Positions 1-30,347 of a DNA stretch of 30,347 nt are shown in pieces. The notes below the pieces were generated by a model. The model was not told the DNA's origin, did no database searches, and saw nothing but the letters and a program-made list of their open reading frames with translations. The DNA is taken from IMG/VR virus record IMGVR_UViG_3300049782_000146, positions 1-30,347 of that record, one strand, 5' to 3'. The translations under genes and the position numbers were made by a program. This stretch comes from a virus (taxonomy: Duplodnaviria; Caudoviricetes). How positions within the stretch are numbered: the stretch's first letter is position 1; each line of letters begins with the position of its first letter.

Positions 1-159
1 CCCATCCCCATCCGTGCACACGAGTGGGCGGCGACGCTCCTGGTCATGCGCCACCTGCCGACCCCGCGCGACCTCCTCCACACCCGCGAGACCGTCGACT
101 GGTGGGCGAGGGTGGGCGCGACGGCGAATGACAATCGAGGGTGGGGGGTGTGGCGGTGA
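1..159 (+). CDS. 3' end of a phage hypothetical protein (truncated by window edge)
   Basis: Frame 1 is open from base 1 (PIPIRAHEWAATLL...ATANDNRGWGVWR*) to TGA at 157-159, which overlaps an ATG at 159 in the next gene's frame. Confidence 0.45.
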   Translation, partial: PIPIRAHEWAATLLVMRHLPTPRDLLHTRETVDWWARVGATANDNRGWGVWR

Positions 160-218
160 TGGCCCCTCAGAGCAGGAACCCTGTGGGTGATTTTCCCACT
201 TGCGAAAAAGGAGACGAT

Positions 219-854
219 ATGCCAGATTTCGTCCAGGTGGGTGATTTCGGGCGCGGTGAGGCCGGTCCGGTTCCCTTCCACGCCGCCCTTCGCAGGGCCG
301 CGAAGCCGGACCTGGGGATATCCCGGTCCGGTGCGACGCACTGGATCTGCGTCAATCACCGCGCCGATGATGGATTTCGCGTTCGTATCGCGCTTCGGCG
401 TGAGGGATGTGAGGTCCATTGGCCCCGCTACATCGAGCGCCGCCCGAAGCACGACGACGTCATCCGGCCGATGTTCCCGGGCTACATGTTCGTTCTGCCA
501 CCTCCTTCGCTTGGCCCCGCCCTACTACGCCAGATCCCTGGTGTGCTCGGGGTCGTGGGTGTCCGTGACCGCGGCAGGCCCGATCCCTGCGACCACCTGG
601 TCGCGCACCTTCTCTCGCTCGCCGGCTGCATCGACGGAATGGCGGGCGTCATCGACGAAACCGAGGACAATCTCCCCGTGGCCCGCTTCAAGGTGGGCGA
701 CATGGTTTCCGTGGCCACCGGCCCCTTTGAGGGCATGCGAGGCCTCCTTCGGGCGGATCGTGGCGGTGAGCGTGTCACTGTGCTGCTGGCACTGCTGGGC
801 GGAGACCGCGAGGTCGAGTTGTCACGGGAATGGGTGGCAAGCCATGCCCAGTGA
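219..854 (+). CDS. NusG/RfaH-family transcription antitermination factor (NGN + KOW domains)
   Basis: NGN signature RPMFPGYMFV and N-terminal W-x-x-V strand; C-terminal KOW FKVGDMVSVATGPFEGMRG. AAGGAG at 208-213 favours ATG 219; ATG 159 is an alternative start. Confidence 0.88.
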   Translation: MPDFVQVGDFGRGEAGPVPFHAALRRAAKPDLGISRSGATHWICVNHRADDGFRVRIALRREGCEVHWPRYIERRPKHDDVIRPMFPGYMFVLPPPSLGPALLRQIPGVLGVVGVRDRGRPDPCDHLVAHLLSLAGCIDGMAGVIDETEDNLPVARFKVGDMVSVATGPFEGMRGLLRADRGGERVTVLLALLGGDREVELSREWVASHAQ

Positions 855-1203
855 AGCAACCCGGTTCAAGCCCGGCCAGTCCGGCAATCCTGGTGGTCGG
901 CCAAAGGGCTCTCGAAGCGTGGAAATGGCTGCTCGCGAACACACCGAGCTGGCGATGAATACGCTGATTTCGTGCTGCAAGGACGCCCGGGCACCTTGGG
1001 CTTCTCGCGTCACTGCTGCCTCTACGCTTCTCGACCGTGGCTGGGGGAAGGCCCGGCAAGACGTGAACATCGAGGGCGAGGTGGATGTCCGCTCTCTTGC
1101 CAACGCCGACCTTGATGCGGCTCTCCGAGCAGAGCTTGCCCGAGCCTTTGGGCTCACTGGTGCGGGAGACGCTAAGCCGCAGGGTTCGCGGAAGCCTCAC
1201 TGA
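844..1203 (+). CDS. Terminase small subunit (DUF5681-like N-terminus)
   Basis: Starts MPSEATRFKPGQSGNPGGRPKGSR; contains AASTLLDRGWGKARQ; lies directly upstream of the large subunit. The real start is ATG 844, not the ORF-track start at 187. Confidence 0.85.
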   Translation: MPSEATRFKPGQSGNPGGRPKGSRSVEMAAREHTELAMNTLISCCKDARAPWASRVTAASTLLDRGWGKARQDVNIEGEVDVRSLANADLDAALRAELARAFGLTGAGDAKPQGSRKPH

Positions 1204-2545
1204 CTGGTGCGAGGCGGCACTTACGCCGCTTGGCTTCGCCCCGGCCGCTCATCACCGCCTGCTCATCCACGAGCTGGAGGCGGTAGCCCGAGGCGAGAAC
1301 CGGCGGCTCGCGATCTTCATGCCGCCTGGTAGCGCCAAGAGTACCTACGCCTCGAAGCTCTTCCCGGCTTGGTTTCTGGCGCAGCGCCCAAACCTGCGGG
1401 TGATCGCCGCGAGCCATACCTCGGGCCTTGCGGAGCGGTTCAGTCGAGAGGTCCAGCGCTTCGTCCGCGAGAATGCCGACTTCCTCGGCTATGGCTTAGC
1501 CACAGAGCCGGCCGACATCTGGGACACGACGAACGGGGGCGAATACAAGGCGGTCGGTGTTGGGGGTGCTATTGCAGGCGCCCGAGCCGATCTTGCCATC
1601 ATCGATGACCCGGTGAAGACGCGGCAGGACGCCGACAGCCTCACTTATCGCGACCGGGCCTGGAACTGGTTCACCGCTGATCTCCGAACCCGCCTGAAGC
1701 CTGGCGCCCCGATCATCCTGATCCAGACCCGTTGGCACGAGGACGACCTTGGTGGCCGGCTGCTGGAGACGCAGAAGGGGCTCTGGAAGGTCATTTCCCT
1801 GCCGGCCACGGCAATCGAGGACGACCCTCTAGGCCGGGTCCCCGGCGAAATGCTTTGGTCCGATGACGCTTACGGCTACGGCGCCGAGATCGAGGCCGTG
1901 AAGCGTGAATACGAGCAGTCCGGCGCCATGCGCGACTGGTACTCGCTCTACGAGCAGAACCCACGCCCGGCTGACGGGGCTTTGTTCAAAACGGAGCGCC
2001 TGGAAATTATCGACGTGGCTCCAGCAGGGGGCTCCGTGGTGCGGGCGTGGGATCTGGCTGCAACGAAGCAAGTGGGCACACGCGATCCGGACTGGACGGT
2101 GGGGCTCAAGCTGCAGCGCACCGCCCAGGGCGCCTATGTGGTGCTCGACGTGGTGCGGGTCCGTGGCGGGCCTGACGAGGTCGAGGCGGCTATTCTGGCC
2201 ACCGCCAGTCAGGACGGGCGGTCGGTGATGGTCGGGCTCCCGCAGGACCCCGGTCAAGCCGGCAAGGCGCAGGCTCAGTATCTGGTCAAGCGGCTCGCCG
2301 GCTACACGGTCAAGGTAACCCCCGAGACCGGCGACAAGGCGACGCGAGCGGGCCCGGCTGCCAGCCAGGTCAATGTGGGGAATGTGCGGCTGCTCCGAGG
2401 GGCATGGAACCGGCCCTTCCTCGACGAGCTGGGCGGTTTCCCCTCAGGCACGAAGGACGATCAAGTGGACGCTCTTTCGCGCGCCTTCGGCATGGTGGGT
2501 GAGGCCAGCGTGGTCGAGCGGTTCCGGGTTATGTCCCGTGGCTGA
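1085..2545 (+). CDS. terL: Terminase large subunit
   Basis: Walker A-like MPPGSAKS, Walker B AIIDDPVK, IQTRWHEDDL, nuclease RAWDLAAT and KDDQVDA. Exact start uncertain. Confidence 0.95.
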   Translation: MSALLPTPTLMRLSEQSLPEPLGSLVRETLSRRVRGSLTDWCEAALTPLGFAPAAHHRLLIHELEAVARGENRRLAIFMPPGSAKSTYASKLFPAWFLAQRPNLRVIAASHTSGLAERFSREVQRFVRENADFLGYGLATEPADIWDTTNGGEYKAVGVGGAIAGARADLAIIDDPVKTRQDADSLTYRDRAWNWFTADLRTRLKPGAPIILIQTRWHEDDLGGRLLETQKGLWKVISLPATAIEDDPLGRVPGEMLWSDDAYGYGAEIEAVKREYEQSGAMRDWYSLYEQNPRPADGALFKTERLEIIDVAPAGGSVVRAWDLAATKQVGTRDPDWTVGLKLQRTAQGAYVVLDVVRVRGGPDEVEAAILATASQDGRSVMVGLPQDPGQAGKAQAQYLVKRLAGYTVKVTPETGDKATRAGPAASQVNVGNVRLLRGAWNRPFLDELGGFPSGTKDDQVDALSRAFGMVGEASVVERFRVMSRG

Positions 2546-3863
2546 ACTTCGACACGATGATTATGCGTGGCTCGTGGCCTCTCTGCACCGCCAGCGCGAG
2601 CGCGAGGACCGGCACACAACGCACAAGCCTATCGTGGATCTGTATGCCACCGACGGCCTTGCTGCCCTGATCGTCGACCGTCCGGCCGAGGACGCGCTCT
2701 CGCGAGGCTTCGTGGTGGAGGGGGACAAGGAGAAGGCGGTCCAGAACGAGATCGACCGTCTCGACGCTATCACAGCCTTGACGGACGCGGCGCGCTGGTC
2801 GCGACTTCATGGCGGAGGCGTCATTCTGCCTCTGGTTGATGACAGACTTACTTTGGATCAGCCGATCGGCATCGACAACATTCGCCAGATCAATGACCTG
2901 AAGGTCTATCCTGTCAGCGCCATCACTGCATCGGCAGTTCGCTACACTGACGAGCGTCTAGCAAACTATGGCGAGCCGATCTTCTACACGATCCAGCCGC
3001 CCTCTGGCCTGCCGTTTCCTGTGCATGAGAGCCGCCTTCTGCGCGTTCCGGGGGAACCGCTGGCCTATGCGCAGTCGGTAGGCCGCGAAATCCCTTGGAT
3101 CGGGCGCTCAGCCATCGAGGGCTGCCGTGAAGACTTGGGTCGCTATCGCGAGGCACTTCGGCTCATCAAGGAGATCCTCCGGCGCAAGCAGCAGGCCGTC
3201 TACAAGATGAAGGGCATGGCGGAGACCATGGCCATTCGCGAGTTTGACGCAGACGGCTCAATGCGTTTTGACGGCAAGGCGCTCGTGATGGACCGCCTCA
3301 ACCTGACCGACGCAGTAAGGGGCACCGAAACCACCATCGGGGTAGACGGCGAGGACGATTTCACGGTTCTGGATGCTAGCGTAAGCGGCCTTGACGCCGT
3401 GTTGGCCGGATACCGGATTGCCCTTGCGGCATCTTCCGGCATTCCAGTCCCGATCCTCTTCGGCGAGGGTCTGTCTGGCCTCGGGAACAGCGGCAGCGGC
3501 GAGCAGAGCATCTATCACGGCCGGGTCCGGCAGGTGCAGGAGCGCTCGCTCCGCCCCGCCCTGGAGCGGCTGGTTTCTCTGATCTGGGCACAATCCGAGG
3601 TGCGCGCGCGTGAGCCTGAAGGCTGGCGGATCACGTTCAACCCGCTCTGGTCGCCGAGTGAAAAGGAAGTGGCCGACGCGGAAAACGTCCGCGCCACGGC
3701 TTGGAAGACGCGGGCGGAGGCTCTGATCGCCCTTGGCGATGCGCAAGTTATGCTTCCAGAAGAGGTTCGGGGCTATGCCGCGAAGCAGTGGCCCGAGCTC
3801 GGCATTCGAGGCGGGACCGAGCCTGTAAGACTGCCCGACGATGATGCAGCGCCTGAAGCGTAG
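2538..3863 (+). CDS. Portal protein (DUF1073-type)
   Basis: Follows terL with GTG 2538 overlapping the terL end; motifs IVDRPAEDA, WSRLHGGG, VHESRLL, IPVPILFG, FNPLW. Confidence 0.88.
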   Translation: MAELRHDDYAWLVASLHRQREREDRHTTHKPIVDLYATDGLAALIVDRPAEDALSRGFVVEGDKEKAVQNEIDRLDAITALTDAARWSRLHGGGVILPLVDDRLTLDQPIGIDNIRQINDLKVYPVSAITASAVRYTDERLANYGEPIFYTIQPPSGLPFPVHESRLLRVPGEPLAYAQSVGREIPWIGRSAIEGCREDLGRYREALRLIKEILRRKQQAVYKMKGMAETMAIREFDADGSMRFDGKALVMDRLNLTDAVRGTETTIGVDGEDDFTVLDASVSGLDAVLAGYRIALAASSGIPVPILFGEGLSGLGNSGSGEQSIYHGRVRQVQERSLRPALERLVSLIWAQSEVRAREPEGWRITFNPLWSPSEKEVADAENVRATAWKTRAEALIALGDAQVMLPEEVRGYAAKQWPELGIRGGTEPVRLPDDDAAPEA

Positions 3864-4665
3864 GCCCCGGCCGCAGCGCTATCCCTTCGCCGCTGAGGTC
3901 GCCTACCGGAAGGCACTTCGCCAGCTTGTGGCGGATCTCCGGACCGCCCTTCGGGCACAGATTGACGCCCGCGGCCAGGAGATGATCGACACGGCCGCCA
4001 TCTTCCGGCCCGACGACGACGCGCCCGTGGGTCAGCCGACCGGCTGGGCGTCTATCCTGCGGTCTCTGCTGGAGATGATCATCGAGGGGGCTTCGGCCGG
4101 GCTGAGGAACGCCGAGGCCGCCATGGCCACGGCAGGGCAGAATGCGGCGGGCCTGACCCGCTCCGAGTGGCGGCGCTTTGTGCGCGAGAGCTACGGCGTG
4201 GACATTGTCAGGGGCGAGCCATGGCTGGCTGACCTGATGAGCGGGTGGGAGCAGACAAACCTCGGCCTGATCCGGTCGATCCCCGACACCATCGTCGGCC
4301 AAATCCGGACCGAGATGAGCCAGGCGATGACGCAGGGCACGAGCTTGCGGGACCTGAAGGCGATTGTCAGGGAACGGTGCGACGTCGGGGACGCCAGGGC
4401 GGAACTGATCGCCCGGGACCAGATCGGGAAGCTGACGGGCCAGCTTGCGCAGTACCGGCAGGTCGGCATCGGCGTGACCTCGTACATCTGGCGCACCGCC
4501 GGCGATGAGCGGGTCCGAGACAGCCACCGGGCGCTGAATGGCAAGACCTGCTCCTGGAAGAAGGCGCCGGCCATCGGGCACCCAGGGCAGCCGGTCCGGT
4601 GCCGCTGCTACGCCGATCCGATCCTGCCTGAGATGACCGAGACCGAGGTGCAACTCCTTGGCTAA
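3841..4665 (+). CDS. Minor head morphogenesis protein (SPP1 gp7 / Mu F family)
   Basis: RAELIARDQIGKL, YIWRTAGDERVRDSH, HPGQPVRCRC. Confidence 0.92.
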   Translation: MMQRLKRRPRPQRYPFAAEVAYRKALRQLVADLRTALRAQIDARGQEMIDTAAIFRPDDDAPVGQPTGWASILRSLLEMIIEGASAGLRNAEAAMATAGQNAAGLTRSEWRRFVRESYGVDIVRGEPWLADLMSGWEQTNLGLIRSIPDTIVGQIRTEMSQAMTQGTSLRDLKAIVRERCDVGDARAELIARDQIGKLTGQLAQYRQVGIGVTSYIWRTAGDERVRDSHRALNGKTCSWKKAPAIGHPGQPVRCRCYADPILPEMTETEVQLLG

Positions 4666-4678
4666 CTGAGGGCACCCC

Positions 4679-5764
4679 ATGGAAGCCATGCGCCACGACG
4701 CGGTGCCGCTCAAGGCGACGATGACGCCAGAGGGCTACATCGTCGACAGCCCGGTCCTGGGGAGGACGGGTGTGCAGATCTACCGGCGCGCGGATGGCCG
4801 CGAAATTCGCGAGTACCGCCCGCCCACCGTGGTCTTTGCCCCCGAGCACCTCGCCGCCATCCGTGGCCGGCCCATCATCGACGGCCACGTCCCCCGAGTG
4901 GATGCGGCCAACGTCCGGGCCCACACGGTTGGCACGATCCTTAGCGAAGGTCGTCAGGATGGCGACCACCTTCGGGCAGACATCATCATCCACGACCCGT
5001 CCCCCGTCCTGAAGGGCGGCAAGCGGGAGCTTAGCCTCGGCTACCGGGTGGTCGTCAGTGAGACCCCCGGCACGACCCCCGAGGGTGAACGCTACGACAC
5101 GATCGTCGAGCGGATCGCGATGGTCGATCACCTCGCCATCGTTCCGAAGGGCCGGGCCGGCGTCGCCCGTCTCAACCTCGACGCTGAAGACGCAGTTTGC
5201 ATCCATGACATAGAGGAGGGGCCATTGGCCGCCAATCTCGCCACGGTCCGCCTCGATGGTGGACTGACCTACGAAGCCCCGCCGGAGGTCGCGCACGCGC
5301 TCCAGCAAGCCCAGGAAGCCGCTGCCGCGGCGTCCCGCCGTGCTGACGCCGCCGAGGCTGACCGGGACGCCATGAAGGCCCGCCTGGACGCGGCTGAGGC
5401 CGATAAGGCGCAGATCCGCGCCGATGCGGCCACGCAGGTCCGCGCCCGGCTCGAGCTGGAAGGCCAGGCCAAGACGCACGGCGTCGAGGTCCGCGCCGAC
5501 ATGAGCGACCGCGCCATCCGGGAGGCAGTCGTGGCCAAGGTGCGCGGCGAGGCGGTGCGCTTCGATGGCAAGAGCGACGACTACGTCTCTTTCGCCTTCG
5601 ATCACGCCATCCAGGATGCAGCCGCTCGCAAGTCCGCCCAGGACCAGCAGCGCGCCGCCGTCAACGGTGCCGGGCCCGCCCCTCGCCAGGACAGCGCCCC
5701 CAAGGCGCAGCCCATCCGCTCCGCGCGCTCTGCGCGGGACGCCATGATCCGCAACCGCATCTGA
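4679..5764 (+). CDS. Prohead protease/scaffold (DUF2213-type)
   Basis: TPEGY, RTGVQIY, RELSLGY, DHLAIVPKGRAG; Ala-rich coiled-coil scaffold in the C-terminal half. Confidence 0.88.
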   Translation: MEAMRHDAVPLKATMTPEGYIVDSPVLGRTGVQIYRRADGREIREYRPPTVVFAPEHLAAIRGRPIIDGHVPRVDAANVRAHTVGTILSEGRQDGDHLRADIIIHDPSPVLKGGKRELSLGYRVVVSETPGTTPEGERYDTIVERIAMVDHLAIVPKGRAGVARLNLDAEDAVCIHDIEEGPLAANLATVRLDGGLTYEAPPEVAHALQQAQEAAAAASRRADAAEADRDAMKARLDAAEADKAQIRADAATQVRARLELEGQAKTHGVEVRADMSDRAIREAVVAKVRGEAVRFDGKSDDYVSFAFDHAIQDAAARKSAQDQQRAAVNGAGPAPRQDSAPKAQPIRSARSARDAMIRNRI

Positions 5765-5777
5765 AGGGATTGACCTG

Positions 5778-6263
5778 ATGCTGACCACCGACTTCGCGGT
5801 GCGGGACGGCGTTGCGCCGGGCCTGCCCGGCCTGCTCTACGACAGCGGTTTCACCGATAAGGTGAACGTCCCCTGCGGCGCCACTGCCCAGCCTTTCGGC
5901 ACCGTCGTGGCCGAGGTTGCCGCCACGGGCATCTCCGTGCTGCCGATCGGCTCCAACCCGGTCAAGGGCGTGGCGCTGAAGGACGATGCCATCGCCGCCG
6001 ACGGGTACTCGCAGTACGACGCCATGACCGTGGTTCGCCGCGGCCGGGTCTGGGCGCTCGCCTCCGGTACGTGCACCAAGGAGGCCGTGGCCAAGTACGC
6101 CCCGGCCACCGGCATCTTCGGTGACGCGGGCACCGCGACCCTCCCGAACGCCAAGTTCCTGAGCGGGAACATCACCGTGCCGGGGTTCGGCCCCGGCGGC
6201 ACCTCCGTCCAGATTGTGCTGGTGGAGCTGCATGACCCTTCCGTTGACGCTGTCAGCGCCTGA
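5778..6263 (+). CDS. Head decoration/cement protein
   Basis: Lies between protease and major capsid; PFG...V...RRGRVW pattern. Confidence 0.75.
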   Translation: MLTTDFAVRDGVAPGLPGLLYDSGFTDKVNVPCGATAQPFGTVVAEVAATGISVLPIGSNPVKGVALKDDAIAADGYSQYDAMTVVRRGRVWALASGTCTKEAVAKYAPATGIFGDAGTATLPNAKFLSGNITVPGFGPGGTSVQIVLVELHDPSVDAVSA

Positions 6264-6277
6264 GAGGACCTGAACCC

Positions 6278-7270
6278 ATGAGCACCCAGGAGCAGGTCCC
6301 CGCGCGCTTCGACGCCGCGGAATGGACCAACTACGACGAGGCCGACCGGATCGCGATCGAGGCGATCCTGCCGGACCTGCGCACCGACGAGGCTTCGGCC
6401 ATCGCGGCCCGCCAGCTCGACTACGTGAAGGCCCGCGCCTACACGCGTCAGCTTCCGGCCATGACCGGCGACCAGCTCATCCCGACCGAGAGCGATGTGC
6501 CGGAGGGCGCGAATAGCGTCGTTTACCGGCTCTACGACGCGGTTGGTGTGGCCAAGATCATCGGCAACTACGCCGACGACCTGCCGCGCGTGGATGTGCG
6601 TGGCCGTGAGATGTCCGCGCGCATTCGTTCGATCGGCGACAGCTATGGCTACAGCCAGCAGGATCTGCGGGCTTCGGCCATGTCCGGTACCAACCTCCCG
6701 GCCCGGAAGGGCGAGGTGGCTCGACTTGCGATTGCTCGCAAGGAGAACTCCATCAAGTTCGTGGGCGACGCGGCCTATGGCATCTACGGGATCCTGAACC
6801 ACCCGAACGTGCCCGTCGTGACGGCCATCACGGGCGGCTGGGCGACCCCCACGGTGACCGGCCAGCAGATCGTGGACGACGTCCTCGCCCTGCTGAACGG
6901 CATTGTCACGCAGTCGGCCGGCATCCATCGCGCGACGGTCGTCGGCATCGACAACATCCGCATGGCGTACCTGAACACGCGCCGGATGAACACGACCACC
7001 GAGACCACGGCGGGCCAGTTCCTCCGCAGCCTCTATCCAGGTCTGGCCTTTGTGGAGGTGCCCGAGTTCGCGGGCGCTGGCAGCGGCGGCGCCAACGTGA
7101 TGTGGGCGGCCGAGCGCGACGCGACCAACTACCACTACGAGGCGGTTATGCCTTTTCGGCAGTACGCCCCGCAGGCCCGCAACCTGGAGCTGGTGGTGCC
7201 CTGCGAGGCCCGGACCGGCGGCGTGGTCGTCGAGCAGGTGCTGAGCATGGCCAAGATGGAGGGCATCTGA
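6278..7270 (+). CDS. Major capsid protein (DUF2184-type, HK97 fold)
   Basis: ARQLDYV, DDLPRVD, GILNHPNVP, VPCEARTGGV; GAGGA RBS. Confidence 0.92.
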   Translation: MSTQEQVPARFDAAEWTNYDEADRIAIEAILPDLRTDEASAIAARQLDYVKARAYTRQLPAMTGDQLIPTESDVPEGANSVVYRLYDAVGVAKIIGNYADDLPRVDVRGREMSARIRSIGDSYGYSQQDLRASAMSGTNLPARKGEVARLAIARKENSIKFVGDAAYGIYGILNHPNVPVVTAITGGWATPTVTGQQIVDDVLALLNGIVTQSAGIHRATVVGIDNIRMAYLNTRRMNTTTETTAGQFLRSLYPGLAFVEVPEFAGAGSGGANVMWAAERDATNYHYEAVMPFRQYAPQARNLELVVPCEARTGGVVVEQVLSMAKMEGI

Positions 7271-7272
7271 TC

Positions 7273-7479
7273 ATGGCCAAGTTTGTGAATACGGGCGAGG
7301 GCGAGTTCGCCCGCGTCATCCATGTCGGCGGCGTCATGCTGGTGCCGGGCGTTGAGACCGAACTCCCGGACGACATCGCGGAGAAGGTGAAGGGCTTCCA
7401 GCCCCTTCTGGATAGCGGCGTCGTCAAGCCGGCGGGCCAGAAGGCTGAGCCGGCCAAGGCCTCCGCGAAGAAGGACTGA
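7273..7479 (+). CDS. Small phage structural/hypothetical protein (68 aa)
   Basis: MAKFVNTGEGEF...KKD; fills the gap between capsid and adaptor with phage-like codon usage. Confidence 0.75.
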   Translation: MAKFVNTGEGEFARVIHVGGVMLVPGVETELPDDIAEKVKGFQPLLDSGVVKPAGQKAEPAKASAKKD

Positions 7480-7481
7480 CC

Positions 7482-7823
7482 ATGACGCCGGCCGAACACC
7501 TTGCCATGGCGTATCCAGCGCTCGTGGCGGGGCTGGCGGCCGACGTTCGGGAATGGGCCCTGACTGTGGCTCAGGATTACCGCCCGCGCTGCCTGGGGGA
7601 GGATCGCCAGAACCTCGCCCAGGCTCACTATGCGGCCTACCTGCTTTCCCAGCGGGGCGGATCCTCGGACGCGGGCGCGGTCACCCGCTGGAAGGAGGGC
7701 GACGTGGAAATCACCTACGGCGGCTCCTCTTCCGGCGATGGTCCCTCCGGTCCCTATGCGGCCTGGAAGGCCATGAACGACGTATGCGTCCGCGCGGGCG
7801 CGATCGTCACCCGGTTCGGCTGA
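7482..7823 (+). CDS. Head-tail adaptor (DUF4054-like)
   Basis: AQAHYAAYLL, EGDVEITY; syntenic position. Confidence 0.75.
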   Translation: MTPAEHLAMAYPALVAGLAADVREWALTVAQDYRPRCLGEDRQNLAQAHYAAYLLSQRGGSSDAGAVTRWKEGDVEITYGGSSSGDGPSGPYAAWKAMNDVCVRAGAIVTRFG

Positions 7824-7827
7824 CCCC

Positions 7828-8283
7828 ATGCCCCGTGACGTCGTCATCTCCGACCGCGGCTGGAACCGTATCCGGGGCCAGATGCGCGAGTTAAGCCGCA
7901 GTCAGGTGAAGGTCGGGCTTCGGGCCGGCCCTGCCAACGACGGCGTGCAGATCGTGGACTATGCGGCCCATCAGGAGTTCGGGACGGAGACAATCCCGGC
8001 CCGGCCTTTCATGCGGCACACGGCCGACACCCAGGAGAACAACGCCCGCGCCTATGTGCGGCGCCTGGTGCCCCCTTTGCTGGAGGGGCGCATGGCTGTG
8101 GACAACGTGCTCGAGGCGGTCGGGCTCTGGTATCAAGCGGCACTGCGCCGGACGATCCGGCAGTCCCCTTCCTGGGCTGTCCCCAACGCCAAGGCGACCA
8201 TCGCCGCCAAGGGCTCCAGCGTGCCCCTGGTCGATGACGGCATGCTCGTCGGGGCGATCGACTACGAGAAGATCAGGCGGTGA
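7828..8283 (+). CDS. Neck/tail completion protein
   Basis: AAHQEFGTETIPARPFMR, PNAKATIAAKGSSVPLVDDG. Confidence 0.8.
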   Translation: MPRDVVISDRGWNRIRGQMRELSRSQVKVGLRAGPANDGVQIVDYAAHQEFGTETIPARPFMRHTADTQENNARAYVRRLVPPLLEGRMAVDNVLEAVGLWYQAALRRTIRQSPSWAVPNAKATIAAKGSSVPLVDDGMLVGAIDYEKIRR

Positions 8284-8666
8284 GCCCCTTCCGCAAGCCG
8301 ACCCCGGTGGTGCGCCGCCGGGCGGGCGAATACGTCCGCGGCGTCTGGGAGCCCTCCGCTGAACCCCTGCCGGAGACGGTCCTCCTGGGCATCCAGCCCG
8401 CCACACCGGGCGACTACGAGCGCCTCCAGGCCAACCCGGAAGGCCGGCGCATCGCGGGCCTGCTGCGAGCCTACGGGCCGGTCGAGAACCCGCTGAACGT
8501 GGGTGGCGAGGACACCAACCTGCCGGGCGACCTGGTGCTGCACGAGGACCGCTACTGGCTCGTCATCGGCCGGCACGTCCGGGACATTCTCGGCAGCCCG
8601 GTCAGCCACACCCGCTACCTGCTGGCGCGCGAGATCGAAGCCGGGGAAGGGGAGGTCGTCAGTTGA
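8280..8666 (+). CDS. Head closure / head-tail joining protein
   Basis: GEYVRGVW, IQPA, EGRR; GTGA overlap with the previous gene. Confidence 0.7.
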   Translation: MSPFRKPTPVVRRRAGEYVRGVWEPSAEPLPETVLLGIQPATPGDYERLQANPEGRRIAGLLRAYGPVENPLNVGGEDTNLPGDLVLHEDRYWLVIGRHVRDILGSPVSHTRYLLAREIEAGEGEVVS

Positions 8667-9187
8667 TCCCCGCCCTCATGGACTTTCTGCTCCCGATCGC
8701 TGAACCCAGGATGATCATCTGGGCAGACCGGAACGGCCCCCGGCCAGAGAAGCCCTATTTTACGATCAAGGTGCGAGGCACCAGCTCAGCCAAGCTGGTC
8801 GAGACCCCGCCCGACGCGAATGGCGTTGCGACCTTCCGCGAACACCGCCTCATCCGCTGCGAGGTGGCCTGTTTCGGCAAGGACGCGATCGCCCTGGCCC
8901 AGACCCTGTCGGTCCGTATGCGCCTCCCTTCGCAGACGCTTCGGGCCGAACAATGCGGGATCTCGCTCGCCTCTGTTGAGGACGTCCGAGACCTCACCGC
9001 CCTCCTGAACGCCAGCCAGCGCGAGGAGCGCGCCCTGCTGGAGTTCACCGGCTACGCGCTCGGCGAAGTCGCCGACAACGTCGGCCTCATCGAGCACGTC
9101 GTCCTTGAATGCCCGGTCGGGGGCGGTACCGGCCACCAACACGTCATCTCCATGCCCGACGCGGCCACGCCGCCACCCTCACCGTAA
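8663..9187 (+). CDS. Tail terminator / neck protein
   Basis: IWADRNGPRPEKPY motif; immediately upstream of the sheath. Confidence 0.7.
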   Translation: MIPALMDFLLPIAEPRMIIWADRNGPRPEKPYFTIKVRGTSSAKLVETPPDANGVATFREHRLIRCEVACFGKDAIALAQTLSVRMRLPSQTLRAEQCGISLASVEDVRDLTALLNASQREERALLEFTGYALGEVADNVGLIEHVVLECPVGGGTGHQHVISMPDAATPPPSP

Positions 9188-9199
9188 CGGAGCAGCCCC

Positions 9200-10285
9200 G
9201 TGGCCCAAATTGACCGCATCGTTAACGTCCAGATCAGCCTGGCCACCACGGGTGTCCAGCAGCAGACCTTCAGCGACCTCCTGCTTCTGGCGACCTACGG
9301 AACCACGAACGACCCTCGGATCCAGATCATCACGCGAGCCGACGACCTGCTGGAGGCGCCTTTCGCCGGCATTGCCACCACCAGCGACGTTTACAAGGCC
9401 GCGCAGGTGGCATTCAGCCAGATCCCGGGACCGAACCGCATCTTCATCGGCCGGCGCAACTCTGCCGAGGCAGCGAATGTCGCCCTGGCGGCCATTCGTG
9501 CCGCAAACGACGACTGGTACGGCGTGGCCGAGGTCACACACACCGAAGCCGATCTCGCCACCATTGCCTCCTGGGCCGAGGCGAACGAGAAGCTCTTCCT
9601 CGCCGTCATCACTGACGTGGACGCCCCGACCTCAGCCACCGACGACGCTGGCTCGACGCTCAAGACCGGCAACTTCTATCGCACCGCATGGTGGTATCAC
9701 GCAGACGGGGATCAGTTCCCGGAGGTCGCTGCCGCGGCCCGCTGCTTCACCGTCCTTCCCGGCGGCGAGACCTGGGCGCTGAAGCGGCTCTCCGCCGTCT
9801 CGGCGCCGGCTCTCACCGAGGCGCAGGCCACCTTCATCTTCGGCAAGAACGGCAACACCTTCGAGCCGTTCGAGCGGACAAACGCCATCACCCAGAACGG
9901 CAAGGTGGCCGGCGGTGAGTGGATCGACATCATCCGCTTCCGCGACTGGCTATGCCAGGAGATCCGGGACCGGGTCTTCGTGGCCATGGTGAACCTCGAC
10001 AAGGTTCCTTACACCGATGCAGGCATTGCGGTGGTCAGCCAGGCCATGCGCGCGGCGCTGGACCTGGGCGTCCGGCGCGGCGGTATCGCCCCGCCGATGC
10101 CCGATGCGGACGTCCCGAACCGCATTATCCCGAGCTACACGGTCTCGGTGCCGGCCCGGTCGCAGGTGTCCTCCATCGACGTGGCAGCCCGCATCCTGCG
10201 CGACGTGAAGTTCACCGCCCGCCTGGCCGGTGCCATTCACGCCGTCGAGATCCGCGGCTCCCTGACCTACGACAACATCGGCTGA
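9200..10285 (+). CDS. Contractile tail sheath (DUF3383-type)
   Basis: IDRIVNVQI, PGGETWALK, GEWIDIIRFRDWL, KVPYTDAG, AGAIHAV. Confidence 0.92.
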   Translation: MAQIDRIVNVQISLATTGVQQQTFSDLLLLATYGTTNDPRIQIITRADDLLEAPFAGIATTSDVYKAAQVAFSQIPGPNRIFIGRRNSAEAANVALAAIRAANDDWYGVAEVTHTEADLATIASWAEANEKLFLAVITDVDAPTSATDDAGSTLKTGNFYRTAWWYHADGDQFPEVAAAARCFTVLPGGETWALKRLSAVSAPALTEAQATFIFGKNGNTFEPFERTNAITQNGKVAGGEWIDIIRFRDWLCQEIRDRVFVAMVNLDKVPYTDAGIAVVSQAMRAALDLGVRRGGIAPPMPDADVPNRIIPSYTVSVPARSQVSSIDVAARILRDVKFTARLAGAIHAVEIRGSLTYDNIG

Positions 10286-10297
10286 GGGCCCTGAACC

Positions 10298-10735
10298 ATG
10301 GCATCCGAAGTTCGCACCTATGCCTCTGAGCGGGTGCTCCTGATTGTCGGGGGCATTCCGCTGACGGGGCTCGCCGAGGACACCTTTGTCGAGATCGCCC
10401 CCTCTGCAGACCGGGTGACTGCCGCGGTCGGCGCAGATGGCGAGATCGCTCGGTCCATCAGCAGCAACCGCATGCACACGGTGACCATCACCCTGCAGGC
10501 CACGAGCCCGAGCAACGACGTGCTGTCGGGTTTCATGATGCTGGACAAGGTGACCGGCGGCGGCGGTGTCATCCCCGTCATGGTGTCCGACCTGTCCGGT
10601 CGGACGATGTTTGCCGCCTCTCAAGCTTGGATCACCGCGACGCCGTCGGTCTCCTTCGGCGGCGAAGCTGGCACCCGTGAGTGGACGCTTGCCACTGGCG
10701 AACCGGAGACCTTCACGATCGGGGGTAACCTGTGA
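10298..10735 (+). CDS. Tail tube protein (DUF3277-type)
   Basis: VGADGE, ITLQATSPSNDVL, REWT; follows the sheath. Confidence 0.85.
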   Translation: MASEVRTYASERVLLIVGGIPLTGLAEDTFVEIAPSADRVTAAVGADGEIARSISSNRMHTVTITLQATSPSNDVLSGFMMLDKVTGGGGVIPVMVSDLSGRTMFAASQAWITATPSVSFGGEAGTREWTLATGEPETFTIGGNL

Positions 10736-11196
10736 CCCGTCACGAGGTAAAGATCCGCAACCACGTATTTTACATTCGCCGCTTCGATCCCTTCACCGCG
10801 ACTGAGATCCTCGGCGATCTTCAGCGCGACTTCGCTGGCCCGTTGCTGGCGGGGCTGGGCAGCAACAAGCCGGGCGAGGCAGGAGGGGGCACGCAGGCCC
10901 TTATGGGCGGCTTGGCCGAACTCTCTGCCAAGATGGACGGCAAGAAGCTCCGCTCCTGGGCCGAGCGACTGCTGGACCCAGAGGTGGTCTCGGTCTCCAT
11001 CGGCGGCGGCGAGGCGCAGAAGCTGACCAAGGTGGCGCTCGCTCAGTCGATCGAGAGTTCCTCGGAACTGATGACCCTCTGCTTCGAGAGCGTGAAGTTC
11101 AACTTTGAGGATTTTCGCGAGCGCTGGAGCGGCCTCATTTCGTCGGCCCTCTCCCGGATGGCGGCAAGCCAGCCGGGAAACTCAGCGCTGAACTGA
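10732..11196 (+). CDS. Tail assembly chaperone (lambda gpG analogue)
   Basis: Between tube and tape measure; ends just after a slippery heptamer. Confidence 0.8.
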   Translation: MTRHEVKIRNHVFYIRRFDPFTATEILGDLQRDFAGPLLAGLGSNKPGEAGGGTQALMGGLAELSAKMDGKKLRSWAERLLDPEVVSVSIGGGEAQKLTKVALAQSIESSSELMTLCFESVKFNFEDFRERWSGLISSALSRMAASQPGNSALN

Positions 11197-11360
11197 AGGC
11201 GGAATACTTCATCTGGCGGCCGATCTACGCCGGGAAAGTCACTCTGTCTGAAGTCAAGTCCGGCGCTGCGGATCTGGTCGACATTCTCAAGCTGAACGCC
11301 CTGCTCGACTACGAGATGGCTCAGCAGCACGCCGCGTCGAAGAAAGGGGGCAAGCCTTGA
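11175..11360 (+). CDS. -1 frameshift extension of the tail chaperone (gpGT analogue)
   Basis: G GGA AAC at 11175-11181 is in register with the chaperone frame. The -1 frame is open (KLSAELKAEYFIWRPIYAGK...KGGKP*) to TGA 11358-11360, which overlaps the tape measure TTG. Confidence 0.85.
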   Translation, partial: GKLSAELKAEYFIWRPIYAGKVTLSEVKSGAADLVDILKLNALLDYEMAQQHAASKKGGKP

Positions 11361-13051
11361 TCGTTCGCGAGCTTGCCACGCTTCTCAATTTCCGTGTCGA
11401 TGACCGGCAGGCTGACCGCTACGAGCAGCGGCTCAATCAGATCAGCGCAACAGCGGCCCGCGCGGCGGGTGTGATCGCCGCAGCTCTTGGCGCCGCCTTC
11501 GGGATCGACAAGATCATCGAGGCCGGGGACGCCTACACCAACACGATGAACCGGCTCGGAGCGTCCACTTCGGGCCCTGAGCAGGCATCGGAAGCCTTCG
11601 AGAAGCTCTATTCCAGCGCCCGGGAGACCGGCGTCGCGGTTGGCGAGACCTCTAAGGCGTTCATGCGGTTCAGCCCGGCCATGACCCGCGCCGGCTACTC
11701 CATGGACGACACGATCGGACTGATCGACGGCATCCAGAAGGGGCTTCTTGCCGCGGGCTCTACTGCTGCGGAGACGTCCTCAATCTTCCTGCAGCTTGGT
11801 CAAGCGGTGAACTCCGGCTCGTTTGCCGGGGATGAACTCAAGGCGTTCCTGGAGGGCGCCCCGCCTGCTTTGGTGGCCCGTTTCGCCGAGGCGCTTGGCA
11901 CTACCGTCGACAAGCTCAAGGAGATGGGCTCCGAGGGGAAGCTCACCACCAAGAATGTGCTGCCGGCCCTTATGGCTGCAGCAAAGGCCGGGCGTGACGA
12001 GTTTGGACGCCTGCAGGTCACTGTTGGGCTTGCGACCGCTCGGTCCAAGGTGGCCTTCGATCGCTTCCTGGCGGAGTTCGAGCGCGGGTTCGGCATTACC
12101 GCCAAGCTGGCTGACCTGATTGAGCGGGCCGGCCGCAAGTTCGACGAATGGCGCCGGTTTATCCCGGTGATCCGGAACTTCGTGAACGAGTTCGGCGGGC
12201 TTGAGCGGATCCTCGGCGCTGTCGTGACTGGCCTTGGGTTCGTCACGGTGGGGGCATGGGCCCTGAACGGCGCCCTCACCGCGGTCCTGGCTCGTGTAGC
12301 CCTGCTCGCCGCGAAGTTCATGGCGGTTCTGGCCGTCGGCCTGCTGCTGCAGGACTTTTTCATCTGGCTATCGGGATCCGACACTAAGACCCTCTTCGGG
12401 GAATGGTTCGGCTCGGTCGACGATCTGCTGGCGCCGATCCAGCCCCAGCTCGAGGCGGTAAAGAAGCTCTTCGCGGGCACGCCGGACGAGATCCGGGCAG
12501 CCTGGGACCAGCTCAAGGAGTATTTCCGCAACTGGGCGGGCGAGGCCTTCGCCAACTTCCCGCCGGCCTTCCGCCAGTGGCTCGGCATCGGCGACCAACG
12601 CGGCGAGGCCCAGCCCCCGCCGCAGGACGACCGCAGCCATGGCGACGGCTGGCGCGACTATCAGCGGGAGCGGTTCGGCCAAGTCCCTATGGGCGACGCC
12701 ATTCGCAACTGGTTCTCAGACCGCCTTGGCGCCCTCGGCTTTCGTCGGCAGATCGAGCAGGCCGACGGAACCATGCGGCCGTTGCGTCCTGGTGAGAGCA
12801 TGAGCGACGCCATGCTGAGCCGAGGCCTTCCAGCCTCGGGGCCGGTCACGCTGAACCAGAACAACACTTTCAACAACAACACGACAGTGACCGCGACTGG
12901 GACGTCCGGCGCAGAGATCGCCGGAGCGGCCGAGCGCGGCGTCTCCCGCGGGACTGATGATATCCGCCTCGGCGCAGGTCAGGCGGCCCGGGACCTGCTG
13001 ATGGCGATCCCCCGCACTGAGGGTGCATCCACGACGGGGGGCGGCTTCTAG
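11357..13051 (+). CDS. Tape measure protein
   Basis: MIVRELATLLNF start, tape-measure domain QLGQAVNSGSFAGDELKAFLE, central hydrophobic segment. Confidence 0.92.
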   Translation: MIVRELATLLNFRVDDRQADRYEQRLNQISATAARAAGVIAAALGAAFGIDKIIEAGDAYTNTMNRLGASTSGPEQASEAFEKLYSSARETGVAVGETSKAFMRFSPAMTRAGYSMDDTIGLIDGIQKGLLAAGSTAAETSSIFLQLGQAVNSGSFAGDELKAFLEGAPPALVARFAEALGTTVDKLKEMGSEGKLTTKNVLPALMAAAKAGRDEFGRLQVTVGLATARSKVAFDRFLAEFERGFGITAKLADLIERAGRKFDEWRRFIPVIRNFVNEFGGLERILGAVVTGLGFVTVGAWALNGALTAVLARVALLAAKFMAVLAVGLLLQDFFIWLSGSDTKTLFGEWFGSVDDLLAPIQPQLEAVKKLFAGTPDEIRAAWDQLKEYFRNWAGEAFANFPPAFRQWLGIGDQRGEAQPPPQDDRSHGDGWRDYQRERFGQVPMGDAIRNWFSDRLGALGFRRQIEQADGTMRPLRPGESMSDAMLSRGLPASGPVTLNQNNTFNNNTTVTATGTSGAEIAGAAERGVSRGTDDIRLGAGQAARDLLMAIPRTEGASTTGGGF

Positions 13052-13704
13052 TGTTCAGCTTCCTCCAGTTCCAGGACCGACGTTCCAAGCTCGGCGGCCT
13101 CATTCTCGACGTGCTGGTGAGCGAGGAAATCGAGCTTGAGGCGGAGGTGACGCGCTATCCAGTGGAGGATGGCACGATCATCTCCGACCACATCACGCAG
13201 GGGCCGGAGCGGCTCCGCATCTCCGGTCTGGTGAGCACAGCCGATGTGACGGCCTTCGCCTTCGTGACCTCGGCAGTTTCGCTGCTGCGGGGCGAAGACG
13301 GCCCCGGCGCCACGAAACTGGTGGATGCGATTGACCTCCTTCGCTCCATGCATAAGGCACGGGCACTGGTGACCGTCAGCACGGGGCAGATGCTCTACGA
13401 GGAAATGGGCTTCACGCGCCTCAAGGCGGTGCGGTCGAACGGCGACAAGGGCGGTAACTGGCTGCAGATCGACGCGGAACTGATGAAGGTCCGCAAGGTC
13501 AAGCTTAAGACGGCCGAAGTGCCTGAGAAGCCTGCGGCTAAGCCGGCGCAGGGCCGGGCAGGAACCACGAACACGCCGGCCGGGCGCAGTAGCTCGAGCA
13601 GCACGCCTGCGGGGGCTGGCGCTGCGGCTCCTCGCGCAGTCTCCCCGGCCTTCGCCACGCGCGACAAGCTTCGCGAACTGCTGCCAGGGGTGTTCGGCCA
13701 ATGA
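13051..13704 (+). CDS. Baseplate / tube-initiator (Dit-like) protein
   Basis: VTRYPVEDGTIISDHI motif; follows the tape measure gene. Confidence 0.8.
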   Translation: MFSFLQFQDRRSKLGGLILDVLVSEEIELEAEVTRYPVEDGTIISDHITQGPERLRISGLVSTADVTAFAFVTSAVSLLRGEDGPGATKLVDAIDLLRSMHKARALVTVSTGQMLYEEMGFTRLKAVRSNGDKGGNWLQIDAELMKVRKVKLKTAEVPEKPAAKPAQGRAGTTNTPAGRSSSSSTPAGAGAAAPRAVSPAFATRDKLRELLPGVFGQ

Positions 13705-14018
13705 TGCGCCTGGGCGTCATCGACGCAAACGACCAGATCATCGAGGCGGACCTGGACGGCGCCACCTATCACGTCGGCCTTTCGTGGAACGAGGAAGGCG
13801 GGCTCTGGACAATGAGCCTGCGGAACCTGGATCACATCCTTCTGGTGTCCGGTATCGCAGTCGTCTCCATGTCGCCTCTGTTGCGGCAGGTGCGGCGCGA
13901 CACCCTGCCCCCGGGCGAGTTCATTGTGGACGCCGCTCCCGGCACCGTCCTGACGCGCGACAGTTTCACCAGCGGCAAAGCTGGGCTTTGGTACTTCCCG
14001 CCGGATGACCTCGTCTGA
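13701..14018 (+). CDS. Baseplate plug-like protein
   Basis: LDGATY...WNEEGGLWTMSL; syntenic position. Confidence 0.72.
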   Translation: MMRLGVIDANDQIIEADLDGATYHVGLSWNEEGGLWTMSLRNLDHILLVSGIAVVSMSPLLRQVRRDTLPPGEFIVDAAPGTVLTRDSFTSGKAGLWYFPPDDLV

Positions 14019-14977
14019 TGCGCTTCGACCGCGCCTATTCTCTCATCGTCGGGCCCGGCGGCGGCACAGGGGTGGAGATCGACAACCTCCGGATCACCTT
14101 CGAGGTGTCGAAGGACGACAAGAAGAAGCCCAACCGCTCCCAGATCGAGATCTACAACCTCGCTCCCGATCGGCGGGCTGCCCTTGAGAAGCCGGACACC
14201 CGTTGCGTCCTCAAGGCCGGCTATTGGGAGGAAGAGGGGCCGCTCGAGCTTTACCGCGGGGATGTGGTCTTTGCCTGGACGGCCTATGACGGTCCGGACG
14301 TGATCACAACGCTGGAACTCGGCGAAGGCAACGCGACCTATCGCGACAGCGTCATCACCAAGGGATACCCGGCCGGGATCACGGCCCATCAAGCACTCCG
14401 GGATCTCGCCAAGCAGATGGGCCTGACGCTCTCCCTGCCAGACGATGCCCCGAACCGCACATGGTCTGGCGGGCTTTCGCTTCACGGCTCGGCGCGCGCC
14501 GCGCTGGACAAGGTGACGGCAGCCGCCGGCCTCTCCTGGTCCATTCAGGGAGGCACGCTGCAGGTGATCCGCCGCGGCGGAAACACCAACCGCACCGTCT
14601 TCGACCTGGCTGCCGATAGTGGGCTCATTGGCAGCCCCGAGCGGCAGCGCCAGGGCCGGCAGGCTGCGGCGCAGGTGACGGACGAGGCCACTCGCAGGCC
14701 ACGCCGGGTTCAGGCCGAGAGCGGCTTCGATGGTTGGCGGGTCAAGTCGCTGCTCCTGCCGACCCTACTGCCCGGTGACCGGGTGAAGCTCTCGGCTCGC
14801 GGGGTGGATGGCGTGCTGACGATCAAGGATCTCCGGCACATTGGCGACACCCATGAAGGGGACTGGGTCACTGAGCTTCGGCTTGTGGATCCTGCCAAGG
14901 CCGAGACCGACCGGCGGGACCAGCGCCCGCAGCCGCAGACCCAGAACCGCCAGAGCAACGCAGGAGGCGCGCGGTGA
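14018..14977 (+). CDS. Baseplate hub protein
   Basis: IEIYNL, LKAGY, WSIQGG, SGLIGSP, HIGDTHEGDW. Confidence 0.82.
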   Translation: MRFDRAYSLIVGPGGGTGVEIDNLRITFEVSKDDKKKPNRSQIEIYNLAPDRRAALEKPDTRCVLKAGYWEEEGPLELYRGDVVFAWTAYDGPDVITTLELGEGNATYRDSVITKGYPAGITAHQALRDLAKQMGLTLSLPDDAPNRTWSGGLSLHGSARAALDKVTAAAGLSWSIQGGTLQVIRRGGNTNRTVFDLAADSGLIGSPERQRQGRQAAAQVTDEATRRPRRVQAESGFDGWRVKSLLLPTLLPGDRVKLSARGVDGVLTIKDLRHIGDTHEGDWVTELRLVDPAKAETDRRDQRPQPQTQNRQSNAGGAR

Positions 14978-15576
14978 GCGACTATGCCGACGCGCTCGAA
15001 AGCGCGGTCCGCTCGGTGATGAGCGAGATGAACACCGTGGCTCCAGGCCGCGTGGTCTCCTACGACCCCGCCACAAATCGGGCCGTGGTGCAGCCGGTGC
15101 TGCCGAAGCGCCTAGCGGACGGCACTGAGTTGCCGGCGCCTACCATTGCCGAGGTCCCGGTCATTTGGCCGACCTCTGGCGCTTCAGTCTTCACCATGCC
15201 GATCCGGCCTGGCGATCAGGTCTGGCTTGAATTCTCGCAGCGGAGCCTCGAGGGCTGGCTTGGCGGCAATGACGGCGCCCCAGACGATCCTCGTCAGTTC
15301 GACTTAACCGATTGCGTCGCGCGGCCGGGCGGTGGCCGGGACGTGCGCGGGGTCGACACCGAGGCTGTGGTCCTGGCGAACGGCCCGACCAAGTTCCGCC
15401 TCCTGCCAAATGGCACGACGGAATACACAGGCAACCTGCTGGTGACCGGAGACGTGATCGTGACCGGCTCAGTGACCGCGACAGAGCAGGTCGCGGCGGC
15501 GGGCATCAACTTGCGCACCCACACCCATGGCGAAACCGGGACAGGGGGCGGCACTACGACGCCGCCGAACGGATGA
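14974..15576 (+). CDS. Baseplate central spike (Gp138/gpV-like)
   Basis: PGRVVSYDP, VPVIWP, RQFDLTD; C-terminal HTH (His-x-His) metal-binding tip LRTHTHG. Confidence 0.88.
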   Translation: MSDYADALESAVRSVMSEMNTVAPGRVVSYDPATNRAVVQPVLPKRLADGTELPAPTIAEVPVIWPTSGASVFTMPIRPGDQVWLEFSQRSLEGWLGGNDGAPDDPRQFDLTDCVARPGGGRDVRGVDTEAVVLANGPTKFRLLPNGTTEYTGNLLVTGDVIVTGSVTATEQVAAAGINLRTHTHGETGTGGGTTTPPNG

Positions 15577-15944
15577 TCGACTTCAAACTCGACCCGATCA
15601 CGCGGGACATGGTGTTCGGGACTTCGTCGCGCGGTGCCACGCTCATCCCCCTGGACGGCGCCGAGCGGGTCGCCCAGGCGATCGGTATCCGGCTCCGGAC
15701 GTGGCTTGGCGAATGGTTCCTCAACGCCACTCACGGCGTTCCCTACGTGGACGAGGTGCTGGGCAAGGGGCGCCGGCCGGAGATGGTGGAGGCGGTGCTG
15801 CGAGCGCAGATCCTCGGCGTGGCCGGGGTGCGGAGCATCCAGAGATTTAGCCTGAGCCTGAACGCCCAGGCCCGGACGGTTCGGGTGGACTTTGCTGCGG
15901 TGTCGGCAGAGGGGCTGGTGTCGGGGACTGTGGCTCTGGGCTGA
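15573..15944 (+). CDS. Baseplate wedge / sheath initiator (gp25-like)
   Basis: ATG 15573 (ATGA overlap); VAQAIGIRLRTWLGEWFL...GVPY. Confidence 0.82.
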   Translation: MIDFKLDPITRDMVFGTSSRGATLIPLDGAERVAQAIGIRLRTWLGEWFLNATHGVPYVDEVLGKGRRPEMVEAVLRAQILGVAGVRSIQRFSLSLNAQARTVRVDFAAVSAEGLVSGTVALG

Positions 15945-16224
15945 GAAGCCGGTACGCAAACTCCTGAAAGCTGGCGACGTAGCAAGTTGGCGTGCCGGCG
16001 GCGCGTAATCTCGCCTCCATCATCATGCCGGCCGGAACGAACATCTCCGGGGGCGGGGGGACGCGGCGCAAATAGGCGATAGGACCGGCTACGCAGGGGT
16101 CGGCTACTCCACTGATCGCTACCGGGACGGCCCAGAGTGCTGCGCCTAAGAGTACTCCGAGGACGCCTACCAGCGCCAAAGTCCGGCCTGCCACACGCCA
16201 TGCCGTTCGTCGCACCTCGCTCAT
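15847..16224 (-). CDS. Putative small membrane-anchored moron protein, antisense to the baseplate operon
   Basis: Basic N-terminus plus a hydrophobic helix (TLALVGVLGVLLGAALWAVPVAI); occupies the 330-bp gap between wedge and baseplate J; 3' end overlaps the wedge gene. Confidence 0.5.
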   Translation of the reverse strand: MSEVRRTAWRVAGRTLALVGVLGVLLGAALWAVPVAISGVADPCVAGPIAYLRRVPPPPEMFVPAGMMMEARLRAAGTPTCYVASFQEFAYRLLSPEPQSPTPAPLPTPQQSPPEPSGPGRSGSG

Positions 16225-16276
16225 AGTTCTCGCTCTGCTGACTGTCTGCTCGACCCCAATATCACGCGGAGGCCCC

Positions 16277-17731
16277 GTGTCCGAAACGCTCAGCTATGGC
16301 CTCGGGGCCGGTGGCTTCGTCCGCATGCGACTGCCGGAAATCCGCCGGGCCATCTTTGACGACCTCCGGACCCGCACGGGCCAGACTTTCGACGAGACCC
16401 CCGACAGCCTGACGGGCCAGTTCGTGAGCATCTTCGCTGAGCGGGAAGCAGCCATCTGGGAGCTGGCTGAAGCGGTCTACCTGTCTGCCTATCCGGCCAC
16501 CGCCCAGGGCGTCGCCCTCGACTACGCCGTCAGCTACGCCGGGGTGACCCGGATCCAGCCATCATTCAGCTCCGCGCGTCTGCTGTTCTACGGGGACCAA
16601 GGGACTGTGGTTCAGGTGGGTTCGGTCATCGAGAGCACCTACCTGGAGCCTGGCTCCCCAAGCCTGGCGCGCTTTGAGCTACCGGCCGACGTGACGATCA
16701 CGCGGGACAATGCGGCGGACCTGCTGCTCATTGTGCCGGCCCCCGTCGCCGCGGGAACGTCCTACACGGTCATGTGGAACGGGCTCGGCGCCACCTATGT
16801 CGCGGAGACGGGGGACAGCACCACGGACGTGGTGAACGCCCTAGCGGCCGACCTGATCGTCCTGGGGGCCACCGTCTCGGCCAGTTCGGACCGCTTCCGG
16901 ATCACCAGCCTGACCTCCTTCACGACGGAATGGTCCGCCCCCCTGACCCTGGGCGAACTCGGCAGCCCGGGCACGGTTCTGGCGCTTGAGCAGGGGGCGG
17001 TCGTCGCGCCGGCCGGTTCGCTGACCACCATCGTCACGCCGACGTCCGGCTGGAACGCCGTTCGGCAACCGGCCGCAGCCTCGCTCGGCACGCTGCTGGA
17101 GACCGACGAGGATCTCCGTGCCCGTTACTCCACAGGGGTCTATCGCCTGGGTGCGGCCACGCTGCCCTCCATCAAGGCGAACCTCGAGCAGGACATTCGG
17201 GGGGTTTCCAGCCTCGCGGTCTATGAGAACTCAACCAGCGCGACCGACACCGATGGCCGACCGCCTCACTCCATCGAGGTTGTCATCGAAGGCGGTGACA
17301 GCGGGGACATCGCGGCCCGGATCTTTGCCCTGAAGGCGGCTGGGATCACCGCCTACGGCAACACCAGCGCGGTCGCTCTGGACGACACCGGCTTCCCTCA
17401 CCCGATCGGGTTCTCGCGCCCCGAGCCGCAGCTCGTCTGGCTCAAGGCGGTACTCACCACGACCAACGAGGAGACGGTTCCCGGCGACGTGGCCGAGCGG
17501 GCCCGCCAGGCGATGGTCGCTGCCGGAAATGACCTTGGGGTGGGCGAGGACGTGCTCCTGCAGCGCATCGCTGCCGCAGTCTTTGCCGCGACGACTGGTG
17601 TGGCGCGCGTGGCACTGACTGCCGTGGTCAGCGACACCACCCCGGCACCAGGTGACTACACTTCGACGGACATCACGATTGGTCCGCGGGAGCGCGCCGC
17701 CTTCTCGGCCGCTCGGACGCAGGTGAGCTGA
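16277..17731 (+). CDS. Baseplate J-like protein
   Basis: PATAQGVALD, ETDEDLRAR, RPPHSIEVVIEGG, KAAGITAYG; GGAGG RBS. Confidence 0.92.
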   Translation: MSETLSYGLGAGGFVRMRLPEIRRAIFDDLRTRTGQTFDETPDSLTGQFVSIFAEREAAIWELAEAVYLSAYPATAQGVALDYAVSYAGVTRIQPSFSSARLLFYGDQGTVVQVGSVIESTYLEPGSPSLARFELPADVTITRDNAADLLLIVPAPVAAGTSYTVMWNGLGATYVAETGDSTTDVVNALAADLIVLGATVSASSDRFRITSLTSFTTEWSAPLTLGELGSPGTVLALEQGAVVAPAGSLTTIVTPTSGWNAVRQPAAASLGTLLETDEDLRARYSTGVYRLGAATLPSIKANLEQDIRGVSSLAVYENSTSATDTDGRPPHSIEVVIEGGDSGDIAARIFALKAAGITAYGNTSAVALDDTGFPHPIGFSRPEPQLVWLKAVLTTTNEETVPGDVAERARQAMVAAGNDLGVGEDVLLQRIAAAVFAATTGVARVALTAVVSDTTPAPGDYTSTDITIGPRERAAFSAARTQVS

Positions 17732-18408
17732 TGGCTCGGCTTCCGCAGGATGAGGTGGCCTGGAGCCACATCCTTCGCCAGCACGCCAACAAGTCCAAGA
17801 CGGAAGGCTTCGTTCGGGCATTCTATCCGCCCCTCACGGCTGCGGCCTCTGCCCTGGACGGTCTGGCCGGGGACAAAGGGCTCGACGCCGCCGTAGGTTC
17901 CCATCTGGACCTGATCGGTTCTATCGTCGGCATCACGCGAGATATCCCGAACGGCGTTTATATCGCCTATTTCGGCTTTCAGTCGCAGCCAGCCGGACGG
18001 GCGTTCGGTGTGGCGCGCATGCGGCGCGACGGTGAGCCGATCGCCACCAGTTACACGGCGGCAGACGCCGAGTACCGGACTATGATCCGGGCCAAGATTG
18101 CTCTGAACAATGGGCACGGGACGGCTTCCGAGATAGCCGCTTCTCTGCGGCGGGCTTTTGCCACGGATCTGGTCTCCGTGCGTGACGGGGCGCCGGGCGT
18201 CATTGAGGCGTGGATTGGGCGCATTCCCTCAGCCGAGGACACGACCGAGGCCCTGATCGAGCCCTTGCTGCCGCGTGCGGCCGGAGTGCGCATCCACTTC
18301 AACTACTACACGCCTGACTTCTTCGGCTTTGTGGGCCAGCCAGGCGCCACTGGCTTCAATCAGGGCGCGATGGCTCGTGCCTCCTCCAGCAATCTCAACC
18401 CGCTCTAG
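17731..18408 (+). CDS. Baseplate wedge protein (DUF2612-type)
   Basis: AVGSHLDLIGSIVG, YRTMIRAKIALN, LPRAAGV. Confidence 0.85.
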   Translation: MARLPQDEVAWSHILRQHANKSKTEGFVRAFYPPLTAAASALDGLAGDKGLDAAVGSHLDLIGSIVGITRDIPNGVYIAYFGFQSQPAGRAFGVARMRRDGEPIATSYTAADAEYRTMIRAKIALNNGHGTASEIAASLRRAFATDLVSVRDGAPGVIEAWIGRIPSAEDTTEALIEPLLPRAAGVRIHFNYYTPDFFGFVGQPGATGFNQGAMARASSSNLNPL

Positions 18409-18416
18409 GAGCCGTC

Positions 18417-19028
18417 ATGGCCTTCTTTGATCGCTTCACCAAGCGGTGGGCGTCCACTGGTGTCGTCACCGAGCCGACCGATGGGCAGGCTGCCGCCGGC
18501 TTCGCGCATCTGGGGGCTAATCCGCCCACGGTGGAAGAGTTCAACGCCCTCTTCCAGTGGCTCGATGACAAGGATGGGTGGCTTTACTCGAACCTCGTCG
18601 AACTCATGGTGTATGGTGGCCAAGCTGCCTCTGCCGGCAACACAGTTGCGCTGCGTGAGGCTGTCAAGACCCGGCTCGCCGACAAAGTCAGCAAGAACAG
18701 TGGCTTCGCCGAGCTTGGAGGTCACGCCCTCTCGTTCGGGCAGAACGGTTACTGCAAATTTCCCAACGGCCTCATCGTTCAGTGGGGCAACAACTCGACT
18801 GGCGCGGGCGGGAACGTGAACTTCGCCTTCCCACTAGCCTTTCCGACCGCCTGCCGGGCGGTCATCGCCATGGAGGCATCTGCAGATGGGTGGGGTCCAG
18901 GGTCCTGCCGAGTGTTTGGCTGCAATCTTAAGACGACTGCCGGGATGATTATCTCATCCGCTGTGGTTACGGCAGGTGGCGTGACTTTCGGAGGCGCCAA
19001 CTTCGATTGGATTGCTGTGGGGCACTGA
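18417..19028 (+). CDS. Short tail fibre protein (gp53-like C-terminus)
   Basis: PPTVEEFN N-terminal anchor; NGYCKFPNGLIVQWG, FPLAFPTAC, WIAVGH. Confidence 0.85.
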   Translation: MAFFDRFTKRWASTGVVTEPTDGQAAAGFAHLGANPPTVEEFNALFQWLDDKDGWLYSNLVELMVYGGQAASAGNTVALREAVKTRLADKVSKNSGFAELGGHALSFGQNGYCKFPNGLIVQWGNNSTGAGGNVNFAFPLAFPTACRAVIAMEASADGWGPGSCRVFGCNLKTTAGMIISSAVVTAGGVTFGGANFDWIAVGH

Positions 19029-19031
19029 GAA

Positions 19032-19472
19032 ATGGCGATTGATCTCGGTCAGAAATACGTCGTCATCGATGAGGAAGGTCGAGCGGTGGCCTTCTATGCC
19101 GCCAACTTCAACTCATCGATCCCACCCGAGGCGGTCCCGATCTCTGACGCTGTCTGGGCGGAGTGGTCCGCGGCGAGCCAGCGAAAACTCTGGGCAGGCG
19201 GCGAACTACTGGACGTTCCAGAGGCAGGACCAGGACCTGCACCCATCCCGTCCTCCATCACTGCCCGGCAGGCCCGGCTCGCTCTGCTGCAGGCCGATCT
19301 GCTGGATCAGGTAGATGCTGCCGTAGCGAAGGCGGATCGCGCTGCGCAGGTGGAGTGGCAGTACGCCTCCACCATCGACCGGCACAGCACACTTGTTGCT
19401 AGCCTGGCGGCCAGCGTTCCACTGACCGACGCGCAATTGGACCAACTCTTCAAGGCCGCCGCGGCGCTCTAG
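19032..19472 (+). CDS. Tail fibre assembly chaperone
   Basis: IPPEAVPISDAVW N-terminal domain plus ITARQARLAL...EWQYA...LDQLFKAAA domain. Confidence 0.75.
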   Translation: MAIDLGQKYVVIDEEGRAVAFYAANFNSSIPPEAVPISDAVWAEWSAASQRKLWAGGELLDVPEAGPGPAPIPSSITARQARLALLQADLLDQVDAAVAKADRAAQVEWQYASTIDRHSTLVASLAASVPLTDAQLDQLFKAAAAL

Positions 19473-19503
19473 CCACCACCCTCCTACATTCCGGAGTACC
19501 TGC

Positions 19504-21639
19504 ATGTCGGAGACGACTTCGCCGGCCGTGCTGCTGCGTGCACGCATCGGTGCGTATCGAGACGCCCGCCGCAAGCGCCGCACGATCGGCTCCACGGTGT
19601 CCGTGTGGATCGAAGCCTTTGATGAAGTGACTGACGCGCTGCTACCGATCGAGGGCACGCTCGCGGCTCTGTACTGGCTGCCGACCCTCGCTGACTACGA
19701 CAGCCCCGCGCAGTCGGTCGAGCCCGTTCAGACTGTCCCCGGACAATGGCGGGTGGACGTGCCGGGCGAGATGGTGGGCACCTACACCGTCCAGGCCTCG
19801 TTGCTGCTGGGCGATGTGACGGCCGAGGCGGTCGAGATCCAGTTCGATATCGACAGCCTTGGCGGGATCGCCGTGACCTCCACGGGTGAAATCCCGTGGG
19901 CTGCGGTGTCTGCGGCGGGCGCTGCGGCTGGCGCGTCCGCAGGCATCGCGGCTGGACGTAGCGCGGGCGCAGCGTCTGGTGCAGAAGCTGGAGCGGCTGC
20001 TGGTGCCTCTGCAGGGGCAGCCTCAGCAGCTGAGATCGCGGTGGAGGCAGTCGCCCCCGCCGTCCAACAGGTCACCCAAGCCGCCGCGACCGTCGCCACC
20101 CAGGCGGGGGAGGTGGCGGGGAATGCGCAGGCGGCGCAGGAAGCGGCGGAGGCGGCTTCCCAGAGCGCCGAGCAGGCCGGGACGGCAGGGGCCGAAGCGG
20201 GATCGGCCAGTGGCGCTGAGGCGGGCTCAGCAGCAGCTCAAGCTGTTCTAAATGCGAAGGCGGATATAGCGGCACTTGATGAAGCCACGACCTTCACGGC
20301 CGGGTACACCGGGGCGGCTCCCCGTCCGCTGAAGGACTGGGCAGCCGATGGCGGGCCGTCCATCCGCGACTGGCGACTGTCTACTGACCCCGTGAACGAC
20401 TGGGGGAGCACCATCGATCGGGCGGCGCAGGCGGTGTCGAATGCCGGCGGAGGATCGCTGCGTGTTCCTGTCGGCGTCTTCGTGCTGGATCAGCCGCACA
20501 CCCCTAAGAGCGGCGTGATCCTCACTGGATCAGACCGGCGACAGGCGATCCTACAAAAGTCAGGGGGGTCAAATACATTCGATCTGATCCACATTTCGGG
20601 GGCGGTGTCTAACATCGCTCTCCGAGAGCTTGGTCTTGACGGTAATCGGCGCGCCCAAACTGATGCGGCAGCGGCTCAGTCTACCATTGCAATTGATGAT
20701 CCAACCACAACAGCCAGTGACTGCCGGATAGAGCGGTGTCGCATCTGGCAGTGGTCGCAGCAAGGCATGGGCGTACATGTTAAGGGTTACCGGGGCGTTA
20801 TCCTCCATGACAACGACATTGAAGACGGTGGAGACCCGAGCCTATATCACGCCATCTACACGCGGCGATGCAGCGACGTTGCCGTGACATGGAACCGCAT
20901 CAAGAACGCTCTCGGGCAAGGCGTTAAAGTAGTTGATAATCAAGTCAGCGCCTACGACTGCCTGGTTGCGTACAATCGAATTGAGGGCGGTAATCGAGGC
21001 ATCGCTGTCAGCGATGTGGACGACGTAACCGTCATCGGAAACCGCATTTACAACATGGTTTCTGAAGGCATTCGTCTTGGGACCGAGAGCGAACCGAGCC
21101 TCACTAACGCTCAGATCCTTTCAAATCGCATTGCCTTTGCGGGGGACGGCATCGTTCTGGTAGCGGCCCATCGCACAATCGTTCAAGGCAACGTCATTAG
21201 AGAGGCAACAGCCTCAGGCATCCAGATCAACGGTACGATTGGAACGAATGTCGAGGGTAACGCTGTTATCAACACGATTACACCCATTCCAGCAGGCCAA
21301 GGCGTGCATCAGATTACTGTTCCGCCTAGCGGAGCTTGTAGCAATCTGAAGGTGATCGGAAATCATCTTCGCTTGGGCGTTGGCGGTGGTACGTCTCGTA
21401 ACGGCATCAACATCCGTGGTTCTGGACACACGGATGTCACTATCGCAGACAACGCCTTTGAAGGCGGAGGCTTCACTACCCGCGAAGCATCTTCGGTGGA
21501 CTACAAGATATCGCCTCATCGGGTAATGCGTGTTGCGACGGGGAAGGTGGATGATACCACCCCCCTGCCCACCAGTGCTACCGGGCTTACATCAGGGACG
21601 CTCTGGAACAACGGAGGGGTGGTCAATGTGGTCCCCTGA
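19504..21639 (+). CDS. Tailspike / depolymerase with right-handed parallel beta-helix
   Basis: N-terminal adaptor, Ala/Gly linker, GGGSLRVPVG entry to the beta-helix, repeated xxxNxI rungs, C-terminal LPTSATGLTSGTLWNNGGVV. Confidence 0.85.
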   Translation: MSETTSPAVLLRARIGAYRDARRKRRTIGSTVSVWIEAFDEVTDALLPIEGTLAALYWLPTLADYDSPAQSVEPVQTVPGQWRVDVPGEMVGTYTVQASLLLGDVTAEAVEIQFDIDSLGGIAVTSTGEIPWAAVSAAGAAAGASAGIAAGRSAGAASGAEAGAAAGASAGAASAAEIAVEAVAPAVQQVTQAAATVATQAGEVAGNAQAAQEAAEAASQSAEQAGTAGAEAGSASGAEAGSAAAQAVLNAKADIAALDEATTFTAGYTGAAPRPLKDWAADGGPSIRDWRLSTDPVNDWGSTIDRAAQAVSNAGGGSLRVPVGVFVLDQPHTPKSGVILTGSDRRQAILQKSGGSNTFDLIHISGAVSNIALRELGLDGNRRAQTDAAAAQSTIAIDDPTTTASDCRIERCRIWQWSQQGMGVHVKGYRGVILHDNDIEDGGDPSLYHAIYTRRCSDVAVTWNRIKNALGQGVKVVDNQVSAYDCLVAYNRIEGGNRGIAVSDVDDVTVIGNRIYNMVSEGIRLGTESEPSLTNAQILSNRIAFAGDGIVLVAAHRTIVQGNVIREATASGIQINGTIGTNVEGNAVINTITPIPAGQGVHQITVPPSGACSNLKVIGNHLRLGVGGGTSRNGINIRGSGHTDVTIADNAFEGGGFTTREASSVDYKISPHRVMRVATGKVDDTTPLPTSATGLTSGTLWNNGGVVNVVP
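19905..20245 (+). repeat. Ala/Gly/Ser/Glu low-complexity coding repeats in the tailspike linker
   Basis: Recurring AGAAAGASAG / SGAEAG units; degenerate at the DNA level. Confidence 0.7.
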
Positions 21640-21659
21640 CCCCCACCCGAGGGCACCGC

Positions 21660-22991
21660 TCAAGAAGCGGCGACCTTCTTAGCCCATGCCACCTTGTTGT
21701 TAGCGGCGAAGCTTACATACCTGTAGTCGAGTTCGTTCAGGTTCTGCACACGCAAATTCAGATGCTGTGCTCGTGTCAGCGCGTAGAAGAAAGCGGATTG
21801 ATCCACTCCCCAGATTGGGTTCTGTCCTGATGCACCTTCAACCCTGTGATAGTAAGCGGCGACGTAATTGAGCAGGCGGCGGTTTTGTTCCGTTCTTCTT
21901 ATATACATGAGGTTCACGATTACCCGCTTCCAAGGAAAATAATTCCTCCTGGGCCGGATGCGCACGGCGACATCGGCACCGTCCACACCCCTCGCTAGTT
22001 CATCTGCTTGACCAGATAAGCTTACATCTATGTCGCTGATAATAATGTCTGAGCCGTACAGGTCCATAATTGACCTTGCAGCCAAGAAACGCACCGACGC
22101 GAAATATGGGCGCTGATCGGCGGTGTCATGGTGTGTGCTGTAGCTGTAATTGACGGCCAAATCGGGGTGTCGATTAGCTATCCGCTCGCGGACGTCTCTC
22201 GTCGAGGAGGTCGGGTTCACGATGTGAAGGTGAATGGTGCCCCGGTATTTGTTGGCTGCCGCGGATGCAGTGACCGCTTCGGCGAACTTCTCGAAGTATT
22301 TCGCATCGGCAGCGCAAAAGTGCACGGGCGCATCTGGATTGTGGCGGTTGCTGATATCCAACTGCCATTCGAACGGCTTGCCTGCCGCCTCGTTCTCCAG
22401 GTCATCATACGAGCTGTCCTCCCAAGGCAACACAGAAAAGATCGGATGCTGGACAGCGGGGAGCGGAAACTCATTCTGCCCGATGTTATTCCTTGCCTCC
22501 ACGATCAGCCGCGTCGCCTTCTCATGGTGACCTGAGAGGAAGTTTAGTGCGGCACGCGCCAAGATAAACCAAGCATCGTTCGGGAAGCGCGTGGCCCAAT
22601 CTTTCACAAAGCGGCGGTTTTCCGCAAGTGCACTAGGCTCGGAGCTTTCGAAGTTGCTCAGCAGCAGGAAGTTCGCGGACGCTTTCCACAATCGCGTCGC
22701 GTTCTCTGGTGGCCCCAAGATCGCGAGCGTTTGGGTGAACCAAGCCGCGCTCTCAGTGTATTTTCGTGAGTTAAATAGGCGGTGTGCCACTCTGTAGGAA
22801 TGCCAAGCAGTCTCCGCGTCTGCAGGGCTGGACACCCGCCGCACTAAATAGTCGTCGATATCATCGCTTCGGTTTATTTTGAGGTATCTGCCATCTTTCT
22901 CAATGACCGACAAAATCAAGGGTTCAGCCTCCTTGAGCTTGCCAGAGCGAACAAGGTTTATGCCCTCAGCGTAAATCTTAGCTGTGTTCAT
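21660..22991 (-). CDS. TPR-like N-terminus plus GT-A fold glycosyltransferase-like protein (moron)
   Basis: FCAADAKYF, HLHIVNP, YFASVRF, DxD motif IISDID, late WGVDQSAF; visibly lower GC than the structural genes. Confidence 0.65.
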   Translation of the reverse strand: MNTAKIYAEGINLVRSGKLKEAEPLILSVIEKDGRYLKINRSDDIDDYLVRRVSSPADAETAWHSYRVAHRLFNSRKYTESAAWFTQTLAILGPPENATRLWKASANFLLLSNFESSEPSALAENRRFVKDWATRFPNDAWFILARAALNFLSGHHEKATRLIVEARNNIGQNEFPLPAVQHPIFSVLPWEDSSYDDLENEAAGKPFEWQLDISNRHNPDAPVHFCAADAKYFEKFAEAVTASAAANKYRGTIHLHIVNPTSSTRDVRERIANRHPDLAVNYSYSTHHDTADQRPYFASVRFLAARSIMDLYGSDIIISDIDVSLSGQADELARGVDGADVAVRIRPRRNYFPWKRVIVNLMYIRRTEQNRRLLNYVAAYYHRVEGASGQNPIWGVDQSAFFYALTRAQHLNLRVQNLNELDYRYVSFAANNKVAWAKKVAAS

Positions 22992-23221
22992 TTATAATGA
23001 CCGCCGAATGTCCACCGTAACCCGCGCGATGCCGAAGCAGGCGCAGGAATGTGAGGGTATCATAGGGATGTTGCGAGATTGTGGAACTGGCCCTCCAAGG
23101 GAGGCTTTTTCCCAGATGCTGGGGTATGCGCCGCGCATACGGAGCCTGACTGATGCCGAGTAGGGGGAGCGTCACTATGCCCGGCGTGCGCGTGGTGCAG
23201 ACTGTGGTGGGGGGATAGGGG

Positions 23222-23668
23222 ATGAGCGCATTCGTCCGCATCCGACAATGGTTCAGCCGCTTGGTGCACCGACCGGCGGACCTCTTCGATATCGCCTCGG
23301 GCTTTGCCACCACACTTTTCGTGGTGCTCGCAGCATGGAACCACGCCGATCCGCAGGTGTCGCCCAGCATGTCCTTCATCGGCGACAAGGCGCCGTGGTG
23401 GCTGTGGTTCACCGTCATCGGCCTGGCCGCTGCGTGCCAGCCAGTCGCCCTCCATCTGGACGACCCCGACGACCCGCGGCACCCGTTGCTGCAGCCCGCC
23501 AAGTGGGCGCGTTTCATCCTGGCTGGCACGATCGGCTGCTGGTTCTTCATCCTCTACTGGTCAATGTGGCTGAAGCTCGGGCCCCACCACGTCGAGGCCC
23601 TGTACCTCATGATGGTCGGGATGAACGCCTACATCGTCGCGCACGTCCTCTTCCGAGCCCGTGATTGA
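23222..23668 (+). CDS. Multi-pass membrane protein (holin candidate)
   Basis: About four hydrophobic segments; GGGGATAGGGG purine tract before the ATG; first gene of the lysis region. Confidence 0.65.
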   Translation: MSAFVRIRQWFSRLVHRPADLFDIASGFATTLFVVLAAWNHADPQVSPSMSFIGDKAPWWLWFTVIGLAAACQPVALHLDDPDDPRHPLLQPAKWARFILAGTIGCWFFILYWSMWLKLGPHHVEALYLMMVGMNAYIVAHVLFRARD

Positions 23669-24201
23669 TGGATGCCCTGCCGGTTGATCTGCTGAAGCAG
23701 GTCCACCCGGTCTATGGCGGCGCCATCGGCTTTGGGTTCTGGGTACTCTTGCAGTGCTGGAGAGCCTGGCGGGAGTTCAAGCGCGAGCAGCGCGACGTGG
23801 GAAAGGTGGACGACACCAAGGAGCAGAACCGGCAGGCACGGCTCACCAGTGGCTTCGCTGCCCTCGACGCGAGCCGGGACAAGCAGATCGCCAACCTCAC
23901 CGCCCAGCTTGAGGAGCGGCAGCAGGAAATGGATGCGGCGGGCCGCAGGCACCGCGCTGAGCTAGGCCGCCTCGATACTCGCTTGGCCGCGAAGTCCGAG
24001 ACGCTGGTCCGAACCGAGGCAGACCGCGATCGGGGCTGGGACCTGGCGCGCGAATGCCACGATGATCTGCGCGCCATGCGGCACGCTGCAAACGACCGTA
24101 TCGAGCAGGCCTATGCGGCCGGGAAGTTCGGCCTGCCGATGCCTGAGGGTATTGCGCCGGTTCCGCCCCTGCATACCCGCGCCGGGAAGCGGCCGGACTA
24201 A
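23665..24201 (+). CDS. N-terminal TM plus coiled-coil phage protein (lysis accessory candidate)
   Basis: GGAIGFGFWVLL TM followed by charged heptads; overlaps the previous stop. Confidence 0.65.
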   Translation: MMDALPVDLLKQVHPVYGGAIGFGFWVLLQCWRAWREFKREQRDVGKVDDTKEQNRQARLTSGFAALDASRDKQIANLTAQLEERQQEMDAAGRRHRAELGRLDTRLAAKSETLVRTEADRDRGWDLARECHDDLRAMRHAANDRIEQAYAAGKFGLPMPEGIAPVPPLHTRAGKRPD

Positions 24202-24215
24202 CCGCGCCTCATTCG

Positions 24216-24473
24216 TTAGTTAGGTCGGTGAAGGCGCTTCGGGATCGGGACCAAGCTGCCGGTGTGAAAAGCCACTTCGAGGCCGAGTTCATCTGCACGA
24301 GCCTCGGACACTACGACAAAGTTTGGTCCGGCTGAGGTCTGGTAGGTAACGACAACGTACCGTGGATCGTCTTCTGTCCTGGGATCGGACAAGCTCTCGA
24401 TCCTGAGAATGCGCGCTAGGCCGTCCGGGAGGACGCAAGTCCTGTCCGTTCCTTCAACAATCTTTAGAGCCAT
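24216..24473 (-). CDS. Hypothetical protein, 85 aa, paralogue A
   Basis: GAGGAG RBS upstream of ATG 24473; similar to 24578-24814. Confidence 0.75.
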   Translation of the reverse strand: MALKIVEGTDRTCVLPDGLARILRIESLSDPRTEDDPRYVVVTYQTSAGPNFVVVSEARADELGLEVAFHTGSLVPIPKRLHRPN

Positions 24474-24561
24474 GCGGCCTGTCTCCTCATGCGAGGAGGC
24501 TGCGGATAGGCGCACAAGCGATAAATGACATTCACTCTCATTAACATTGCGTATTCGTGGC

Positions 24562-24914
24562 CCGCCGCCCGGCGGCTCTACACTCGTGGGATCGGAACCA
24601 GATGACCTTCTTGGAGGGCCTCGTAGATCCCGAGCTCCGCCGCCCGCTCAGAGCTCATGACGACGAAACTGGAGCGGAACGCCACCCGGTACCGGATCGC
24701 CACGAGGTGCGACGCATCCAGCCCCGGACCGGAAATCGTCTCGACACTCAGAATGTGGGCAAGGCCGTTCGACGGCGCCAGTGCTGCGCCGTCATCGTTT
24801 CCAATACGTGCCATGGCACTCACCTGCTCAGAGGCTGGCGGGCCAATGAGCTGATGCGTCCGCTTCCGCATTCACCTTCGTTATTCGCTGCGTAGTGATC
24901 CGCCGCCCGGCGGC
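24562..24914. repeat. 15-bp direct repeat CCGCCGCCCGGCGGC (24562-24576 and 24900-24914) within diverged duplicated leaders
   Basis: Exact 15-mer with an internal palindrome GCCGCC-C-GGCGGC; both copies are preceded by CATTCAC and TGCGTA. Confidence 0.8.
24578..24814 (-). CDS. Hypothetical protein, 78 aa, paralogue B
   Basis: AGGTGA RBS upstream of ATG 24814; shares GLAxILxxE, FVVxSxxRAxELG, GxLVPIP with paralogue A. Confidence 0.75.
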   Translation of the reverse strand: MARIGNDDGAALAPSNGLAHILSVETISGPGLDASHLVAIRYRVAFRSSFVVMSSERAAELGIYEALQEGHLVPIPRV

Positions 24915-24945
24915 ACCCGGGCACCCCCAATAATCTGGAGAACCC

Positions 24946-25560
24946 ATGGCGCCCCTCATAGCGGCGGCTCTCGGGCTTGCGCCTGTGCTGCTGGACGCGC
25001 TGGTCGGAGACAAGGCCGGCAAGGTGGCAGCGCAGGTGACGGACGTGGTGCGCTCCGTCGCAGGCACTGATGACCCGGCCGTGATTGCTGGCCTGCCGCC
25101 CGAGAAGAAGGCCGAGCTACAGAAGCACCTGGCAGAGATCGCCTTGCGGACACGGCAGGCCGAGTTGGCCGACGTTGCGAACGCCCGACAGATGGGAACG
25201 CAGGTCAGCTTGATCGCCTGGGCCCAGGTGTCTGGCGGCGCGGCCATCCTGGCGGTCTGGGCCTTCATGGTGCTGCGCATGGCGACCTATGGGCTGCCGG
25301 TGGGCTCGGGCGAGTTCTACGCCACTGCCTTAGCCGGCGTCTCGGGCGTGCTCGGCGGGATCATCCAGTTCTTCTTCGGCAACTCGACGGCCTCCCATGC
25401 GGCCAACAACCGGATGGACATGCTGGCATCTCACGTCACCAGCACCGCTCAGCCCGCAGCAATCGCCACCACCGCGCCTGTCGTCGTGGCCGCCCCTCAG
25501 CCCGATCCCACCGCCACGGCCGACGAGCTGATGGACCGGTTTAATCCGCGTCCTCGATAG
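24946..25560 (+). CDS. Phage membrane protein (holin-like)
   Basis: GGAG RBS; amphipathic N-terminus, ELADVANARQM, two TM helices ending QFFFGNS. Confidence 0.7.
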   Translation: MAPLIAAALGLAPVLLDALVGDKAGKVAAQVTDVVRSVAGTDDPAVIAGLPPEKKAELQKHLAEIALRTRQAELADVANARQMGTQVSLIAWAQVSGGAAILAVWAFMVLRMATYGLPVGSGEFYATALAGVSGVLGGIIQFFFGNSTASHAANNRMDMLASHVTSTAQPAAIATTAPVVVAAPQPDPTATADELMDRFNPRPR

Positions 25561-25615
25561 GTCCATTTAGAATCTAATACTGCACGGAAAACACTAGGTT
25601 TTCAGGCAAAATGCG

Positions 25616-25652
25616 GGCCGCGATCGGTGCTGGAAACACCTCTCGCGACCCT
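25616..25652 (+). promoter_or_regulatory. Structured leader hairpin upstream of the HNH gene
   Basis: GGGCCGCGA-TC-GGTG-CTGGAAA-CACC-TC-TCGCGACCC; preceded by an AT-rich stretch containing inverted repeat GAAAAC-ACTAG-GTTTTC. Confidence 0.5.
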
Positions 25653-25678
25653 GACCACCAAGCCCGTCTGGAGGCTCA

Positions 25679-26221
25679 ATGGCTGAGCAGATTGATAGCG
25701 CGCCCGAGTGGCGCGTCATACCGTCTTTTCCTGACTATGAGGCATCGAGCGACGGGCAGATCCGGCGCCGGACAGTGCCGCGGGCGAAGCCAAATCACTT
25801 CGGCCCAGGGTACGTCAAAAAGACCGATAACAAGGGCGGCTATCTCTACTGCGCCATGACAAGGCCGGGGTGGAGAGGATCTGTCACCGTCCATCGGTTG
25901 GTGTGTGAAGCATTCCACGGACCCGCTCCATCCAGTCAGCACCAGGTCGCGCATAGCGACTGTAACCGCTTGAACAACAGTGCGGCAAACCTGCGCTGGG
26001 CGACGCAGAGAGAGAACGCGCAAGACACTATCCGTCTTGGCAGGCAAGCGCGAGGCGAGCGCAGCGCGAAGGCTAAACTGACGGCTGCGCAGGTCACTGA
26101 AATCAAGCGCCGACGCGCTGCAGGTGAGCCTTATCACCGGCTCGGCGCTCAGTTCTCCGTGAGCCCGCAAGCCATCTTCCACATCGCGCGCGGGCAAAAC
26201 TGGAAGCACATCCCTGAGTAG
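25679..26221 (+). CDS. NUMOD4 + HNH homing endonuclease with C-terminal HTH
   Basis: EWRVIPSFPDYEASSDGQIR (NUMOD4); VHRLVCEAFHG...AHSDCNRLNN..NLRWAT..EN (HNH); AKLT...I C-terminal domain; GGAGG RBS. Confidence 0.92.
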   Translation: MAEQIDSAPEWRVIPSFPDYEASSDGQIRRRTVPRAKPNHFGPGYVKKTDNKGGYLYCAMTRPGWRGSVTVHRLVCEAFHGPAPSSQHQVAHSDCNRLNNSAANLRWATQRENAQDTIRLGRQARGERSAKAKLTAAQVTEIKRRRAAGEPYHRLGAQFSVSPQAIFHIARGQNWKHIPE

Positions 26222-26231
26222 GAGAGACCAT

Positions 26232-27413
26232 ATGCTCGATATCACCCGCTACGACGATCATGCTGGCTATGCGCGGGGCACCCGCGGCGGCCATGGAGGC
26301 AAGGTCGTCACGGTCAAGACCGGCGACGAGCTGAACGCAGCCGCTGCGGCGCGCAGCAAGGAGAAGAGCCCGGAGCCGGTGATCTGGTTCGTGGATGGCG
26401 ACATAACGGACGCCAACACCAAAGGGTCTGCCATCGACATCAAGAAGCAGAGCCGCTGGAGCCTGATCGGCAACGGCACGGCCAAGATCACCGATGTAGG
26501 CGTGCATGTGGCGGATGCCTGCGAGGATTTCGTGATCGGAAACCTCGATATTGCGCGCGTAAACCAGGGCCCGAAGGATGCCATCGGCGTTGAGAAGAAC
26601 TGTCAGATGGGCATCATCTTGCACAATCGCTGCCGCGGCAGCATGCAGGTGGACAAGGACCACTTTGACGGCCTCTGCGACCTGAAGCACAACACTCGGA
26701 AGATCGCGATAATCTTCAACGAGTTCTTCGACCATCATAAGGTTGGGCTGGTCGGATCGAGCGATAGCGATATCGACAGCACCGAGATCACCTGGAACCA
26801 CAATTACTATCACGAGGTGGGCTCGCGCTGCCCGCTGCTCCGAGGCGGCAAGGGCCACTTCTACAACAACTACCTGAAGAACGTGGAGACCAGCGGCTGC
26901 AACATCCGCCAGGGTGCCGAGGCGCTGATTGAGAACAACGTCTTCGAGAACGTGCACGACCCGATCGTCAGCGAAGACAGCAAGACGGTCGGAAAATGGA
27001 ATTTGAAGGGGAACCTCATCGAGAACCCGACCTGGGGGAAGGTCGAGAAGGGTGAGGCTTCGGCGCAGAACGGGGCGAGCACCACCGATTTCCAGGTGCC
27101 CTACACCTACGCGCTGCGCCCGGTCGAGGAGGTGAAGGCCTTCGTCACGACCTGGGCGGGCGTGTTGCTGGACGGGAAGGGGGTGCCGGGGCAGGGGGCT
27201 CCTGCCCAGCAGCCGGAGCCTGAGCAGCCTGAGCCCCAGGTGCCGCAGCAGCCCACGGAGCAAGTGCCTGAGCAGCCGGTGGAGCAGCCCGCCGAGGAGC
27301 CCGTGGAGGTGGTGGACGGCACGGCCATGGTGGCGGCGCTGGATGACATGGCGAAGGGCTTCGCGGACGTGCAGCGGGGCATTTCCGCGCTGCGGAAGGC
27401 GCTGGGCGGATGA
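26232..27413 (+). CDS. Pectate lyase, polysaccharide lyase family 1 (PL1)
   Basis: GYA...TRGGHGGKVVTV, SLIG, KDAI, DGLCD, HHKVGLVG, ITWNHNYY, SRCPLLRGG (RxPxxR), HFYNNY, IENNVFE, PYTY; AGGAG RBS; no signal peptide. Confidence 0.9.
   Translation: MLDITRYDDHAGYARGTRGGHGGKVVTVKTGDELNAAAAARSKEKSPEPVIWFVDGDITDANTKGSAIDIKKQSRWSLIGNGTAKITDVGVHVADACEDFVIGNLDIARVNQGPKDAIGVEKNCQMGIILHNRCRGSMQVDKDHFDGLCDLKHNTRKIAIIFNEFFDHHKVGLVGSSDSDIDSTEITWNHNYYHEVGSRCPLLRGGKGHFYNNYLKNVETSGCNIRQGAEALIENNVFENVHDPIVSEDSKTVGKWNLKGNLIENPTWGKVEKGEASAQNGASTTDFQVPYTYALRPVEEVKAFVTTWAGVLLDGKGVPGQGAPAQQPEPEQPEPQVPQQPTEQVPEQPVEQPAEEPVEVVDGTAMVAALDDMAKGFADVQRGISALRKALGG
27200..27310 (+). repeat. Pro/Gln/Glu-rich linker repeats in the pectate lyase C-terminus
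   Basis: QQPEPEQPEPQVPQQPTEQVPEQPVEQPAEEPVE; recurring GAGCAGCC. Confidence 0.75.
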
Positions 27414-27901
27414 CCCCCGCCCTCCTCCTCACCCTGACCGTGGACCCGGCCCTCGCCTGGATGCAGGCGTTCGGCATCAGGTCAGACGACCGGGCGCGGG
27501 TCATGCTTCTGGCCATTGCCGGCCAGGAGAGTGGCTACAGGCACCGCCGCCAGGTGCCGGTCGCTCACGCCATGGGGCTGTGGCAGTTCGAGCGGGGCGG
27601 GGGCGTGACCGGGGTACTGCGCCATGCTGCCTCGCGCACCGCTGCCCTGTCCGCTTGCGAGGCTCTGCTTGTGCCGGCCACACCGGAGGTGGTGCACCCG
27701 GCGCTCGAGCACAACGACGACCTGGCCTGCGTGTTCGCCCGGCTGCTGCTCTGGACCGATCCCAGGGCTCTGCCGGCGGTGGACGATCCGGACGGCGGCT
27801 GGGAGATGTACCTACGCTGCTGGCGCCCAGGGAAGCCGCATGCGGGCACTTGGGTGGGGCACTGGAAAGCCGCACTGGGTGCTGTGGCGGCGAGCTTCTG
27901 A
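27410..27901 (+). CDS. Putative endolysin (lysozyme/lytic transglycosylase-like fold)
   Basis: LLAIAGQES catalytic-Glu helix, GLWQFE, ARLLLWTDP, YLRCWRPGKP; ATGA overlap with the pectate lyase. Confidence 0.75.
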   Translation: MTPALLLTLTVDPALAWMQAFGIRSDDRARVMLLAIAGQESGYRHRRQVPVAHAMGLWQFERGGGVTGVLRHAASRTAALSACEALLVPATPEVVHPALEHNDDLACVFARLLLWTDPRALPAVDDPDGGWEMYLRCWRPGKPHAGTWVGHWKAALGAVAASF

Positions 27902-27967
27902 CCAGCGAAAGATCACACCTTGTGTCTATCAGTGTGGGCAGCTTGACCGCAGTCGTAGTTGATATAG

Positions 27968-28489
27968 ATGTCAATCGTGGAGATGATCAAGCAGGCCCTG
28001 CGCGATGGCACGTTGCTTCCGTACCTGCCAGTTCGCTCGCGTCGACAGGCGAAGCGGTGCCTGTTCCTCACGAAGCATGCCCACTCACAGCTCACAGATC
28101 CTAATTCTGCCGTCAACATCCTGGTTGGTCGTGGGATGATAGAAGCCGCCCTCACGAAGTGGACACTGGGAGAGACGGTTTATGGTGACCGTAAGGGAGG
28201 GCGCTTTCTTAAGCGCTTAGATCCGCCGCCGCCGGAGATTTGGGAAATCCGCTTGACCGAGCCGACTGTCCAAGCGCGGCTATTCTGCCGGTTTGCTGAG
28301 CCAGACGCGCTCATCCTCACTCATATGCACACGAGACGATATTTAGGTGATCGCGGATCTCCTGAATGGCTTAAGAGCATGGCGGATTGTGCAACCGCCT
28401 GGGATGCTCTTTTTCCCTCCAGCCTACCCTTCTCTGGCAAGGGTATCGCTGACTACGTCACGGAGAACTGCAATGACTTCCCAATCTGA
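27968..28489 (+). CDS. RelE/HigB-like toxin with N-terminal extension
   Basis: FLKRL...EIWEIR.....ARLFCRF.....LILTH pattern typical of RelE/ParE-fold beta-sheet; upstream of an XRE gene. Confidence 0.62.
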   Translation: MSIVEMIKQALRDGTLLPYLPVRSRRQAKRCLFLTKHAHSQLTDPNSAVNILVGRGMIEAALTKWTLGETVYGDRKGGRFLKRLDPPPPEIWEIRLTEPTVQARLFCRFAEPDALILTHMHTRRYLGDRGSPEWLKSMADCATAWDALFPSSLPFSGKGIADYVTENCNDFPI

Positions 28490-28958
28490 GCAGTCGCCGA
28501 TGCATCCAGCCGAGCTCCGTGAATTCGGCCTGATGCGAGTTCGTGATACCGCGTTTTCTGCAGTACAAAAGCTGTGGTTGCGACGGAAGGACGAGGGGTT
28601 AACTCAGAAGGACCTCGCCAGCAGACTGGGGCGCGATCGTGGTTGGGTTTCAAAGAACCTTCGTGGGCCCGGGAATTGGACTTTCCGCATCTTCGGTGAG
28701 TTCGTCCAGGCACTGGATGGCGAAGCGGAGATCGAGGTGTTTGCGTTAGAGGATCCCGTCTCCAATCCGCAGAACTTCAATGCTTACGAAAAATATGCAA
28801 AAACGCCTGTAGCGTTTAAGCCGACCTTGAGCCCAGCAGCTGATGTGGCTGTCGCCAGGTGGAGATCGAGCGGCGATGGTCTCGTGATCGATGGGCCGAC
28901 CACTGCCTCTAAATCGAATGTTTTTCATGTCTACGAGATTAAGGTCAAGCAGTCATGA
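28473..28958 (+). CDS. XRE-family HTH protein (HigA-like antitoxin) with C-terminal tail
   Basis: GGAGA RBS before ATG 28473; GLTQKDLASRLGRDRGWVSKNLRGPGNWT; overlaps the toxin stop. Confidence 0.8.
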   Translation: MTSQSEQSPMHPAELREFGLMRVRDTAFSAVQKLWLRRKDEGLTQKDLASRLGRDRGWVSKNLRGPGNWTFRIFGEFVQALDGEAEIEVFALEDPVSNPQNFNAYEKYAKTPVAFKPTLSPAADVAVARWRSSGDGLVIDGPTTASKSNVFHVYEIKVKQS

Positions 28959-29425
28959 AGGCACCTCGTTTGGATATAACTAGTGTGATCCTTTGCGAAG
29001 AAGTGCGGCGGGAGATTACGACAAAGGATATCCTGCTGGGGGTTTTTCCGGGCGATATTGCGTCGCAGGGGTTCCCTGCGCAGATCCCGGTTGCGTTTTG
29101 GTTTAGTTTTAAACCGAGCGCGAGTGGAAATATGGAATTTGAGCTTCGGCTGCTTGATCAGACAAATGCGGCTCTTATCGAGCTGAAATCTGAAATACTG
29201 GTGGGAGATAACCTCGGCCCAGCCGCCTTTTTTACGCCCCCTTTACGTTTGCAGGTTGTTAAGCCTAGCAAATTTCGTTTGCAGATGAGACAGGGAGGGG
29301 CGGGTTGGAAAACCATAAAAACATTCGGCGTTGAGAAGATCGATCCTGCCAACCCCATCATTGGCTTCATCAAAGGTCACGGAGTTCCGTCTGGCGCTTC
29401 GTCTTCTGATGCAGATGGCGCATAG
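28955..29425 (+). CDS. DUF6941-like all-beta protein
   Basis: VILCEEVRRE...KDILLGVF...FP N-terminal signature as recalled for DUF6941; ATGA coupling to the XRE gene. Confidence 0.65.
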   Translation: MKAPRLDITSVILCEEVRREITTKDILLGVFPGDIASQGFPAQIPVAFWFSFKPSASGNMEFELRLLDQTNAALIELKSEILVGDNLGPAAFFTPPLRLQVVKPSKFRLQMRQGGAGWKTIKTFGVEKIDPANPIIGFIKGHGVPSGASSSDADGA

Positions 29426-29443
29426 TAGCAGGCTGGTCGCGAG

Positions 29444-29498
29444 AAGAGCCGCCCGGAGGGTTGGGACACATCCCGCTAACCCGCCGGGCGGCTCTTTT
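29444..29498 (+). terminator. Long hairpin, probable intrinsic (possibly bidirectional) terminator
   Basis: AAGAGCCGCCCGG-A-GGGTT ... AACCC-G-CCGGGCGGCTCTT ending in a T4 tract, starting 19 bp after the operon stop. Confidence 0.8.
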
Positions 29499-29648
29499 GC
29501 ATTCTGGGCTTGGCCTTCCCGCATCTTCTTCGCACAAGATAACAACGTTGTGCGAGGACCTTACCCGCGTCACCTGATGTTGCGTCTGAAGATACGCCGA
29601 GGCATGTTGCACCGCAGCGCCGGGTACCGCGCTACTTCCGATCAGTGT

Positions 29649-29674
29649 CCCCCGCCCGCCCCTCCGGGCGGGGG
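29649..29674. terminator. GC-rich hairpin downstream of the minus-strand gene
   Basis: CCCCCGCCCG / CGGGCGGGGG 10-bp stem; no convincing U tract. Confidence 0.4.
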
Positions 29675-29694
29675 TTCGGATCAGCTGTCTTGGC

Positions 29695-30000
29695 TCAGCG
29701 CAAATCGCTTTTCGGCACGAAGATTAGCGCACATCTGCGTCCAAGCCGCGGCTGATCATCTTTGGTCCGCAGAGGGGGCAGTGGCAGTCCCCTTCGCAAG
29801 CGAGAGGCGAAGACGACACACATCAAATGAATAACCTCGTCCCGCGATGACGGTCCGACCGCTTCCAAACCGCCCGGTGCGTCCACTGCTTCTGCGTACC
29901 AAAGGGGCGAAGCTGCGGTCGGCGGCAAGTCCACACCCAGAGGCAGAGCTTGCCAAAGCCGAAGCCAAAAGCCGACTTGGCGGGCATCGCTCACGGTCAT
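29695..30000 (-). CDS. Hypothetical protein (101 aa)
   Basis: Strong GAGGAGG RBS upstream of ATG 30000; no recognisable family. Confidence 0.55.
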   Translation of the reverse strand: MTVSDARQVGFWLRLWQALPLGVDLPPTAASPLWYAEAVDAPGGLEAVGPSSRDEVIHLMCVVFASRLRRGLPLPPLRTKDDQPRLGRRCALIFVPKSDLR

Positions 30001-30155
30001 CCAACGTCCTCCTCAGCCATGACCGAGTTCGAGGTGCAGACTGCAGAGCGTTCATCCATCCACGATACGGGCACCCTCGCGCCGCAATAGTTGAATACCG
30101 GGATTTTAGGTCCTCAGTAATTACTCCCTGGTCGCCCCCAGGGCGTAAGTTCGGT

Positions 30156-30347
30156 TCACCCCTTATCAACCGCCACCACCACGCGCGGCACCCGTACTGG
30201 CTCCCCCATATCCAGCGAACTAACCTCGACCGTGACGAGCAGCCCCGCATCGGCCGCCGCCTCGATTGAGTGGTTCAGTATCTCTGCCGCAGCTGCGACG
30301 GCTGCGGCCAACTCCATGTCCCGACGGACCCCAGAGGAAAGCTCCAT
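30156..30347 (-). CDS. Small phage hypothetical protein (start may lie beyond the window)
   Basis: LNHSIEAAADAGLLVTVEV helix-strand pattern resembles small prophage proteins. Confidence 0.5.
   Translation of the reverse strand: MELSSGVRRDMELAAAVAAAAEILNHSIEAAADAGLLVTVEVSSLDMGEPVRVPRVVVAVDKG

Follow-up and report, generated by a model that had tools for sequence, protein, structure and literature searches.

We describe three overlapping genes of a tailed phage that form one conserved operon and that probably, by analogy with TAC systems, constitute a TAC-like chaperone-dependent toxin-antitoxin (TA) switch, in which a DUF6941 protein would bind the tail of the antitoxin and stabilise it. The genes lie near the end of the window, by which we mean the whole stretch of 30,347 nt that was analysed (IMG/VR record IMGVR_UViG_3300049782_000146, positions 1 to 30,347), and they encode a HigB/RelE-fold toxin-like protein (gene 1), an XRE-type HTH antitoxin-like protein (gene 2) and a DUF6941 protein that is a candidate chaperone or sensor (gene 3). 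An earlier note on this DNA had proposed such a tripartite module, with a TAC-like architecture that lacks SecB; the analysis presented here combines structure prediction and comparison with two censuses of related loci, one starting from the toxin and the other from DUF6941.

Results

Organisation of the locus

The window is part of a myophage record with terminase, portal, capsid, sheath, tape measure, baseplate and fibre genes; it represents 30 of the 38 kb of its contig, and no integrase match was found among the ORFs scanned. On the plus strand, gene 1 (27968..28489, 173 aa), gene 2 (28473..28958, 161 aa) and gene 3 (28955..29425, 156 aa) are joined by a 17-nt overlap (genes 1 and 2) and an ATGA overlap (genes 2 and 3), which confirms the three overlapping genes of the earlier note. 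The order that it gave, with the toxin followed by the HTH protein and a beta-rich protein of 156 aa, was borne out by the ORFs and the predicted folds, and the cassette is indeed more AT-rich than the virion genes, with a GC content of 56, 54 and 51% for genes 1, 2 and 3, respectively (54% overall), vs 66% in positions 1-20400 of the window and 71% in the gene upstream of the cassette. The linkage of the three genes is kept far beyond chance across the loci examined (see below), and the genes constitute a single conserved operon.

The cassette had been placed between an endolysin gene and a strong terminator, and both descriptions hold in part. The adjoining gene is present (27410-27901), but its identity as an endolysin is only putative; it matches phrog_3108 (function unknown) and has a weak Pfam SLT match (E 0.027). 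The hairpin downstream of gene 3 (about 29439-29500, plus strand) is strong, with a folding energy of -47 kcal/mol and a z-score of -5.18 that 0/200 shuffles equal, and it is the likely terminator of the operon, but its U tract is short, with only four U after the hairpin, and it is absent from a consensus terminator scan. At 27959-27987 there is a promoter-like site, but such sites are no more frequent than by chance (1 found vs 0.9 expected). The sequencing runs listed for this DNA comprise one DNA run, possibly its source, and no RNA run.

Several other features of the window were observed. A second GC-rich inverted repeat, recognised by eye, lies 3′ of the terminator hairpin (29651-29680). 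Between a holin-like gene and that of the putative endolysin, the region 25679-27413 encodes a NUMOD4-HNH endonuclease and a pectate lyase (Pfam E 3e-22), the latter with a Pro/Glu/Gln-rich end. On the minus strand, two ORFs in tandem (24216-24515, 99 aa; 24578-24871, 97 aa), alike by eye and without a Pfam or PHROG match, face against the late genes. A second accessory cassette, also on the minus strand, lies behind a beta-helix tail-spike gene; its two overlapping genes of low GC content (21660-23550; 443 and 190 aa) have weak matches only (TPR-like, sugar transferase).

The toxin-like protein

No Pfam, NCBIfam, PHROG or PADLOC model matches gene 1, and a PDB sequence search with the toxin returned nothing significant; the protein has 95 other homologues, with a best local identity of 43-65%. 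The HigB-like character that had been proposed for it was confirmed in its AF2 model (pLDDT 91.4), in which VIA and Foldseek recognise the RelE/HigB fold. The top of the VIA list consists of 22 RelE-type rows, and the matches include HigB of S. pneumoniae (6af3; Z 10.1, rmsd 2.7, 103 residues aligned) and the TAC toxin HigB1 of M. tuberculosis (7nbu; Z 9.4, rmsd 3.0, 108 residues aligned). In Foldseek, HigBA chains rank best and none reaches E 0.001; an Atlas structure match relates gene 1 to the Gp49 cluster (TM 0.59/0.79). Arg30, Arg104 and Arg123 are invariant in an alignment of 78 sequences, and a strand with Glu93 and Arg95 is near-invariant. Gene 1 encodes a longer protein than classic HigB, with 6-20% identity to solved toxins. 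As judged by its model, gene 1 is a putative toxin with a RelE/BECR fold that stands first in the operon, as in HigBA, and we infer that this predicted mRNA nuclease is active as such.

The antitoxin-like protein, its tail and the operator

The HTH matches of gene 2 lie below curated cut-offs (Pfam HTH_31, E 4e-4; phrog_1373, E 6e-8). An alignment of 24 homologues divides the protein into a conserved HTH core of ~108 aa and a variable C-terminal tail of 54 aa, in agreement with its earlier description as a tailed XRE antitoxin. Matches of gene 2 to the PADLOC models PDC-M64B/C span the HTH only and were set aside.

The tails are barely alignable between homologues and, across the family, are rich in Pro, Ser, Thr, Ala and Val. 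The tail of the window contains 5 aromatic residues and ends in Lys-Gln-Ser; tails beside DUF6941 are 3% aromatic and have an Ala-Ala end in only 2/53 cases. Pooled over 10 pairs, dN/dS is ~0.30 for the tail vs 0.07 for the core, with synonymous sites near saturation and gapped alignments, and the tails appear to be under purifying selection. When core and toxin were controlled for, the similarity of tails was weakly related to that of gene 3 (partial r 0.12, p 0.007, 46 loci); the value for tail and core was 0.08 (p 0.10).

A 16-bp palindrome extends across the start codon of the toxin gene (27959..27974), its right half doubling as the Met-Ser codons. The copy in the window has 2 mismatches and is the sole site there within 4 mismatches. 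The palindrome is at most 3 mismatches from perfect in 52/52 loci with a readable 5′ end (at most 2 in 51), and it was also present in 8/12 more distant loci that were checked. We infer that it serves as an autoregulatory operator to which the antitoxin would bind; on sequence grounds, the XRE-type HTH antitoxin-like protein and the palindrome fit the definition of a HigBA type II TA system.

The DUF6941 protein

Gene 3 scores 27.0 bits against Pfam PF22091 (DUF6941), exactly at the 27-bit gathering cut-off, and Atlas agrees on DUF6941 (0.95; TM 0.66-0.73), so that the DUF6941-like assignment of the earlier note stands. At E ≤ 0.001, 732 relatives were found. The AF2 model (pLDDT 92.8) consists of ten strands without any helix; residues 1-129 are predicted to form an all-beta Ig-like sandwich, and the C-terminal end is of low confidence. 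The best VIA match is the Wzt carbohydrate-binding domain (Z 9.9, rmsd 3.0, 106 residues aligned); further matches in Foldseek and VIA comprise macroglobulin and glycosidase domains (Z near 8), RhoGDI and PDE6D. The Ig-like fold is common and reveals no function.

SecB contains helices. It was not among the gene-3 matches listed by Foldseek and VIA, an absence from a list that alone excludes nothing; the reading of gene 3 as a divergent SecB is ruled out by the all-beta, helix-free model together with the Ig-like matches and the membership in DUF6941.

The closest relatives of gene 3 are 33-39% identical over the full length, vs about 60% for the toxin, and they sit on long branches; by this comparison, gene 3 is seen to diverge much faster than the toxin. 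Similarity searches were correspondingly sparse: a word-indexed search with gene 3 retrieved itself alone, a PDB sequence search with DUF6941 returned nothing significant, the top matches in a viral fold library were only unnamed or uncharacterised proteins, and PADLOC has no model for gene 3. A Pfam-seeded genome search was insensitive (2/301), and tblastn of plasmids with gene 3 of the window, gene 3 of the HicAB-associated locus L036 and the toxin of phage MD8 (both below) gave no match. Longer, fused forms of DUF6941 numbered 0 among 7999 candidates, which is weak evidence.

Co-occurrence of tail and third gene

To survey the position behind the antitoxin gene (slot 3), we examined 104 toxin-bearing loci, namely the window, 21 genome loci, 2 viral loci and the best 80 of 92 metagenome loci. 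We dropped 11 loci without a recognised antitoxin, 7 at a contig edge and 5 with a cut antitoxin, and we removed 13 near-duplicates from the remaining 81, which left 68 non-redundant loci. Eight of the 11 loci without a recognised antitoxin end at a contig edge, and L070 is a full trio; L093 combines a deleted antitoxin with DUF6941, and in L051, which lacks a third gene, the antitoxin is decayed. We changed the class of two loci manually, that of L114 to DUF6941 (by eye) and that of L058 to YbjN (by Pfam).

A third gene is present in 63/68 loci. Slot 3 holds a DUF6941-like protein in 53, a class that rests on the custom profiles A2/A3 built here, a DUF3467-like protein in 7, a family of 217 aa in 2 and YbjN in 1; five loci have no third gene. 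When 13 slot-3 relatives were scanned with Pfam, 5 were over the cut-off, 1 was a weak match and 7 had none; 3/7 DUF3467-like proteins scanned pass the Pfam cut-off.

Where a third gene is present, the antitoxin invariably has a tail (25-59 aa, 63 loci); in the five remaining loci, the tails measure 8, 10, 12, 13 and 35 aa. A tail of at least 20 aa thus occurs in 63/63 loci with a third gene vs 1/5 without (Fisher p 6e-6, uncorrected for kinship). Tailless antitoxins fall at three places of a quick tree in which many forks are unresolved, and one of them groups as sister with a tailed locus that has DUF3467 (support 95). The toxin is intact in the tailless loci L007, L008 and L088, none of which has gene 3, and broken in the likewise tailless and gene-3-less L021; L020, the sole tailed locus without gene 3, also has a broken toxin. 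In L011, a frameshifted DUF6941 gene, which may be a sequencing error, stands beside a tailed antitoxin and an intact toxin. Toxins are incomplete in up to 7/53 DUF6941 loci. Because the tail adjoins gene 3 in the window's family, a single deletion could remove both.

The other occupants of slot 3 were also inspected. DUF3467-like proteins occur in L002, L016, L019, L102, L115, L117 and L122, and the tails beside them are more hydrophobic than those beside DUF6941 (33% vs 24%); directly behind the trio of L016 lies a second pair of Gp49-like toxin and HTH genes (L016:2232-3006). The two members of the 217-aa family (L013:5877-6530 and L084:3477-4130) are 32% identical, accompany tailed antitoxins and have no Pfam, NCBIfam, PADLOC or PDB match. 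PDB sequence searches with the DUF3467-like and YbjN proteins returned nothing significant, and nothing related was found in the literature on DUF3467.

DUF6941 beside other TA pairs

We also checked how often DUF6941 follows TA pairs, as the earlier note had suggested, by means of toxin-independent profile searches of ~400 genomes each, which returned 10/401 for the alphaproteobacterial class, 7/401 for the phylum and 10/400 for the class of genome G638. Of 24 distinct DUF6941 loci, 17 lie directly behind a TA pair, 1 lies behind an HTH gene alone (L046) and 6 have no TA pair; because the search profiles derive from relatives of the DUF6941 protein in the window, the TA-linked share is biased upwards. 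The 17 pairs belong to several TA families: the window's HigBA family (9), a second HigBA lineage (6), HicA-HicB (1, L036, Pfam-confirmed) and an MqsRA-like pair (1, L041, with the MqsA model below its cut-off and the toxin named by eye). In a quick tree built from 37 DUF6941 proteins, the partners of HicAB and of a HigBA pair are sisters (support 97), which suggests that TA pairs have been swapped before the same gene. Because 6/24 loci are without a TA pair, the family has other roles; in two loci (L044:676-1783 and L144:616-1884), DUF6941 lies behind two small membrane-protein-like genes and no TA pair is present.

The second HigBA lineage is undetected by the window's toxin profile. Its antitoxin is extended at the N-terminus; by eye, in 10 sequences, the extension comprises a stretch rich in Ser/Thr and a hydrophobic strand that is often aromatic. 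Because this extension is N-terminal and far from gene 3, it is not a mere intergenic spacer. Gene 3 was present at every locus found in this lineage, which includes the temperate Pseudomonas phages MD8, phi2, MR13 and MR15 (7 records) and a trio on a Burkholderia vietnamiensis plasmid. The trio follows directly after cI in all three phages inspected (MD8, phi2 and MR13). In L135 (601-2685, minus strand), a second-lineage trio stands directly behind a repressor-like gene (by eye), as in MD8, which suggests a prophage immunity region. Rhizobium and Bosea plasmids show the window-like layout.

Discussion

Because tail and third gene co-occur, because several TA families are served and because YbjN, a chaperone-fold family (PMC5398634), fills slot 3 once, we favour the TAC-like reading of the trio. 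The antitoxin would repress the operon at the palindrome, and its tail would make it unstable on its own. Binding of the DUF6941 protein to the tail would keep the antitoxin stable, and the stable antitoxin would block the predicted HigB-type mRNA nuclease. Upon infection, a protein of the incoming phage, or the load of unfolded protein, may compete for DUF6941; once DUF6941 is titrated, the antitoxin would be lost and the toxin would stop translation, by which the lysogen population may be protected. Gene 3 may thus be the chaperone or sensor of an abortive-infection system, as the earlier note had surmised, with DUF3467, YbjN and the 217-aa family as putative alternative partners in slot 3.

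HicAB pairs are among the TA families that are served by the third gene of TAC systems. This gene is also common to the HigBA and MqsRA families, as described in the accessible part of a recent study (PMC11980606), so that service to several TA families is shared with the loci studied here. With the TAC systems known from M. tuberculosis (HigB1-HigA1-SecB(TA)) and from prophages (HigBAC, CmdTAC), the trio further shares the order of toxin, antitoxin and third gene, as far as the available text describes it (10.1101/2024.02.24.581848, PMC11618068), as well as a HigB-fold toxin (Z 9.4 between gene 1 and HigB1), an HTH antitoxin with a variable extension and a putative prophage location. According to the text available for the former study (10.1101/2024.02.24.581848), the antitoxin extension is bound by the chaperone, for which a phage tail protein competes, and removal of the ChAD renders the pair chaperone-independent. 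Because intact toxins persist in three of the tailless, gene-3-less loci and the one tailed locus without gene 3 has a broken toxin, our census matches this rule on ChAD removal. The systems differ in that SecB there is replaced by an Ig-like DUF6941 protein (or DUF3467, YbjN or the 217-aa family) here, in that one lineage here has an N-terminal extension and in that the toxin family here is without a library model. In the same available text, the ChADs described carry aromatic anchors and often a ClpXP-type end, with one HigA noted as lacking such an end, whereas the tails here are aromatic-poor. Because its third gene is not SecB, the trio is not to be filed as a TAC, although it probably behaves like one.

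Other explanations have to be weighed against the TAC-like reading. DUF6941 could be a direct phage sensor and activator instead of a stabiliser, in which case toxin and antitoxin would be neutral as a pair and phage-bound gene 3 would seize the tail and strip the antitoxin off the toxin. The fast divergence of gene 3 would suit a sensor, as would the analogy with the Schlafen protein RorSlfn5, in which an Ig-like domain senses phage according to the available text (PMC13056530); L011 retains toxin and tail despite its frameshifted gene 3, and tail loss following loss of gene 3 fits this scheme too. We nevertheless consider it unlikely, given that the sole tailed locus without gene 3 (L020) has a broken toxin and that a chaperone-fold family, YbjN, occupies slot 3 once. 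Still less probable, in our estimate, is a plain HigBA pair with a passenger, where gene 3 would use the TA promoter and act alone and the tail would be a read-through that couples translation. HigX behind higBA acts independently, according to the accessible text (PMC13384398), and such a passenger would accord with the four unrelated families that fill slot 3, with the barely alignable tails and with the DUF6941 loci that have no TA pair; it is at odds with the N-terminal position of the extension in the second lineage and with the purifying selection under which the tails appear to be.

A chaperone-dependent switch could also function outside anti-phage defence, in the maintenance of a prophage or plasmid or in general stress sensing, or gene 1 may no longer be an active nuclease. 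Many copies are found in bacterial contigs and plasmids, PADLOC models match neither gene 1 nor gene 3, and the length of gene 1 and its low identity to solved toxins point in the same direction. The conserved arginines and the near-invariant Glu93/Arg95 strand argue against an inactive toxin, and the accessory positions in phages, after the putative lysis gene here and after cI in MD8, phi2 and MR13, argue for defence. We regard this as the most improbable of the explanations considered.

The trio also has parallels in other described loci. The HigBA system of phage MD8 (gp52/gp51) is a toxin-first pair followed by the DUF6941-like gp50, as here, and was presented as a two-gene TA in a paper whose available main text does not include gp50 (PMC8508860). 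In the MD8 record, gp50 is annotated as 'putative Ig-domain containing protein'; this HigBA belongs to a different lineage from that of the window, with an N-terminal antitoxin extension. In RorSlfn5, an Ig-like beta-sandwich for phage defence likewise stands next to an RNase, but, as its accessible text describes, it is fused to the tRNase without an antitoxin, and it resembles DUF6941 in fold type (PMC13056530). Type II TA pairs accompanied by a third gene other than SecB are likewise found, as far as the available texts describe them, in the three-component TA-ParA systems (10.64898/2026.10.19.760177) and in Caulobacter higBA-higX (PMC13384398), but the ParA-sensor fusions of the former are unrelated to DUF6941, as is HigX of the latter, a membrane regulator independent of the TA pair. 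Among the accessible main texts covered by our literature searches, none names DUF6941, and those that concern TAC systems, addiction to chaperones or third components of the Ig-like type gave no description of the trio. The accessible parts of the closest studies (PMC11980606, PMC13069673, 10.1101/2024.10.15.618418, 10.64898/2026.10.19.760177) concern TACs or other third components and not DUF6941.

It is possible, although we advance this more tentatively than the TAC-like reading itself, that DUF6941 acts as a chaperone-sensor with an Ig fold and thereby defines a second class of 'tail-addicted' TA defence, one that is independent of SecB. It would serve HigBA (two lineages), HicAB and MqsRA-like pairs, would read a C- or N-terminal extension and would be one of four unrelated folds for the slot, together with DUF3467, YbjN and the 217-aa family; chaperone addiction would then be a fold-independent design for phage sensing. 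The natural tailless variants and the cultured carriers, such as phage MD8 and a plasmid of Rhizobium tropici CIAT 899, make a direct test possible. The TAC systems described so far all rely on a SecB-like chaperone. If Ig-like and other folds do the job of SecB, many prophage cassettes of the type 'HigBA plus hypothetical protein' would be candidate defence systems that are undetected by the PADLOC models used, DUF6941 and DUF3467 would gain a testable role, and the class would be much larger than SecB-based searches show.
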